DNA of 64,000 bases from Longimicrobiales bacterium. Lineage in GTDB: Bacteria; Gemmatimonadota; Gemmatimonadetes; Longimicrobiales; RSA9. Positions 1-64,000 of this stretch are shown here, piece after piece. Position 1 is the first letter of the stretch. Every line of letters starts with the position of its first letter. The notes beneath the pieces were generated by a model. The model was not told the DNA's origin, searched no databases, and was given only the letters and a program-made list of their open reading frames with translations. The stretch covers positions 75 to 64,074 of the forward strand of contig DATHVP010000148.1 of the NCBI GenBank assembly GCA_035461245.1, in the 5' to 3' direction. The position numbers and the translations under genes are program-made.

Positions 1-265
1 GACGTGTGCGTCCCTGTGCTCGCGATACGCCGGCCTTCGCGAGCTGCGGCGAGGTGTCGGGTGCAGCACGGTGCCAGCTGGACACGCAGACGTCGACTCC
101 AGCGCTCAGTGCCGTGTCCCCGACATAGGCACCCCACGCTGCTCGGCTGACGTAGTCTGAATACGCCATTTCGCGAGCGACCCGGCGATCGAGCTGGGCG
201 CTCGGAAGCCGCCTGCCCGGAAGGCCGCAACGCACCAGGCGCGGCCGCTTGCAGTGGCCGTTGCA

Positions 266-1462
266 TCAGAGGGCAGCGAGCAGCGGTGTCCGGCTGATCC
301 GGGCGACGGACTGAGCGCGGTCCAGCCCATCCCCGAGGTCGCGCAGCAGATCGCGCGTCGACTCGATGCCGACGGACAGTCGTAGCAACGAGTCCGTAAT
401 GCCTGCCGTGTCCCGCGCAGCTGCGTCCATGGACGCGTGCGTCATCGTGGCCGGGTGCGCGATCAGGCTTTCTACGCCGCCGAGCGACTCGGCCAGTGTG
501 AAGCAGCGCAGGCCATCGAGCAGGGCGCGAACAGCCGGTTCGCCACCTGCCAGCTCGAACGACATCATGGCGCCGGCACCGAGCTGTTGACGCGCCGCAA
601 CATCGTGCCCCTCGTGCGTGGGCAGTCCGGGGTAGTACACATGCGTAACCGCATCGCTCCGTGTAAGCGCGTCCGCAACTGCCGCGGCGTTCTCGAGGTG
701 CACGGCCATGCGCGCATGCAGGGTGCGCAAGCCGCGCAGTGTCAGGTACGCATCGAACGGCGCACCCGCCAGGCCGAGACAGTTGGCCCACCAGCTCAGC
801 TCGTCGAGAACTGCAGCTTCGCGTGCCACGACGGCTCCACCGACAACATCGCTGTGTCCGTTCAGGTACTTCGTCGTCGAATGAAGCACAATATCTGCGC
901 CGAGGTCGATGGGACGCTGCAGTGCCGGGGAAAGGAACGTGTTGTCGGCGACTACAACTGTACCACAGTCGTGACCTGCCTCCGCAAGTGCGGCGATATC
1001 GGCGATCCGCAGAAGCGGATTGCTCGGCGTCTCGATCCACAGCAGGCGTGGCTGACGGCTTCTCACCTTTGCCGGCCCGTCTGCTGCTGTCATGTCAACA
1101 CACTCCACGTCGAAGTTGCCGCGGCTGGCAAGCGCCCGCAGCAGGCGGTGCGTGCCACCATAGCAGTCGTGCGGCGCGAGGAGCAGGTCGCCCGGTCGCA
1201 GCAACTGCACGACGAGCGTTACAGCAGCCATGCCGGATGCAGTAACAACACCTCCATATGCGCCTTCGAGCTCAGCAATTGCAGCAGCCAGGTGGTCACG
1301 GGTCGGATTTCCGGAGCGGGTGTAGTCGTACTCCCGCTTTCCATCGAAACCGGCGAAGCTGAAGTTCGCCGAGAGATGGATCGGCGGCACCACCGCGCCA
1401 TGGTGCGGATCGCTCTCGATACCAGCGCGCACGGCACATGTCCTTGAGTCGTCGATTTTCAC
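266..1462 (-). CDS. metB: Cystathionine gamma-synthase / Cys-Met metabolism PLP-dependent enzyme (MetB-like)
   Basis: 398-aa ORF that resembles E. coli MetB along its whole length (VVPPIHLS, SGNPTR, SPSNPLLR, PLP-lysine motif HSTTKYLNGHSD, LAESLGGVESL). The GTG start overlaps the metX stop (GTGA). Confidence 0.85.
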   Translation of the reverse strand: MKIDDSRTCAVRAGIESDPHHGAVVPPIHLSANFSFAGFDGKREYDYTRSGNPTRDHLAAAIAELEGAYGGVVTASGMAAVTLVVQLLRPGDLLLAPHDCYGGTHRLLRALASRGNFDVECVDMTAADGPAKVRSRQPRLLWIETPSNPLLRIADIAALAEAGHDCGTVVVADNTFLSPALQRPIDLGADIVLHSTTKYLNGHSDVVGGAVVAREAAVLDELSWWANCLGLAGAPFDAYLTLRGLRTLHARMAVHLENAAAVADALTRSDAVTHVYYPGLPTHEGHDVAARQQLGAGAMMSFELAGGEPAVRALLDGLRCFTLAESLGGVESLIAHPATMTHASMDAAARDTAGITDSLLRLSVGIESTRDLLRDLGDGLDRAQSVARISRTPLLAAL

Positions 1463-2475
1463 ACCACACCTCCGCGCGTAAGTATTCGGGTCAGCGTTGC
1501 AGTCATGGCAGTGGTCTCCTTGAGAAACGCGTCGTGGCCGTACATGGAAGTGATCTCAACCAGTCCGTCAGGTACCGGCAGCTGCCGGTGCAGCGCGCGC
1601 AGCTGCGCCGCTGGCACGAGTGTGTCCGAATCGAAGGCAATCAGCGTTGTCGGCACAGTAACGGACGCTGGATCTACTGCATGCAGGTCGAGCGATTCGG
1701 AGAGGCACAGGAATGCGTCGGGTGGAAACACCTGGGCGAACTGGCTGCCGCAGTGCTCGAGGTAGTCCTCGACCTCGAAACGCGCGGGGAAGGTGCCGGC
1801 AACGGGCCCTGCCCCAAATCGGGTCGCGAATTCATCAGCAGTGCGGTATGTGGTCAGCGCGATGCCCCGCGCAATCGAAACCGCCTCTGTCGCGGCGCCC
1901 GTCTCCAAACCGAGACGCACAATACGGCGCTGCAGTGTACGCAGCGCAGTCGCCATTGGATGGCTTCGCTCGGCTGCTGCGATAGCAATGACGCGTTCGA
2001 CGCGCACGGTATCCATGGCCGCAAGCGCAAGCGCGACCATGCCGCCGTACGACGCGCCTATCACGACTGCGGCGCGATCAATGCCGAGATGATCGAGTGC
2101 GGCGGTGACGGCGCGGGCCTGATCGTGCGTTGTTACCGGTATCCGTCGCCCTCCCGCAAACCTGAATACGGGTGGACCGCTCGATGTACCGGCACCTCCG
2201 AGCCAATCAATTGAGAGCACGCGCGACTGGCGGGTATCGACAGGGAGCCCGGCTCCGACTATCGCATCCCACCAGCCTGGGCGTCGGTCGTGGGCATGTG
2301 CAGCGACATGACGGCGGGCGGATATACCCCCCAGCACGATGATGACCGGTGCGCTGTCTTCGCCTGCGAGCTCGAAACCCACGTTGACGTCGATCACGGT
2401 ACCATGATCGAGCCGGAGCGGTATAGCAGACCGGATCGTCCCGGTCGGTGCAGGGGGATGGGGTACCGTCCTCAT
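1459..2475 (-). CDS. metX: Homoserine O-acyltransferase (MetX-type alpha/beta hydrolase)
   Basis: The ORF track gives 1459..2805. I start at the ATG at 2475 (MRTVPH...), which forms an ATGA overlap with the upstream gene's stop. MetX-like segments are VIIVLGGISA, nucleophile elbow GASYGGMVAL and C-terminal SMYGHDAFL. Confidence 0.85.
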   Translation of the reverse strand: MRTVPHPPAPTGTIRSAIPLRLDHGTVIDVNVGFELAGEDSAPVIIVLGGISARRHVAAHAHDRRPGWWDAIVGAGLPVDTRQSRVLSIDWLGGAGTSSGPPVFRFAGGRRIPVTTHDQARAVTAALDHLGIDRAAVVIGASYGGMVALALAAMDTVRVERVIAIAAAERSHPMATALRTLQRRIVRLGLETGAATEAVSIARGIALTTYRTADEFATRFGAGPVAGTFPARFEVEDYLEHCGSQFAQVFPPDAFLCLSESLDLHAVDPASVTVPTTLIAFDSDTLVPAAQLRALHRQLPVPDGLVEITSMYGHDAFLKETTAMTATLTRILTRGGVV

Positions 2476-3323
2476 GCGGAACGCTCGACTTTGGGCAGGG
2501 CAGCTGGTGCGACTCCCGGCGGTACCGGCGCGCAGGCGACGTGCCGTGCACTGTTGACCTGCCGCGCGGGTGGGCCTGACACCAACGTGGCCGGCGGCTG
2601 ATTCAGCCGAGAGCGGAAATGGTAGACACGCAGCGGCACGCCCCTGCGCGCGGCATGACACGCAGCATCGGCGTGCACGACGCGGCCGCCGCGCTGGGCA
2701 AGGCTGACCAGCGCCGCGTGCGTCATGCGGTCGAACCGCCGAGCGTCCGGTGTGGTTTGCGGATCCGCGTTGTATATGCCATCGACGTCGGTCACGATAT
2801 GACACTCGGCCGCAAGCGCGCCGGCGATTGCGACGGCTGTCAGGTCTGAGGCACCGCGGCCGAGCGTCACCGTCTCGCCATCGGCACGCACGGCCTGAAA
2901 GCCGGCCACCACCGGCACGGTGCCGGCATCAAGCAGCGTCCGCAGTTTCTCGCCACAGACCCTGTGCAGCTCGCCAGCGCGGTGCTCACCCGTCGCTTCG
3001 ATTCCAGCTTCGCCGCCTCTCAGGCTCAGGGCGGGCACATCGACCGAGCCGAGTGCTGCAGCCAGCAGCGCGGCGGCGAGGTCCTCACCCGTCGCCAGAG
3101 CCCGGTCATGCTCGCGGCCGGATGCTCGCTCTCGCGCTGCAGCGGGTGCCGACGTGTCCAGCCATCGCGTGATGCGATCGGTCGTCGAGCCCGGTGCACT
3201 CACCACCACCACAACCGCGCGACCTTCACGGCGGTGCCGCCGCACCCGCAGCGCCGCTCTGCGCAGCCGGTTCGGGGTGCCGAGCGACGTTCCGCCAAAT
3301 TTGAGCACAAGCGTCTGCGACAT
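2472..3323 (-). CDS. Aspartate kinase, catalytic (amino-acid kinase) domain only, no ACT domains
   Basis: 283-aa ORF with N-terminal VLKFGGTSLG and an internal DVDGIYNADP motif of the aspartokinase/amino-acid kinase fold. It ends about where the ACT domains normally begin. A GGGAAGG Shine-Dalgarno lies about 7 nt before the ATG at 3323. Confidence 0.75.
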   Translation of the reverse strand: MSQTLVLKFGGTSLGTPNRLRRAALRVRRHRREGRAVVVVVSAPGSTTDRITRWLDTSAPAAARERASGREHDRALATGEDLAAALLAAALGSVDVPALSLRGGEAGIEATGEHRAGELHRVCGEKLRTLLDAGTVPVVAGFQAVRADGETVTLGRGASDLTAVAIAGALAAECHIVTDVDGIYNADPQTTPDARRFDRMTHAALVSLAQRGGRVVHADAACHAARRGVPLRVYHFRSRLNQPPATLVSGPPARQVNSARHVACAPVPPGVAPAALPKVERSA

Positions 3324-3357
3324 GGCTTGCCTTCCCGATTCAGGGTAACCAAGGGGT

Positions 3358-3395
3358 ATAAAAAAGCCCGGCCCTCTCGCTGGAGAGGGCCGGGC
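3358..3395 (-). terminator. Intrinsic terminator/attenuator hairpin in the met operon leader
   Basis: The minus strand reads GCCCGGCCCUCUC-CAGC-GAGAGGGCCGGGC, a 13-bp perfect stem followed by UUUUUU. It ends about 35 nt upstream of the aspartokinase start codon. Confidence 0.75.
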
Positions 3396-3419
3396 GCTAT
3401 TGAACAGAATGTTCTCAGT

Positions 3420-3512
3420 TCATCTTTCGCGCTGGCACGCGCGAACGCCCGTCCGCCCCTCCCCCCGGAGGATCGTCGTCATTCGCATCATCATTCGCGT
3501 GCCGAACTTCAT
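3420..3512 (-). CDS. Putative attenuator leader peptide, 30 aa (MKFGTRMMMRMTTILRGEGRTGVRACQRER)
   Basis: Small minus-strand ORF found by hand translation. An AAGGA sits 9 nt upstream of the ATG at 3512. Four Met codons fall within 5 positions, followed by Thr-Thr-Ile. The stop lies 24 nt before the terminator stem. Confidence 0.45.
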   Translation of the reverse strand: MKFGTRMMMRMTTILRGEGRTGVRACQRER

Positions 3513-4178
3513 TGCTACAAGTCCTTCGCGGAGTCAAGCCGGTACAAACAGAACGCCCGGACGGAGATGCGCCGCCGGGCATCGCTTTTTAGCATTTGTT
3601 TAACGTGGCTGCAATAGGCGGCAACTCACCACGACGACTCTGTTCGTCCAGAATAGGGCACGGCCACGATGCTGTCAAGCAGGCTGCTCTCGGACTTGCG
3701 TGGCCGTAAGAAGTAAACGGGGCGATACCGTCATCGAGCCGGCCACGGGCTACGCGATCGGCCGTGTGCTGCCGGACCTGCGGCGCGGCCAGACGCAGGT
3801 GGTTGCCATTGGCAGTGCTCTGAACCGCCGGGCCTGCTGGCGGCAGCCGCGCTGGCCCTGGCGCGGGCGCACATCCTTTCCTACGCTGGCGAGGTCTCCA
3901 TCCTGCCCGACGGCCGCCTCGATCCGGCGGCGGTGGCGGTTCGGGTGGCGGCGCGGTCGCGGAAGCAGGCGCATCATGTCCGAACGACCGGACCGTACGC
4001 GTCGGATCACGAGTAGCGGTCCTGACGGGGCGCCGCCGCCGCGACCGGAGCAAGTGGCCGCCGGAGCGTGATATCCATCCGGCCCGCAGGGGCCCCTGCC
4101 CGGTCATGCTGCCGCGGGGCACTTCTCTTGCACGCCGCGGGGATCCGAACCGGTTCCACTCCAGAACGGCCAGCGACA

Positions 4179-5561
4179 ATGAAAGCCATGCACTGTCCGC
4201 GACTCTTCCCCGGGGCCCTGACCCTCCTGACCGCGACGCTCGTGACCGCCTGCGCCACGGCCCGCCCTGAGGGCGCGCCGGTGCCATCGCCCCCGCTCCC
4301 GCAGGGCGATGCCGCCGAACTCACGGCCTGGGTCGAAGCCGTGTGTGATGCGGCGAATACGCGCACCGCGTGCCGGGAGTCGGCCCTGGTACGGGTCGCC
4401 GAGGAACGGGGCATCGCCGCCGCCATGGACGTGGTCGCGCGCCTGGGGCTGACGGACTCTGACGGGCACGCTGCCAGCCACATGATCGGCATCCGCGGGT
4501 ACCGGGGCGTCGAGTCGGCCGCCGAGGACTTCGCGTCATGTACGACGCTGCACCAGTCGGGCTGCTACCACGGCGTCGTGCAGGCGTACTTCGCCGACCT
4601 GCGCCAGGCCCCAGGCCCGGACCGCATGGACGAGGAGACCGTCAGCGCACTGTGCGCGCCGTACCGTGACCTGGAGAACGGGTACTGGTCCCTGTTCCAG
4701 TGCATCCATGGCGTGGGGCACGGGGTGATGCTCGTGCACGACCACCATCTGCCGCGGGCGCTGGAGACGTGCGATCTCCTGCCCACCAGCTGGGAACGCG
4801 AATCCTGTTACGGGGGCGCATTCATGGAGAGCGCCGTCACTGCCCTGACCCCACACCACGACCATTCCGCCGTTGCCCTCGCCGGGCGGGAGCCGGCTCG
4901 CGCCGAGCACGACGATCACGCCCATCACGCCTCTCATGGCGCAGCCGGTGGCGCTGCGGACCCGTTCCCGGCCATCAACCCCGACGACCTGCACTACCCA
5001 TGCAGCGTGCTGGACGCCCGCTACCTGAAGGCCTGCTACGACATGCAGACCGCCACCATGCTCTACCTCCTGAACCAGGATATCGCCGCGACGGCGGCCG
5101 CCTGCCGGGAGGCGCCGGACGCGATCCTGCGCGCCGTGTGTCATCGCAGCCTGGGCCGGGACATCAACGCCATCACGGGCGGCGAGCATACCCGGTCCGT
5201 GGCCCTGTGCGGGCAGGCCGCGCCAGCGGACCGGCCATCCTGCCATACCGGGGTGGTGAAGAACGTCATTGACGTAACGGCAGACGCCGCGTCAGGCGCG
5301 GCCTACTGCGAACGGGTCCCGGCCGGGAGCGAGCGGGAGGCGTGCTACCGGGCCATCGGCGAGCAAACGACGGTGCTGATCCCCCGCCTGGCGGACCGAG
5401 CCCGCTTCTGCCTCTCGTTCGACGGCGCCAACCGGACGGCGTGCATGGCAGGCGCGCGGGCGGACTCCTCCTCGGCGACGCCGGCACCTGGCGATCCTCC
5501 TGTCGCAGTCACCGGCCCAGGGGGGACGCAGACCGCGGCGTCGATCCCGCGAGGGCGATGA
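4179..5561 (+). CDS. Hypothetical Cys-motif-repeat, His-rich lipoprotein
   Basis: In-frame ATG at 4179 gives MKAMHCPRLFPGALTLLTATLVTAC, a signal peptide plus lipobox. It carries seven repeats of C-[YH]-x-G-like motifs and a His-rich block (HHDH...EHDDHAHHASH). No family was recognised. Confidence 0.6.
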   Translation: MKAMHCPRLFPGALTLLTATLVTACATARPEGAPVPSPPLPQGDAAELTAWVEAVCDAANTRTACRESALVRVAEERGIAAAMDVVARLGLTDSDGHAASHMIGIRGYRGVESAAEDFASCTTLHQSGCYHGVVQAYFADLRQAPGPDRMDEETVSALCAPYRDLENGYWSLFQCIHGVGHGVMLVHDHHLPRALETCDLLPTSWERESCYGGAFMESAVTALTPHHDHSAVALAGREPARAEHDDHAHHASHGAAGGAADPFPAINPDDLHYPCSVLDARYLKACYDMQTATMLYLLNQDIAATAAACREAPDAILRAVCHRSLGRDINAITGGEHTRSVALCGQAAPADRPSCHTGVVKNVIDVTADAASGAAYCERVPAGSEREACYRAIGEQTTVLIPRLADRARFCLSFDGANRTACMAGARADSSSATPAPGDPPVAVTGPGGTQTAASIPRGR

Positions 5562-6229
5562 TGCCGACTGACCTGGCGCTGGACCCGGGGGCGACTGCAC
5601 TGCGAGGCGCAACGCGTGGCGGCCGTGGGGGCGGCGCCAGGCTCTAACCCCGCGGCGCGGCGCGGAGCCGGGCGTGAACGCCGGGCTCGGTTCCCTGGCT
5701 GCAAGCACACCCCCTCAGCTCGGCAGCGATCTGCCTCACCGGAGTGCTCGTGCCCCCGTGCGCCAGCACCGCTCGCTGTGTTCCTTGCCTCCCTGCCGTT
5801 CGCGGCCAGCTCGACGTCCGCATACCCCAGCGTCGCCCCGCCCACACTGACACGGATGCGGTAGCGGTTGCCGACCACCGCACTGGTCTGGTCCGTGTGC
5901 CAGTTGACGATATAGCGCTCGTCGGTGTCGGAACGGCGCACCCGCTCCGATCCGGCGCCATCGGTCATGGAGAAAGTGGCGTGCAACTCGCCGCACGCTG
6001 TCGATTCGCAGATCTCCACAACCGGGGAGACCGTGGCGTCGAACGTCCCGCCGAAGGACGGAGCCTTCACCATGGGCGGCAGGAAGTAGAAGCCGGCCAG
6101 GCCGCCGCGGGCGGCGTCGAAAACGACCGCCTGAGGGCCTGGCTCCTGATTGATGCCCTGCGGTTCGGTGGCGCTGTCGCAGGCCATGAAGGCCAGCGCA
6201 GCGACTATGAAGGTCGTGAATCGGCGCAT
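5345..6229 (-). CDS. Hypothetical lipoprotein (C-terminal third doubtful)
   Basis: The ATG at 6229 gives MRRFTTFIVAALAFMAC, a lipoprotein signal. The first roughly 150 aa look protein-like. The Arg-rich tail overlaps the convergent gene 4179..5561 by 217 bp. Confidence 0.45.
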   Translation of the reverse strand: MRRFTTFIVAALAFMACDSATEPQGINQEPGPQAVVFDAARGGLAGFYFLPPMVKAPSFGGTFDATVSPVVEICESTACGELHATFSMTDGAGSERVRRSDTDERYIVNWHTDQTSAVVGNRYRIRVSVGGATLGYADVELAANGREARNTASGAGARGHEHSGEADRCRAEGVCLQPGNRARRSRPAPRRAAGLEPGAAPTAATRCASQCSRPRVQRQVSRHHRPRGIDAAVCVPPGPVTATGGSPGAGVAEEESARAPAMHAVRLAPSNERQKRARSARRGISTVVCSPMAR

Positions 6230-6624
6230 GAGTGATCTCCGGCCAGGGGGTCGCGAAAGCTCGTCACATGGCCAAGGAGGAGGGCACGGGTAGGACCACC
6301 GGGCGCGCATGCCGCAGGGTGTTGCAGGGGTTGGGTTTGACGTTTCGGCCGTCAGACGCGGCGTAACGCTTCGATCCGCCCAGGCCGCGGATCGTTACGG
6401 CGGGGTGGACGCCCGCCAGGCGACCGTACCCGACGGCCGGGCAATCGCAATTGATTGGCTCGCCGGGCGCCGTGGCTCCTGCGACCTGGTTGCCTGCGGC
6501 AATCCTGTCGAGCACTGCCGTGGTCGCCGTGGTGTTAGCGAAGCTTGCGAATCGGCGGCGTTGTGGCAGTCAGCGACGGTGGGACTTAATGCGGTAGCGC
6601 GACGTCGGAGCACTGGACCGACCC

Positions 6625-7911
6625 TCAGCCCATCGACCGCAGGCCGAGCGCCTCCAGCATCTCCGCACGCGCGCCCGCGTCGCATTCCAGCGTCACCGCG
6701 TCACGGACGGCCTCGATAGCGTCAGCCGTGCCGATCTGCTCAAGCGCCCACGCTGCGTGGGACCGCACCACCGGCTCCAGGTCACGCAACGCGGCAGCCA
6801 GCACTGGCACCGCCTCCCCCGCCCCCCAGTTCCCCAGCGCCACCGCCACGTTCCGCTTCAGCCCCGCGTACCCAGCACGCCGTATCGCCGACCCCCGAGT
6901 CCACTCATCCCACTCCTCATACGTCATCCGCATGAGCGAGATCAGCGATGGCAGCGTGGTGCCCGGAAGTTCGCCCGCTGTCCCCGCCCGTTCCCGTTTA
7001 CGTAAACGTTCCCGTTCCCGTTCCCGGCCGTCGAAGTCCGGCTCGCGCGTCAACGCCACGAACTTCGACGAGTTCCACGGACACACCTCCTGGCAGATAT
7101 CGCAACCGAACACCCGGTTCGTCATCAGACTCCGCAGTTCCCGCGGGATGGGGCCCCGATGCTCGATGGTCAGGTAGGAGATGCACCGCGTCGCGTCCAT
7201 CACCGGTGCACCATTCGCGTCGCGCCCCAGCAACGCGCCCGTCGGGCAGGCAGACACGCAGGCGGAACACGTGCCGCAGTGGTCGGCGCCGAATGGCGTG
7301 TCCGGCGCCAGCTCGATGTCCAGGAGCAGCGAGCCCAGAAAGAAGTATGATCCCTTCCGCGGATGTATGAGCATGGTGTTGTGCCCGAACCAGCCCAGCC
7401 CCGCCCGCTGTGCGAGTTCCCGCTCCAGCACCGGCCCCGTGTCCACATACGCCCGGGCCATGGGTAACTCGCGGCCAAGTTCACCTTCCAGCCACGTCAG
7501 CAGTGCCAGCAGCTTCTTCTTCAGCACCTTGTGGTAATCCCGGCCGCGCGCATATCGCGCAATGACACCGCGGGACCCGTCGGCAGCAGCGTCGCTCGGA
7601 TTCACTGGACCGGCGGACGCGGGGTCATCAGCAGGGCGATCGTCGCCGGGATAGTAGTTCAACGCCACGACAACCGCCGACCGGAATCCCTCAGGGGCGA
7701 GTCGACGCGCCACTGCGTCTTCCCGCGCCAGGTACGCCATGGTCCCGTGGCGGCCCGCGGCGATCCATGACCGGTAGAAGGCCGAATGGTCGCTGGGACG
7801 CACATCCGTCACGCCCACCAGCTCGAACCCCAGGCGTCGCGCCTGCGCCTTGAGTTCCGTCGTCAGGAGCTGCGCGTCATCCGGTACCGTCTGGACATCA
7901 GTCTTCGACAT
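6625..7911 (-). CDS. queG: tRNA epoxyqueuosine(34) reductase
   Basis: 428 aa with two 4Fe-4S ferredoxin motifs (CGTCSACVSACPTGAL and CDICQEVCPWN) and a C-terminal HEAT-like repeat (PVVRSHAAWAL), which is the QueG architecture. Confidence 0.9.
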   Translation of the reverse strand: MSKTDVQTVPDDAQLLTTELKAQARRLGFELVGVTDVRPSDHSAFYRSWIAAGRHGTMAYLAREDAVARRLAPEGFRSAVVVALNYYPGDDRPADDPASAGPVNPSDAAADGSRGVIARYARGRDYHKVLKKKLLALLTWLEGELGRELPMARAYVDTGPVLERELAQRAGLGWFGHNTMLIHPRKGSYFFLGSLLLDIELAPDTPFGADHCGTCSACVSACPTGALLGRDANGAPVMDATRCISYLTIEHRGPIPRELRSLMTNRVFGCDICQEVCPWNSSKFVALTREPDFDGRERERERLRKRERAGTAGELPGTTLPSLISLMRMTYEEWDEWTRGSAIRRAGYAGLKRNVAVALGNWGAGEAVPVLAAALRDLEPVVRSHAAWALEQIGTADAIEAVRDAVTLECDAGARAEMLEALGLRSMG

Positions 7912-8049
7912 GAATCATGATACGCTTCAGGCAGGCGGAAGATCATCCATGAGCGCCCCCGGCCTCTCTGCCGGAACGAAACTTGTCAGTACACATGGTC
8001 AGTTACGTTCACCGCCTTAAAGGAGGCACACCAAATCGGAGGTTCCGCG

Positions 8050-8619
8050 ATGTACCGACTATGGATGTACCTACTTGTCCCCTCGCTGTTGGTGGCGACG
8101 GGATGCAGTCCTGATACCCAGGAGGCCGTCGAAGCTGACGCGCTCACACCTGAACAGATCGCGGCGCTGGCCGACCAGTACCCGCGCCTGAACGGCGAGG
8201 AACCGCTGCCGGAGCCGACACCGGGCGCCACGGCGGCGCCGACGAGCGTGCCTGACCGGGTCGCGCAGCGAGGTACTGAACGCGTCCTGCAGAGCGCCAG
8301 CGGCGGCGCCACGTTCTACGCCGACAAGTTTGAGGGGCAGCGTACGGCCAGCGGCATCCCGTTCCGGCAGAACCAGATGGTCGCCGCGCACCGCTCCTAC
8401 CCCTTCGGGACCATCCTGCGAGTGACTAACACGACGAACAACCGCTCGGTCAATGTGCGCGTAGTGGATCGGGGCCCGTTCGGGTCCGCATCCAACCAGC
8501 GCCGGGCCATCATCGACCTGTCCCGGCGCGCCGCGAATGAGCTTGGCTACGTCCAGGCCGGTCGGGCCCAGGTTGAAGTCGAGGTCCTCGAGTGGGGCCG
8601 CGGCGTGGCCACTTCCTGA
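8050..8619 (+). CDS. rlpA: Septal ring lytic transglycosylase RlpA family lipoprotein (DPBB domain)
   Basis: Lipoprotein signal LLVATGC. The RlpA core reads GGATFYADKFEGQRTASG...AAHRSYPFGTILRVTN...VNVRVVDRGPF. Confidence 0.85.
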   Translation: MYRLWMYLLVPSLLVATGCSPDTQEAVEADALTPEQIAALADQYPRLNGEEPLPEPTPGATAAPTSVPDRVAQRGTERVLQSASGGATFYADKFEGQRTASGIPFRQNQMVAAHRSYPFGTILRVTNTTNNRSVNVRVVDRGPFGSASNQRRAIIDLSRRAANELGYVQAGRAQVEVEVLEWGRGVATS

Positions 8620-8716
8620 TCGTCCGTCATTCACGTGAGGAGGCCCTGTCCCGCGACAGCGGGGCAGGGCCTTTCCAGACCAGCCGAGCCAGCGACCCGA
8701 CCCCTGCCGGAACGTG

Positions 8717-10108
8717 TCAGCGGCCGAACACCACCGGGCTCTCGTTGCCGTTCCGGGCCACCGCCGCCACGCCAAAGACGTAGTTGTCAATGATCAGGTT
8801 CTGCAGCGTGTACTCGGTGATGTTGCCGACATAGACCCAGTTCGTCCACTGCGGCTCTGTCGTCAGCCGCCAGTAGACCTTGTAACCTGCCAGTGCCGGC
8901 GAGTCCACCGCCGTCCAGTTCAAGGTGGCCGACGGCCGGACCGCACCCGTCAGGCGCACCGTGTCAGGCGGCGGTGGCGCCCACGCCAGCGCCGCCAGCG
9001 TAGCCACATTCACGGCAGTAAGACGTGCGGCGTAGTCGAAGTTGACGCCCTCCACCACGTCGCCGTATTCGATGCCGTCCTCCACGCGGATGTTCTGGTG
9101 CTGCCGCGTGTAGTTCTCGTGGGCCTCCATGATTCGGATCCCCGGGAATCCTGCATCGTTAAACGGCCGGTGGTGCCCGCCGCGGCCGAACCGGTCCAGC
9201 CGATAGATCATCATGGCATCCAGGTTCGTGAAGTACTCGCTGGTGATCCTGTCCACGTACCGGGCCAGCTGCCGGGACACGCCGTCCACCTCGCCGCCCC
9301 GCGTCCGTCGGGCTCGCCGCTCCTGCTCCGTCTCCGTCACCGGCGTCGGCTCGCTGAAGACCCGGAACACCGTGTTGTTGATGACGCCGTCGATACCCTC
9401 GATGTTGCCGATCATGTCATTGTTCAGGACGGCTTCGATGACCCAGCCGTCCTCGATTGCCTGCTGTGCCATGTGCTGGCCGCCCCACAGGCCCTGCTCC
9501 TCGCCGGACAGCCCGACGAACACCACGCTCTTGCCATAGCGATGCTGCGTCATCATGCGCGCCGCCTCGAGCACGCCGGCCATGCCGCTGGCGTTGTCGT
9601 TGGCGCCTGGCGCGTCACTGGTGAAGTCGGCCGTGTTCGAAGCCCGGGAGTCGATATCGCCCGCCATGATGACATAGTGGTCCGGATGGGTGGTGCCACG
9701 CAGCACCGCGACGACGTTCACCACGTTCACCGGCTGAGGATCGGTAGATCCCTGCGGCCTGCCCTGGAAGATGGCCTCCTGATAGTAGACATCCAGGCAC
9801 CCACCGCACGCCGTCGATATACGGTCGAACTCCGCCCTGATCCAGCGGCGGGCAGCACCGATGCCGCGAGAATCGGACAGCGTGTCCGAATAGGTGTTGC
9901 GCGTGCCGAACCCGGCGAGGATGCGGATGTCCCGCTCAATCCGCTCGGCGGAGGCAGACTCGATGAGGCCGTAGATTCGCGGATCCCTGGGCGGCGGAAC
10001 TTCCTGCGCGTCGGCTGCGGCCTGTGCCATCGCGGGAGGGGCGAACGTCAGAATGGTCACCAGCCCGACGATGATGGTGGCGAACAGGGATCGAAGTGGC
10101 TTCAGCAT
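8717..10108 (-). CDS. M28 family metallopeptidase with C-terminal fibronectin type III domain
   Basis: Start at the ATG at 10108 (MLKPLRSLFATIIVGLV...AMAQ signal). M28 motifs are present (DSRASN...GANDNASG, LSGEEQGLWG). The FN3-like tail contains YKVYWR. Confidence 0.85.
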   Translation of the reverse strand: MLKPLRSLFATIIVGLVTILTFAPPAMAQAAADAQEVPPPRDPRIYGLIESASAERIERDIRILAGFGTRNTYSDTLSDSRGIGAARRWIRAEFDRISTACGGCLDVYYQEAIFQGRPQGSTDPQPVNVVNVVAVLRGTTHPDHYVIMAGDIDSRASNTADFTSDAPGANDNASGMAGVLEAARMMTQHRYGKSVVFVGLSGEEQGLWGGQHMAQQAIEDGWVIEAVLNNDMIGNIEGIDGVINNTVFRVFSEPTPVTETEQERRARRTRGGEVDGVSRQLARYVDRITSEYFTNLDAMMIYRLDRFGRGGHHRPFNDAGFPGIRIMEAHENYTRQHQNIRVEDGIEYGDVVEGVNFDYAARLTAVNVATLAALAWAPPPPDTVRLTGAVRPSATLNWTAVDSPALAGYKVYWRLTTEPQWTNWVYVGNITEYTLQNLIIDNYVFGVAAVARNGNESPVVFGR

Positions 10109-10294
10109 GGCACGTCCTCCAGAGGTCATGGCAGGGGAAGACGTGCAACATAGCAACGGGAGCAGGCTGCCGCACGCCCGCCACTGCAGGCGACACTGCA
10201 TCCCTTGGGAGACCGGGTCCAGGTGGGGTAGCGATGAATGCGGGCGGTGGCGCCGGCGGAGCCGGATGCCGACGTCCCCCCCACCGCCGCACAT

Positions 10295-12298
10295 TCAGCC
10301 GTCGCGCAACGCCTGCCTGACCGTCCGCACCAGGTCCTTCTGGGTAAACGGCTTCTCCAGGAACCGCTGCTGCGCCGACACGCGGCCATCCGCCTTCAGG
10401 CCCTCTTCCGTAAACCCGGACATCAGCACGATGCGGGCATCCGGATGACTGCCCGAGAGCCGCTCCGCCAGCTCTTCCCCGCTCATGTTGGGCATCATGA
10501 GGTCTGTGACAACCACGTCGATTCCCTTCTCGTCACGAGCCCTGGAGAGCGCCTCCTCGCCACTCGCCGCGGCGATGACATTCAGCCCCTCCTTTCGCAG
10601 GGTCCGCTCGGCGAGCCTGCGGATGCTGTCGTCGTCCTCGACCAGGAGGACGGTGACGGGGCGCTGACCGTTGGTGCCAACCCGGTCGGGAGCGCTGGCG
10701 GCAGCAGAAACCGGGGCCGGGGGCATGCGCTCCCCTTCGGGCGACATCGCATCAACGGCTTCGGCGACGTCCTCGTTCTCTCCGGCGGAGGCGACCGGCA
10801 GGAACACCTTGATCGTGGTGCCTACGCCAATTTCGCTGTATACGGAGATATGTCCGCCGCACTGCCTGACGATGCCATACACAGTGGGCAGGCCCAGGCC
10901 GGTACCCTCGGGCCTGGTGGTGAAGAACGGCTCGAACATCTTGCTCTGGACGTCCTCGCTCATGCCACAGCCGTTGTCGCTGATGGTCAGCTGGACGTAC
11001 TCGCCGGGCGCCACGTCCAGGCCCCGGACGCCGTACGAGTCGTCGAAGCGGGTTGCTGATGTCCGGATCGTGATGCGGCCGCCGTCCCGTATGGCGTCCC
11101 GGGCATTGACCGCAAGGTTTACCAGCACCTGCTCCAGCTGGCCGCGGTCCACCATGGCTTCTGGAATACCGGTGCGGAGGGCCAGTTCCAGCGATATGTC
11201 AGCGCGCACCAGACGCCGCAGCAGGCGCTCCACATCGGCGACGACGGCATTCACGTCCACTGCCTGCGGATGATTGGGCTGGCGCCGGGCAAAGGTCAGC
11301 AGCTGCCTGGTAAGCTCCGTCGCACGCTCGGCGACCTTGCGCACCTCGACCACGTCCTCACGCACGGGCGCATCCTCGGGGAGGTCCTCCAGCACGAACT
11401 GGACGTGGCCCTGGATTGCCGTGAGCAGGTTGTTGAAGTCATGTGCTATGCCTGCGGCCAGGCGGCCGATGGCATCCATCTTCTGAGCCTGACGAAGCTG
11501 CTGCTCGCTGCGACGCAGATTCTCGTTGCTCGCTGCCAGGCCGTGCTCGGCGCGACGATGCTCTGTCACATCGCGGAGCAACAGCACGACTGACGGGCCG
11601 CCCGCGAACCGCATCGGAAGTGCGGCCGCCTGGAGGAAACGCTCGCCACTCTCGGTGCGGACGGCGTATTCGAGCTCACCAGGCGCCGCCGGCGTCCGTG
11701 TCCTCACGACCTGGCGCACTCGTTTCAGGACGTCTGCCGGCAGGACAGTGCTCGTGGGGGCACCGCGTAGCTGGCGGGGCGCGGTGGGGCCGACCAGCTG
11801 CGCTGCCGCAGTATTGCTGTAGACGATACAGCCTCCCTGCTCGACGATCACCGACTCCGGGAGCCGGTCGAGAAAACTGCGCAGGTGGTGCTCCCCCGAG
11901 CGGCGAACCTTTCTCGCCTTCACCTGAGCCGTACAATCCCGAAACAACATGAGCATTCGATTGTCATCTACCCTGCGACAGCGCAGCTCGATGGCCTGCC
12001 TGCGCCCTCCGTGGCGGCGGGTCACGACCGTCGTGGTACCACCGTTAACGTCAACGGCGTGCACCACGCGGTCGAACCACCGCGAGCCCTCGCGGCTGAA
12101 CCGGTGACTGCCCTCACCGGCCCAGCCGAACAGGGTGGCGGCTTCGCTGTTGAACTGAAGCACCTCGCCCTGCCGACTCAGAACGGCGGCCGGAGCGGGG
12201 ATTGCGTCCAGCCAATCCACGTCCTCGCCCCTCGCGACGAACGCGCGATGGTCCCGTCCTGTGCCCTCATGCATCACGATGTCCCCTCCCCACTGCAT
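10295..12298 (-). CDS. Hybrid sensor histidine kinase (PAS-PAS-HisKA-HATPase-REC)
   Basis: H-box AAGIAHDFNNLL, an ATPase G-boxes region (DNGCGM, GTGLGLPTVYG) and a C-terminal receiver (VLLVEDDDSIR...DVVVTDLMMPNMSG). The start could be 12298 or 12274. Confidence 0.9.
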   Translation of the reverse strand: MQWGGDIVMHEGTGRDHRAFVARGEDVDWLDAIPAPAAVLSRQGEVLQFNSEAATLFGWAGEGSHRFSREGSRWFDRVVHAVDVNGGTTTVVTRRHGGRRQAIELRCRRVDDNRMLMLFRDCTAQVKARKVRRSGEHHLRSFLDRLPESVIVEQGGCIVYSNTAAAQLVGPTAPRQLRGAPTSTVLPADVLKRVRQVVRTRTPAAPGELEYAVRTESGERFLQAAALPMRFAGGPSVVLLLRDVTEHRRAEHGLAASNENLRRSEQQLRQAQKMDAIGRLAAGIAHDFNNLLTAIQGHVQFVLEDLPEDAPVREDVVEVRKVAERATELTRQLLTFARRQPNHPQAVDVNAVVADVERLLRRLVRADISLELALRTGIPEAMVDRGQLEQVLVNLAVNARDAIRDGGRITIRTSATRFDDSYGVRGLDVAPGEYVQLTISDNGCGMSEDVQSKMFEPFFTTRPEGTGLGLPTVYGIVRQCGGHISVYSEIGVGTTIKVFLPVASAGENEDVAEAVDAMSPEGERMPPAPVSAAASAPDRVGTNGQRPVTVLLVEDDDSIRRLAERTLRKEGLNVIAAASGEEALSRARDEKGIDVVVTDLMMPNMSGEELAERLSGSHPDARIVLMSGFTEEGLKADGRVSAQQRFLEKPFTQKDLVRTVRQALRDG

Positions 12299-12366
12299 TC
12301 AGCCGGCAGCACTTGCCGGCGTGGATCGACCAGCCTCGACCGGTCCGGATCAGTCCACCTCTCCGG

Positions 12367-12516
12367 CTAGTCCACTTCGTCGGGGTCGAAATCCGACCAC
12401 GACCTGTTCAGGTACGATTCCAGGAAACGGCCTCCCATACCGCGGGTCTGCTTCACGGCGTTGCCCTGTTCGGTGACCGTGGGGGGCGTGTAGGGCTTCT
12501 TCTGCTGCTTCTCCAT
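12367..12516 (-). CDS. Lasso peptide precursor (A), 49 aa: leader MEKQQKKPYTPPTVTEQGNAVKQTR, core GMGGRFLESYLNRSWSDFDPDEVD
   Basis: An AAGGAG (12523-12528) sits 6 nt before the ATG at 12516. The leader fits YxxPxLx3Gx5Tx with Thr at -2. The core has Gly1 and Glu8. The gene lies immediately downstream of the cyclase gene. Confidence 0.8.
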   Translation of the reverse strand: MEKQQKKPYTPPTVTEQGNAVKQTRGMGGRFLESYLNRSWSDFDPDEVD

Positions 12517-12586
12517 GATGGGCTCCTTGTGACAATGATGTACGCGCCAGCGCACCATGCCCGGCGCAGGGTTGAACACGTGCTAC

Positions 12587-14398
12587 CTATGCTGCCGTGG
12601 CCGCGGTGCGCGGCCGGGCATCCCAGCGACCGTTCCGCACGGCCAGCCACGTCTCCAGCGAGAGCGCACACAGCAGTTGAACATTGTGAACCGGCACGCC
12701 CCGCCGGGCCTGGTCCACCTCGTGCCGCAGGCGCGCTGCATCGATGCAGCCGAGCTGCGCCAGGATGGGGTCCTTCAGCAGGGCGTCCAGGCGCGCACGC
12801 TCCCGGTGCAGCGACCACAGCACGCGGGCGTCGATCCCGCCCTTGGTGGTCCGAGTCCTGACCTTCTCCGGGAGTACGTCCCGGGTGGCCTGCCGCAGGA
12901 TCCACTTGCGCGCATAGGGACGGACCCGCTGTGATGGCGGCAGCCGGAGGGACCATTCCACCAGCGGCCGGTAAAGGAACGGGTAGCGGATCTCCACGTC
13001 AGATCCGTGCATGGTTCGCTCGAGCCAGGACGGCAGCGTGCCCAGCGCGGACGCGATGCTGTGAGCGAAGCGGCCGCCGCCGCGGCGGTCCGCTGACGCT
13101 GGCGCCGACCGAGCGTTCAGGGATGGGCTCATCCAGGCGGGACCCGCCGGCCCTGCCGCGCCCCGTCGCATGATCCCGGGCAGGAACGGGTCTACCAGGA
13201 ACCGGCGCCCCACTTTCCAGAACGACTGCCGCGTGGCGACCGACCACCGCGTCACCTCGTTCATTGCCGCGCGGAACTGCCTCCGGCTGGCCAGGTCCGT
13301 GATGTAGTCCAGGTTGCCCGACAGGTAGTGGTCGGCCCCGATGCCACTCAGCAGGACCCGTGAGCCCGCGTTGCGCACGATTGCCGAAACGCGCCGCTCC
13401 CTGGCAAAGAACGGGTACATGGGGGCCGGATGGTCCGTGGCGGGCGGCGGCATGCCGTCATCCTGCCACAGCCAGTAGTCGTGCAACTGCTCATTGCGGA
13501 TGCCATACTTATCCACGACGGCGCTGGAATACGCGCGCTCGTCGCCCTCCCCCAGGGAGTCCACGAACGTCACCGTACCGGCAAGCCGTCCCCCCTCCGG
13601 CCGCAGCCTGCTCGCCAGCCCCACTACCGATGACGAATCGAGGCCGCCCGACAGGTAGGCCCAGACGTCGCCGGTGTCCTCCATCCGTGTGCGCACGCCA
13701 TCTTCCAGCAACTGCCGGAACCGCAAGCAGTTGGCTTCCTCGTCGCCCGACGCCTCCGGGACGAATTCTTCGGGGCGCCAGTACCGTTCCGCCGTCCGCA
13801 CCGTGCCCCGGTGCCGGACCACGCCACCGGGCTCCACCGATGTGAGCCCCCGCCAGATGGTGGCGGTCACCTCCGTCGCGAACCCCGTGAGCTGGGCGTG
13901 GATGTATTCGACGTCGTACTCCTCATCGAGCTGGATCGGCCCCACCTCCGAGGAAAACAGGACCAGGTCATCCGATCGCCGCTGGTACAGCGGCTTCACC
14001 CCGAAGGCATCCCGGACGGCCAGCAGCTTCTCCGCACCCGGGTCCCACACGACGAACGCAAAGTCCCCCAGGAGTTGGCGAATGCACGCTTCACCCCGGG
14101 CATCCAGGGCGGCCAGCACAAGCTGCAGGTCACTGTCCGCTTCCCCGGCCTGGATCCCGGCCAGGGCGGCGACCTCCGCACGATTGTCCAGGCGGACATC
14201 CCCCGCCCCCGTCAGCGTGCGCCAGCGCGCCAGCTTCGGGCGCAGGTCGTCTGGCGCCGACGTGGCCACCGCCGCGAAAGGGCCGTCCACGATGGAGTTC
14301 AGCGCGTCGCCCTCGTCCCGACGCAGGCGGGCGATGTAGCCAAATACATCCCCCCGGGACAATGCCGCACCTCCGGGCCGCAGTGCACAGACAAACAT
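12587..14398 (-). CDS. Lasso peptide cyclase (C), asparagine synthetase-like lactam synthetase
   Basis: 603 aa with AsnB-like fold and the PP-loop YLSGGLDSSSVV. It lacks the Cys2 glutaminase nucleophile (starts MFVCAL). Its start forms an ATGA overlap with the B2 stop. Confidence 0.9.
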   Translation of the reverse strand: MFVCALRPGGAALSRGDVFGYIARLRRDEGDALNSIVDGPFAAVATSAPDDLRPKLARWRTLTGAGDVRLDNRAEVAALAGIQAGEADSDLQLVLAALDARGEACIRQLLGDFAFVVWDPGAEKLLAVRDAFGVKPLYQRRSDDLVLFSSEVGPIQLDEEYDVEYIHAQLTGFATEVTATIWRGLTSVEPGGVVRHRGTVRTAERYWRPEEFVPEASGDEEANCLRFRQLLEDGVRTRMEDTGDVWAYLSGGLDSSSVVGLASRLRPEGGRLAGTVTFVDSLGEGDERAYSSAVVDKYGIRNEQLHDYWLWQDDGMPPPATDHPAPMYPFFARERRVSAIVRNAGSRVLLSGIGADHYLSGNLDYITDLASRRQFRAAMNEVTRWSVATRQSFWKVGRRFLVDPFLPGIMRRGAAGPAGPAWMSPSLNARSAPASADRRGGGRFAHSIASALGTLPSWLERTMHGSDVEIRYPFLYRPLVEWSLRLPPSQRVRPYARKWILRQATRDVLPEKVRTRTTKGGIDARVLWSLHRERARLDALLKDPILAQLGCIDAARLRHEVDQARRGVPVHNVQLLCALSLETWLAVRNGRWDARPRTAATAA

Positions 14399-14799
14399 CA
14401 GTGCACCTCCAGCGCGGGGAAGACCGTCAGGTTCAGCGGCAGGTCACCCTGCTCCGCCACCGGTTCGCCATCCACTTCCACCCAGGCATGGGCGTAGAAC
14501 GGCCGGGCATTCGCCCCAAGACGAATTTCCGCCGCCACACCGCGCCTGCGCAGCAACATGTACAGCGCCAGCGACTGCTCCAGACACCGGGCACGGCGCG
14601 GATAGAACGCTGCCGCCGTAGATACTCGCCGCGCCGTTTCCGCAACCAGGCCCCGATCCTCGACCCCCGCCGGCCGCGCCCCGACCCGCCGGGCCAGGCG
14701 CAGGGTAGCGCGCAGGCCACGCACTCGGGCGTGAACATCCACCAGCGCCAGCACGACCAGGCACAGTAACATCGACGGGGCTGCCCTGGGCGTGCTCAT
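14398..14799 (-). CDS. Lasso peptide leader protease (B2), transglutaminase-like cysteine protease
   Basis: About 133 aa with a Cys...His...Asp arrangement (RARCLEQSLAL, FYAHAWVEVDGEPV) typical of lasso B2 proteins. The ATG at 14799 forms an ATGA overlap with the B1 stop. The track start is 14805 (GTG). Confidence 0.85.
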   Translation of the reverse strand: MSTPRAAPSMLLCLVVLALVDVHARVRGLRATLRLARRVGARPAGVEDRGLVAETARRVSTAAAFYPRRARCLEQSLALYMLLRRRGVAAEIRLGANARPFYAHAWVEVDGEPVAEQGDLPLNLTVFPALEVH

Positions 14800-15110
14800 G
14801 GGCACTCCACCAGGCCCCGGGAATGCAACTCACGAAGGAACGTGTCCGCGTCCTGCTCCAGGATCTCTTCCGCCGCGTCGAACTCCGCAGCCAGACGCCG
14901 GCATATGTCGGCCCGGCTGGAACCACGCTCCAGTTCCTCCCAGATCACGGCCCCCGTCTCGTCCAGAGTCAGGTAGACTTCACGATCCAGGTCCAGCAGC
15001 ACGGCAACACCGTCCCTTCGAGCCGTCAGCACGTTCCGGGAGGGACGCAGCCCTCCGCCTGACCCGGCTCCGGGTCCTCCTCGCCTGCTCAGCCACCTGA
15101 TCATGTTCAC
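14796..15110 (-). CDS. PqqD-family RiPP recognition element protein (lasso B1/E)
   Basis: About 100 aa with a PqqD-like pattern (VLLDLDREVYLTLDETGAVIWEELERG...ADICRRLAAEF...DADTFLRELHSRGLV). The start is GTG at 15110 or, better spaced from the GAGGGG Shine-Dalgarno, ATG at 15104. Confidence 0.85.
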   Translation of the reverse strand: MNMIRWLSRRGGPGAGSGGGLRPSRNVLTARRDGVAVLLDLDREVYLTLDETGAVIWEELERGSSRADICRRLAAEFDAAEEILEQDADTFLRELHSRGLVECP

Positions 15111-15170
15111 CCCCTCTGGTATGCCTCCGCACGTAGTCTAGCCCACGGAGACGGTGGAAAGGTTGGGTCT

Positions 15171-15213
15171 GTGTCAGAACTATGTCAGGAAATGATGGGG
15201 AAATGTCAGGAAA
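15171..15213 (-). promoter_or_regulatory. Phased direct repeats (candidate OmpR-family response regulator operator) upstream of the lasso operon
   Basis: The plus strand shows GTGTCAGAA (15171-15179), then ATGTCAGGAAA (15182-15192) and ATGTCAGGAAA (15203-15213). TGTCAG cores are spaced 11 and 21 nt apart. The repeats lie 60-105 nt upstream of the B1 start, right after the response regulator stop. Confidence 0.4.
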
Positions 15214-15239
15214 CGGTTAAGAACCCCCCCGACAGGGGC

Positions 15240-15926
15240 TTATGGCTGGAGGCAGTACCCGGACTTGCGTACGGTGAGCAGGTGGCGGGGCTGGGCGGGA
15301 TCCGATTCCAGCTTGAGGCGGAGTTCCCGGATGTGGGTGTCGATGGTGCGGCTCATGACCGTTGCGCGGTGTCCCCACACTTCCCGGAGCAGTTCCTGGC
15401 GAGTCAGCACGACGCCAGGTCGGCGGGCCAGTGCCAGGAGCAGGGAGAACTCGCGATGGGCGAGGGCGATGGGCTGGCCGCCACGGGTGACGGTCCGGGC
15501 GGTCGCGTCTATGACGATATCCCCGAACCGGTGGGTTTCCGAGGACTGAGTCCGTGGCTCGTTACCGGTGCGGCGCAGCAGGGCCTCCACCCGGGCGAGA
15601 AGTTCCAGCAGGCTGAACGGCTTGGTTACGAAGTCATCGGCGCCGTGGCGGAAGCCGCGCACCTTGTCGGCCTCCTCTCCTTTGGCGGAGAGGATGAGGA
15701 CCGGCGTGAGGTTCCCCTCTTCCCGGAGGGTGCGGAGGACGCGGTACCCGTCCATACCGGGCATCATCAGGTCGAGGATGACGAGGTCAGGCCGGATGGC
15801 ACGGACGCGCTCGAGTCCCGCGATACCGTCCTCGGCGAGGGTGATGTCGTAGCCCTCGATTTCGAGGTTGTTACGCAAGCCGAAAGCGAGGTCCGGGTTG
15901 TCTTCGACGATGAGAATGCGGTGCAT
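15240..15926 (-). CDS. OmpR/PhoB-family response regulator
   Basis: Start at the ATG at 15926 (MHRILIVEDNPDL). It has a receiver domain (DLVILDLMMPGMDG, ILSAKG) plus a winged-helix trans_reg_C domain (LTRQELLREVWG...TIDTHIRELRLKLE). Confidence 0.9.
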   Translation of the reverse strand: MHRILIVEDNPDLAFGLRNNLEIEGYDITLAEDGIAGLERVRAIRPDLVILDLMMPGMDGYRVLRTLREEGNLTPVLILSAKGEEADKVRGFRHGADDFVTKPFSLLELLARVEALLRRTGNEPRTQSSETHRFGDIVIDATARTVTRGGQPIALAHREFSLLLALARRPGVVLTRQELLREVWGHRATVMSRTIDTHIRELRLKLESDPAQPRHLLTVRKSGYCLQP

Positions 15927-15946
15927 CGGCTCCGGTACGTCCTGCG

Positions 15947-17611
15947 TCAGGATGCCGCTGCGAACTCCGCTGGCGGCTCCGCCCGAAGGTATGCCCCGGG
16001 GAACTGGACGACAATGCGGGCGCCACCGCCCGGCGCGTCCGTCACCCACGCGTTGCCGCCATGCAGGCGCGCCAGCTCCCGTACCACGGAGAGCCCGATA
16101 CCACTGCCGGAGGAGCGGGACGTGGTGTCCCGGGCCAGCCGGACAAAGGCCTCGAAGATCCGGTCCCTGTCTGCGACGGGGATGCCCGGCCCTTCATCGT
16201 CCACCCAGACACGGGCGGCTTCATCGAAGAGCGCAACGCCCACAGTCACGCGCTGGCCGGGCGGCCCGTACTTGAGGGCGTTGTCCAGCAGGTTCACCAT
16301 GATCTGGCGCAGCGCGCCGCGGTCCACGGCGACCGTAATGCCGTCCTGGAGTTCCGTGCGCACGCTCATGTCCCGTGTACGCCACATGGGCCCGAAGCTT
16401 TCAGCGGCCCTGCGCACTTCCGCCGCCAGGTCAGTGGGCTCCGGTGCCAGCGGTTGACGTCGCCCACCCTCGGACTTGGAGAACAGTAGCACGTTCTCCA
16501 CGAGATGGGTCAGGCGCCGGGCTTCCTGGTCGATGATCTCCAGGGACCGCCGCCGTTCCACGTCCGATCGCACCCGGTTCAGCAGCAGCGTTTCCGTGAA
16601 CATCCGGATCTGCGCCAGCGGCGTGCGCAACTCATGGGATACGCCGGAAATGAAGTCGGCCCGCAACCGGACCAGCTCCGCCTCCCTCCGGACCAGCACC
16701 AGAGCCACGACGATGAGGCCGCAGATGGCGAACATGAGCGTGAGCAGCAGCGGCACGCCGGAATTCAGGCCACCCTCCGCCACCAGGTGGCGTGTTGCGT
16801 TATCGCGGATCCCCGCGTGCAGTGTCGTGCCGGCCAGCACACCGGACTGGATACGCGAAGTGGCGGTGATCTGCTCGCCCTCGGCCATGGCCAGCATGAC
16901 GCGGCCATCCCGATCCGCCTGGATGGCAAAGAACTCGGTATTGGGAGCGCCCCGGGCCCAGGGTTTGGGTATGGCGGGGTATGCGTCGAAGGCCAGGAGA
17001 AGGAATTCCTGCAACAACGCCGGCGGCACATGGTACCCGACGACGCGGACGACGTCCTCATCCGGACCCAGCCGGACCATCGTGGTAGCAGCCGACACCT
17101 CGCCATTTTCCAGTCCTGCGACCATCAGCCCGAGGGCCAGCGAATCCCCGACTGCAGAATATCGTCCGAGTGCAACCGCGGACATCACGGCATCGACAAC
17201 CTCGGCGGGCACTCGATGGTCCAGAGCGGCGACTGCGAAGCCCTCGTCGCTCGGGCGGATATCGAAATACGCGTGAGGCTCCTCTGATGCACAGTCCGCA
17301 CAGAGCGGCTTCACGCCTGCCGCGAGTGATTCCAGCGAGAGGTCGCGCTGCTGCGACAGGTGCATTCCCGCCATACGAAAGGATTGCATCACTGCCTCAT
17401 TGCCGTACTCGACCAGGTACCGCTCCCACTGCTGTACCGCCTGCCCGCTGAGATCGTCCAGCACGGCCCGCACCTGCAGCTGGCGGGCGATCTCGGACCG
17501 ATGAGCGCGGAACGCCAGCAGCACGGTCAGGACGAACGTCAGTAACAGCAGCCCGACCAGGAAGGCCAGATGCCGTTGCTTCGGTTCGTACCGCTCCAGC
17601 AGGCTGTCCAT
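15947..17611 (-). CDS. Sensor histidine kinase (membrane, HisKA + HATPase_c)
   Basis: H-box FISGVSHELRTPL, an N-box (MVNLLDNALKYG) and a G-box (GSGIGLSVVRELA). A transmembrane segment precedes the kinase core. It lies 20 nt upstream of the response regulator gene. Confidence 0.9.
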   Translation of the reverse strand: MDSLLERYEPKQRHLAFLVGLLLLTFVLTVLLAFRAHRSEIARQLQVRAVLDDLSGQAVQQWERYLVEYGNEAVMQSFRMAGMHLSQQRDLSLESLAAGVKPLCADCASEEPHAYFDIRPSDEGFAVAALDHRVPAEVVDAVMSAVALGRYSAVGDSLALGLMVAGLENGEVSAATTMVRLGPDEDVVRVVGYHVPPALLQEFLLLAFDAYPAIPKPWARGAPNTEFFAIQADRDGRVMLAMAEGEQITATSRIQSGVLAGTTLHAGIRDNATRHLVAEGGLNSGVPLLLTLMFAICGLIVVALVLVRREAELVRLRADFISGVSHELRTPLAQIRMFTETLLLNRVRSDVERRRSLEIIDQEARRLTHLVENVLLFSKSEGGRRQPLAPEPTDLAAEVRRAAESFGPMWRTRDMSVRTELQDGITVAVDRGALRQIMVNLLDNALKYGPPGQRVTVGVALFDEAARVWVDDEGPGIPVADRDRIFEAFVRLARDTTSRSSGSGIGLSVVRELARLHGGNAWVTDAPGGGARIVVQFPGAYLRAEPPAEFAAAS

Positions 17612-17707
17612 AGGTCCATGCGCTGGTGAGGGGGAGGAATACCCAATTTACCGTGGGATACCCGTCCCGCTCAAGGGCAGCCCCGCCCGGCCAGCTGAAA
17701 GAGCCGG

Positions 17708-18874
17708 CTAAGTGTCTGTCACAACGTCGTATTCACGGCCCTTCCACGCCACCCTGGACCCCCGCAGGGCGCTCCGCACGAACAGCGAGGCCGTGACCAG
17801 GGCGCCCACCGGATAAAGCACTGCGTATACCGGCGGGACCCGCATCCAGAGCAGCAGCGTCAGCCAGAACAGCAGCGACAGGCCGGTGGTGATGACACTC
17901 CAGCCAAAGGCCCCGCCCGAAACGAGCCCGGTAAAGGCGCCGGCGACCATGACGGCCGGCGGCAGCACCCACGCCACCAGGATGTAGAGGGCGATCAGCC
18001 AGGGCACCGCAGGCGCGATCCAGCCGGGCGCGGCGGCCCGGGAGCCCAGCGCCAGGTTCTTGGACCAGCCCTCCACGATGCCGCCCAGGGACCGGTACAT
18101 CCGCGTGTCCATGATGTCGTGGGCATGGGCGACGAAGATGGGCCGGCCCGCCGTCACCAGTCGCTGGGCAAGCTGCTGGTCCTCTACCACCACGCCGCGC
18201 AGCGCCTCGTGGCCGCCCAGCTCATCGTACGCCTCCCGGCGGATGAGGATGAACTGGCCGTTGGCGATCACGTCCTTCGCGTTCCTGGTCCTGTTCACGC
18301 GCTTCAGGTCGTGGTAGCGCATGAAGATGATGGAAAAGACGTGGGGCAGCACCAGCCGCTCCCAGAAGCTGAGCATGAGCTGACGGGGCAGCACCGTCAC
18401 CATGTCGGCGCGGTTCTGCTGCAGGGCACCTACGGCATGGCCCAGCAGTGCGTCATCGTGCCGGGTATCCGCATCAGTGAACAGGATCAGCTCACCACGT
18501 GCGAGGCGGTAGCCCTGCCAGCATGCCCACGGCTTGCCCAGCCAGCCAGGAGGCAGCGGGGCTCCCTGTACCAGGCGCAGGCGGCCGTCGGCGTGGTCGG
18601 CAAGGATGCGAACGATATCGCCCGTGCCGTCAGTGCTGCCGTCGTCGACGACGATGAGTTCAATGTTGGGGTACTGCGTGTTCAGCAGGCTGGCCACGCA
18701 CGCGCTGATGTTCACCGCCTCATTGCGGGCCGGGATCACCACCGACACCAGCGGTGCGTCTTCCCCCTGCGGTGGCGGCCAGGACGTGATGCGCACACGG
18801 CGGCGCAGGAACACCGGCACCACCACCAGCATGGCCAGCCACGGCACCGCGGGCAGAAGGATGGATTCAGTCAT
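17708..18874 (-). CDS. Family 2 glycosyltransferase, integral membrane
   Basis: GT2 signature VSVVIPARNEA...VVDDGSTDGT...FTDADT, flanked by N- and C-terminal transmembrane segments. Confidence 0.85.
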   Translation of the reverse strand: MTESILLPAVPWLAMLVVVPVFLRRRVRITSWPPPQGEDAPLVSVVIPARNEAVNISACVASLLNTQYPNIELIVVDDGSTDGTGDIVRILADHADGRLRLVQGAPLPPGWLGKPWACWQGYRLARGELILFTDADTRHDDALLGHAVGALQQNRADMVTVLPRQLMLSFWERLVLPHVFSIIFMRYHDLKRVNRTRNAKDVIANGQFILIRREAYDELGGHEALRGVVVEDQQLAQRLVTAGRPIFVAHAHDIMDTRMYRSLGGIVEGWSKNLALGSRAAAPGWIAPAVPWLIALYILVAWVLPPAVMVAGAFTGLVSGGAFGWSVITTGLSLLFWLTLLLWMRVPPVYAVLYPVGALVTASLFVRSALRGSRVAWKGREYDVVTDT

Positions 18875-18953
18875 GCCGGCCGCCCGCGTCCGGCGCGGCG
18901 CTGTGCGCGACCGACTCTTGCTGCCATGCGCTTGCGGCGCCTACCTTGGCGCC

Positions 18954-20087
18954 GTGACTGACTGGACTGCCTGGCGTGACGAGTTCCCCATCCTCGCCCG
19001 CCGAACGTACCTGAACTCCTGCTCGCTGGGCGCGCTCTCGCATCGGGCCCTGGCGAGTGTCGGCACGTTCCACGAGAACTGGCACGAATACGGCGCCTCC
19101 GCCTGGTACGAGACGTGGGTCGGCCGCCTCGACGAGCTGCGCAGCCGCGTCGGCGGCATGCTCAACGCCAGGCAGCAGGATGTCGCGCTCTGCGCCAGCA
19201 CGTCCGCGGCGCTGGCGACGCTGGCGTCGTCCTTCGACTACTCCCGGCGGAACCGGATCGTCATCGCCGAACTCGACTTCCCCACCGTGGCGTACCAGTG
19301 GATGGAACGGCCGGGGGTCGAGATCGTGCGCATCCCCAGTGACGACGGCATCAGCACCGACCCGCAGCGCATGGCTGAAGCGGTTGATGATCGAACCGCC
19401 ATCGTCGCCATCAGTCACGTCTACTTCACGACGGGCGCCATCCAGCAGACCGCCCCCATCGCTGAAGCGGCACGGCGTCACGGTGCGCTGTTCCTCGTGG
19501 ACGCATACCAGGGCGCCGGCCAGGTCCCCATCGATGTCAGTGAACTCGGGGCCGATGCGCTCGTGACCGGCCCCCTCAAGTGGCTCCTCGGCGGGCCCGG
19601 CCTCGCCTACCTGTACGTACGCGAGGAGTGGTGGCGGCAGCTCCGCCCCACCACCACCGGCTGGTTCGCCGCCCGGGATCAGTTCGCGTTCGATATTCAT
19701 CACTTCGAGTTCAAGGATGACGCCCGGCGCTTCGAGCTCGGCACGCCCGCGCTGCCGACGGTGCACAGTGCGCTGGGAGGCCAGTCCATCATCGACGAGA
19801 TCGGCGTGTCCGCCATCCGCGCCCGCAACAGCGAGCTGACGGAGTACCTGCTGCAGCGCCTGGAGGCGGCAGGCCTTCACGTCCGCGGCGCTGCCACGCC
19901 CGATGCCCGCTCCGCCCTCGTCATGGTCCGTCATGCCGACCCCGCTGCAGCCGTCGCGCATCTCGCAGCACATGACGTCATTGTCGATGCGCGGCCCGGG
20001 TATGTTAGGGTATCGCCCCACTTTTACAACACCCGCGACGAACTGGACCACTTCGTTAACACCCTGGCAACGGCACCGGGCGCGTGA
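18954..20087 (+). CDS. Class V aminotransferase / cysteine desulfurase-like PLP enzyme
   Basis: A candidate GTG at 18954 (VTDWTAWRDEFPILARRTYLNSCSLG) avoids overlap with the GT2 gene. The fold is class V (AISHVYFTTG, LVDAYQGAG). The start is uncertain. Confidence 0.7.
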   Translation: MTDWTAWRDEFPILARRTYLNSCSLGALSHRALASVGTFHENWHEYGASAWYETWVGRLDELRSRVGGMLNARQQDVALCASTSAALATLASSFDYSRRNRIVIAELDFPTVAYQWMERPGVEIVRIPSDDGISTDPQRMAEAVDDRTAIVAISHVYFTTGAIQQTAPIAEAARRHGALFLVDAYQGAGQVPIDVSELGADALVTGPLKWLLGGPGLAYLYVREEWWRQLRPTTTGWFAARDQFAFDIHHFEFKDDARRFELGTPALPTVHSALGGQSIIDEIGVSAIRARNSELTEYLLQRLEAAGLHVRGAATPDARSALVMVRHADPAAAVAHLAAHDVIVDARPGYVRVSPHFYNTRDELDHFVNTLATAPGA

Positions 20088-20413
20088 GGATCGGCGAGGC
20101 GCAGCAGGCGGTTGACCGCTACATCGGCCAGTTCGAAGAGGGCTACTGGCCGCCGCTTACCAACCTGGCGCGACTGATGGAAGAGGTGGGCGAACTCGCC
20201 CGCGAGCTGAACCACCGATACGGTCACAAGACAAAGAAGGCGGGGGAGCCGGCGCAGGACCTGGCGCTGGAACTGGCGGATATCCTGTTCGTCGTCATCG
20301 CCATCGCCAACGAGCAGCAGATTGACCTGGAAGACGCGTTCCGGCGAGTCATGGAGAAGTACGACACGCGGGACGCCGACCGCTGGACGAGGAAGGACGC
20401 CGGCGGCGGCTGA
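20084..20413 (+). CDS. MazG-like nucleotide pyrophosphohydrolase
   Basis: 109 aa with the MazG motif EEVGELARE...LALELADILFVVIAIAN. Its start overlaps the upstream stop. Confidence 0.85.
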   Translation: MRIGEAQQAVDRYIGQFEEGYWPPLTNLARLMEEVGELARELNHRYGHKTKKAGEPAQDLALELADILFVVIAIANEQQIDLEDAFRRVMEKYDTRDADRWTRKDAGGG

Positions 20414-20418
20414 ACACC

Positions 20419-20991
20419 TCAGCCGGTATCCCCACGGCGGTTCAGCAGGGACCAGGCCGTGATGGCGGGCGCGCTGCGAATGACGCCATCCGCTATGAGG
20501 TCCGGGATCTCGGCAGGGTCCACCACGCGCACCGCGACGTCCTCTCCCGAGTCCTGGTTCCTGCGGCCGTTTCGTTCGCACTCCCGTGCGACCACGACCC
20601 TGACGGCATTTGACTGGATGGCCGGGTCGGGATCGAACTCGCCGACCAGCTCCGCAGACGCCGGGCAGTAGCCCGTCTCCTCCTCCAGCTCCCGCTGGCC
20701 CGCCGCAACAGCGTCCTCACCGTCCTCGATCACGCCCGCCGGGAACTCCAGCGTAACGCGCTGCACGGCATGGCGGAACTGCTCCACCATGACAATGTGA
20801 CCGTCCGTGGTGAAGGGGATGGCGATGACACAGTGGGGCACGCTCAGGACATGGAACCGATGAACGTCGCCGGTGCGCGGCGAACGGGACCGGTGGCGCA
20901 GCACCGAAAAGACCTCATAGTCCGCCAGCTCCTCCGACTCGATCCTCTCCCAGTCTGCCACAGGCATCGTGCCACACTCCGTCCGGTGCAT
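20419..20991 (-). CDS. NUDIX hydrolase (ADP-ribose pyrophosphatase-like)
   Basis: Nudix box GVIEDGEDAVAAGQRELEEETGY. Confidence 0.85.
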   Translation of the reverse strand: MHRTECGTMPVADWERIESEELADYEVFSVLRHRSRSPRTGDVHRFHVLSVPHCVIAIPFTTDGHIVMVEQFRHAVQRVTLEFPAGVIEDGEDAVAAGQRELEEETGYCPASAELVGEFDPDPAIQSNAVRVVVARECERNGRRNQDSGEDVAVRVVDPAEIPDLIADGVIRSAPAITAWSLLNRRGDTG

Positions 20992-21053
20992 TCCCCTCGT
21001 AACATCCCTGTGCGGGGCAGGAAGCGTTCCAGCCGGTGCCGCGGGAACGAACG

Positions 21054-22076
21054 CTACGGGACGAGTACGATCTTGCCGAACTGCCGGCCAGCCTCCAGCC
21101 GCTCGTGGGCCGCGCGCGCATCCGCGAGGGGAAGCACGCTGTCAACCACGGGCTCCACGGTGCCACTGAAAACCAGCTCCATGGCCTGCCGGAACTCGGT
21201 GCGGTTCGACATGGTGGTGCCCAGGATGTCCGCCTGCTTCCAGAACAGTACGCGGCCGTCCGTCTCCAGCACCGGGCCCGTAGTGGCGCCATACACGACG
21301 ATGCGGCCGCCGCGGGCCACGGAGCGGACGTTCTGCTGCCACGTCGCCGCGCCGACGGAATCGAAGATGAGGTCCACGCCACGCTTGTCCGTGGCTCGCC
21401 ACAGCGCCTTCGAGTAGTCCACCTGCCGCCGGTCGAAGACGACGTCGGCGCCGAGGGAACGTACGCGGTCCTCGTGCTCACCGGTGGTCACCGCGTACAC
21501 GCGAGCGCCGAAATGCCGGGCCAGCTGGACGGCGGCCGTTGCCACGCCGCCGGATGCCCCGGTGATGAGCACCGACTCGCCAGCCCGCAGCCGGCCCCTG
21601 CTGACCAGGCCGCGCCAGGCGGTGAGGAAGACAAGGGGCGCTGCCGCCGCCGTCTCCATGGGGTAGTTGTCGGGGATGGGGAACAGGTTGGCGGCGGGCA
21701 CCACGACGTACTCGGCGAAGCCGCCCTGCGTATGCTCGCCCAGGATGCGGTAGCGCACGCACAGCGGCGCTTCGCCGGCCCGGCACCACTCGCACTGGCC
21801 GCACGAGAGGGACGGGTCGGCGACGACCCGCTGGCCGACGGTCACGCCCGAGACCCCCTCGCCCAGCGCGTCCACCACGCCAGCCACATCGGATCCGCCG
21901 ATGTGCGGCATGGTCGTCTCGATGGGCAGCCCGCGCCTGACCCAGAGGTCCAGGTGGTTCATGGCCGCGGCCCCCACCACCAGCCGGACCTCGCCCGGCC
22001 CCGGCTCAGGATCGGGCAACTCGCCCACCTGCACCACGGACGGGTCTCCATGCTCACGGAAGAAGGCAGCTCTCAT
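21054..22076 (-). CDS. Zinc-binding alcohol dehydrogenase / MDR family oxidoreductase
   Basis: Start at the ATG at 22076 (MRAAFFREHGDP). GHE-type motif IGGSDVAGVV, structural Zn cysteines CGQCEWC and a Rossmann motif ITGASGGV. The upstream 267 codons of the track ORF are judged spurious. Confidence 0.85.
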   Translation of the reverse strand: MRAAFFREHGDPSVVQVGELPDPEPGPGEVRLVVGAAAMNHLDLWVRRGLPIETTMPHIGGSDVAGVVDALGEGVSGVTVGQRVVADPSLSCGQCEWCRAGEAPLCVRYRILGEHTQGGFAEYVVVPAANLFPIPDNYPMETAAAAPLVFLTAWRGLVSRGRLRAGESVLITGASGGVATAAVQLARHFGARVYAVTTGEHEDRVRSLGADVVFDRRQVDYSKALWRATDKRGVDLIFDSVGAATWQQNVRSVARGGRIVVYGATTGPVLETDGRVLFWKQADILGTTMSNRTEFRQAMELVFSGTVEPVVDSVLPLADARAAHERLEAGRQFGKIVLVP

Positions 22077-22190
22077 GGGCGTACCATAACGCCGGCTCGC
22101 AGCGCACCTCAAGTCGCCGGCTCGGGTCCCCCGCCCCATGTCCCCTTCGCAGGGCTTGCCCGGCAACCGCCGCACCTGCACTCTTCCGCC

Positions 22191-22712
22191 ATGAAGCAGC
22201 AACCCGATCGCGACGCCGGCAACGGCGACGCCGACAGCTCCCTCGATGACGACGCTCCTGCCGGCGAGTTGTACGCGGATGTGGAACGTCGCGCCCTCTA
22301 CGACATGCCCGACGATGCCGACGACGAGGAGTCGGCGCCGGACCTGGTCGGCGCCCTCGGCGGGCACGGCGTTGAGACTGCAGAGCCCGCCCACGACCTC
22401 ACCCTCGGCGGCTACATCGAGAAGCATGACCGCGTGCCTGCCTTCGAGGGCAGCGACGGCCAGCCGTATACGGTGGACGTGGACGTGGAGGAGGACGGCG
22501 CGGACGCCGGTGCTCCCTTCGTCGCATTCCTGATTTTCATTCGCTGGGCTGCCACCGGCGCCGGCATCATGGACCACCTGGAATCCGGCGACGTGGGACG
22601 GGGCGCATCGGCAGACGAGGCGCGCCACGCCGCCATGGAGCTTTCCCTCTACGAGATCAGGGCCGAACTGGACGCCGCCATCGAGCGGCGCCGGGCGGCA
22701 CTGGAGGATTGA
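22191..22712 (+). CDS. Hypothetical acidic protein
   Basis: The ATG at 22191 lies in the divergent gap from the ADH gene and gives 173 aa with an Asp/Glu-rich N-terminal half. No family was recognised. Confidence 0.45.
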   Translation: MKQQPDRDAGNGDADSSLDDDAPAGELYADVERRALYDMPDDADDEESAPDLVGALGGHGVETAEPAHDLTLGGYIEKHDRVPAFEGSDGQPYTVDVDVEEDGADAGAPFVAFLIFIRWAATGAGIMDHLESGDVGRGASADEARHAAMELSLYEIRAELDAAIERRRAALED

Positions 22713-22716
22713 TACC

Positions 22717-23802
22717 GTGCTGCGCGAGACCTTCATTTTCCTGAGCGAGAACCCACTGGCCCGCCGCATCTCCACGGGCGCGCCCGGCGCCCGGTCCATG
22801 GCCCGCCGCTTCGTGGCCGGCGAAACCGTCGATGACGGCGTCAGCGCCGCTCGCGAGCTGGTGGGCAACGGGTTCACGGTTTCCCTCGATTACCTGGGCG
22901 AGTCCGTGAACAGCCGGGCCGAGGCGACTGAGGCCGCCGACACCTACGTCCGGCTGCTGGGCCGCATCGGCGGGGACCCCGCCCTGCGCGAGCACGTCAA
23001 CGTGTCGCTGAAGCTCACGCAGATGGGGCAGGACATCCGGCGCGGCGTGGGCGAGCCGGCGCCCGCCGGGTCTGCCGGTGCTGCCACCGCCGCACAGTCC
23101 ACCACACCGACCGTTGCCTGGCCGCAGCCGGCCGCCGGGGCAACGCCCGCCGGCGAGGGCGACTGGGACGACGAGTTCCTCCGGGCCAACGTCAAGCGCG
23201 TCCTAGACGCCGCCAGGGAGCACGACATCTTCGTCCGCTTTGACATGGAGGGTACGCCCCACACGCAGCGTACGCTCGATTTCTTTCGCTCGCTGTGGGA
23301 CGAGGGCTACCGCAACACCGGCATCGTGCTCCAGTCCTACCTGCGCCGCACCGCTCACGACGCCAGGGAAGCCAACCTCCTGGGCGCGCGCGTGCGCCTG
23401 TGCAAGGGCGCGTACAGCGAACCGGAACGATACGCCTTCCAGGAGCGCGACGAGGTTGACGGCAATTTCGTGGACGTCATGAAGGTGCTCCTGTCAGACG
23501 GCAATTATCCCGGCATTGCCACTCATGACGAGGCCATGGTGGACGCCACCACCCGCTACAGCCGGGAGCACGACCTGCCGCCTGCCGGCTGGGAGTTCCA
23601 GATGCTGTACGGCGTGCGCCGGGACCTGCAGCACCAACTCCGGGAACAGGGGTACAACCTCCGCGTATACGTGCCGTTCGGCGAGGCCTGGTACCCGTAC
23701 CTCATGCGTCGCCTGGCCGAGCGGCCGGCCAATGTGATGTTCATCGTTACGTCCGTGCTGCGCGAGTCGCCCCTCGGTTTCCTGATGGGCAGACGCCGCT
23801 GA
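22717..23802 (+). CDS. Proline dehydrogenase
   Basis: PutA-type PRODH barrel segments (VSLDYLGE, VRFDMEGT, GIVLQSYLRR, RLCKGAY, IATHD). It carries an Ala/Pro-rich low-complexity insert after the first third. Confidence 0.85.
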   Translation: MLRETFIFLSENPLARRISTGAPGARSMARRFVAGETVDDGVSAARELVGNGFTVSLDYLGESVNSRAEATEAADTYVRLLGRIGGDPALREHVNVSLKLTQMGQDIRRGVGEPAPAGSAGAATAAQSTTPTVAWPQPAAGATPAGEGDWDDEFLRANVKRVLDAAREHDIFVRFDMEGTPHTQRTLDFFRSLWDEGYRNTGIVLQSYLRRTAHDAREANLLGARVRLCKGAYSEPERYAFQERDEVDGNFVDVMKVLLSDGNYPGIATHDEAMVDATTRYSREHDLPPAGWEFQMLYGVRRDLQHQLREQGYNLRVYVPFGEAWYPYLMRRLAERPANVMFIVTSVLRESPLGFLMGRRR

Positions 23803-23857
23803 CCGCGGGCTGGCGTACGACGCGAACGCGGTACGCGGAGCACGACTGAGGAACAGG

Positions 23858-24565
23858 ATGCAGGAGCAGGTGCAGGTCCGGGAACGCGAGCCGAGGGATG
23901 ACGCGCCGTTCCTGCGGGTCACGGAAATCTTCCATTCGGTCCAGGGCGAGAGCACATGGGCGGGCCTGCCGTGCACGTTCATACGCCTGACCGGCTGCCC
24001 GCTCCGCTGCGTGTGGTGCGACACGGAGTATTCCTTCCATGGCGGCGAGCGGATGACGCTGGATGCCATCCTGGATCGTGTCCGGGAGATCGGCACGCCG
24101 GTCGTTGAGATCACCGGCGGCGAGCCGCTTATCCACCGCAACGCATTCGTTCTCGCGGAACGACTGCTGGACGAGGGATATGCCGTTCTGGTGGAGACAT
24201 CCGGCGCCATTGACGTCTCGCCGCTGGATCCCCGTGTGCATCGCATCATGGACCTGAAGTGCCCGGGCTCGGGCGAGGAAGCCCGCAACCTGTGGTCGAA
24301 CCTGGACCACCTGACGGACCGGGACGAGATCAAGTTCGTGATTGCGGGGCGAGAGGATTACGAGTGGGCCCGGGACGTCATCCGCCGCCACCGCCTCGAC
24401 GACCGGGTGCAGCGTGGTACGCTGCGGGCGCTGCTCTTCTCACCGGTGTGGGGCAGCATGGACTTTCGCGAACTCGCGGAGTGGGTGCTGGAGGACCGGC
24501 TGCCGGTCCGCTACCAGATCCAGCTTCACAAGATCATCTGGGGCGCGGACGTCCACGGCGTCTGA
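23858..24565 (+). CDS. queE: 7-carboxy-7-deazaguanine synthase (radical SAM)
   Basis: EIFHSVQGEST, radical-SAM cluster motif CPLRCVWCDT, and a typical length of 235 aa. Confidence 0.9.
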   Translation: MQEQVQVREREPRDDAPFLRVTEIFHSVQGESTWAGLPCTFIRLTGCPLRCVWCDTEYSFHGGERMTLDAILDRVREIGTPVVEITGGEPLIHRNAFVLAERLLDEGYAVLVETSGAIDVSPLDPRVHRIMDLKCPGSGEEARNLWSNLDHLTDRDEIKFVIAGREDYEWARDVIRRHRLDDRVQRGTLRALLFSPVWGSMDFRELAEWVLEDRLPVRYQIQLHKIIWGADVHGV

Positions 24566-24584
24566 CCGCCGCGGCGGCCGCCCG

Positions 24585-26918
24585 TCAGTACGCGACGGCC
24601 AGGCCGCGGCAGTGGACAGGCAGGGACAGCAGCTCGAAGCCCTGGGATGGACGCCGGACCTCGACGCTGGCGACGTCCGCCGCCTGCTGCACGAGTTCCT
24701 CCAGGGTCTCCTCCACGGGCTCGTCCAGCTCCTGGTTGGGCCACGGCACGCCAAAGAAGCGCCGGGCGACCCAGCGCACCCCGGCGTCACCGCTCAGCAG
24801 CCGCGCGCGCTGTATGGCCACGCCCCGGGCACGTGCGGCGGCGCCCTCCACGACCAGGGACCGCCGCGCCTGCTCCAGGCGGGTGTCGTATGCGCCGCCG
24901 GGCGCCCGGCACATCCAGTCGTCGATGAAGCCGAAGGCGCCGGCGCGGGCACTGGTGATGGCCGTGAACACGGGATCCACGGCCCTGGCGTGTGACGCCG
25001 CCACCGACCCGCGCGGGTCCGTGCTCTGCGGCAGCTGGATCTCCAGGATGGTACGCAGCAGGTCGAAGGCGGTCATGTCCCGGCCGGTACCGTAGCTGCG
25101 CAGGAACCAGTCTCGCGTCTCGGGATACAGCGGCGCCACGTCGTCGAAGATGTTGATGATGGCATCGCCCGCCCGCCCGGTAATGTCCGGCGGCCGCACG
25201 GTGCCATAGCCGGTGAGCACGTCGTCCTGCACCGACGACAGGTACCCGTTCATCCGGCCCTGTGAGGCCAGTGACGCTGCCACGAACCAGTCCACGGCGC
25301 GGGCGAAATTCTCTGCCGGCCGCTGGGCGTGGGCATGCAGCAGGTCGCTGCCGAACGACTCCATGGCCGCTTCCTGGCCGAGGCTCAGCACCCGCGCGGC
25401 GAACCGGTCATTGGTGAGACGCACGGCACGGTCAGAGGCGTAGTCGCCGCGCACGCGATACCGCCGCAGCGCGACCTGCCAGTCCAGATCATGGGCGATC
25501 TCGTGGGCGATGGTGCCGGCGGAACTGCCCGGCGGCAGGACGAGTTCCCGCACTCGCGGGTCGTGCATGGCCAGCGTCGTCTCGCCGGAGCGGGCAGCGG
25601 CGAAGCGGACGCCCAGGCCGCGCAGGTCCAGTGCCGGCAGCACCCGCTGCATGTCCCTGACGGCGCCCTCGAGCATGAGCCGATAGTACGGCCGCCATTC
25701 AGGCGCCACGTCATCGGCGAAGCGGACGTACGCGAACCCGAAGCGCTCCTCCAGTTCCCGTGCCGTCGGCCCGCCGAAGCCGGGGAACCAGACACTCTCC
25801 TGTGCGTACGGCCGCAGCGTCACCGCCACACGTACGGCGGTGAGGGATGGCGCGGCGTCGAACGGCGAGCGCCGCTCGAGCTGACCGTACGCGGCGACGA
25901 AGCGCTCCTCGTCCCGCGCCTGGACCACCGCCGCCCGTCGGGCGCGCTCCTCCTCGTCGAGCCACGCCGCCTGCTCCATCTCCTGGCGATACGTCCGGGC
26001 GCCAATGGAGACCGGCGCCTGCGGCGGCATGTTCAGCGAATCCGACAGCTGACCCAGCCGCACGGCAACGCCGGGGGTGAGGAGGGATGGCCGCACGTCT
26101 GGGACGGTAGGGCGCGACGCCGTCGTGATGTCTGCCAGACGGGGCGTAAGCAGGCGCAGCGCCTGCGCCAGGCGCGGCGCAAGTTCGAGGGCCTCGCGTT
26201 CCACCTCCGGTGGCAGCGCCGTCATGGGCGGCTGCTCCACCCGGAACCAGCGTTCCGAGCGCCACCGGGCGATGGCACGCAGCGGGTCGCCCTGCGCCAC
26301 TTCCGCAGAGCGGAGCAGCCTGGCGGCGTCCGCGCGGGCCAGTTCCCGGTCCCGCACCAGCGCCGCCACACGGCTGGCAAAGCGCGGCGCTGCTGATGGC
26401 AGGCTGCCCTCCATGGCCGCGAGCTGGTAGGCGAGGCGCACGGCGAGTTCGCCGCCCCGCGGGTCGCGGGACTCACTGATGGCGTTCTCGATGATGCGCA
26501 GGTGGTGCGCCCCCAGGCCCGGCCAGCTGGTGATGTGACCCAGGCCAGCCCGGTCCAGCGTCACCGCGTCCACTTCATAAGTGTCGCCGGTGTAGGTGCG
26601 GGACAGCAGCGCCCACGCCAGCTCGTGGCGCGTCTCGTCCGAGAGCCGCGGATCCCGCAGCACCATGTCCACCAGTCGGAACGGACTGCCCAGACCCAGC
26701 CGCAGGCGCTCAGCATAGCCCAGCGCGATGACCGCCTCGTCCTCCGGCACGATGCCGCTCCGGCTCGCCGCGATCCACCCGTTCAGCGTGCTCCGACCCG
26801 CCTCCAGCTCCTGCCGCACGTCCGGCGGCAGACCGGCGTGCTCCAGCCGGCCGCACCCGGAAAGTGCGGTGGCGCTCGCCAGCACCAGTGTCAGCAGGTG
26901 GCGTCGGAGGTTCGGCAT
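24585..26918 (-). CDS. Hypothetical large lipoprotein with a single HExxH motif
   Basis: Signal plus lipobox (LVLASATALSGC). 777 aa with only one recognisable motif, AHEIAHDL. No family was recognised. Confidence 0.7.
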   Translation of the reverse strand: MPNLRRHLLTLVLASATALSGCGRLEHAGLPPDVRQELEAGRSTLNGWIAASRSGIVPEDEAVIALGYAERLRLGLGSPFRLVDMVLRDPRLSDETRHELAWALLSRTYTGDTYEVDAVTLDRAGLGHITSWPGLGAHHLRIIENAISESRDPRGGELAVRLAYQLAAMEGSLPSAAPRFASRVAALVRDRELARADAARLLRSAEVAQGDPLRAIARWRSERWFRVEQPPMTALPPEVEREALELAPRLAQALRLLTPRLADITTASRPTVPDVRPSLLTPGVAVRLGQLSDSLNMPPQAPVSIGARTYRQEMEQAAWLDEEERARRAAVVQARDEERFVAAYGQLERRSPFDAAPSLTAVRVAVTLRPYAQESVWFPGFGGPTARELEERFGFAYVRFADDVAPEWRPYYRLMLEGAVRDMQRVLPALDLRGLGVRFAAARSGETTLAMHDPRVRELVLPPGSSAGTIAHEIAHDLDWQVALRRYRVRGDYASDRAVRLTNDRFAARVLSLGQEAAMESFGSDLLHAHAQRPAENFARAVDWFVAASLASQGRMNGYLSSVQDDVLTGYGTVRPPDITGRAGDAIINIFDDVAPLYPETRDWFLRSYGTGRDMTAFDLLRTILEIQLPQSTDPRGSVAASHARAVDPVFTAITSARAGAFGFIDDWMCRAPGGAYDTRLEQARRSLVVEGAAARARGVAIQRARLLSGDAGVRWVARRFFGVPWPNQELDEPVEETLEELVQQAADVASVEVRRPSQGFELLSLPVHCRGLAVAY

Positions 26919-26932
26919 CGAACTCCCTTAGC

Positions 26933-27370
26933 TCAGGGTGGATCCTTCAGCGTTGCCGCTTCTTCGATGGCCCGGACCAGGCGGGGCCAGACAGGCCTTG
27001 CCATACGGTCATCTGCAGTCTGCCTGGCTGCCGACGCCGCGTGGGCCGCCAGGAAGTTCGCCCGCAGGTCCGGCCGGCCCGCCAGGAACCGCCACGCCGG
27101 CTGGCCGGCCTTCAGCCGGTTGCATGCGTCACAGCATGCGACGAGGTTGCCCTCGGACTGGTCACCGCCTCGCATCCGCGGCTCCACATGGTCCAGCGTG
27201 AGTTCCGCCGGCGGGGACGGCATCCCGCAGTATACACAACAGAACCCGTCCCGAAGGAACACCCTGTCCCGGCGACCGGGCGCTGCGTGCCGTGCCACAT
27301 CCGTGATACACGCGAGCAGGCCCTGGGTTCGATGGCTTCTGGAATGTAACGCGCACCCCCATATTCCCAT
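26933..27370 (-). CDS. HNH endonuclease
   Basis: Start at the ATG at 27370. HNH core CVYCG...LDHVEPRMRGG...NLVACCDACN. It lies 15 nt upstream of the large lipoprotein gene. Confidence 0.7.
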   Translation of the reverse strand: MGIWGCALHSRSHRTQGLLACITDVARHAAPGRRDRVFLRDGFCCVYCGMPSPPAELTLDHVEPRMRGGDQSEGNLVACCDACNRLKAGQPAWRFLAGRPDLRANFLAAHAASAARQTADDRMARPVWPRLVRAIEEAATLKDPP

Positions 27371-27373
27371 GTC

Positions 27374-27985
27374 ATGCGCGACGAATTGAACGCCGATCCG
27401 CGACTGAACATGCTGCGCCGGTCCTTCGAGGGCCGGCCCGCCAGTGGCCTGCCGCGCACCGCAGGCCTGCGCGAGGCTGCCGTCGCCCTGCTGGTGCGTC
27501 CGCGGTCCAGCCTCGAACTGCTCCTCATCCGCCGGGCAGACCTGCCGGGGGATCCGTGGTCCGGCCACGTTGCCCTGCCGGGTGGGCGCCGGGAACGCCA
27601 CGACGCCGACCTGCTGGGAACCGCGCGCCGGGAGACGGAGGAAGAGGTGGGCGTGCCCCTGGCACGTGTCGGCAGCTTCGTCGGCGCGCTGGATGAGCTG
27701 AGCCCTGGCTCCGTCCTGCTGCCGCCCATCGTCGTCGCGCCCTTCGTGCTGGCCGTGCCGCCGGACACCACGGCGGTGCCCGCCCCCGGCGAAGTCCAGG
27801 CTGCCATCTGGGTGCCCCTGGATGCGCTGGCCAGTTCCACCGCGTTGTCCGAGGTGCCCGTTGAACTGCCGTGGGGGAAACGCAACTTCCCGTGCCTGGT
27901 ATACGAGGACTACATCATCTGGGGACTCACGTACCGGATACTGCAGCAGTTCCTGTCCGTCGCGGGCATGGACGGACTGGCATAG
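27374..27985 (+). CDS. NUDIX hydrolase, CoA pyrophosphatase-like
   Basis: Nudix box GGRRERHDADLLGTARRETEEEVGV with an upstream LLLIRRA motif typical of NudL-type enzymes. Confidence 0.8.
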   Translation: MRDELNADPRLNMLRRSFEGRPASGLPRTAGLREAAVALLVRPRSSLELLLIRRADLPGDPWSGHVALPGGRRERHDADLLGTARRETEEEVGVPLARVGSFVGALDELSPGSVLLPPIVVAPFVLAVPPDTTAVPAPGEVQAAIWVPLDALASSTALSEVPVELPWGKRNFPCLVYEDYIIWGLTYRILQQFLSVAGMDGLA

Positions 27986-28042
27986 GCGGGAGCAGGATGG
28001 TGGACGGCATGGCCCGCAGGCCGGCCATCCACCATCCGCGGA

Positions 28043-28717
28043 TTATGCCAGCTCGTCCCGGCCGCTGATGATGCGACCGACCAGGCCGTACTCCACTGCT
28101 TTCTCCGCTGACAGCCAGAAGTTGCGGCGAGTGTCGTCTTCGATGCGCTCCAGCGCCTGGCCCGTCGCTTCGGCGAATACGCGGTTCAGCCGTTCCCGCA
28201 TGCTGAGGATCTCACGCGCCTCGATCTCGATGTCGGCGGCGCTGCCCCGCATGCCACCGGCCGGCTGGTGCAGCAGGTACCGGGTGTGCGGCAGGGAGAA
28301 CCGCCGCTCCTTCGGGACGGACACATAGATCAGCGCCCCGGCGCTGGCGACCCAGCCGGTGCCGACCATGCGGACAGGCGAGCGGACGTACCGCACGATG
28401 TCGTGGATCGTGTCGCCGGACTCCACGTGGCCGCCCTGCGAGTTGATGTAGATGGTGATGGGCTCGTCCGACTGGGAGTCCATGGCCAGCAGCTGCCCGA
28501 TGACATTGGCCGCCAGCTTCTGGTTGATCTCACCACTGATGATCAGGGTCCGCGCCTTGAACAGCAGGTTGCGCGTGTCCTCGGTGATCGCCGTGGGCGT
28601 CGTCCGCGGCGAGTCGTCCTTCTCAGGCTCCTCTTCCTCTTCATCCGGGTGCGGCGGGTCCTCCATGGGGTCCGGCCGGTTGCGCCAGTCGTGTTCGCGG
28701 TCTCGCGTCATGTCCAT
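28043..28717 (-). CDS. clpP: ATP-dependent Clp protease proteolytic subunit (ClpP-like) with acidic N-terminal extension
   Basis: Start at the ATG at 28717 (MDMTRD). ClpP core (IYINSQGG, active-site Ser region GWVASAGALI, LLHQPAGG). About 45 extra N-terminal residues are rich in Asp/Glu/Pro. Confidence 0.8.
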   Translation of the reverse strand: MDMTRDREHDWRNRPDPMEDPPHPDEEEEEPEKDDSPRTTPTAITEDTRNLLFKARTLIISGEINQKLAANVIGQLLAMDSQSDEPITIYINSQGGHVESGDTIHDIVRYVRSPVRMVGTGWVASAGALIYVSVPKERRFSLPHTRYLLHQPAGGMRGSAADIEIEAREILSMRERLNRVFAEATGQALERIEDDTRRNFWLSAEKAVEYGLVGRIISGRDELA

Positions 28718-28734
28718 GTCTCGGTAAGAGTTCC

Positions 28735-29862
28735 TCAATCGGTCAGCGTGCGCGCGGCCAGACCTGGCTGCCGCACGCCCGCACTCACGCCCTCGTACTC
28801 CGCCAGATGCCCCGCCGGCGTCTTCCCCGCCCGGCCGTCCAGCGCTGCCTCCGCCGCGGCGTCCACATCCGCCGCTATCTCCGCCTCCACCGCTTCCAGG
28901 CGCTTGCGGTCCACGCCTCGTGCGACGAGATACTCCTCGTACATCCCGATGGGATCCAGCCGACCCCACTCCTCGAACAGCCCGGCGTCAAACGTGGCCC
29001 GGGCTTCCGCCTCGTCGTGGGTGGCGTGGCCGCCCATCCGGAACGTGTCCACAACCAGCAGCGTGGGCCCGCCCCCGTCGCGGGCGTGGTCCGCCGCCTG
29101 CCGCGCCGCCGCATGGACATCCAGTACGTTGTTGCCGTCGGCAACGGCGCCCCGCAGGCCATACATCGCGGGCCAGTCGCGGAAATCGCCCTGCTGGTGT
29201 TGCGCCAGCTTCGTGCCCAGTGCCACCTGATTGTTCTGCAGCACGAAAATGGCCGGCACCCTCAGTACGCCTGCCAGGTTCAGGCCCTCGTGGACCGCGG
29301 CGGTCTTGGTGGCGCCGTCGCCGATCCACGTCAGCGCCACGCGGTCCTCGCCTCTCTGCCGGAAACTCAGAGCGACGCCGGTAATGACCGGCACCATGTC
29401 GCCCACGTGGGAGATGGGCTGCAGCACGCCCGCGGAAAGTTCACCGAAATGGCCATCCCGTCCCCCGTTCGGACCATCCACCGTGCCGAGGTAGCCGGCG
29501 AAGATCCGTTCCAGCGGCATGCCCATCTCGTGCAATGCACCGGCGTTGCGGATCATGGGCGCCACGATGTCCCCATCGCGCCGCAGGGCGTGCACACAGC
29601 CGATGGTCACCGCCTCCTCGCCCGTGCCCAGCCACGCCTTGGAGATCACGCCGCGCCGGACCCAGCGCTTCAGCGCAATGTCATGCAGCCGGAAGCGGAC
29701 CAGACCGGCGTACAGGTCCAGCAGGGTCGCATCGTCCAGGTCGTCCACGATGCGCGCCCGCTCCGCATCCTCCGCCAGACGGCTGCGGTACCGCTCCAGC
29801 AGCGCCTGGTCGGGCTGCCAGTTCGCGTATTCGGGTGGATCGTATGCCGGGTAGCGTCGCAT
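28735..29862 (-). CDS. Thiamine-pyrophosphate-dependent 2-oxoacid dehydrogenase E1 component, alpha subunit
   Basis: E1-alpha pattern (GTGEEAV, TPP-binding GDGATKTAAVHEGLNLA, FVLQNNQVA, HATHDE). No beta subunit gene is adjacent. Confidence 0.85.
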   Translation of the reverse strand: MRRYPAYDPPEYANWQPDQALLERYRSRLAEDAERARIVDDLDDATLLDLYAGLVRFRLHDIALKRWVRRGVISKAWLGTGEEAVTIGCVHALRRDGDIVAPMIRNAGALHEMGMPLERIFAGYLGTVDGPNGGRDGHFGELSAGVLQPISHVGDMVPVITGVALSFRQRGEDRVALTWIGDGATKTAAVHEGLNLAGVLRVPAIFVLQNNQVALGTKLAQHQQGDFRDWPAMYGLRGAVADGNNVLDVHAAARQAADHARDGGGPTLLVVDTFRMGGHATHDEAEARATFDAGLFEEWGRLDPIGMYEEYLVARGVDRKRLEAVEAEIAADVDAAAEAALDGRAGKTPAGHLAEYEGVSAGVRQPGLAARTLTD

Positions 29863-30004
29863 GCCTGCAACGTATGCCGTCTCGTCGCCGCGGAAAAGGA
29901 GCCGTCACCGTTCCGTCCACAGCCGCCCGCGAGCCGACGAGCCGGTGGTACCAGCACCAGCCGCCGGGTCAGGTCGGCGGCCGGGCCGCAGCAGCGGCGG
30001 CGCG

Positions 30005-30463
30005 TCAGGCGGCGGCGACGGGACCGGACTCGGTCTCCTGGATGCCGCGGCCAACCCGCGCGGCGGTGACGTCCAGCTCCGCCCGGGACGGTATGGGCGC
30101 GTCGGGCATCGGCAACTGCAGCGCGAATGGCTCGCCCTCCCGCACCGGGATCAGGTGCAGATGGAAGTGGGGCACGTCCTGGCCCCCGGCCTTGCCATTG
30201 GCGCTGAAGATGTTGATGGCGTGCGCGCCCATGGCGCGCTGGATGCCCGGTGCAATGCGGCGGGCCACGGCAAGGCAGTGGGCCGCAAGGTCCTCGGGCA
30301 TGTCGAAAATGGTCTCGTAATGGTCCTTGGTGGCGATGAGCGTGTGCCCCCGGCTCATTGGCTGGATGTCCAGGAAGGCGATGGTCAGTTCATCCTCATG
30401 GACGAGACTGACCATCTCCTCACCACCGATGATACGACAGAAAACGCAATGCGGCTCCACCAT
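30005..30463 (-). CDS. HIT family (histidine triad) protein
   Basis: N-terminal CVFCRII and the histidine triad HFHLHLIP. Confidence 0.9.
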   Translation of the reverse strand: MVEPHCVFCRIIGGEEMVSLVHEDELTIAFLDIQPMSRGHTLIATKDHYETIFDMPEDLAAHCLAVARRIAPGIQRAMGAHAINIFSANGKAGGQDVPHFHLHLIPVREGEPFALQLPMPDAPIPSRAELDVTAARVGRGIQETESGPVAAA

Positions 30464-30670
30464 GTTGCCTCACTTGCAGGATCGTCCCCTTCTTCTGCAC
30501 CGATCCAATGCAGGATACGGGCCGAGGTCGGGTGGCTCATCGGGCCGCCGCGTGCGGACGGACGCGCGCGCCCACCCCTAGCCAGCGGCCCGCCGGGGCG
30601 TAAGATTGGTGCCACCGCAGGACGGGCCAGAGCCCGCCGGCAGTATCCGCAACCCACTGGAAGGACAACG

Positions 30671-31318
30671 ATGTCGCAGCAGGGGGCGAACGCCGGGGCA
30701 CGCGTAGACGGCACAGTAGCCGCAGCGTTCCCGCTGGCGCTCCTCGAATCGGTCCGTTCTCATGACCGCCCGGGCGAAATCCTCGAGGACGAGGATCTGA
30801 GTGTAAGCCTGCCCCGGCGGCTGGGCCTCACCGGTGTCGTCGAGACGCAGATCCACCGCTACAGCACGGCAAACCGGAACGGCAGCCGTGTACCGCTGGG
30901 CGAGGCGCTGGGCCTGTTCCGCCTGGTCATGCGCCGGCCGGATGCCGAGGCGATCCTGCGGGAAACCGGGCAGCGGCTTGCCCGCTGGCGGTTCCGCCAC
31001 ACGCCCGACCTGTGGCGGGCCATCCTGCATCGCGGTCCCGCCGCCCTCGCCATGCGTTCCGCCCGCCGCGCGTCGGCCAGCGCGCTGAAATCGCTGCACG
31101 CCGGGTCCGCCATCACGGCCACGAAGCCCTTTGCCGTGGCCGTCGCGGACTGCGTCACCGCGCGCCTGGAGGAGTCGGGGCCGTCATGCACGATGTTTAC
31201 GGGGATGATGGAGGAACTGCTGCTGCTCCACACCGGCAGGGAGCACCGCCTCGTCCACAGCCGATGCATCGGCCACGGCTCCAGCGTCTGCGAATGGGAA
31301 CTGGCGCCGGAAGGCTGA
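30671..31318 (+). CDS. Hypothetical protein
   Basis: The ATG at 30671 gives 215 aa. The upstream 270 codons of the track ORF are antisense to the HIT and E1-alpha genes. No confident family was recognised. Confidence 0.45.
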   Translation: MSQQGANAGARVDGTVAAAFPLALLESVRSHDRPGEILEDEDLSVSLPRRLGLTGVVETQIHRYSTANRNGSRVPLGEALGLFRLVMRRPDAEAILRETGQRLARWRFRHTPDLWRAILHRGPAALAMRSARRASASALKSLHAGSAITATKPFAVAVADCVTARLEESGPSCTMFTGMMEELLLLHTGREHRLVHSRCIGHGSSVCEWELAPEG

Positions 31319-31322
31319 CCCG

Positions 31323-32465
31323 TCAGTCCTGGTCGTCCTCGGCAATGCCGGCGGCGCGTAGCAGCTTTGCCCTGATCTGCTGATCGAAGGCCTCCCACTT
31401 GAGCCGCATCTGCTCACCGTCCGCCGTACCTTCAAGGAAACCGACGGGGATCTCGAAGCCGCCCGCCCTGCTCCGCCCGCCGCCGTAGTAGCGGCCGCGG
31501 GCGTCGGAGCCCAGTGCGTTCTTGAGGAACTGATCCACATCCACCGTGACCTTGCTGGTCCGCATGCTGCCCACCACCACCTCGCGGTCGCCTTCTCCGA
31601 GGAGCAGGCCGTAGACCAGTGCCGTGTGGACGTTCTCTTCCGTCAGCAGGAAATCCGTCGCCTGCGGGATGGCGTCCCGGTCCGCGTGCCTGAGGTAGCC
31701 GACGCCCGCAATGGAGTATCCTTCCACCACGACCCGGTCCGTCAGCGCGATGCGGATCACTTCCATGGTGCCCCGCGAGCGCTGTACCTGCAGGATGGAC
31801 TCGAGGAGCTGGTGGTCCACGTAGCGGGACAGGTATGCGCCAGCAGCGAACTCGTCCGGCCCCGCCCGGATCAGCCCCGCCGTCTCGCTGCGCAGTGCGT
31901 GGGCCAGCGCCGTGGCGACGCGCCTGTGGTCGTCGGATCCCTCGTCCAGACTTACCACGAGGCCGCTGCGCAGATAGTCGGCAAAGATGGTGGCGGCGGC
32001 GCCAGTCGGCCGGATATCCGTGAACTCGGCATCGAGGACGCCCTGGGGCGCGTGATGGTCCATGATGGCCAGGCTCCTCACGCCGGCATCCTCGAACCGG
32101 TCGGTCAGACGTGTCGTCGTGCCCTGGTTGTCAATGAATACGGCGCCATCGTACTGGTCGAGGGGAAATGAATCGGTCACGCGTGTCAGTTCGATGTCCG
32201 CCAGGTGCACGAGGGCCAGGTTCTCCTGGTGGCTGACCCGGCCCTCGTACAGGATGTCCACGTCAATGTCCCGTTCGGCGGCCAGCAGCCGGTATGCCAG
32301 CGCACTGGCGATTGCGTCCGGGTCCGGATAGTCCTGCAGCGCGACGGCGTGCCGCTCGCCCGCATGGCGCTTGAGGAAGGCGGCGAACTCTCCGGACCTG
32401 GCGTCATCGCCGAAGTGGGCGGGGGTGACGGCTACCGGCAGGGGCAGCGCGTCGCCGGCGGCCAC
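31323..32465 (-). CDS. DHH family phosphoesterase
   Basis: DHH motifs (QDYPDPDAIASA, FIDNQG, IMDHHAP). A candidate GTG at 32465 sits immediately after the ftsH stop. The start is uncertain. Confidence 0.7.
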   Translation of the reverse strand: MAAGDALPLPVAVTPAHFGDDARSGEFAAFLKRHAGERHAVALQDYPDPDAIASALAYRLLAAERDIDVDILYEGRVSHQENLALVHLADIELTRVTDSFPLDQYDGAVFIDNQGTTTRLTDRFEDAGVRSLAIMDHHAPQGVLDAEFTDIRPTGAAATIFADYLRSGLVVSLDEGSDDHRRVATALAHALRSETAGLIRAGPDEFAAGAYLSRYVDHQLLESILQVQRSRGTMEVIRIALTDRVVVEGYSIAGVGYLRHADRDAIPQATDFLLTEENVHTALVYGLLLGEGDREVVVGSMRTSKVTVDVDQFLKNALGSDARGRYYGGGRSRAGGFEIPVGFLEGTADGEQMRLKWEAFDQQIRAKLLRAAGIAEDDQD

Positions 32466-32466
32466 C

Positions 32467-34434
32467 TCAGTCTCCTGACGGTGCGGGGACGTGCCCGACC
32501 TCCGGACGCGCACCCCGGCCGTTGCCGCTGGCCGTGCCCATAAGCTCCCTGAGTTCCGCGCGGTCCACGACTTCCTTGTCCAGCAGCAGCCTGGCCAGAC
32601 GCTCCAGCAGGTCGCGGTCCCGCTGCAGGATGTCCAGGGCGCGAGCGTAGCCCTCGTCCAGTACGGCGTGCAGCTCGCTGTCAATCAGGCGGGCCGTCTC
32701 CTCGCTGTAGTCCAGGCGCCCATCGTCGCCCACGTTCAGGAACTGGCTCTGGCGACGGATGAAGTTCACCGGCCCCAGCTTCGGCGACATCCCCAGCTCC
32801 GCAACCATCCGCCGCGCCATGTCAGTGGCGCGCTCCAGGTCGTTGCCGGCGCCCGTGGACATCTCGCCGTACACGATCTCCTCCGCGGCGCGGCCGCCCA
32901 TGAGCACTGCGATGCGATCCTTGAGTTCCTGCCGCTGGATGAGGTAACGCTCGTCTGTCGGCAGCTGCTGCGTGTAGCCCAGTGCCGCGACGCCGCGGGG
33001 GATGATGGAAATCTTGTGCACCGGGTCCGCAAACTCAGCCCGCTCCGCCACGATGGCGTGCCCCGCCTCGTGGTACGCGACGATTTCCCGTTCCCGGTCG
33101 TGCACCAGCCGGTTCTTCTTCTCGAGGCCGGCAATGATCCGATCGATGGCGTGCTCGATGTCGATCATGTTGACCTCGTCCTTGTCGTCCCGGGCCGCCA
33201 GCAGAGCCGCCTCGTTCAACACGTTGGCCAGGTCTGCGCCCACGAAGCCAGGTGTCCGGCGCGCTACCGTCAGCAGGTCCACGTCCTCGCCCAGCGCGAT
33301 CCTGGCCGAGTGTACCGCCAGGATCGCCAGCCGGCCGGACATGTCGGGACGGTCCACCAGCACCTGCCGGTCGAACCGGCCCGGCCGCAGCAGCGCCTGG
33401 TCCAGGATCTCCGGCCGGTTCGTGGCGCCCATGATGATGACGCCCGTGCGCGTATCGAAACCGTCCATCTCCACCAGCAGCTGGTTCAGCGTCTGCTCGC
33501 GCTCGTCGTGACCTCCCATGGGTCCGCCACCGCCGCGCTGCTTGCCCAGGGCGTCCAGCTCGTCGATGAACACGATGCACGGCGCCTGCCGTTTCGCCTG
33601 CTCGAACAGGTCACGGACGCGGGCCGCCCCGACACCCACGAACATCTCCACGAACTCGGAGCCGCTGATGGAGAAGAATGTCACGTCCGCCTCGCCGGCC
33701 ACGGCCCGCGCCAGCAGCGTCTTGCCCGTGCCCGGCGGGCCCACCAGGAGCACGCCCTTGGGGATCCGGGCACCGAGGCGGGCGAACTTGTCCGGCGTCT
33801 TGAGGAACTCTACGACCTCCACGAGTTCCTGCTTCGCCTCGTCGGCCCCCGCGACGTCGTCGAACGTGACGCCGGTGCCCTCCTCGCCCATGATGCGGGC
33901 CCGGTTCTTACCCACGGTCATGACACCCTGCTGTGGGTTCATGCGCCGCAGCATCCAGATCCAGAAGATGATGAGCACCGAAATAGGCAGCAGCCACGCG
34001 AGCATGGGCCCGAACCAGCTTGCCCGGGCACCCTCGTACTCCACGCCGGACTGCTGCAGCAGCGGCACCAGCGTCTCGTCATCTGGTACGCGGGTGCTCG
34101 TCCATTCCTCCGGTGCGCCGGCGGCACGGGCGCTGTCCGTGGGTGTGGCCCGGATCTGCTCCGGCCCCACGGTGACACTGGCGACCTGCCCCGCCTGGAT
34201 GCGCTGCTTCAGTTCGCTGTAGGGTATGCCGGTCCGCGTCGTCTGGCCGAGCATGTAGTTCAGCCCGATGACGAAGGCCAGGATGACGAGGAAGTACACC
34301 AGCGAGAACCGGGCGCGAGGTCCGCCCATGTACGACGAGTTGCGTCGCCGGTCACGCTGGCGCCGGTCCGTCTTGCGGCGGTCTGCCGCAGGGTCGCGGC
34401 GCTCAGCCGCCGGGTCGCGCCTGTGTTCGGTCAT
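32467..34434 (-). CDS. ftsH: ATP-dependent zinc metalloprotease FtsH
   Basis: Walker A GPPGTGKT, Walker [30 protein letters not shown] and Zn site HEAGHA. The start is ATG at 34434 or GTG at 34467. Confidence 0.95.
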
Positions 34435-34517
34435 GCCGTCACGAGGGGCAAGGACCGTACCCGGCACGGATGGACACTACTGGCCGCGCAGCCCGGGGTG
34501 CCCGTAGAATCATTACC

Positions 34518-35504
34518 ATGCTGCACATACGCGACATCCAGCAGGCCGGCCGCAGACTGGCAGGTCGAGTCCACCGTACGCCGGTGCTGACATCCCGGAC
34601 CCTGGACCGCATCACCGGCGCGACGCTGTTCCTGAAGCCCGAAATGCTCCAGCGGACGGGGTCCTTCAAGGTGCGCGGCGTGCTGAACCGCATCGCCGAC
34701 CTGGAGCCCGAGGAACGGCAACGTGGCATCATCACCATATCCGCCGGCAACCACGGCCAGGCCGTTGCGTTCGCCGCCGCGGCGGAGGGCGTAAACGCGA
34801 CCGTTGTCATGCCGGCCCACGCCACGCCGGCCAAGGTGGAGGCATGCAGGGATTACGGCGCGAACGTGGTGCTGCATGGCGACATCTTCGGCGCGTTTGA
34901 GAGGATGGAGGAACTGCGGCAGCGTGACGGCGGCGTCCTCATCCATCCCTTCGATGATCCCGCCATCATGGCCGGACAGGGCACGGTAGCATTGGAGATA
35001 TGCGACGATGTGCCGGAGCTGGACGCCATCGTCATTCCCGCCGGCGGCGGCGGACTGCTGTCGGGAGCGTCAGCGGCCATGAAGGCGCTTCAGCCCGGCG
35101 CCCGCGTCATCGGCGTCGAGCCGACAGGCGCCGCGGCCATCCTGCGCGGGATGGAGGTCGGCAAGCCGGTGCGGCTGGATGCCGTCGACACCATCGCCGA
35201 CGGGCTGGGCGCGCCCATGACCAGCAGTGACGTGCTTGCCCACGTTCGCGCCTTCGTGGATGACATGGTCGTCGTCACCGACGACCAGATCCGCGCCGCC
35301 ATGCGGCTACTGCTGGAACGCTGCAAGCTGCTGACGGAGCCCGCTGGCGCTGCCGCCCTCGCCGCAGTGCTCGCTGGCGTCGCAACTGTGCCCGGCACGG
35401 CCGGCCGCGCGCCTCGCATCGCCGTCGTGCTGAGCGGCGGCAACATCGACATGCCGCGCCTGGCGGAACTGCTTACGGACCACCGCTCCAACCCGGAGGA
35501 CTGA
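34518..35504 (+). CDS. Threonine/serine dehydratase (PLP, fold type II)
   Basis: Start at the ATG at 34518 (MLHIRDIQ). PLP-lysine motif GSFKVRG, then SAGNHGQA and a GGGGL loop. Confidence 0.85.
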   Translation: MLHIRDIQQAGRRLAGRVHRTPVLTSRTLDRITGATLFLKPEMLQRTGSFKVRGVLNRIADLEPEERQRGIITISAGNHGQAVAFAAAAEGVNATVVMPAHATPAKVEACRDYGANVVLHGDIFGAFERMEELRQRDGGVLIHPFDDPAIMAGQGTVALEICDDVPELDAIVIPAGGGGLLSGASAAMKALQPGARVIGVEPTGAAAILRGMEVGKPVRLDAVDTIADGLGAPMTSSDVLAHVRAFVDDMVVVTDDQIRAAMRLLLERCKLLTEPAGAAALAAVLAGVATVPGTAGRAPRIAVVLSGGNIDMPRLAELLTDHRSNPED

Positions 35505-35508
35505 ACGC

Positions 35509-36003
35509 ATGGGACGACTGATCCGGCCCCTCACGACAGTGACGTGCGCGGCGCTCCTCATGTCCCTGGCCGGCTGCACGGTAACGGCTTCACGCGCCGG
35601 CTCCGGTGCCGGCCGGCCCGAGGTGGTGAACCTGCCCGGCGCCGCGGCGCTGGCCACGTACTCGCCTGCCGTCCGCAGCGGCGGGCTCGTCTTTCTTTCA
35701 GGTCAGGTGGGGCTCCGCCCGGGCACTCGTGAACTGGTGACGGGTGGCATCGAGGCGGAGACGCGGCAGACGCTGGACAACGTACGCGCGGTGCTTGCGG
35801 CCGCCGGCCTGACGCGGGAGCACCTGGTGAAGTGCACCGTGTTCCTGGCCGACATCGCCGACTACGAGGCCATGAACGCAGTGTACGCTGAGTTCTTTGC
35901 CGGCGTGCAGGCGCCGGCACGGTCGGCCCTCGGCGTCGGCGGCCTGCCCCTGGGGGCGCGCGTCGAGATCGAATGCATTGCCGCCGACAACGGACCCGCG
36001 TGA
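35509..36003 (+). CDS. RidA/YjgF family protein with predicted lipoprotein signal
   Basis: RidA core (YSPAVRSGGLVFLSGQ, TVFL.D..DY..MN.VY, RVEIECIA). The ATG 5 nt after the dehydratase stop gives MGRLIRPLTTVTCAALLMSLAGC. Confidence 0.8.
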   Translation: MGRLIRPLTTVTCAALLMSLAGCTVTASRAGSGAGRPEVVNLPGAAALATYSPAVRSGGLVFLSGQVGLRPGTRELVTGGIEAETRQTLDNVRAVLAAAGLTREHLVKCTVFLADIADYEAMNAVYAEFFAGVQAPARSALGVGGLPLGARVEIECIAADNGPA

Positions 36004-36010
36004 GGCGCGC

Positions 36011-36661
36011 TTGAACCTGCAGTTCGCCATTCTGGCATTCACGTCGCTGCTCGCCATCGTCAATCCGCTGGGCGCAGTGCCGCTGTTCATCGCGCTGACG
36101 GCGCCGTACTCGACGGCGCACCGCGCCGCCACGCTGCGTCGGGCCATACTGACCGGCGTGTCCGTGCTGTTCCTCTTCGCCCTGGCTGGCACCTACATCC
36201 TCCAGTTCTTCGGCATCACGCGGCAGGCGTTCCAGATCGCCGGCGGCATCCTGTTCTTTGCCATCGGCTGGGACATGCTGCAGGCCCGGCGGTCCCGGGT
36301 GAAGACGACGGAGGAGGAGGAAACCGAAAGCCACATGAAGGATGATGTGGGCATCATCCCGCTGGGCCTGCCGACCCTGGCCGGACCCGGCGCCATCACC
36401 ACCGTCATCGCCCTGAACGGCCAGGCCCCAACGTTGCTGGATTCCCTGTCCGTATACGTGGCCATCGTGCTGGTGATGGTCATCTGCTGGGTAACGCTCA
36501 CAGCTGCACCCGTACTGACGCGGCGCATCGGACAGACCGGGATGAACGTCATGACGCGGCTCATGGGCCTGCTGGTCATGGTTATCGGCGCCCAGTTCGT
36601 CATTAACGGCAGCACGATCGTGATCCTGGACATCGCGGCACGCCTGCGCGACTTCCAGTGA
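36011..36661 (+). CDS. MarC family (UPF0056) integral membrane protein
   Basis: A TTG at 36011 gives NLQFAILAFTSLLAIVNPLG, the typical MarC N-terminus. The protein has multiple transmembrane segments. Confidence 0.75.
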   Translation: MNLQFAILAFTSLLAIVNPLGAVPLFIALTAPYSTAHRAATLRRAILTGVSVLFLFALAGTYILQFFGITRQAFQIAGGILFFAIGWDMLQARRSRVKTTEEEETESHMKDDVGIIPLGLPTLAGPGAITTVIALNGQAPTLLDSLSVYVAIVLVMVICWVTLTAAPVLTRRIGQTGMNVMTRLMGLLVMVIGAQFVINGSTIVILDIAARLRDFQ

Positions 36662-36680
36662 TGACCGTACAGGAGGATCG

Positions 36681-38858
36681 ATGAAGTTCCGTCTGCATCT
36701 GCTTGCTTTGCTCGTCCCGTTCCTGCTGACCGCGTGCGGCCAGGTGACCTGGCCGCTGCCGTGGCCGCCCCGGCCCGCCGCTCCGGAGGTGGAGCCGGAG
36801 CCCGTACCCGAGGCCATGGAGGAGCCCGAGCCGGAGGCCGACCCGCGGGTGGAACTGCTGTGGGACGAGTGGGGCGTGCCCCACATCTTTGCCGACGACG
36901 CGGCCGCGCTCTTCTATGGGAATGGGTGGGCCATGATGCACAGTCACGGCAACCTGGTGCTGCGCCTGTACGGCCAGGCGCGTGGCCGGGCCGCCGAGTA
37001 CTGGGGCGAGCGTTTCCTGGATTCGGACGTGTGGGTACGCACGAACGGCATCCCCGAGCGCGCCTCGCGCTGGCTCGATGAGCAGGTACCCCACGCCCGT
37101 GCCTGGATCGAGTCATTCGTCGCGGGCATGAACATGTACGCCGAGCGGAATCCGGACGCCATTGCACCCGAGTGGCAGCAGGTCCTGCCCGTCACCGCCG
37201 AAGATGTCCTGGCCCACCAGCAGCGAGTCCTGAACTTCACGTTCCTGGCGAACCCGGCCATGGTCACTGGCACGGCGCGGGCGTGGCAGGCGGACGCGGG
37301 CTCGAACGCGTGGGCGATCGGGCCCTCCCGGTCCGCCACGGGCAATGCGCTGCTCCTCATCAACCCGCACCTGCCCTGGGGCGACCTGTTCACGTTCTAT
37401 GAATTGCACCTGAGCACGCCGGACGTGAACGCGTACGGCGCCACCCTTGTCGGGTTCCCCGGCATCGGCATGGGGTTCAATGAGCACCTCGGCTGGGCGC
37501 ACACGGTGAACACCATCGACTCGGCGGACATCTACGAACTCGTTGTCGAGGGCGATTCGTACGTGCTCGATGGCGTGGCGTACGCACTGGAGGTGGACGA
37601 CCAGCTGCTGCGCATACGACAGCCCGACGGCACCATGACCGAGCGCGCGCTGCCCATCCGACGGAGCGTGCACGGCCCCATTGTCGCCCAGCGGGAAGGC
37701 CGCGCCCTGGCGCTGCGGGTCGCCGGCCTCGACTCGCCGAACCTGCTGGCGCAGTTGTGGGACATGGCGCGAGCGACGAACCGCGCCTCCTTCGAGGTCG
37801 CCCTGTCGCGCCTGCAGCTGCCCATGTTCACGGTGATGTACGCTGACAGGAGCGGCGACATCATGCACGTGTTCAACGGCGCCGTACCCCTGCGAGGCCG
37901 TGGCGACTGGAACTACTGGCAGGGCATTGTACCCGGCGACTCGTCTGCCACGCTCTGGACGCGGGTCCACGATTACAACGTCCTGCCCCGCATCGTGAAC
38001 CCGGGCACGGGCTGGCTGCAGAACGCCAATGACCCGCCCTGGACCACGACGTTCCCGCAGGCTCTGAGCCCGACGTTCTTCCCGCCCTATGTGGCACCTG
38101 AGCGGCCGCTGGCCTTCCGGCCCATGCGCTCGGCACGCATGCTTGCCGAGACGTCACGCATGACACTGGAGCGCATGATCGAACTCAAGCACTCCACCCG
38201 GATGCAGGCCGCCGACCATCTGGTGAGTGACGTGGTTGCTGCAGCTCGCTCCCTGGAGCTGCCCGGTTCGAGGGAGGCCGCCGGCGTCCTGGAGACCTGG
38301 GACCGGAACGCCGATGCAGGCAGCCGGGGCGCCGTACTCTTCGCGCACTTCTACCGCGCCATGGCCGCGGAGCGGTGGCCCTCCGGCTCCATGTTCGAGA
38401 TTCCGTGGACGCCGGCCATCCCCTTCGGCACGCCTGAAGGGCTGGCGCACCCCCGCCGCGCCGTCGAACTCCTCGTGCAGGCGGCGGCGGAAGTCAGCAC
38501 GGTTTACGGCAGCCTCGACGTCGCCTGGGGCGATGTGCACCGCCTCCGGCTGGATGACGTGGATCTTCCCGCCAACGGTGGCGGCGGTGAACTCGGCATA
38601 TTCCGCGTCGTCGCCTTCGAACCGGTGCCAGGCGATGCGAGCCGGCAGGTCGCGACGAGCGGCGACTCGTTCATTGCCGCAATCGAGTTCGGCGACAGCG
38701 TCCGGGCCCGGGTGCTTACCGTCTACGGCAACAGCACGCAGCCCGGCTCGCCGCACCGGACCGACCAGCTCGGCCTGTTCGCCCGTAAGGAACTCCGGCC
38801 CGTGCGCATGACGCGCGACGAAGTACTGCCCCACGTCACCCGGCGCGACGCGTTCTGA
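36681..38858 (+). CDS. Penicillin acylase family Ntn-hydrolase (AHL acylase-like)
   Basis: Signal/lipobox LLTAC. The autoprocessing site and nucleophile region read GSNAWAIG. At 725 aa the length is typical of PvdQ/QuiP-type acylases. Confidence 0.85.
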   Translation: MKFRLHLLALLVPFLLTACGQVTWPLPWPPRPAAPEVEPEPVPEAMEEPEPEADPRVELLWDEWGVPHIFADDAAALFYGNGWAMMHSHGNLVLRLYGQARGRAAEYWGERFLDSDVWVRTNGIPERASRWLDEQVPHARAWIESFVAGMNMYAERNPDAIAPEWQQVLPVTAEDVLAHQQRVLNFTFLANPAMVTGTARAWQADAGSNAWAIGPSRSATGNALLLINPHLPWGDLFTFYELHLSTPDVNAYGATLVGFPGIGMGFNEHLGWAHTVNTIDSADIYELVVEGDSYVLDGVAYALEVDDQLLRIRQPDGTMTERALPIRRSVHGPIVAQREGRALALRVAGLDSPNLLAQLWDMARATNRASFEVALSRLQLPMFTVMYADRSGDIMHVFNGAVPLRGRGDWNYWQGIVPGDSSATLWTRVHDYNVLPRIVNPGTGWLQNANDPPWTTTFPQALSPTFFPPYVAPERPLAFRPMRSARMLAETSRMTLERMIELKHSTRMQAADHLVSDVVAAARSLELPGSREAAGVLETWDRNADAGSRGAVLFAHFYRAMAAERWPSGSMFEIPWTPAIPFGTPEGLAHPRRAVELLVQAAAEVSTVYGSLDVAWGDVHRLRLDDVDLPANGGGGELGIFRVVAFEPVPGDASRQVATSGDSFIAAIEFGDSVRARVLTVYGNSTQPGSPHRTDQLGLFARKELRPVRMTRDEVLPHVTRRDAF

Positions 38859-38888
38859 GCCTGACGTCCTGAGGCCGACCTGTCCACC

Positions 38889-39584
38889 TCAGCCGGTCAT
38901 CAGGTAGACGCGTGCCGTTCTTCTCGGCACGCCTTCCAGGTCGTGGGGCACTGCCATGTCGAAGCTCGCCAGCAGGCGCATGCCCGTCTCGTCGAAATAC
39001 GTGCGTCCGGCGTCTGCCGCCAGGACGGTGGCGCCGTTGCGAAGCGCACGCTCCAGAACGCTGCGCTGGCGCGGCGTCTCACTCCGTTCATACGCCAGGT
39101 CGCTGCACAGGACGACGTCGAAGTCATCCACCAGCTGCGGCGTAGCGCACAGGTCATCAATCAGGGGCTGCAGTTGCAGCCCCTGCGTTCCTGCCGCCAG
39201 CCCCGCCACCGCCACAGCCCAGGGGTCCACATCGTTTGCCGTGACCGTGCCGCCCGCCCGGGCCGCCGCCAGTGCCGTGACGCCGCCGCCAGCGCCGAAA
39301 TCAATGACGTTCCGTCCCCGCACCAGTTCCGGCCGGTCCAGCACCAGGCGGGCGAGGGCACTGCCGCCGGGCCACGGGTACGCCCAGAAGGGGGCGGGCA
39401 GCGTCGCGCCCGCCATTGCCTCGGCGGCCTGCCAGACCTCCACGAGTGATCGGGCGTGGAAAACCTGCAGTTCGGGACATAGCGGCGCGGGGCGGAGCGG
39501 CGCATGCTCGGCCAGCAGCCGGGACAGCTCAGAGGCAGGAGGAGCGGGGACCGTCGGCTTCAGCAGCGGACCAGCCCCCTGCAC
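38889..39584 (-). CDS. Class I SAM-dependent methyltransferase (COG3897-like)
   Basis: PFWAYPWPGGSALA then the SAM motif VIDFGAGGGVTALAAARAGG. The track ORF extends to 39713. I prefer the GTG at 39584, which overlaps the upstream gene by 25 nt. The start is uncertain. Confidence 0.6.
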   Translation of the reverse strand: MQGAGPLLKPTVPAPPASELSRLLAEHAPLRPAPLCPELQVFHARSLVEVWQAAEAMAGATLPAPFWAYPWPGGSALARLVLDRPELVRGRNVIDFGAGGGVTALAAARAGGTVTANDVDPWAVAVAGLAAGTQGLQLQPLIDDLCATPQLVDDFDVVLCSDLAYERSETPRQRSVLERALRNGATVLAADAGRTYFDETGMRLLASFDMAVPHDLEGVPRRTARVYLMTG

Positions 39585-40102
39585 GACGCGGGCTGGAGAG
39601 TATACAGCTGGACGATGTACCACTGGCCTCGCGTGTCCCGGGCGATCCCCGCACCTGTGTGCGTGTACTCGGCCTCCAGCAGGTTGCGACGGTGCATGTC
39701 CGACCCCAGCCACATCTCGATGATCTTCGCCGGCACCTCAGCGGCCTCGCCGTATGTGCTTGCCAGGTTCTCGGCGGCGCGCTGCCACCGGCCGCCGGCG
39801 TGATCGATGCGCTGCGTATGCGTATGGCGACCCGGCACCGGTGAATGGTGATCCAGGGTCCGACGGGTGGCCAGTTCCGCCGCGTAGTCGGTGGCCGCAC
39901 GGACCAGCGCAGGGTCCGTTCGCAGCGTCTGCAGCCGACGGGCCGCCCGCAGGCGGTTCAGTTCCGTCGTCATGCCGTCAGCGACGTGTGCATAGGTGCC
40001 GGACGCGTCTCCCGGCACGCCGCCCCCGGACGCCGCCTGCCCACCGGCGCACGCCGCACACCACAGCCCCAGCGCGCCGGCCACAACAGCACGCCCCGCC
40101 AT
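39560..40102 (-). CDS. CAP/SCP (YkwD-like) domain lipoprotein
   Basis: The ATG at 40102 gives MAGRAVVAGALGLWCAAC. CAP-domain segments are present (LNRLRAARRL, HHSP, AENLA, MWLGSDMHRRNLL, TGAGIA). Confidence 0.75.
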   Translation of the reverse strand: MAGRAVVAGALGLWCAACAGGQAASGGGVPGDASGTYAHVADGMTTELNRLRAARRLQTLRTDPALVRAATDYAAELATRRTLDHHSPVPGRHTHTQRIDHAGGRWQRAAENLASTYGEAAEVPAKIIEMWLGSDMHRRNLLEAEYTHTGAGIARDTRGQWYIVQLYTLQPASCRGLVRC

Positions 40103-40126
40103 CCTACCCGTCAACCCTCACGTAAG

Positions 40127-40200
40127 CCATCCCCATACACCATCCCCATACACCATACACCATCCCCATACACCATCCCCATACACCATCCCCATACACC
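40127..40200. repeat. Tandem 13-nt repeat CCATCCCCATACA (5 full units plus one 7-nt partial)
   Basis: Read directly in the intergenic spacer between the CAP gene start and the GMC oxidoreductase stop. The unit is the reverse complement of part of the 45175/45836 repeat arms. Confidence 0.9.
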
Positions 40201-40218
40201 TGAAACGCCCTGCAGACC

Positions 40219-41775
40219 TCAAATTCCCTCCCGCCCATGCCGCTCATGGATGCCCGCCGCGATCCAGCGGGCCACGCCCATGATGGTCAGCGACGGATCC
40301 ACTGAAACCGAGCCCGGCAGCGCCGCGCCATCCGCCACATACAACCCCTTCAATCGGTGTGCCTCGCCGGTGGGCCCGGCAAAGGCGTCGGCGGGATCGG
40401 AGCCGATGGGTGCCGTGCCCATGAGGTGCGAACCGGCGCAGAACTGGGCATTGGGCTGGACGCTGCGCAGCGTGATCCTCGTGCGGACGTCATCCTCGTT
40501 CCGCACAACGGTGTTGTAGACGTCGGGGATCCAGACCTCCTGCGCGCCGGCGGCGAGGAAGATGCGCGACGCATTCCTCAGGTAGTCCACGGCCTTGAGC
40601 TGGTCCACGCCGCGCACGTTGTACTCCGTGCGGCGGATGCCGTTGCGGTCAAGGAAGACGCGGCCGGGGTTGTCCTCATCGATGACGGACATGAGGGAGC
40701 CCAGGTGCCGGTACTTCTTCATGCGCTCGGTGCTCAGCGCGCCGTGACCGCCCAGCATCACCGACGCGATGCCCGGCGACTGGTGGTTCGTGAGCATGAT
40801 GTAGCCGCCACCGGCATACTCGCCTGCGGCATCGTGCTGCACGTGACGGAACCCGTGGACCACGTACGCGCAGGGGATGCCCGTCACGTTGTCGATGGGC
40901 CGCCCCATGTCCGCCCAGACGAAGTAGTGCGGGTTGATGTAGAAACGTCGCCCCACGACGTCGTCACCCATGTTCCGCAGCAGGATGTCGGCCGTGCCCA
41001 GCGCGCCGCCGGCAAGCACGACGACGGGCGCCTCCACGCGGAACGAGCCGGTGGCCGCCTTCGTGGCCCGGTCCACGAACGTGCCTGCCACACCCGTGAC
41101 GCGTTCGCCCTCGCCGGCGCCGTCCCGCAGCAGCCGCGTGACAATGGCATCGCTGTAGATGCGGCCGCCGGTCTTCGAGACGCGCGGGATGGTGGTGATG
41201 AGCTGGGACGTCTTCCGGTTGTACGTGCAGCCGAACTGCGTCCAGCCGCAGCCGATGCAATCAATGCGGGCCGTGGGCGGAGCGTGCCCCTCGATGCCCA
41301 GCGCCTCGCACCCCTGGCGCACCAGCCGGTTGTTCTCGTTGAACAGCCGCTCCGGCGTGACGTGGATGCCCAGCTCTTCCTCGATGGCCTGCCAGTGCGG
41401 ATCCAGCTCGGACTCCGTGAACCAGTCCACGCCGCTCTCCCGCCGCCACCGCTCCAGGCGATCGCCGGGGGCCCGGAACGAGTCGCCCCAGTAGTGCACC
41501 GTGGAGCCGCCGACGGCCTCGGCGTAGTTCAGGAACACGGCGTTGTCGGTGGACGAGTCGAGGCCGCGGCGTCCGTTGAAGTCGCCCATGGCCTCTTCCT
41601 CCCGCTGGGAGAACTCCTCGGCCCGGAGGAACGCGCCCTTCTCGAGCATGACCACGTCCCAGCCCCGCTCTGCCAGGTAGGCCGCCAGCGTGCCGCCGCC
41701 GGAGCCCGTGCCTACGACAATGACGTCCGCCCGATCCGCAATCCGGTCGGTACGGGCTGCGCCCTGGATGATCAT
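40219..41775 (-). CDS. GMC family FAD-dependent oxidoreductase
   Basis: Start at the ATG at 41775 (ATGA overlap with the upstream gene). FAD-binding VIVVGTGSGGGTLAAYLAERG and a C-terminal GMC region (TAPIGSDP...LYVADGAALP). Confidence 0.9.
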   Translation of the reverse strand: MIIQGAARTDRIADRADVIVVGTGSGGGTLAAYLAERGWDVVMLEKGAFLRAEEFSQREEEAMGDFNGRRGLDSSTDNAVFLNYAEAVGGSTVHYWGDSFRAPGDRLERWRRESGVDWFTESELDPHWQAIEEELGIHVTPERLFNENNRLVRQGCEALGIEGHAPPTARIDCIGCGWTQFGCTYNRKTSQLITTIPRVSKTGGRIYSDAIVTRLLRDGAGEGERVTGVAGTFVDRATKAATGSFRVEAPVVVLAGGALGTADILLRNMGDDVVGRRFYINPHYFVWADMGRPIDNVTGIPCAYVVHGFRHVQHDAAGEYAGGGYIMLTNHQSPGIASVMLGGHGALSTERMKKYRHLGSLMSVIDEDNPGRVFLDRNGIRRTEYNVRGVDQLKAVDYLRNASRIFLAAGAQEVWIPDVYNTVVRNEDDVRTRITLRSVQPNAQFCAGSHLMGTAPIGSDPADAFAGPTGEAHRLKGLYVADGAALPGSVSVDPSLTIMGVARWIAAGIHERHGREGI

Positions 41776-42329
41776 GCGATGTCGCCGAAATCCACGGGAT
41801 AGGCCGGCACGTTCATGTACTCCGGCCACGGCCCGGGGAATCCCGTAAGGGGACGCGTGGCGTCATCCACCCACGCGAAGTAGATGACGAAGCCGCGCAA
41901 CGCCTGGTACGCCGCGCGACGAAGGTTGAAGCGCGACGTCGCCCAGCTCTGCAGCACCCGGGTGCGCGCGGCCGGGGAGAGGGCCGTGAAGCGCCGCGGC
42001 TGCAGGGCCAGGATGGTGCCGTGTTCCATCAGCGAGAGTACTGTCCGCATGTCCGACAGCATGGGCTCGCCGGCCACGGCCAGTTCGGCGTCAATGCCGG
42101 CGGCAATGGCGTCCGGCGACACCGGCGTGTCCACCACAATGACCTCCGCCGCTGCCCGCGCTACTGCGTACTGCTTCTCCGACAACGCCCGCAGATCCAC
42201 GCCTGCGGCCTGCGCCTGGGGGTAATCCCGGCTGCACCCCGCAGGCAGGGCGGCGGCGGCGGCCACGGCGGCGCTGCCACCGGCTACGGTCCGCAGGAAT
42301 CCTCGTCGCGGCAGGATCGAATCGCGCAT
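41772..42329 (-). CDS. Gluconate 2-dehydrogenase subunit 3 family protein (Tat signal)
   Basis: Twin-arginine signal PRRGFLRTVAGGSAAVAAAAALPAGC. This small subunit is typically paired with GMC oxidoreductases. Confidence 0.7.
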   Translation of the reverse strand: MRDSILPRRGFLRTVAGGSAAVAAAAALPAGCSRDYPQAQAAGVDLRALSEKQYAVARAAAEVIVVDTPVSPDAIAAGIDAELAVAGEPMLSDMRTVLSLMEHGTILALQPRRFTALSPAARTRVLQSWATSRFNLRRAAYQALRGFVIYFAWVDDATRPLTGFPGPWPEYMNVPAYPVDFGDIA

Positions 42330-42447
42330 GGGTCCAATTTATCGCGGGCCAGTGAAAAATGCATGGCAGTCTTGTCCCGGCACCGCTGGCGTCCTTACCT
42401 TGCCGACGATCCAGCATATTCGCTGCTTACGACACGGGCCGACGCCT

Positions 42448-43659
42448 TTGCGCGCTATCCGCTTCCACTATCGTCCCGTCCGATACCTGCTGACCCGCTA
42501 CGCCGCGGCGCGCCGACCGGCGCTGGCGCTGGGTCCGCTGGGGTGTGTCGCACTGGACGACGTGGAGCCACCGGCGCTGCCGGGCGACGACTGGGTCCGG
42601 GTGCAGCCGACGCTGTCGGGCATTTGCGGCAGCGACCTGTCGGCGGTGACGGCCCATGACAGCTTCACCCTGGAGCCGTTCGGCGCCTACCCCTTCACCT
42701 TCGGCCATGAGAACGTCGGCCGGGTGGTGGAGAGCGGCGGCACGGCGGGCGCATGGAAGCCCGGCGATCGTGTCATCGTCAATCCCATGCTGGCGTGCAC
42801 CCAGCGGGGGCTGGAGCCGTGTCCCGCGTGCGTCCGGGGCGAATACGGGCTGTGTCGCAGCACGGGCGATGGCGCCCTCGGCGGCGGCCCCATGATCGGC
42901 TATTCGCCCCGGGCCGGCGGCGGCTGGTCGGGCGGCTTTGTCGCCCACCATACGCAGCTGCGGGCCGCCGACGGGCTGGACGATGAGGTGGCGGTGCTGA
43001 CGGACCCGCTGGCGTCCGCCCTGCGCCCGGTGCTGCTGCACCCGCCGGCCGGGGACGACGTCGTCCTCGTCATCGGCGGCGGCACCATCGGCGCCCTCAC
43101 CGTGGCGGCGCTGCGGGCGGTGGGCTGGGAGGGGCCGGTGGCGTGCCTGGCCCGTTACGATTTCCAGCTGGAACTGGCGGAGGCGGCAGGCGCGGACCAC
43201 GTCTTCCGCCGGCCGGACGAGGTGTACGCCTGGGCGGAGTCGCTGCCCCATGCCCGCTCGTACCGACCCACGCTGGCGCCGCGCTTCGTGGAGGGCGGAC
43301 CGTCCCTCGTCTACGATACGGTGGGCTCGGCATCCTCCGTGGGCGATTCCCTGGCCCTCACGCGGGAAGGCGGGCGCGTTGTGCTCGTGGGCGCCGCGGC
43401 GAAGGTGGACGCCGACTGGACGCGCCTGTGGTACCGCCAACTGACGGTCGCGGGTATCTTTGCCTATGGCAGGGCCCGCTTCCGCGGCCAGGATCGCGAC
43501 ATCTACGACATCACCATCGACGTGCTCCGCGCCGGCGTCATCGGCCGCCTCGGGATGCTGACTCACGTTTTCGGACTGGAGGAGTATCGTGCAGCACTCA
43601 ACGCCGCCCTCGACAAAGGCGGACACCGCTCCATCAAGGTTGCGTTCCGACCGGAATGA
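42448..43659 (+). CDS. Zinc-dependent alcohol/threonine dehydrogenase-like MDR enzyme
   Basis: A candidate TTG at 42448 gives RAIRFHY. Catalytic Zn motif SGICGSDL, then FGHENVG and the structural Cys cluster CTQ..CPACVRGEYGLC. The start is uncertain. Confidence 0.75.
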   Translation: MRAIRFHYRPVRYLLTRYAAARRPALALGPLGCVALDDVEPPALPGDDWVRVQPTLSGICGSDLSAVTAHDSFTLEPFGAYPFTFGHENVGRVVESGGTAGAWKPGDRVIVNPMLACTQRGLEPCPACVRGEYGLCRSTGDGALGGGPMIGYSPRAGGGWSGGFVAHHTQLRAADGLDDEVAVLTDPLASALRPVLLHPPAGDDVVLVIGGGTIGALTVAALRAVGWEGPVACLARYDFQLELAEAAGADHVFRRPDEVYAWAESLPHARSYRPTLAPRFVEGGPSLVYDTVGSASSVGDSLALTREGGRVVLVGAAAKVDADWTRLWYRQLTVAGIFAYGRARFRGQDRDIYDITIDVLRAGVIGRLGMLTHVFGLEEYRAALNAALDKGGHRSIKVAFRPE

Positions 43660-43669
43660 CGCCCAGACC

Positions 43670-45175
43670 GTGAGTGAGGCCGAGACTGTGAATGAGGAAG
43701 ACAACGTGGGCGACGGCGGAAACGTCAGCGGCGCCGACAACGACGGGGCCGGCACGGACGGCCATACCAGCGTCACTGGCAGCGTCGGGGACGCGCGGTC
43801 CAATGGTGCTGCCGCCGGCGGCACCCCGGCCGGCGCCACCCCGGCCGGCGGCATCACCCTGACGGCCGCCATGCAGGCCATCCACGGCGCCGCGGACCTG
43901 CGGGATTACACGCGGGACCCGTTCCTCGGCTACTTCGAGGGCCGCACCGTGGAGGAGATCCTGCCCCAGGGCACGCTCCTGGACCACCCCAACGTGCACC
44001 GCTGGTTCGAGCTGTTCGCCGCCGGGCTGCCCCACTCGCTGTATACGTACCAGCTGCCACTGACCGTTGCGTCCGGCCCCCGCTCCGCTGCGCTGGGTCA
44101 GGACCTCGTCATGTTCTCCAGCTACAGCTACCTCGGCCTCATCGGACACCCGCGCATCACCGCGGCGGTGGAAGCGGCCGTGTCGCGCTACGGGACCTCC
44201 ACAGGCGGCGTGCGGCTGCTCACGGGCACCCTCGAGCTGCATCATGAACTGGAGCACGAGCTTGCCACGTTCCTGGGCCAGGAGGGAGCGGCAACCTTCG
44301 CATCCGGGTACGATGCGAACATCGCCGCCATCACGTCGCTGTTCGGCCCCGGCGACGTCGCCATCCTCGACCAGTACGCGCACCAGTCCATCCACGATGG
44401 CGTGCGCATGGCCGGCTGCGAAAACCGCCGCTTCAGGCACAATGACATGAACGACCTGGAGCGGCGCCTGCGCCAGGCCCGCAACCGCGGCGCGCACCGC
44501 ATCCTCATCGCCGTCGACTCCGTTTTCTCCATGGATGGCGACCAGGCGCCCATCGAGGACATCCTGGCGCTCAAGGAAGAGTACGGCGCGTTCCTGCTGG
44601 TGGATGAAGCCCATGCGCTGGGCGCCGTCGGCGCCACCGGCCGTGGCATCTGCGAGGAGCAGGGCATCGACCCGTCCCGCATCGATATCCTCACCGGCTC
44701 CCTGTCCAAGGGCATCCCGTCGTCGGGCGGGTTCGTAGCCGGCGGCCGCGGGCTGAAGATATACATGCAGCACGGCTCGGCGCCCTACATGTTCTCCGCC
44801 GCCATGACGCCCGCCAACGCTGCGGCATCCCTGGAGTCGTTGCGGATCCTGAAGGACGAGCCCCGCCGCATGGACACACTCCGGGACAACACCCGCGTCA
44901 TGAAGGAAGGCCTGGAGGAGATCGGCTTCGACTTCGGCGCCTCCCGCAGCCCCGTGCTGCCGCTCCTGCTGGGCGACGAGTGGCGTGCCTACCGCGTCGC
45001 CCGGGACATGCTGGAGAAGGGCATCTTCGTCTCCGCCGTGGTGTTCCCCGCCGTGTCGCCGGGCCAGGCGCGGCTGCGCCTGTGCGCCACCGCGGCGCAC
45101 ACGCAGGAGCACTTCCAGCGCCTGTTCGACGCCCTGCGTTCGTGCGAGGCCGCGATGGAGGTTGCGTCCGCCTAG
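43670..45175 (+). CDS. Alpha-oxoamine synthase family PLP enzyme (KBL/AONS/SPT-like)
   Basis: SSYSYLGL, FASGYDANI, DEAHALGAVGATGRG and the PLP lysine in GSLSKGIPSSGG. It has a low-complexity Asp/Gly/Asn-rich N-terminus. The start could be 43670 (GTG), 43688 (GTG) or 43871 (ATG). Confidence 0.8.
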   Translation: MSEAETVNEEDNVGDGGNVSGADNDGAGTDGHTSVTGSVGDARSNGAAAGGTPAGATPAGGITLTAAMQAIHGAADLRDYTRDPFLGYFEGRTVEEILPQGTLLDHPNVHRWFELFAAGLPHSLYTYQLPLTVASGPRSAALGQDLVMFSSYSYLGLIGHPRITAAVEAAVSRYGTSTGGVRLLTGTLELHHELEHELATFLGQEGAATFASGYDANIAAITSLFGPGDVAILDQYAHQSIHDGVRMAGCENRRFRHNDMNDLERRLRQARNRGAHRILIAVDSVFSMDGDQAPIEDILALKEEYGAFLLVDEAHALGAVGATGRGICEEQGIDPSRIDILTGSLSKGIPSSGGFVAGGRGLKIYMQHGSAPYMFSAAMTPANAAASLESLRILKDEPRRMDTLRDNTRVMKEGLEEIGFDFGASRSPVLPLLLGDEWRAYRVARDMLEKGIFVSAVVFPAVSPGQARLRLCATAAHTQEHFQRLFDALRSCEAAMEVASA

Positions 45176-45302
45176 TGCCCGCCTGCGGCGGGCGGAGTAT
45201 TGTTTATGGGGATGGTGTATGGGGTGCCCGCCTGCGGCGGGCGGAGGATGGGGTGCCCGCCTGCGGCGGGCGGAGTATTGTTTATGGGGATGGTGTATGG
45301 GG
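45175..45302. repeat. Repeat block: three copies of GC hairpin GTGCCCGCCTGCGGCGGGCGG, two of them followed by AGTATTGTTTATGGGGATGGTGTATGGGG
   Basis: Read directly. It begins at the last base of the upstream stop codon. The full 50-nt units are at 45175-45224 and 45253-45302, with a hairpin-only unit between them. Confidence 0.9.
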
Positions 45303-45692
45303 ATCGGGGGCGCCGCTGGCGCCCTTTTTCCTGCTGCGACCCGTTGCGGTGATCATGGCGACGAGCATGCCGGTAATAGCGAGCAGGGACGAACGAATAT
45401 CGCTGGCGGCAGCCTTGTCTACTGCGTAACACCGCACCAGCAGCGTGATGGCCGCACCGCATTCCGCTGCCGATCTCAGGGCCATGCGGTAGAACCGGGC
45501 CTTCTCTGCCAGACTGAACTCGGCACACCCCTCTGCGATGTTGAGTGTTATTGAAGAGCACGCCCGCAGCAGCTGCCACACAAGGTGCTCCTGCAGCGGA
45601 GGTACTCGAGCCACCAGCGCGACGCACGCGACGTAGCAGTCCACTGAAAGCTGGTATACCCGCAGCCGCTCATGATCGAACTTGTTTCGCAT
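45282..45692 (-). CDS. Four-helix-bundle protein (23S rRNA intervening-sequence protein family)
   Basis: Start at the ATG at 45692 (MRNKFDHERLRVYQLS). Family pattern (L..A..SI.LNIAEG......EK.RFY.MA..SA.E). It is visibly less GC-rich than its neighbours. The stop lies inside the left repeat. Confidence 0.75.
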   Translation of the reverse strand: MRNKFDHERLRVYQLSVDCYVACVALVARVPPLQEHLVWQLLRACSSITLNIAEGCAEFSLAEKARFYRMALRSAAECGAAITLLVRCYAVDKAAASDIRSSLLAITGMLVAMITATGRSRKKGASGAPDPHTPSP

Positions 45693-45835
45693 GGCTCGAA
45701 CATCGCAGCCAAAGCGGGGCATTCACATGGCGGAAGCGGACAGAATATTGCCGCTGTCGGCACCGGCCGCCGGGATTGGTAGTGGAGACAGGCGGTTACG
45801 GTCAACCTTGGAGCAGGCCGCCGCCCAGCGCCGCT

Positions 45836-45885
45836 CCCCATACACTATCCCCATAAACCATCCACCGCCCGCCGCAGGCGGGCAC
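45836..45885. repeat. Inverted copy of the 50-nt repeat arm
   Basis: The reverse complement reads GTGCCCGCCTGCGGCGGGCGGTGGATGGTTTATGGGGATAGTGTATGGGG. By my hand alignment it matches the arm at 45175-45224 at 46 of 50 positions. Confidence 0.85.
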
Positions 45886-45901
45886 ATCGCCGAAGGCGGC
45901 A

Positions 45902-47383
45902 TCACCCCGCCAGCACCCGCAGCAACGCCCGCGCCTTGGCCAGCGTTTCCTCGTATTCCGCCGCCGGCACCGAGTCGGCCACGACGCCGGCGCCCGCCTG
46001 CACATGGGCCTGGCCGTCGGCAGCGACGATGGTGCGGATGGCGATGGCGGTGTCCATGGTCAGCCCGCCCCAAGCGAAATAGCCGACGGCGCCGGCGTAC
46101 ACACCCCGTCGCACGGGTTCCAGTTCATCCAGGATCTCCATCGCCCGGATCTTCGGCGCGCCGGACACCGTGCCGGCGGGAAAACAGGCCCGGAACACGT
46201 CCATGGCCGACAGCCCGTCGCGCAGCTCGCCTTCCACCTGGCTGACAATGTGGAGCACGTGGCTGTACCTCTCCACCGTCATGAACGCCGGCACATGGAC
46301 GGTGCCGTAGCGGGCGACACGCCCCACGTCGTTCCGGCCCAGGTCCACCAGCATGAGGTGTTCGGCGCGCTCCTTGGCGTCGGCCAGCAGCTCGTCGGTC
46401 AGGCGGGCGTCCTCCTCGTCGGATCCGCCCCGTGGCCGGGTCCCGGCAATGGGCCGCACCGTGACCGTGCCATCCTCCACCCGGACGAGCACCTCCGGCG
46501 ACGAGCCCACCAGCGAGACGCCGTCCAGCTCAAGGAAGAACAAATAGGGCGAGGGGTTCAGTGCCCGGAGGGCGCGGTACAGGTCGAACGGGTCCCGCTC
46601 CAGGTCCACGCTGAGGCGCTGGCTCAAGACCACCTGGAACGCGTCGCCGGCCTTGATGTAGTCCCGGATCCGCTCCACGTCGGCCTCGAACTCGGCTCGT
46701 GTGAAGCTGCTGCTGAACGGCACGTCCTCCGGCGACGATGGCAGCGCAAGTGGGGCCGGCGGCTCCGCACGCGCGAGCGTCTCCACGACATCGTCCACCC
46801 TGGCGACGGCGGCATCGTAGCGACGCCGGAGTTCTGCCTCCTCCGCGTCCGTCACGTCCACGTTCGTGATGGCGTACGCCCGCCCGAACACGTTGTCGAT
46901 GGCCAGCACCGTGTCCGTGAACATGAGGAGCGCCTCCGGCAGCCCCGCCGGGTCCGGCGGCGGGTCGGGCAGCCGCTCGATGTAGCGGATGGTGTCGTAA
47001 CCGAGATAGCCGACGGCGCCGCCGGCAAACCGGGGCAGGCCCGGCACCACAACCGGCGTTGCCGATCGGAGGCGGGCGTCCAGCTCCGCCAGTGGATCAA
47101 CGGCCACCCGCTCGGCGCCCCACCCGCGCTCCGGCGACCACTCTGACACCCGTCCACCAGACTGCAACCGCCAGGCGCCTGCCGGGCGCACCCCCAGGAA
47201 CGTGTAGCGCGCCCACTTCTCGCCTCCCACCAGCGACTCCAGAAGGAAGCCGAAGGGTGGCTCCCTCAGCTTGTGGTAGGCGGTGACTGCCGTGTCGGCA
47301 TCGAAGAGGAACGCCCGGGCCACCGGCACCAGCGTGCCCTGCCCCGCCAGCGTGACGAAGGTCGGATAATCAGGTATCAGCAT
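45902..47383 (-). CDS. trpE: Anthranilate synthase component I
   Basis: Start at the ATG at 47383 (MLIPDYPTF). TrpE segments are present (LLESLVGGEKWARYTF, FQVVLSQR, PSPYLFFL, GSSPEVLVR, IAGTRPRG, GAVGYF). Confidence 0.9.
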   Translation of the reverse strand: MLIPDYPTFVTLAGQGTLVPVARAFLFDADTAVTAYHKLREPPFGFLLESLVGGEKWARYTFLGVRPAGAWRLQSGGRVSEWSPERGWGAERVAVDPLAELDARLRSATPVVVPGLPRFAGGAVGYLGYDTIRYIERLPDPPPDPAGLPEALLMFTDTVLAIDNVFGRAYAITNVDVTDAEEAELRRRYDAAVARVDDVVETLARAEPPAPLALPSSPEDVPFSSSFTRAEFEADVERIRDYIKAGDAFQVVLSQRLSVDLERDPFDLYRALRALNPSPYLFFLELDGVSLVGSSPEVLVRVEDGTVTVRPIAGTRPRGGSDEEDARLTDELLADAKERAEHLMLVDLGRNDVGRVARYGTVHVPAFMTVERYSHVLHIVSQVEGELRDGLSAMDVFRACFPAGTVSGAPKIRAMEILDELEPVRRGVYAGAVGYFAWGGLTMDTAIAIRTIVAADGQAHVQAGAGVVADSVPAAEYEETLAKARALLRVLAG

Positions 47384-47410
47384 AGGCGGGCCAATCTCTC
47401 GGACGGCCCG

Positions 47411-47464
47411 CCTGCCGGCAAGCGCCCGCGGGCAAGCGCCTGCCGGCAAGCGCCTGCCGGCAGG
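47411..47464. repeat. Tandem 14-nt GC-rich repeat (CCTGCCGGCAAGCG x about 3.8) containing the palindrome CCTGCCGGCAGG
   Basis: Read directly in the 91-nt spacer between the OMP gene stop and the trpE start. Confidence 0.85.
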
Positions 47465-47474
47465 CATCCGGCGA

Positions 47475-48062
47475 TCAGAAGCGGAATATCAAACCGAACA
47501 TCATACCCACAGGCTGGAGTTCACCGCCCACCTGGGCCATGATCCGCGGGGTCAGACGCAGCATGGCACCACCCAGTGCGTTCACCCGGTCACCCGTGCG
47601 CTCCTCGTCCGTCACGACATAGAAGCCCAGCTCACCCCGCTCCTGCGTGTCGTCGTAGAATTCCGTGTAGACCCGCTCACTGCTCAGACCACCACCGGCA
47701 TACAGCAGCAGTTCGTCCGAGAACGTGTGCACCAGGGCCGCATTGAAAGAGCGCCAGTGCGTATGTTGCCTCAGGTTCTGGTCCGGAAAGGAGGCGATGG
47801 CCTCCGACCGGGTCAGGTTCGGGTTGTATCGTGTCCAGCCTTCCGGGTTGTCCGTCGCGAATTTGGCGTCCACGTACAGACCGAAGCCGCGGCTGCTCAC
47901 CGCAATGCCGCTGGCTCCCAGAAGCAGCGACGGCGGATTTGCCACGTACCCGATGCCCAGAATCTGCTCGCCCTGGAACCCGCGGGGCGTGGACTGCGCC
48001 ATCGCCGTGGTAGCCAGGGCCAGCAGGCAAAGTACCGTCATACCGGTACGAAGATGGGACAT
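47475..48062 (-). CDS. Outer membrane beta-barrel protein
   Basis: A GGAGG Shine-Dalgarno precedes the ATG at 48062. Signal peptide LALATTAMAQS, alternating beta-strand pattern and a C-terminal ...GLIFRF ending in Phe. Confidence 0.7.
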   Translation of the reverse strand: MSHLRTGMTVLCLLALATTAMAQSTPRGFQGEQILGIGYVANPPSLLLGASGIAVSSRGFGLYVDAKFATDNPEGWTRYNPNLTRSEAIASFPDQNLRQHTHWRSFNAALVHTFSDELLLYAGGGLSSERVYTEFYDDTQERGELGFYVVTDEERTGDRVNALGGAMLRLTPRIMAQVGGELQPVGMMFGLIFRF

Positions 48063-48266
48063 GTTGTTTTCCTCCATCCGTGACGACATCGTTGGCGGTA
48101 TCATCTCTCAGTCAACGCACGCGCCGTTCCCGCTGTGACAGGGCGGTTCAGGCCGTGGCCCGCGGACGGGACCTACCCCGGGGCAGCGCACGGAACTTGC
48201 ACGCCATCAGGGGCGTAGATATCCTTGAACAGGGATCCGGACGGACCCGCCACAAGGGAGCAGGAC

Positions 48267-48440
48267 ATGTTCACCCGGAATATACGTCTCGGCATCGGCA
48301 TCTGCGCCGTTCTGGCCCTCGGCGGCTGCATGGAGCCCCTGGGCCCCAACACGCCGCAGGACGAGGAGACCAAGGAAACCGGCAAGGACCAGGAGCGGGG
48401 CTTCGTCCCGAACCTCATCGAGCCGCCGGTTCTGGTCTGA
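48267..48440 (+). CDS. Small hypothetical lipoprotein (57 aa)
   Basis: A GGGAG sits about 9 nt before the ATG at 48267. It encodes MFTRNIRLGIGICAVLALGGC followed by an acidic tail. Confidence 0.45.
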   Translation: MFTRNIRLGIGICAVLALGGCMEPLGPNTPQDEETKETGKDQERGFVPNLIEPPVLV

Positions 48441-48553
48441 TCGAGCCGGCCTCACAGCCTGTCCGCGCCGGTTGACGCACTGCCCGCGGCTGTACGCCGC
48501 GGGGCCGTCCGGCCCCTGGCCCGCTTGACACCCCATCCGAACATAGAAGCGAT

Positions 48554-49015
48554 ATGAGATCCGGTCGCCATCGGTTAATCCTGCCGGGCATTGTGACCCT
48601 GCTGGCAGCATCGTGCAATCCGTTTTCGCTGGACGAATCCGCGCCCACGCTCTGGGAGGCTTCGCTAACGGCCACGCTGGAATTCCCCCTGGTGCGGGGG
48701 AGTGCAGCGGCCGTATCAGACCCGCGTCTGGGCAGGACCGAAGTGGGGATCCTGGTGGAAGGCCTCACGCCGCAGTCCACGATTCGGTGGGCCGTGTACC
48801 GGGGCAGGTGTGCCGAGCCGGGCAGCCAGTTCGGCCCGGACGCAGCCTACCCACCGGCGGCCGCGGACGGAGATGGGACAGTGGAGACAACGGCGGCAAT
48901 GGGCCAGCTGCTGGCTGCAAACGGTCGCTACCACATCGCCGTCGGGACGGTCGAAGGGACGCCACGGGACGTGGCATGCGGAGACCTTCAGCAGATTGAT
49001 GCACCGTCGACCTAG
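48554..49015 (+). CDS. Hypothetical lipoprotein
   Basis: MRSGRHRLILPGIVTLLAASC signal plus lipobox, 153 aa. No family was recognised. Confidence 0.55.
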   Translation: MRSGRHRLILPGIVTLLAASCNPFSLDESAPTLWEASLTATLEFPLVRGSAAAVSDPRLGRTEVGILVEGLTPQSTIRWAVYRGRCAEPGSQFGPDAAYPPAAADGDGTVETTAAMGQLLAANGRYHIAVGTVEGTPRDVACGDLQQIDAPST

Positions 49016-49058
49016 TCAGGAATCTGAAGGCGGCGTGGTCCGTCGACGCCGCTCCATC

Positions 49059-49099
49059 GTGACAACGGCCCCGCTCCGCCTGGAGGGGGCCGTTGTCAC
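49059..49099. terminator. Bidirectional hairpin between convergent genes
   Basis: GTGACAACGGCCCC, a 13-nt loop, then GGGGCCGTTGTCAC, giving a 14-bp perfect stem. It lies between the stops at 49015 (+) and 49106 (-). There is no strong U-tract. Confidence 0.55.
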
Positions 49100-49105
49100 G
49101 ACCGG

Positions 49106-49507
49106 CTAGCGGCCAGGTCGCATGTGCAGGATGATGGCACCCTGCACGTGGGTGTGAAGCCCAGGCAGCGTTGCGGAGGCCGTCGCGCCATCCAGGTACT
49201 CCAGCCAGACGGCCCCTGTGGGCAGCATCTGCCGCAGGATGTCCGCGTTGCCCAGCCGTGTCTGTCCCTGGTAGACGGCAATCTCGGTGTCCCCCTGCAT
49301 CATGCTGCGGCTACTGCGAACCTGCAGCCAGCGCGGACGAAGTCGCTGGATGGCGTCGTACATGGTGGACACCTGGACGCTCGTGAGTTCATCCTGCGTG
49401 ATACGGCTGGAATCAGCGCCTCCGCGGGACGCACCGGACGCGCAGGCGGTGCCGGCAAGTACGGCAGCCAGCAGCATCAGGACCCATCCCCCTGCCCTCG
49501 CCCTCAT
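49106..49507 (-). CDS. Hypothetical lipoprotein
   Basis: The ATG at 49507 gives MRARAGGWVLMLLAAVLAGTAC, 133 aa. No family was recognised. Confidence 0.5.
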   Translation of the reverse strand: MRARAGGWVLMLLAAVLAGTACASGASRGGADSSRITQDELTSVQVSTMYDAIQRLRPRWLQVRSSRSMMQGDTEIAVYQGQTRLGNADILRQMLPTGAVWLEYLDGATASATLPGLHTHVQGAIILHMRPGR

Positions 49508-49667
49508 AGCGCACCTCACTTTCATTCCATGGTACTTCATTACAATAACAGAAGGCACGCCGGGATGGAAACGCCGAGGCCTGCCTGCCGAATGCACGAC
49601 GGGACCGCACCTGGAAAGGTACGGCCCCGCCGGTTACTACAGGCCGCCGGAGCGACCGTTCGTCCTG

Positions 49668-51269
49668 CTATTCCGGCCAGGCATATACGCTCTGCGGCGC
49701 CGAACCCGGCAGCGCGCCACCGAACGTGTACGGTGCTACGCCCTCGAGGGACGCCTCACGGGCCGGCATGGGGAAGTGCAAGGGCGTGCCCCGGTACAGG
49801 TCGCCCCAGCCACGGCCATCGAAGTACCAGGGGGCGGTGTACGGACCCTCGAACTTCGTCATGAGCCGCTTCTCCCACTTCAGCATCTCGAACAGCCCGC
49901 CGCAGCTGCCGTCCGGCAGCTTCGGCACGCAGCTCGTGTTGGTACCTGCAGCGTCCGTGGCGTTCAGGCCGGCGGCCGTCCGCGTCACGTTGATGAGCGC
50001 TGCTGCCTGTGCCCGGTCGCCCAGGTGGAAATGGGCCTCCGCCTCCAGCAGTCGGAGGTGGTCGTTGGACACGAACGGCAGCGGGCCCAGGTCGCCGTAA
50101 CCCGCGTTGGGTGTGCCCGCGCCATAGCGCCGCCACTGGTAGTGGGACCAGCGCCAGGAACCACGGTCCGGTCGAGCCCACTGGTCGCCCGGGTTGGCCG
50201 CCGCCCAGATGTGCGTGCCGCGGTTGGCCGCCGCCTGCTGCTCCGCCAGCGTGTTACCCCGCGGGAAACGCAGGTCCGGCGTCACGATGAGCAGGTCACG
50301 CCCGTCCGCCGCCTGCGGGGTACGCTCCAGGACCGGCCTCGACAGCCACTCCTGGTAGTTACCCGACTGGTCGGCCATGCCCATGATGAACAGGTTCTCC
50401 TGGCCCCAGCCGGCGAACGTCGAGTACACGAACGCCCAGTTGGTCCAGGTCGGCCAGTTCCAGGCCAGGTTCCATTCCGTAGCGTTGTCCAGGTCCGCCA
50501 GCACGGCGTTCCAGTTCACCGCCTGCCGCTCTTCCCACGTACGGGCGTTCATGGCCCGGAACTGGGCCTTCACCGCGTGGGCAATGCCCACGAGCTGGGT
50601 GTTCGTGACCCCCGACATGGCCCACGCCTCCGGCACCGTGAAGGTGTTGGCCGAGGCAATGGCGATGGCCGAATCGAAATGGGCAAGCGCCACGGCCATG
50701 AGGGCATTGTAGTCCAGTGTCCCGTCCGGCGCCGGCAGGTCGTTGTCGTCCCTGGGCGTGGCCTGGTTGACCACGGGCCCCTGGTCGAACAGCAGGGCGA
50801 TGGAGCCGTGGGTCATGCCCAGCATGAAGTTGCCCCACGCACGCGCACGGGGCTCATCATCCCCGAGCGACATGTCGGTGGTCTGGAATGCGTGCAGCGC
50901 ATTGGCCACACCGGCAGCGCCGCGGTAGCTCCACGTCCAGGCATTCGCGACCTGGTTGTAGAACTCACGAGCGACGTCATTATTGAAGGCCCGGCGCGGG
51001 ATGGCCGAGTAGTAGACCATCCCGAAGTTGGCCGGATACGCGCTGTGCTGGAACGACATGGTGCTGAGCATGGGTGCGGGCCCATCGACTTCCGTATGGG
51101 TCAGCACGACCTGCTGCATGGCACCGGCGATCAGTGCCTCCAGGTCGGCCGCCGAACCGCCGACCTGATCCCGGCCAGGCGCGTTCGGGTTATCCACATC
51201 CATGTCCGCGCACGCAGCGGCCGTCACCAGCGCCAGCGTAGCGAGGAATGAATTGCGAAGCAGTCTCAT
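49668..51269 (-). CDS. SusD/RagB family nutrient-binding outer membrane lipoprotein
   Basis: Lipoprotein signal LALVTAAAC, 533 aa. It lies immediately downstream of a SusC-like gene, and its helical TPR-like composition is typical of SusD. Confidence 0.8.
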   Translation of the reverse strand: MRLLRNSFLATLALVTAAACADMDVDNPNAPGRDQVGGSAADLEALIAGAMQQVVLTHTEVDGPAPMLSTMSFQHSAYPANFGMVYYSAIPRRAFNNDVAREFYNQVANAWTWSYRGAAGVANALHAFQTTDMSLGDDEPRARAWGNFMLGMTHGSIALLFDQGPVVNQATPRDDNDLPAPDGTLDYNALMAVALAHFDSAIAIASANTFTVPEAWAMSGVTNTQLVGIAHAVKAQFRAMNARTWEERQAVNWNAVLADLDNATEWNLAWNWPTWTNWAFVYSTFAGWGQENLFIMGMADQSGNYQEWLSRPVLERTPQAADGRDLLIVTPDLRFPRGNTLAEQQAAANRGTHIWAAANPGDQWARPDRGSWRWSHYQWRRYGAGTPNAGYGDLGPLPFVSNDHLRLLEAEAHFHLGDRAQAAALINVTRTAAGLNATDAAGTNTSCVPKLPDGSCGGLFEMLKWEKRLMTKFEGPYTAPWYFDGRGWGDLYRGTPLHFPMPAREASLEGVAPYTFGGALPGSAPQSVYAWPE

Positions 51270-51284
51270 ATATATGCCCCGTTC

Positions 51285-54200
51285 CTAGAAGTTGACTTCG
51301 ACGCCGAAGGTGAACGTACGGAAGTTCGGGTAGTTGTAGCCGTCCACGCGGGCAAGCGCCGCGGAACCGGTGGTACCACCCGCACGACCGACCTCGGGGT
51401 CGTAGCCATCGTAATTGGTGAACGTCAGCAGGTTGCGGCCCACTGCGCTGAGTGTTGCGCCACTGAAGCCACGCAGGCCGATGGACGACAGCATGTCTTC
51501 CGTGATACGGTAGCTGAGGGACACCTCACGCAGCTTGACGAAGCTGCCGTCCTCCACGAAGCGCGAGCTGGGGTTCAGGCCCGTCACGCCGTAGAGCAGG
51601 TCATAGTAGCCCACCGGCTTGCGCTGCTGCTCCGGCAGGTGGCCCTGGTCGATGATGCCCGCATAGGACTGGAACGTCGCCCACTGCAGCGGCTGGTTGT
51701 AGACGCTGAAGCCCTGCTCGGCATGGAGCAGGCCGTAGAGCGCGAAGTTCCGCCAGCTGAAGTTGCTGGACAGGCCAATGGAGTAGTCGGGCAGCGTGTT
51801 GCCCAGCTCCTGGAACGTGGTCTCCACCTCAAACGTCGGGTCCCAGGTCCAGGCCGCGAACGGGGCGCCCCAGAAGATGGGCTCACCATTGAGCGTGAAC
51901 GGTGCCAGCGTGCCCCAGAAGTGACGCTCCGTGCCGCCGGACGTGTACGTGTTCCAGCCGGCCGTCGGGCTGCCAGCCGCGCCCACCCAGACGAGGAGAC
52001 CCTCGTCGTTGACTGCGAAGTCACTGCACGAGACGCCCGACGGCAGCGTCTGCGGCAGGTCCGCGCAGCTCTGGGCGAACTTCGTGCCGTAGAACGTGCC
52101 CAGACGCTCGGGGGCACGGTAGTAGAAGACCGCGCCCAGGTTCTGGCCGGCCACACCACCCGTGAACGCCGGAACGTTCAGCTCCGCAATGTGCTGACGG
52201 GTCCGGTCGAAGTTGATCCGCGCCGACCAGCCCATGTCCGGACGGTCGAGGATGCGCGTGTCCAGCGACAGCTCAATGGTGTTGGAGGCCAGTGTGCCGG
52301 CGTTCTCCCACCGCGTCGAGAAACCGGCGTAGGCCGGCTGCGGCACCGGGAGGATCTGGTCTTCCGTGCGCACGGTCGCATACGTGGCCACCAGGTTGTA
52401 GCGACCGCCGAAGATCACGTCCAGCCCGAACTCGTGCTCCCGGGAGAATTCCGGACGCAGCGAGCGGTTGCCCAGCGCCACCGGCGTGATGGCGCCGCCC
52501 GAGACACTGTACGTCTCGTACTGCGCCGACCAGTGAGGCCGGCTGCCGGCGGTACCCAGCGAGTAGCGCAGCTTCATCTCGTCAATGGCCGGGAGCGTGA
52601 ACCACGGCTCCTCGGACAGGCGCCACGCCGCTGCGGCACGGTAGTACCAGTTGCGGCGCTCGTCGGGACCGAACAGTGAACTGCCGTCGTTGCGGACCAG
52701 AAGGTCCACGATGTAGCGGTCGTAGAAGTCCAGGTTCGTCAGCGCGAAGTACCCATCGGCCACTTCACGCTGCAGGCCGGACGTACCCGTGCGGGACGTC
52801 GGGTCGGTCACGCCCACCGTCGGCACGTCGGCCACCGACATGCGCGAACCCTGCACCGTGGACCACTCGTAGTCGTTGCGCTCCACCAGGTAGCGGAACT
52901 GGGTCCGCGTGGACAGCGCCTCGTCGAAGAACATGCGGCGGACGGACGCCGTGACGCTGGCATTCAGCGCCTCGGTCCGCTCGTGGGCCCGCCAGATGAA
53001 GCCGTTGTTGATGGCGGCGTTCGGCCGCGCCGTCCGGAAACCGCGCGGATAGAAGTCCTGCTGGTCCAGCTGCAGCCGGTCGTAGCTGACGTTGCCGTCA
53101 ATGTCCAGCCAGCTCAGCGGGGAAACGCGCAGGTTCGTGCTGCCCAGGAAGCGGCCGCGGTTCTCCTCCCACTCGCGGTAGCGGAGCTGGTACAGCGGGT
53201 TGTCGTTCTCGTTGAACGGGTCCGGACGCACGATCATCTCGTCGTCGCCCAGCTGGCACGTCGCCGGGTTGGTGACACAGTTCGGGTCCCGGCGCATCAG
53301 GTCCACACCTGCCGGCATGCGCGTCAGGTTGAAGATGGGGTTGCCCTGGCTCTCCGGGAACTGGTCGGCGTTGGAGCGGCTGTAGTACGCGCTCGCCGAC
53401 AGCGTGATGTTCGGACGCACCGACTGGTCCACGTTCACCCGGAACGCGTTGCGCCTGAGCCCGTCCTGGTACGGCATGACGCCGCCATCCCGCTGGTTCG
53501 TGAACGAGATGTTGAAGTTCGTAGCACCGGTCCGGCCCTCGGCCGCGACGTAATTCTGGTTGAACGCGCCGTCCGTGAAGAAGCGGTCTACCTGATCATA
53601 CGTCGTACCCGGCCACGACTGGCTCTGGATGGTGTTCCACGTGTTCGGCGACTGGCCCGGCAGCGCCATCTGGCCCGCCAGCCGCAGTGCACCGGGGCAC
53701 GTGGCGAAGTCCTCGCACGTGGCGCCCGTCACACGGACGAACTGGTTTCCGTCCATGGCGAAGCGATGCTGCTGCGCCAGGTTGAACGAGCCCTCGATCT
53801 GGCTCTGGCCGTACTCCGACCGCACCGTGTAGCGGACCTGGTCGTCGGCGATGCGCGTGCCCCGGCGCGTCATGATCTGCACAACGCCGTGCGCCGCACG
53901 GGAGCCGTACAGCGAGGCCGCTGCCGCACCCTTTACCACCTCGATGCTCTCGATGTCCAGCGCGTCGATGTCCACCATGCTGGCGCCGAGAATCACGCCG
54001 TCCACGATGAACAGCGGCTCCTGGCTCCGGTTCGACGCGTTGATGCTCGTGGGGCCGCGCAGCAGGATCGACGGCGCCGAGCCCGGCCGGCCGCTGCCCT
54101 GCACCACCGTGGCGCCCGCCACCTTGCCCTGCACCGCCGACGCCGCGCTCACCGCAGGCACCGGCAGGTCCTCCGCCCGCAACTGGCTCACCGTGAACGG

Positions 54201-54620
54201 CATCTTGGCCTGCGGCGTGGCACCCGCCACACCCGTGACCACAATCTCACCGATCTGGAGGGCTGTCTGCGTCAGGCGGAAGTTCACCGTCGCCGTGCGG
54301 CCGGCTTCGACCGTTACGGCCTGGGTCTGCGTCTCGTAGCCCAGGCTGACGACGCGCACCGTCTGCGATCCGGCGGGCACATTCGTCAGCAGGAACCGGC
54401 CCTGGTCATTCGTCACCGCGCCCAGCGTGGTGTTGTCCACCACTACCTGCGCACCAGGCAGCGGACGGCCGCTCGCCTGATCCTGCACCAGCCCGGTCAC
54501 AACACCAGTCTGCTGCGCGTGGAGTCCGGACCAGGTGCCCGCAACCAGAAGCGCAAGCGCTCCCACCAACGAGGCCCTGAACAGTTTTGGCATAGCCCCT
54601 CCGAGTAAATGAGACTTCAT
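51285..54620 (-). CDS. SusC/RagA family TonB-linked outer membrane protein
   Basis: N-terminal carboxypeptidase-regulatory-like domain (GVVTGLVQD..G.PLPGAQVVV...TNDQGRFLL), a plug domain, a roughly 1100-aa barrel and a terminal ...FGVEVNF. The start could be 54620 or 54590. Confidence 0.9.
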   Translation of the reverse strand: MKSHLLGGAMPKLFRASLVGALALLVAGTWSGLHAQQTGVVTGLVQDQASGRPLPGAQVVVDNTTLGAVTNDQGRFLLTNVPAGSQTVRVVSLGYETQTQAVTVEAGRTATVNFRLTQTALQIGEIVVTGVAGATPQAKMPFTVSQLRAEDLPVPAVSAASAVQGKVAGATVVQGSGRPGSAPSILLRGPTSINASNRSQEPLFIVDGVILGASMVDIDALDIESIEVVKGAAAASLYGSRAAHGVVQIMTRRGTRIADDQVRYTVRSEYGQSQIEGSFNLAQQHRFAMDGNQFVRVTGATCEDFATCPGALRLAGQMALPGQSPNTWNTIQSQSWPGTTYDQVDRFFTDGAFNQNYVAAEGRTGATNFNISFTNQRDGGVMPYQDGLRRNAFRVNVDQSVRPNITLSASAYYSRSNADQFPESQGNPIFNLTRMPAGVDLMRRDPNCVTNPATCQLGDDEMIVRPDPFNENDNPLYQLRYREWEENRGRFLGSTNLRVSPLSWLDIDGNVSYDRLQLDQQDFYPRGFRTARPNAAINNGFIWRAHERTEALNASVTASVRRMFFDEALSTRTQFRYLVERNDYEWSTVQGSRMSVADVPTVGVTDPTSRTGTSGLQREVADGYFALTNLDFYDRYIVDLLVRNDGSSLFGPDERRNWYYRAAAAWRLSEEPWFTLPAIDEMKLRYSLGTAGSRPHWSAQYETYSVSGGAITPVALGNRSLRPEFSREHEFGLDVIFGGRYNLVATYATVRTEDQILPVPQPAYAGFSTRWENAGTLASNTIELSLDTRILDRPDMGWSARINFDRTRQHIAELNVPAFTGGVAGQNLGAVFYYRAPERLGTFYGTKFAQSCADLPQTLPSGVSCSDFAVNDEGLLVWVGAAGSPTAGWNTYTSGGTERHFWGTLAPFTLNGEPIFWGAPFAAWTWDPTFEVETTFQELGNTLPDYSIGLSSNFSWRNFALYGLLHAEQGFSVYNQPLQWATFQSYAGIIDQGHLPEQQRKPVGYYDLLYGVTGLNPSSRFVEDGSFVKLREVSLSYRITEDMLSSIGLRGFSGATLSAVGRNLLTFTNYDGYDPEVGRAGGTTGSAALARVDGYNYPNFRTFTFGVEVNF

Positions 54621-54825
54621 TGTACGACCTGCCCTATAACGAAAATGGCAGCCCGGCCTCCCGGGCCGGACGTGCCATCATCGCACTAAGCAAACGCCCG
54701 AGGCGTGACGAATGTGACATCTTGAGGGACGGGATGCCAGTACCCGTATGTGAACGAATTTGCATGCACTTGCAGCCCGGCGGACACCATGGCGGGATGG
54801 GTCGATCTGACCTATCGTGGCGCCC

Positions 54826-56808
54826 ATGGTCATCTGCGTCGCCGTCGATACGGGCGGTACCTTCACGGACGTTGTACTTCGGACGGACAACGGCGTGGCC
54901 ACGCTGAAGCTGGCGTCCACCCCCGACGACCCGTCAGCTGCGGTTGTGACCGGGGTACGGGCGGCGCTCGAGGCCGCGACGGCCCGGCAGGCAGGCGCCC
55001 CGACGCTTGCGCACGCTGACGTGCTGATGCACGGGACCACCGTGGCCACGAACGCGCTGCTGGAAGGACGCGGTGCACGTACCGCGCTGGTCACCAACCG
55101 TGGATTCGAGGATATCCTCGCCATTGGCCGGCAGGCCCGCCCGGGCCTCTACGCGCTGCACGGAGACCGGCCTCCCCCGCTGGTACCGGACGAGCTCCGC
55201 ATCGGCGTGTCCGGCCGTCTGGCTCCGGACGGTGAGGAACTGGAGCCGCTGGACGAAGCCGATCACGAGCGGATCCGCGCGGCGCTGTCAGGAGCCGGCG
55301 CAGAATCCATCGCGGTGGTGCTGCTCCACAGCTACGCAAACCCTGCTCACGAGCGCGTGGTGGCCGAGGCCGTACGCGGGCTGGGCCTGCCGATATCGGT
55401 ATCCAGCGAGTTGCTGCCGGAGTTCAGGGAATACGAACGCACAGCGACGACGGTGGCCAACGCCTGCGTTTCGCCGATCATGTCCGGCTACCTGGCGCGC
55501 CTGGCCGGATCCGGCGTCGCGCAGCGGATCCGTGTCATGGGCTCCGGCGGCGGCGTGCTGTCCCTGGAGCGTGCGCGGGAAGCGCCGGCGCATACCATTC
55601 TCTCGGGTCCTGCCGGTGGGGTGGCGGCGGCACTCCACGTGGCCGGCCGCCACGACATCAGCAACATCATGACGTTCGACATGGGGGGCACGTCCACGGA
55701 CGTGTCCCTCTGCCCCGGCCGGCCGCTGCATACCCGTGATTTCTCCGTGGCGGGCGTTCCTGTGGCGCTGCCCATGCTGGACATTCACACTGTCGGAGCC
55801 GGGGGCGGCTCCATCGCCCGCCTGGACGAGGGCGGCGCCCTGCGCGTCGGCCCGGCCAGCGCCGGCGCGGTGCCAGGCCCGGTGTGCTACGGCCGCGGCG
55901 GCACCGACATCACGGTCACCGACGCGAATGTCGCCCTCGGCCGGCTGCCCCGTGCCATGGGCGCGCTGCAGCTGGACGCCACACTCGTCACGGCGCCGCT
56001 CCAGCGCCTGGCGGCTGACCTGGGCTGCACCCCCGCCGAAGCAGCGGAAGGTGTGGTGGCCGTGGTGAACGCAGCCATGGAAGGCGCCCTGCGGATCATC
56101 AGCGTGGAACGCGGCCACGACCCCGCCGACTTCACGCTGATCCCCTTCGGTGGCGCCGCGGGGCTGCACGCGGTGGCGCTGGCGGAGCGTCTGGAGATCC
56201 CGCAGCTGCTGCTGCCGCCAGCGCCGGGGGTGCTGTCCGCGTTCGGCATGTTGGTGGCGCCAGTTCGCAAGGACGTCTCCCGCACGGTCATGCTTGCCGA
56301 TCCGGACGACAGGCAACTCATGCCGATCTTCCGGGAACTGGAGGAGACGGCCCGGGCGGCCATGGCCCTGGAGGAACTGGCCGACGCCGACGTCGTAATC
56401 AACCGGTGGGTGGCCGCTCGGTACCGGGGGCAGAGCCATGAGCTGACGGTCCCGGCGGTCGGCTGGCGGGACGCGTTCCACGACGCCCATGAGCAGCGCT
56501 TCGGCTTCGCCCTGCGGGACGCCGCACTGGAGGCAGTGACGCTGGGCGTGGAGGCCACAGGTCCCCCGCCGGTGGTGCCGGCGCCGGAACTCCCGCTGGC
56601 GGACGGACCCACCCCGGGAGCAGGCGCCGGTCCGGTGCGTTTCGAGGGCGACGTCGTCGAGGCTACCTTCCACGAGCGTGCGGCGCTCCGGGCGGGTCAC
56701 ACCGTGCACGGCCCCGCCGTGCTGCTGGAGGACACGGCAACGTTCTGGCTGCCGCCCGGCTGGCGGCTGGAGGTGCTGGCCGATGGCAGCTGTATCTGCA
56801 CGAGATAG
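54826..56808 (+). CDS. Hydantoinase/oxoprolinase A family protein (HyuA-like)
   Basis: N-terminal VAVDTGGTFTDVV. Length and internal motifs (GGTSTDVS, VGAGGGSIA) fit the family. No HyuB partner is adjacent. Confidence 0.85.
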   Translation: MVICVAVDTGGTFTDVVLRTDNGVATLKLASTPDDPSAAVVTGVRAALEAATARQAGAPTLAHADVLMHGTTVATNALLEGRGARTALVTNRGFEDILAIGRQARPGLYALHGDRPPPLVPDELRIGVSGRLAPDGEELEPLDEADHERIRAALSGAGAESIAVVLLHSYANPAHERVVAEAVRGLGLPISVSSELLPEFREYERTATTVANACVSPIMSGYLARLAGSGVAQRIRVMGSGGGVLSLERAREAPAHTILSGPAGGVAAALHVAGRHDISNIMTFDMGGTSTDVSLCPGRPLHTRDFSVAGVPVALPMLDIHTVGAGGGSIARLDEGGALRVGPASAGAVPGPVCYGRGGTDITVTDANVALGRLPRAMGALQLDATLVTAPLQRLAADLGCTPAEAAEGVVAVVNAAMEGALRIISVERGHDPADFTLIPFGGAAGLHAVALAERLEIPQLLLPPAPGVLSAFGMLVAPVRKDVSRTVMLADPDDRQLMPIFRELEETARAAMALEELADADVVINRWVAARYRGQSHELTVPAVGWRDAFHDAHEQRFGFALRDAALEAVTLGVEATGPPPVVPAPELPLADGPTPGAGAGPVRFEGDVVEATFHERAALRAGHTVHGPAVLLEDTATFWLPPGWRLEVLADGSCICTR

Positions 56809-56888
56809 CTGTACCTGCACGAGATGAGGTTCCACCGCGGGACCGCTGGTTGAACCGGGCGAACGCGCCCGACGCAAAGGGAGAATTG

Positions 56889-58448
56889 ATGCGGCTGACA
56901 CGAGTCCGAACCGTTGTGATGACAGTGGTACTGGCGGCCTGCGGTGTTGCCCCGGCCGCGGCCCAGACGTTCCGGTCCGACGACCCGGTGATCCGGCAGA
57001 TGTGGCTGGAGGGCATGGAGCGCTCGCAGGCCGAGCGCCTCGCCCAGGTCCTCATGGACTCCATCGGCCACCGGCTGTCCGGCAGTCCCGGCTACGAGTC
57101 TGCCGGCGCGTGGATCCTCCAGCGCTATGCCGACTGGGGCGTGCCGGCGCGGCAACACGAGTACGGCACCTGGCGCGGCTGGAACGGCGGCTCGCTGCTG
57201 GTGAACCTGGTGGCGCCCCGCGTCCAGACGCTCGAGGCCAACTGGCTGGCGTGGAGCCCCGGCACGAACGGACGGCCGGTGCAGGCGGATGTCGTGATCA
57301 TTCCCGAGTTCGCCAGCACTGCCGAAGCCGAGGCCTGGCTGGGCACCATCCGTGGCCGCGCCATACTGGCTTCACCGCCGGAGGCCACCTGCCGGGAGCC
57401 GCAGGCAATGGCAGCCCTGGCCCGGCCCGAGACCGTCCAGCGGCTGGCCGAGGAGCGGGCCCGCACCCGCGCGTCCTGGCAGCGCCGGATGGCGGCCCTC
57501 GGCCAGGGCGCCCACGCCCGGCTTGAACAGGCCGGCGTCGCCGCGGTGCTCACCTCCCGCTGGTCCGAGGGCTGGGGCGTGAACAAGGTCTTCGACGCAC
57601 CGACGACGCAGGTACCGGCCCTCGACATCTCGTGCGAGGACTACGGCCTGCTCTACCGCCTCGCCGCCAACAACCAGGGCCCGCGCGTCATGATCCAGGG
57701 CGAGGCCGAGAACCGGGGCACAGTGCCCATGTTCAGCGTCATCGCCGAGTTGCGCGGCACAGAGCTGCCCGATGAGTACGTGGTGCTCTCCGCCCACCTG
57801 GACAGCTGGCACGCCGGCACCGGCGCCACGGACAACGGCACCGGCACCATCATGATGCTGGAGGCCATGCGCATCCTGCGGGCGGCGTACCCGAACCCAC
57901 GGCGCACCATCATCGTCGGCCACTGGGGCGGCGAGGAGCAGGGGCTGATCGGGTCGCGGGCGTTTGGCGAGGACCATCCGGAAGTGCTGGAGGGGATGCA
58001 GGCACTGTTCAACCAGGATAACGGCACCTGGCGCATCGAGTACCTGGAGGGCCAGGGCTATCTCCACGCCGGCGAGCACCTCGCCCGCTGGATCTCGAAC
58101 GTGCCGCTGGAGATCAGCAGCCATGTGGAACTGGATTTCCCGGGCCAGCAGATCAACGCCGGCAGTGACCACACCGCGTTCATCTGCCACGGCGTGCCGG
58201 CGTTTCGGTTCCAGTCCCATTACGACGAGTACCGTCAGTACACCTGGCACACGAACCGGGACACGTTCGACAAGATCGTCCTGGACGATCTCATGAACAA
58301 CGCGACGCTGGCGGCGATGGTGGCGTACATGGCGTCCGAGGACCCGCGGCGGGTTCCCCGCGATCGCGCTACCCTGCCGACGGGACCCACGGGCCAGGAG
58401 CGTCGCTGGCCGACATGCGCGCCGGCACGCAGGAGCTGGCAGCCTTAG
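56889..58448 (+). CDS. M28 family metallopeptidase
   Basis: The ATG at 56889 gives a signal peptide (VVLAACGVAPAAAQ). M28 motifs are SAHLDSWHAGTGATDNGTG and HWGGEEQGLIGS. Confidence 0.85.
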   Translation: MRLTRVRTVVMTVVLAACGVAPAAAQTFRSDDPVIRQMWLEGMERSQAERLAQVLMDSIGHRLSGSPGYESAGAWILQRYADWGVPARQHEYGTWRGWNGGSLLVNLVAPRVQTLEANWLAWSPGTNGRPVQADVVIIPEFASTAEAEAWLGTIRGRAILASPPEATCREPQAMAALARPETVQRLAEERARTRASWQRRMAALGQGAHARLEQAGVAAVLTSRWSEGWGVNKVFDAPTTQVPALDISCEDYGLLYRLAANNQGPRVMIQGEAENRGTVPMFSVIAELRGTELPDEYVVLSAHLDSWHAGTGATDNGTGTIMMLEAMRILRAAYPNPRRTIIVGHWGGEEQGLIGSRAFGEDHPEVLEGMQALFNQDNGTWRIEYLEGQGYLHAGEHLARWISNVPLEISSHVELDFPGQQINAGSDHTAFICHGVPAFRFQSHYDEYRQYTWHTNRDTFDKIVLDDLMNNATLAAMVAYMASEDPRRVPRDRATLPTGPTGQERRWPTCAPARRSWQP

Positions 58449-58611
58449 AACCGTCGCCGAAGCCGGCGCCCCGCAGCCGGTGCGCGGCCGGCCCGGCGTG
58501 GCCGGCCCGGCGGCGCCGCCGTGGCCCGGGCCATGCGGCTGTCCGCCGCCGGGCCCGGCCACTTCGCGTTCCGGGTCGGCCGAAGCCAACACAGCGTCAG
58601 GAGAGACGGAT

Positions 58612-59229
58612 ATGGCGGCGCAACATGCACGGATCATTACGGCTGCACTGCTACTCGCGGGGCTCACGGCCCTCATGCCGTCGCGGGCGGATGCCCAACT
58701 GAACCTGCAGGTCGTGCCGAAGATAGGCGTCTTCACGCCGCTGGCGCCGTTCGGCGAGACGTCGGAGCTGCAGAGCACGCTGGCCCTCGGCCTGGCCGCT
58801 GAGCTGCTGCTGCCGTCGTGGCCGGTGAACCTGCGAGCCAACCTGGAGCACGCCACCACCACGGACATCGTCCGGCGTGACGCCAGTGAGACAGTGCTGG
58901 GGACCGCCCGCATCACCACCGTGGTCGGCGACGTGGTGCTCCGACCCTTTGCGGCCCCTGCCACGTTCCAACCCTACCTGCTGGCGGGCGGCGGTGTGAA
59001 GATCCACGAAATCGACCGGGAAGTCGGCACGCTCGACCTGTCAGGTCTGGCCGAGCGGTTCACCCGCGGCACCCTCCACGTGGGCGGCGGCGTTGACGCC
59101 CGCTTCGGCCCGCTGGCCGTGCTGCTCGAGGTGGGCAACTACATGAGCACGGTGGAGGCCGTGTCCGGCGAGTCCCGCGTCCAGCACGACGCCTTCGGCA
59201 TGCTCGGGTTCCGGGTCAGCATGTTCTGA
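58612..59229 (+). CDS. Outer membrane beta-barrel protein
   Basis: An AGGAGAG Shine-Dalgarno precedes the ATG at 58612. Signal peptide ...MPSRADAQ, alternating-strand pattern and a C-terminal GFRVSMF ending in Phe. Confidence 0.65.
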   Translation: MAAQHARIITAALLLAGLTALMPSRADAQLNLQVVPKIGVFTPLAPFGETSELQSTLALGLAAELLLPSWPVNLRANLEHATTTDIVRRDASETVLGTARITTVVGDVVLRPFAAPATFQPYLLAGGGVKIHEIDREVGTLDLSGLAERFTRGTLHVGGGVDARFGPLAVLLEVGNYMSTVEAVSGESRVQHDAFGMLGFRVSMF

Positions 59230-59305
59230 GGCCAAGTCTTCTCGCCCGACCGCCCCGCCTGTATCTTGTGAGGTTTGGCCCCGAAGCGAACCAGAAGAAA
59301 CCGAA

Positions 59306-61750
59306 ATGACGCGAGTGGAAGAGCAGCCTGTGCCGGTAGCGCGGCGGCGGCGCGGTGAGCCTGTCGTGGTGGAGGCGTACCACCCACCCTACCTGGCGGC
59401 GGGGCTGGCGGCGCTGGGCGTCTTCGCGCTGTACGCCATCACGCTGAGTCCCACCACATGGTTCTGGGACACCAGCGAATACATCGCCACGGGCTACATC
59501 ATGGGCATCCCGCACCCGCCGGGTAACCCCCTGTTCGTGGTGCTGGCCCGGGCGTGGCACATCCTGCTGGAGCCGACGGGCCTGTCCACGGCCGTGCGCA
59601 TCAACCTGTTCAGTGCGGCCATGAGCGCCGGTGCCCATGGGTTCTGGTTCCTCATGGCGGACCGGATCCTGGCGTTCTACTCCACGGACCGGACGTTCCG
59701 TCTCATTGGCGCGTCCGCGGCCGTTCTCATCAGCGCCACGGCGTTCACGGTCTGGAACCAGTCCAATGTCAACGAGAAGGTTTACACCGTCACCCTGTTC
59801 ACGATCGCGCTGATGTCGTGGCTGGCGTTCCGGTGGCGGGAGCACCTGGGCCGGGGCAAGGACGACAACCTGATCCTGCTCATGGTCTTCATCCTGGCGC
59901 TGTCGGTGGGCAACCACCTAATGGCGTTCCTGGCCGCGCCTGCGCTGGTGGCGTTCATCCTGCTGGTGGAGCCGCGCACCCTGCTCAACTGGCGGCTGTA
60001 CGCCGCCGGCGTGGTCGCAGTGATCCTGGGCCTGTCCGTGCACCTGTTCCTGCCCATCCGCTCTGGACTGAACCCCATCATCAACGAGGCAGCGCCGACG
60101 TGCGAGACGGTGAGTTCGGCGCTTGTGAGCGTCGTCACCATGGGCAACGCCGGCTGTCCGGACCTGTCGGCAGCGCTGGCCCGCGAGCAGTATGACAAGC
60201 CGTCCATGTTCCTGGACCCCGTCGCGTATCGACGCGGGCAGGAGGTGCCGCGCGGAGCGGGCCTCCTCGTCGCCCAGTACATGAACTACTTCCAGTACTT
60301 CGACTGGCAGTGGGCGCGGTCGGTGCGCGGCCTGTATTCGAACCTGCCGCCCGCCCGCGTCATCTTCACCCTGGGCTTCATCTTCCTCGGCCTGTTCGGC
60401 GCGTGGTCACACTACAAGCGGGACCGCACCAGCTTCGTCTACGTGGGCCTGCTCTTCTTCACGCTGGCCGTTGGGCTGACGTTCTACCTGAACTTCCAGT
60501 ACGGCTACACGTCGGGCGTGTCCCGGGAGATGACGGAGGTCCGTGAGCGGGACTACTTCTTCATCGTCAGCTTCTCCCTCTGGGGCGTCTGGGCGGGCAT
60601 TGGCCTGGCCGCGCTGTGGCTGTGGCTGTCCCAGCGCCTGGCCGCGGGCACCGATGCCGCCCGGCAGGCCGTGCTGGAGCGAATGCCGGCCCCTTCGCTG
60701 CGGCCGTCCTGGGCGACGGCGCCCGTCATGGTCCTTGCGCTGATCCCCCTCTTCGCCAACTGGACGTGGGCGAACCGGAACTACGACTATTCGGCCCGGG
60801 ACTGGGCGTACAACCTGCTCATGAGCGTGGAGCCGTACGGCGTGCTGTTCACCAATGGCGACAACGACACGTTCCCGCTGTGGTACCTGCAGGAAGTGGA
60901 GGGGCTGCGTCGCGACGTGACGGTCATCGTGATGAGCTACCTGAACACGCCGTGGTATGCCAAGCAGATCCGCGACCTGACGGCGCCGTGCGCGCCGGGC
61001 ACGTCGGCGGACCAGGACCGCACGCGCATCATCTGCCAGCGGCCCTACCTGCCGAGCCCGGCGATGCCGGAGTACAGTGCACTCGCCACGGGCGACACCG
61101 CGGGTGTGAGCGCGGAGGGGACGCCGGGCGGCCCGCCGACGCGCAGCATCCTGCCGCTGGACGACGCGGAGATCGACGGCATCACGAGCACGCCGCCGTA
61201 CCTGACGCGCGACAACCTGACGTTCCGCGCGCACAACATCGAGGCGGTGATCCCGCGCGAGACGCTGATGCTGCCGGCGGACGTGCTGCTGGCGAACATC
61301 ATCGACACGGCGATGGGCGACCGCCCGATCTACTTCGCGATGACGACGCAGGCGTACGACGAACTGAGCCTGCGCCCGTTCCTGATCCGCCACGGCGTTG
61401 CGTTCAAGCTGAACGACGGCCCGGTGACGGAGGACCCGGCGCGCGGCATCTACGCGTTCCCGGAGGGCAACCCGCTGAGCCGCTTCGTGGGGCCGTACGT
61501 GGACGTGCCGCGCACCGAGAAGCTGCTGAACGAGGTGTTCATGCACCGCGGCGGGTTCCCCGACGGCTGGGGTCACTGGGTGGACGTGGCGACCGAGAAC
61601 ATGCCGGCGTACTACGGCTACTCGCACCTGGGCATGGCGTACCTGTACGCGATGCACGGCCAGCAGGAGGCGTCGGCGCGTCACGAGGCCCGCGGCAACC
61701 AGTGGGTGAAGCTGGCGAACATGCGCTACGACGCGGCAAACGCGCGGTAG
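59306..61750 (+). CDS. DUF2723/GT117-like polytopic membrane glycosyltransferase
   Basis: 814 aa. The N-terminal half has many transmembrane helices and the motif FWDTSEY...PHPPGNPLF typical of DUF2723 proteins. The C-terminal domain is soluble. Confidence 0.75.
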   Translation: MTRVEEQPVPVARRRRGEPVVVEAYHPPYLAAGLAALGVFALYAITLSPTTWFWDTSEYIATGYIMGIPHPPGNPLFVVLARAWHILLEPTGLSTAVRINLFSAAMSAGAHGFWFLMADRILAFYSTDRTFRLIGASAAVLISATAFTVWNQSNVNEKVYTVTLFTIALMSWLAFRWREHLGRGKDDNLILLMVFILALSVGNHLMAFLAAPALVAFILLVEPRTLLNWRLYAAGVVAVILGLSVHLFLPIRSGLNPIINEAAPTCETVSSALVSVVTMGNAGCPDLSAALAREQYDKPSMFLDPVAYRRGQEVPRGAGLLVAQYMNYFQYFDWQWARSVRGLYSNLPPARVIFTLGFIFLGLFGAWSHYKRDRTSFVYVGLLFFTLAVGLTFYLNFQYGYTSGVSREMTEVRERDYFFIVSFSLWGVWAGIGLAALWLWLSQRLAAGTDAARQAVLERMPAPSLRPSWATAPVMVLALIPLFANWTWANRNYDYSARDWAYNLLMSVEPYGVLFTNGDNDTFPLWYLQEVEGLRRDVTVIVMSYLNTPWYAKQIRDLTAPCAPGTSADQDRTRIICQRPYLPSPAMPEYSALATGDTAGVSAEGTPGGPPTRSILPLDDAEIDGITSTPPYLTRDNLTFRAHNIEAVIPRETLMLPADVLLANIIDTAMGDRPIYFAMTTQAYDELSLRPFLIRHGVAFKLNDGPVTEDPARGIYAFPEGNPLSRFVGPYVDVPRTEKLLNEVFMHRGGFPDGWGHWVDVATENMPAYYGYSHLGMAYLYAMHGQQEASARHEARGNQWVKLANMRYDAANAR

Positions 61751-61788
61751 CGGTGTGAAGCCCGACGCGCGGGCCGCACCGACATCGA

Positions 61789-62718
61789 ATGCAACGTGAT
61801 TCCGGCTCCACGTCACCCGGCCCGGTAATCGGCGCGGCGCTCGTGCTGGGCGCCGCGTCGCTGTGGGGCACGTTCGGCATCTTCGCGAAGTACCTCTACG
61901 CCGCCGGCTTCGAGACGGTCGAGCTCGCCAGCGTGCGCGCCGCCGTTGCATTCATCGGTGTTGCACTGTTCGCCCTCATCAACGCCGCGCGCGGCCGCGG
62001 CAGTGTGCGCGTGCCACTCCGCGCACTCCCCTTCTTCGCCGCGTACGGCATCCTCGGCTTCGCGTTCTTCGAGCTGGTCTTCTTCGCATCCATGGAGCAC
62101 ACCAGCGTAGCCGTCGCGGTGGCGCTGCTCTACACCGCGCCCGCATTCGTGGTGTTCATGTCCGCGCTGCTCTGGCGCGAGCGTGTCGACCGCACGCGCG
62201 TCGTGTCGCTCGTCATGATCCTGTGTGGTGTGCTGCTCGTCACCGGCGCGGCGGGTGCACTGGTGCGCGGCACCGCGACGCTGTCCGCACGCGCACTGCT
62301 GCTCGGCCTCGGCGCCGGTTTCGGCTACGCGCTCTACACCATGTTCAGCAAGGTGGCGATGCAGCGCCACGACGCAGTGACGTCACTCTTCTGGTCCTTC
62401 CTGTTCGCGGCCATCCCGCTCGCCATCGCGGCCTCGCCGGTCTCACCGTTCGTGCGCGCTCCCGAGCACACACTGCTGCTCGTGATGCTGGGGATCGTGC
62501 CGACCATCCTGCCCTACGCGCTGTACCTGGCCGCGCTGCGCGCGCTGCGCGCCAGCACCGCCGCCATGCTCGCATCGCTGGAGCCGGTGGTGGCCGCACT
62601 GCTCGCGTGGGCACTGCTGTCGGAAGGCATGGATGCGGTGCAGGCCGCCGGCATGGCGCTGGTGGTGGGGGCTGCGGTGATCCTCGCGCGGACCGAGGCC
62701 GGACGGGCCGAGGGGTGA
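61789..62718 (+). CDS. EamA/DMT family transporter
   Basis: About 10 predicted transmembrane helices arranged as two EamA repeats. Confidence 0.8.
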   Translation: MQRDSGSTSPGPVIGAALVLGAASLWGTFGIFAKYLYAAGFETVELASVRAAVAFIGVALFALINAARGRGSVRVPLRALPFFAAYGILGFAFFELVFFASMEHTSVAVAVALLYTAPAFVVFMSALLWRERVDRTRVVSLVMILCGVLLVTGAAGALVRGTATLSARALLLGLGAGFGYALYTMFSKVAMQRHDAVTSLFWSFLFAAIPLAIAASPVSPFVRAPEHTLLLVMLGIVPTILPYALYLAALRALRASTAAMLASLEPVVAALLAWALLSEGMDAVQAAGMALVVGAAVILARTEAGRAEG

Positions 62719-62721
62719 AGG

Positions 62722-64000
62722 TCAGTCCTGCACTGCGGTGCAGCCGGTCGTGCGGTCGAACTCGAGGACGATGCGTTGCGCGGCGGCGCCGACGTCGGCC
62801 GTAGTGCACACGATCACCTGGGCCGCCTCGTCGCGCAGCACGTGGAGCAGCGCATCGCGGCGCGCAGCGGACAGGCCGGCGAAGGGTTCGTCGACGATGA
62901 GCAGGCGGTTGTGCTTGCCGTCGTCGAGCACGCGCATGACGGCCAGGCGCAGCGCGAGCGCGAAGAGTTCCTCGTCGGCGCCGCCCGGTGCGGGCAGTAC
63001 GGTGTCACCGCTGCGTGCGAACACGCGGCCGTCCTCCTGGATGACGAGGCCGGTGCAGCGTGAGGCGGTGACACGTGCGACGATGTCGCCGGCATGCGTC
63101 TCGAGCGTGCGCAGCAGCGCGGTGTCGGGCGGCGCTGCCAGCACGCCGCGGGCGCTGTCGGCCGCGGAGCGGAGCGCGTCGACGTAGAGCAGTGCGCGAC
63201 GCCGGTCGGTCGCGACGGTCCACAACTCCTGCATGGCCTGCTCGCAGCGCGCAACGCGCTCCGTGCGGTCGGCGACGAGCTCGCGCAGGCGGGTACGCCG
63301 CGTGTCGGCGGCGCCGACGTCGGGCGGCTTCTGTGCAAGCTGTGCCTGCCGCTGTGCCAGCCACTTGATGTCCTGTGCGGCGGAGTAGACCTCGTCGTCG
63401 AGCCGCGCGATGAGTTGCTCGACGGAGCCGCCGAGCGGGTGCTCGCACGTGGGGCATACGCCGGATCCGCGCGCGCCGCCGGCCAGCCGCTCGATCTGGC
63501 CCCTGATCTCGTCCACGCGACGGCGGTAGGCGGCCAGGCGCGTCTCGACGTCCTGTCGCTTCTGCGCCCACTCGTCGTGCAGCCGCTCCGCCTCACGCTC
63601 GGCCGACTCCAGGTCCGAACGCGCGCGCTTCAGCTCGGGCGCGTACTGCGCGAGCAGGTCCGGCGCGCTCTGGAGCGTGCGGATGCGCTCGTCGGATTCC
63701 GCAATCTCCTGCTGCAACGTCTCGAGCGGGGACGGTGGCGGCGGCGTGGGCGTGCCCAGCAGGCGCGCGAGCGCGCGCAGTCGCTCCGGCGGCCGCAGCT
63801 CGACGAGGTGGCGCAGCTCACGGCTGCCGGTGACCGACCCGTGCAGGAAGCTGTCGCGCCTCCCGGTAAGCGGTGCGAGTGCGTCGTCGACGGCTGCGTC
63901 CTCGGCGATGAGGCTGCCGTCGCGATGCAGCGTCACGGCCGGCGCAGTGCCGTGCAGTGTGCGCGTGACGCGATAGTGCGCGCCGCCGATCGTGAAGTCG
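62722..64000 (-). CDS. SbcC/Rad50-like AAA ATPase, C-terminal part (gene continues beyond the window)
   Basis: Coiled-coil region with the CxxC zinc hook (CPTCEHPL) and C-terminal Walker B/D-loop LLIVDEPFAGLS. The frame stays open to position 64000. Confidence 0.7.
   Translation of the reverse strand, partial: DFTIGGAHYRVTRTLHGTAPAVTLHRDGSLIAEDAAVDDALAPLTGRRDSFLHGSVTGSRELRHLVELRPPERLRALARLLGTPTPPPPSPLETLQQEIAESDERIRTLQSAPDLLAQYAPELKRARSDLESAEREAERLHDEWAQKRQDVETRLAAYRRRVDEIRGQIERLAGGARGSGVCPTCEHPLGGSVEQLIARLDDEVYSAAQDIKWLAQRQAQLAQKPPDVGAADTRRTRLRELVADRTERVARCEQAMQELWTVATDRRRALLYVDALRSAADSARGVLAAPPDTALLRTLETHAGDIVARVTASRCTGLVIQEDGRVFARSGDTVLPAPGGADEELFALALRLAVMRVLDDGKHNRLLIVDEPFAGLSAARRDALLHVLRDEAAQVIVCTTADVGAAAQRIVLEFDRTTGCTAVQD

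Follow-up and report, generated by a model that had tools for sequence, protein, structure and literature searches.

A predicted methionine-codon leader-peptide attenuator in series behind a putative SAM-II riboswitch upstream of a methionine operon in Gemmatimonadota

Introduction

What controls the methionine operon at positions 266..3323 of the 64,000-nucleotide stretch of DNA analyzed here (the window), and is the short, Met-codon-rich open reading frame (ORF) in front of it read by the ribosome as a regulatory signal? Leader-peptide attenuation is textbook knowledge for the Trp, His, Phe, Leu, Thr, and Ile/Val operons. Control of methionine genes is ascribed to SAM riboswitches, T-boxes, and MetJ/MetR-type proteins. 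The first-pass annotation of this locus proposed that the leader ORF works on the met operon by the classical 1:2 / 2:3 / 3:4 logic, and it remarked that a Met-codon attenuator is not a standard described class. No Rfam family or searchable paper describes one: our full-text literature searches returned no description of a Met-codon leader attenuator, and no report was found in which an aptamer is arranged in series with a leader read by the ribosome.

Results

All features described below lie on the minus strand, and coordinates are those of the window. The operon consists of three genes encoding an aspartate kinase catalytic domain of 283 aa without ACT domains (AK; 3323-2472), the homoserine O-acyltransferase MetX (ending at 1459, with an uncertain start at approximately 2470-2570), and the O-succinylhomoserine (thiol)-lyase / cystathionine gamma-synthase MetB (1462-266). 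Relatives of the window AK were found only in Gemmatimonadota, at 51-67% identity, and their genes are located in metY-AK-metX-hom or AK-metX-metB(-asd) operons. No sulfur-sparing was found in the proteins of the window's operon, except that AK contains a single internal Met.

A sigma-70-like promoter (TTGACA, 17-nt spacer, TATTCT; 3650..3678) was the sole promoter-like site in 3000-4400, a region in which 0.2 such sites were expected, and transcription from it would begin immediately 5' of a riboswitch. In the relatives, TTGAC -35-like boxes were seen by eye at a similar distance 5' of the aptamer, with a more variable -10. The riboswitch was recognized as a covariance-model match to the SAM-II class aptamer (Rfam SAM_alpha, RF00521) at 3569..3642, with a score of 34.9 bits (E = 2.9e-6 in a scan over 3250-3750) against a gathering score of 36; at the gathering score, Rfam matched nothing in the whole 64-kb window. 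An element at the same position scored 37.2-49.7 bits in the homologous loci L001, L003, L013, L020, L025, L030, and L038. In alignment A2, 46 columns were invariant, among them CGUGG..CCACG, UUGC, and GCUAAA of the SAM-II core, and the alignment satisfied the SAM-II criterion of a P1 helix accompanied by conserved loop and 3'-tail nucleotides. The P1 helix was changed on both sides in L020, and the aptamer loop of the window carried one U-to-G change.

Per-sequence folding placed a hairpin, T1 (GCCCGGCGG / CCGUCCGGGC), followed by a U-rich run at 3544..3583, with an energy of -19.8 kcal/mol (z = -2.55) and a weak U tract in the window. A GC-rich hairpin with a U-run was present 3' of the aptamer in 11/11 loci, at -19 to -33 kcal/mol; this count was taken from per-sequence folds, the column-based count being unusable with the 3' arm misplaced by MAFFT in two rows. 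T1 is likely to represent the terminator-type expression platform of the riboswitch, a folding-based assignment in which SAM binding and switching are inferred. The position of the SAM-II element with its own terminator hairpin directly upstream of the leader (3642-3544) makes the proposed attenuator the second of two serial switches. The aptamer was absent from at least 11 Longimicrobium-type loci and from L041, all of which carry the ORF, hairpins, and terminator. This occurrence of the leader without a riboswitch indicates that the two devices are separable modules.

The SAM-II riboswitch and its terminator hairpin had been missed by the first-pass annotation, which had set the Met-codon attenuator apart from the SAM riboswitches and other regulators that usually control met genes. 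Comparison supports the attenuator as a real element, but not as a replacement for a SAM riboswitch, because a SAM-II aptamer lies upstream of it.

The leader ORF comprises 30 codons plus a stop (MKFGTRMMMRMTTILRGEGRTGVRACQRER; 3420..3512, with ATG at 3512-3510 and TGA at 3422-3420). A Shine-Dalgarno-like AAGGA (3522..3526) is positioned 9 nt 5' of the ATG, and its duplex with the anti-SD amounts to -5.5 kcal/mol. The regulatory cluster is formed by Met codons 7, 8, 9, and 11 (AUG AUG AUG CGA AUG; 3480..3494), which occupy 3494-3486 and 3482-3480 and are followed by Thr-Thr-Ile at 3479-3471. Because Met accounts for only ~1.7% of the residues in the long ORFs of the window (Cys, 1.2%), the occurrence of four Met in five codons is very improbable by chance. 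The cluster of the window peptide lacks Cys and is not palindromic. The UGA stop codon (3422-3420) borders hairpin C (the two together at 3401..3422, from folding and family comparison), and 24 nt separate the end of the ORF from the 5' arm of the terminator.

Further downstream, folding resolved a set of alternative RNA pairings. Region 1 (GCGAAUGACGACGAUCCUCC; 3467..3486) is the 5' strand of the 1:2 hairpin and spans the Met11, Thr, Thr, Ile, and Leu codons, whereas region 2 (GGGGAGGGGCGGACGGGCGUUCGCG; 3440..3464) has two alternative partners, region 1 or region 3. Region 3 (GCGCCCGGCCCUCUCC; 3382..3397), the antiterminator partner of region 2, consists of the terminator 5' arm plus 2 nt. 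Hairpin B (UUCGCGC-GUGCCA-GCGCGAA; 3426..3445) lies within the ORF, and a hairpin occupies the same position in relatives. The attenuator terminator, T2 (3360..3395), was predicted by folding, is conserved in alignment A1, and has a 13-bp stem (3395-3366, 11 of 13 bp G-C), a 4-nt loop, and U6 (T6 at 3365-3360), with an energy of -31.6 kcal/mol (z = -6.25). Corresponding values were -24.3 kcal/mol (z = -3.1) for the extended 1:2 hairpin (3486-3440) and -43.4 kcal/mol (z = -4.1) for the antiterminator conformer (3464-3379). This antiterminator is a bipartite 16-bp helix (GGGGAGGG/CCCUCUCC, one C-G pair, and CGGGCGU/GCGCCCG) that takes up the entire 5' arm of the terminator (3397-3382) while enclosing hairpins B and C. 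In this geometry, a ribosome whose A site holds the Met11 codon would mask most of region 1.

The elements described in the first-pass annotation were all recovered in the window, with several adjustments of extent. Its 30-codon ORF preceded by AAGGA, its four Met codons within five positions followed by Thr-Thr-Ile, and its CCUCC-GGGG-GGAGG hairpin after the Met codons (3471-3458) are all present as described. The terminator that it placed at 3395-3358 retains its 13-bp stem and U6, but the end coordinate was 2 nt too generous and is corrected to 3360. Region 1 and the antiterminator exist but were drawn too short; the proposed pairing at 8/9 positions can form, although the 16-bp bipartite helix is the better description. 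The idea that Thr-Thr-Ile is co-sensed as a run of aspartate-family codons finds no support in the relatives, where the second recurring residue is Cys rather than Thr or Ile. The ACG ACG AUC codons are part of the partner strand of region 2, and this pairing can explain their presence without codon sensing.

To place the window leader in context, 26 distinct homologous leaders were collected from Gemmatimonadota, and a 27th was identified in Gaopeijia maritima, a cultured species whose complete genome carries the full arrangement at approximately 3,459,200-3,459,600 of CP144380.1. Loci L001-L008, L031, L033, and L036-L041 were protein-led, via aspartokinase, and loci L013-L030 were retrieved by scanning metagenome contigs for a DNA pattern. 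The pattern by which 18 loci were ascertained required conservation of regions 2 and 4. The protein-led loci are unbiased by leader sequence because they were reached via the neighboring aspartokinase protein, and approximately 15 of them share the same design. Two loci were discarded, namely L018, which is poly-G junk, and L035, an AK paralogue belonging to a non-ribosomal peptide synthetase cluster; L016, which has the RNA elements and no ATG in the leader frame, was left out. A short ORF was present in every AK locus extending far enough upstream, each time with the same hairpin and terminator behind it, and nearly all of the collected leaders were located upstream of metY-AK-metX-hom or AK-metX-metB operons. 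The closest relative, L038 (67% AK identity), displays the order SAM-II, T1, MSAARQAMMRMRMTPIPPEERSGVRVCLRDA, terminator, and AK, and its leader MSAARQAMMRMRMTPIPPEERSGVRVCLRDA is called as a 31-aa gene in the source annotation.

A short ORF with a cluster of Met or Met/Cys codons was observed in 26/26 leaders, so that the conservation of the Met run in relatives, which the first-pass annotation had made a test of its proposal, was upheld. Across the family, 82/82 cluster ATGs lie in one frame and 56/56 spacings are multiples of three, the spacer codons are variable, and the synonyms TGC and TGT are both in use. The leaders contain 87 Met and 92 Cys per 892 residues, compared with 0.46% and 0.25%, respectively, in the downstream proteins. 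The cluster peptides are diverse (MMRMRM, MRMMMCM, MHMHMCM, MCMCCMC, and others) and their nucleotide sequences differ widely, with the cluster position being kept inside or immediately 5' of the first strand of the hairpin; the full leader peptides of L025 (MRPELRGSVFVMRMMMCMPALPAGEADGRDCAGRADV), L001 (MITYATLTRFFMHMHMCMWSALPAGEAGGGARARFASA), and L004 (MDIRPAFTMCMCCMCCMCQCVAPPGETDGRARASTRHGSAR) are given as examples. Both the conservation of the family and the codon periodicity of its clusters are direct computational observations. Different lineages use all three reading frames for the conserved RNA 3' of the cluster (..PPGETDG.., ..SPRERRTG.., ..SPGRVGR..), which indicates that the peptide tail is not selected and that it is the RNA and the codon cluster that are conserved. 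As far as sequence comparison can establish, the combination of a single-frame cluster and conserved RNA marks a regulatory leader ORF rather than a small protein or a purely non-coding motif. Less regular members exist as well: the leaders of L036 and L040 are degenerate, having only two to three Met codons, and a Cys-rich ORF in a different frame competes with them, and the Shine-Dalgarno sequences of many relatives are weak.

For the switch tests across the family, a ribosome was modeled on the last regulatory codon, the transcript was cut at the terminator loop, and dinucleotide shuffles served as controls. Truncation at the terminator loop was needed because the full-length RNA at equilibrium always favors the terminator, even with a ribosome modeled, and cannot separate the two states. 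With a stalled ribosome modeled, the terminator 5' arm paired with region 2 in 19/19 leaders of the first set and in 24/26 leaders of the larger set. In most leaders, the antiterminator contributed a stabilization of -15 to -26 kcal/mol, compared with -7 to -12 kcal/mol for the dinucleotide shuffles, and the median z against shuffles was -2.6 over the 26 leaders. In the full-length minimum-energy folds, it is region 1 that sequesters the same bases of region 2. In 25/26 leaders, the partners of region 2 were located between the codon cluster and 15 nt beyond it, within the footprint of a stalled ribosome, and the stop codon was located 20-45 nt 5' of the terminator arm across the family.

In the window, the antiterminator gain was -18.3 kcal/mol against -11.5 +/- 3.3 in shuffles; the z for the window alone was modest (-2.06), with 4/100 shuffles equaling it. 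The ribosome-free truncated fold already favored the antiterminator in the window and in six other sequences, and the discrimination between the two states in the window must therefore be kinetic or dependent on ribosome occupancy.

Column-wise covariation was dropped for the 2:3 helix, because the register shifts by 2 nt between lineages (for example, GGAGGGG in the window versus GGAGAGA) and regions 2-4 are nearly invariant; per-sequence constrained folding with shuffles was used instead. The terminator is conserved in alignment A1 with a few two-sided changes. Compensation is rare, as regions 2, 3, and 4 are mutually constrained; a telling case is L041, where C-to-U in region 3 is accompanied by matching G-to-A substitutions in region 2 as well as in region 4. 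Of the further checks that had been suggested for the locus, constrained and unconstrained folding thus recovered mutually exclusive pairings, albeit as a prediction only, and the search for compensatory stem changes in aligned leaders yielded the L041 case, with covariation otherwise sparse.

Evidence from transcripts is limited. No RNA runs containing the window were found; the window was seen only in soil DNA metagenomes, and its soil metagenome contigs held no informative variants in the leader. Metatranscriptome contigs of the relative L021 revealed that the leader and metY are transcribed, but such contigs do not show 3' ends or termination. All of the sequence-level features of a classical 1:2 / 2:3 / 3:4 attenuator are nevertheless present and conserved, and the proposal that the leader ORF acts by this logic on the met operon gains support from the comparison, given the alternative pairings in 24/26 leaders.

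Discussion

We consider it probable that this operon is controlled by a SAM-II riboswitch followed in series by a leader-peptide attenuator dependent on Met-tRNA charging, a function that is inferred in the absence of expression data. At the first switch, SAM bound to the SAM-II aptamer (3642-3569) would probably cause transcription to stop at T1 (3583-3544). Transcripts that pass T1 would carry the 30-codon ORF, whose Met codons 7, 8, 9, and 11 would be read by a ribosome. When charged Met-tRNA is plentiful, the ribosome is expected to pass region 2 and hairpin B and to reach the stop codon, leaving region 2 either occupied by the ribosome or recaptured by region 1; with region 2 unavailable, T2 would form and RNA polymerase would halt before the aspartokinase gene. 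When charged Met-tRNA is scarce, the ribosome would stall on the AUG cluster and mask region 1 (3486-3467), so that region 2 (3464-3445) would be free to pair with the emerging terminator 5' arm (3397-3382); the resulting antiterminator would block T2 and allow transcription of the operon. Two serial OFF switches imply that expression would need both low SAM and poor Met-tRNA charging. The elements themselves, their geometry, and the mutually exclusive pairings are computed from the DNA, whereas translation of the ORF, stalling at AUG, SAM binding, and the efficiency of termination at T1 and T2 are inferences. Methionine limitation also lowers the charging of initiator tRNA, which could cause failed initiation and hence termination. 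This raises the puzzle of how a Met-sensing leader can operate when AUG is the start codon and initiation needs the same amino acid.

The presence of a SAM-II aptamer upstream of the leader invites the simpler interpretation that the aptamer is the sole sensor and that the remainder is an extended expression platform, or else a small RNA derived from the riboswitch with its end at T2, in which the ORF is incidental. Sinorhizobium SAM-II leaders do yield terminated small RNAs (PMC9373788), and open frames are easily kept in 68% GC sequence. We nonetheless regard this interpretation as very unlikely, because at least 11 Longimicrobium-type loci and L041 retain the ORF, hairpins, and terminator without the aptamer, because the riboswitch already has its own terminator hairpin T1, and because the confinement of 82/82 cluster ATGs to one frame would be unexpected for a non-coding platform. 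The codons might equally go unread if the leader were a structured RNA binding a ligand or protein and the AUG/UGC-rich tract an RNA motif such as a helix strand. AUG/CAU and UGC/GCA are reverse complements, the clusters of L001 and L003 are palindromic, the cluster of the Longimicrobium leaders pairs with a downstream GCGCGUGCAU tract, and outside the cluster it is the RNA of the leader, not its peptide, that is conserved. However, the nucleotides of the cluster diverge strongly (AUGAUGAUGCGAAUG, AUGCACAUGCACAUGUGCAUG, AUGUGUCCGUGUCCGUGC) while its Met/Cys content, frame, and position 5' of region 1 are kept, and neither the non-palindromic cluster of the window nor the absence of an Rfam match for the leader fits a structured RNA, which leaves this explanation with little probability in our judgment.

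If the ORF is translated, it might still act in a non-classical manner, either through arrest of a nascent Met/Cys-rich peptide in response to Met or SAM, or through Rho polarity or mRNA stability. SAM-dependent nascent-peptide arrest is described for plant CGS1 (PMC3083191), mycobacterial cysteine leader ORFs act on translation without terminators (10.1101/834739), and the weak Shine-Dalgarno sequences of many relatives would be compatible with such action. Against this stand the lack of any peptide conservation outside the Met/Cys cluster, with a tail that is read in three frames, and the strong, conserved intrinsic terminator with a matching antiterminator in nearly every member, so that we hold a non-classical mode to be unlikely without dismissing it. 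A functional Cys/Met-rich micropeptide, whether metal-binding or the precursor of a modified peptide, that is co-transcribed with met genes by chance is scarcely credible: although clusters such as CMCMCMCCCC in L026 resemble metal-binding motifs, the window cluster has no Cys, peptide length and termini are unconserved, modification enzymes are absent nearby, and the element invariably has a promoter or riboswitch on its 5' side and, beyond its terminator, a sulfur-related operon. The micropeptide, a T-box, and Thr/Ile co-sensing were each judged unsupported.

The proposed attenuator reading Met-tRNA charging behind SAM-II can be compared with several known systems. With the enterobacterial leaders trpL, hisL, thrL, leuL, pheL, and ilvL it shares a short ORF with clustered codons for the pathway product, regulatory codons in or beside region 1, exclusive 1:2, 2:3, and 3:4 pairings, and a terminator just before the first structural gene. 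It differs from them in that the sensed codons are AUG (with UGC/UGU in relatives), the ORF extends across region 2 as well as an additional hairpin, two hairpins are enclosed by the long-range helix of the antiterminator, and the host phylum is Gemmatimonadota, with no sequence or Rfam relationship. Consistent with this, no Rfam leader family (His_leader, Thr_leader, Trp_leader, Leu_leader, and others) matched 3250-3750 at E-values up to 10, and the curated Rfam leader families were likewise unmatched in the 27 related loci. Leader ORFs with cysteine codons are known from Actinobacteria (PMC1262725), including the polycysteine short ORFs of mycobacteria (10.1101/834739), and resemble the present family in having an upstream short ORF with runs of sulfur-amino-acid codons and, as is inferred here, in the control of sulfur-metabolism genes by ribosome stalling. 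However, those ORFs lack terminator/antiterminator hairpins, whereas the leaders described here have a classical terminator switch and predominantly Met codons. The tested mycobacterial case is leaderless and translational, with the downstream Shine-Dalgarno sequence hidden (10.1101/834739), and the absence of an intrinsic terminator that marks this type does not hold here, as a strong terminator lies between the window ORF and the gene.

Terminator platforms are well documented for SAM-II riboswitches (PMC9373788; PMC9481103), and the window copy shares with examples such as Sinorhizobium meliloti metZ (PMC9373788) the aptamer core and P1, a terminator hairpin, and met genes downstream. It differs from these in being located outside Proteobacteria and in being followed by a second, ribosome-dependent attenuator instead of directly by a gene. 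The arrangement also recalls tandem riboswitches (SAM-I + AdoCbl before metE; SAM-II/SAM-V, PMC9481103), in which two serial OFF switches with their own terminators impose NOR-type logic on sulfur metabolism genes, but the second sensor proposed here is a translating ribosome that reads tRNA charging and not an aptamer; the review of tandem riboswitches (PMC9481103) makes no mention of attenuation. In the Met T-boxes of Firmicutes, as in Staphylococcus aureus metICFE (PMC3771891), tRNA-Met charging likewise sets the choice between terminator and antiterminator. Unlike the proposed attenuator, a T-box recognizes uncharged tRNA by direct binding, without any translation, and the T-box model was unmatched in the window and in the related loci.

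We are inclined, with less assurance than for the window itself, toward the broader view that the family represents the first Met-sensing leader-peptide transcription attenuator, sensing Met and Cys in the relatives, and that it defines a sulfur-amino-acid regulon of Gemmatimonadota comprising metY-AK-metX-hom and AK-metX-metB operons, a luciferase-like monooxygenase, an OsmC-like gene, and a TonB-receptor/SusD pair. In this view, the branch placed in series behind SAM-II would be a natural two-input gate that combines an aptamer-read metabolite with ribosome-read tRNA charging, and it would separate a shortage of the methyl donor from a shortage of the amino acid for translation. If true, a conserved Met/Cys-codon attenuator fills the methionine gap in leader-peptide attenuation, provides a regulatory marker for the annotation of sulfur metabolism in Gemmatimonadota, a common and little-studied soil phylum, and helps to explain the control of an aspartokinase without allosteric ACT domains. 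Because Gaopeijia maritima is cultured and carries the full arrangement, the model is directly testable.

The codon content of the leaders offers a further, suggestive indication, based on few cases, that the Met and Cys codons follow the type of operon. Leaders of MetB operons, which rely on transsulfuration and consume cysteine, contain almost only Met codons, and those of metY operons, which rely on direct sulfhydrylation, contain mixed Met and Cys codons. A Thr codon, whose bases belong to the strand pairing with region 2 and are accounted for just as well by that pairing, repeatedly follows the last Met in AK-first operons, appearing as RMT in the window, L038, L036, and L040.

Aspartate kinase and MetX in the operon

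The first gene of the window operon (2472-3323, minus strand) encodes a protein of just 283 aa that has the catalytic domain of aspartate kinase but lacks ACT regulatory domains; against the NCBIfam aspartate kinase models, the protein covers only the first ~250 of ~407 model positions. This short, ACT-less form is common in Gemmatimonadota, with 759 matches at E < 1e-30, and is located within met operons. Its abundance, together with this placement, suggests that the short aspartate kinase is an isozyme dedicated to methionine and controlled at the transcript level. The longest ORF for MetX (1459-2805, minus strand) shares 334 nt with the aspartate kinase gene, read in a different frame. Because 4-nt stop/start overlaps mark the MetX start in the related loci, the true start in the window, as inferred from sequence, is probably near 2470-2570. 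In the relatives, the first proteins encoded downstream of the leaders, mostly MetY, contain 0.46% Met and 0.25% Cys (6112 residues, L001-L030), a very low content immediately 3' of the leaders that looks like sulfur sparing; AK, MetX, and MetB of the window showed no such pattern, save that AK has one internal Met.

Leader variants and their genomic contexts

Two Gemmatimonadales genomes have a second short ORF that overlaps with the leader but uses a different frame (L036 4817-4867, MEYRCARPCCTPVRCE; L040 521-571, MERQCAQPCCTQWRCE), and its four Cys codons are kept although the flanks differ. This ORF stops immediately 5' of region 1, the 5' strand of the 1:2 hairpin, and the Met cluster of both leaders is down to 2-3 codons. 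Leader copies were also found before non-biosynthetic genes. In L026, the two copies (291-471 and 1083-1226) lie on either side of an OsmC-like gene, so that one precedes this gene and the other precedes a pair encoding a TonB-dependent receptor and a SusD-like protein, while a copy in L022 (2105-2265, minus strand) lies 5' of a luciferase-like monooxygenase gene. These placements hint that this type of leader controls a wider sulfur-related regulon.

Short tandem or inverted repeat arrays adjoin the leader promoters on their upstream side in three related loci, consisting of TTCACCG / CTTACTT units in L036 (4460-4660), GGTTCC / GGTTAC hexamers in L041 (560-730), and a long inverted repeat built of TAGTGCTTGG-like units in L019 (3080-3190). 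The promoter-like TTGACA-17-GCATTC of L041 (750-782) ends ~5 nt 5' of the leader ATG, and the leader ORF may therefore sit on a leaderless mRNA.

Riboswitch-related elements and upstream neighbors

In the alignment of the SAM-II aptamer region, a small hairpin (GAUGC..GCAUC; window 3584-3566) was detected within T1, the terminator-like hairpin that follows the aptamer. Both sides of this hairpin change in the relatives (GACCG..CGGUC and GAUCG..CGAUC). The small hairpin and the T1 stem compete with each other, and the former may represent the antiterminator of the riboswitch platform. L026 and L027 carry a SAM-II/SAM-V-like variant aptamer, GCGGCGAUUU..UUGCAUCCGCG..CUGCUAAAC, ~60-170 nt 5' of the leader ORF and followed by a strong terminator; this variant falls under the Rfam gathering score and was identified by eye only. 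A c-di-GMP-I riboswitch in L033 (650-746, 64.8 bits), directly 5' of a Peptidase_M23 gene, is separated from the downstream leader by ~2.7 kb and has no relation to it.

Two long ORFs upstream in the window, one of 232 aa (3589-4287, minus strand) and one at 4068-5561 (plus strand), had no match in Pfam or NCBIfam. The former is probably not a gene because it spans the promoter and the riboswitch. Farther upstream, QueG (epoxyqueuosine reductase) is encoded at 6625-7911 on the minus strand.
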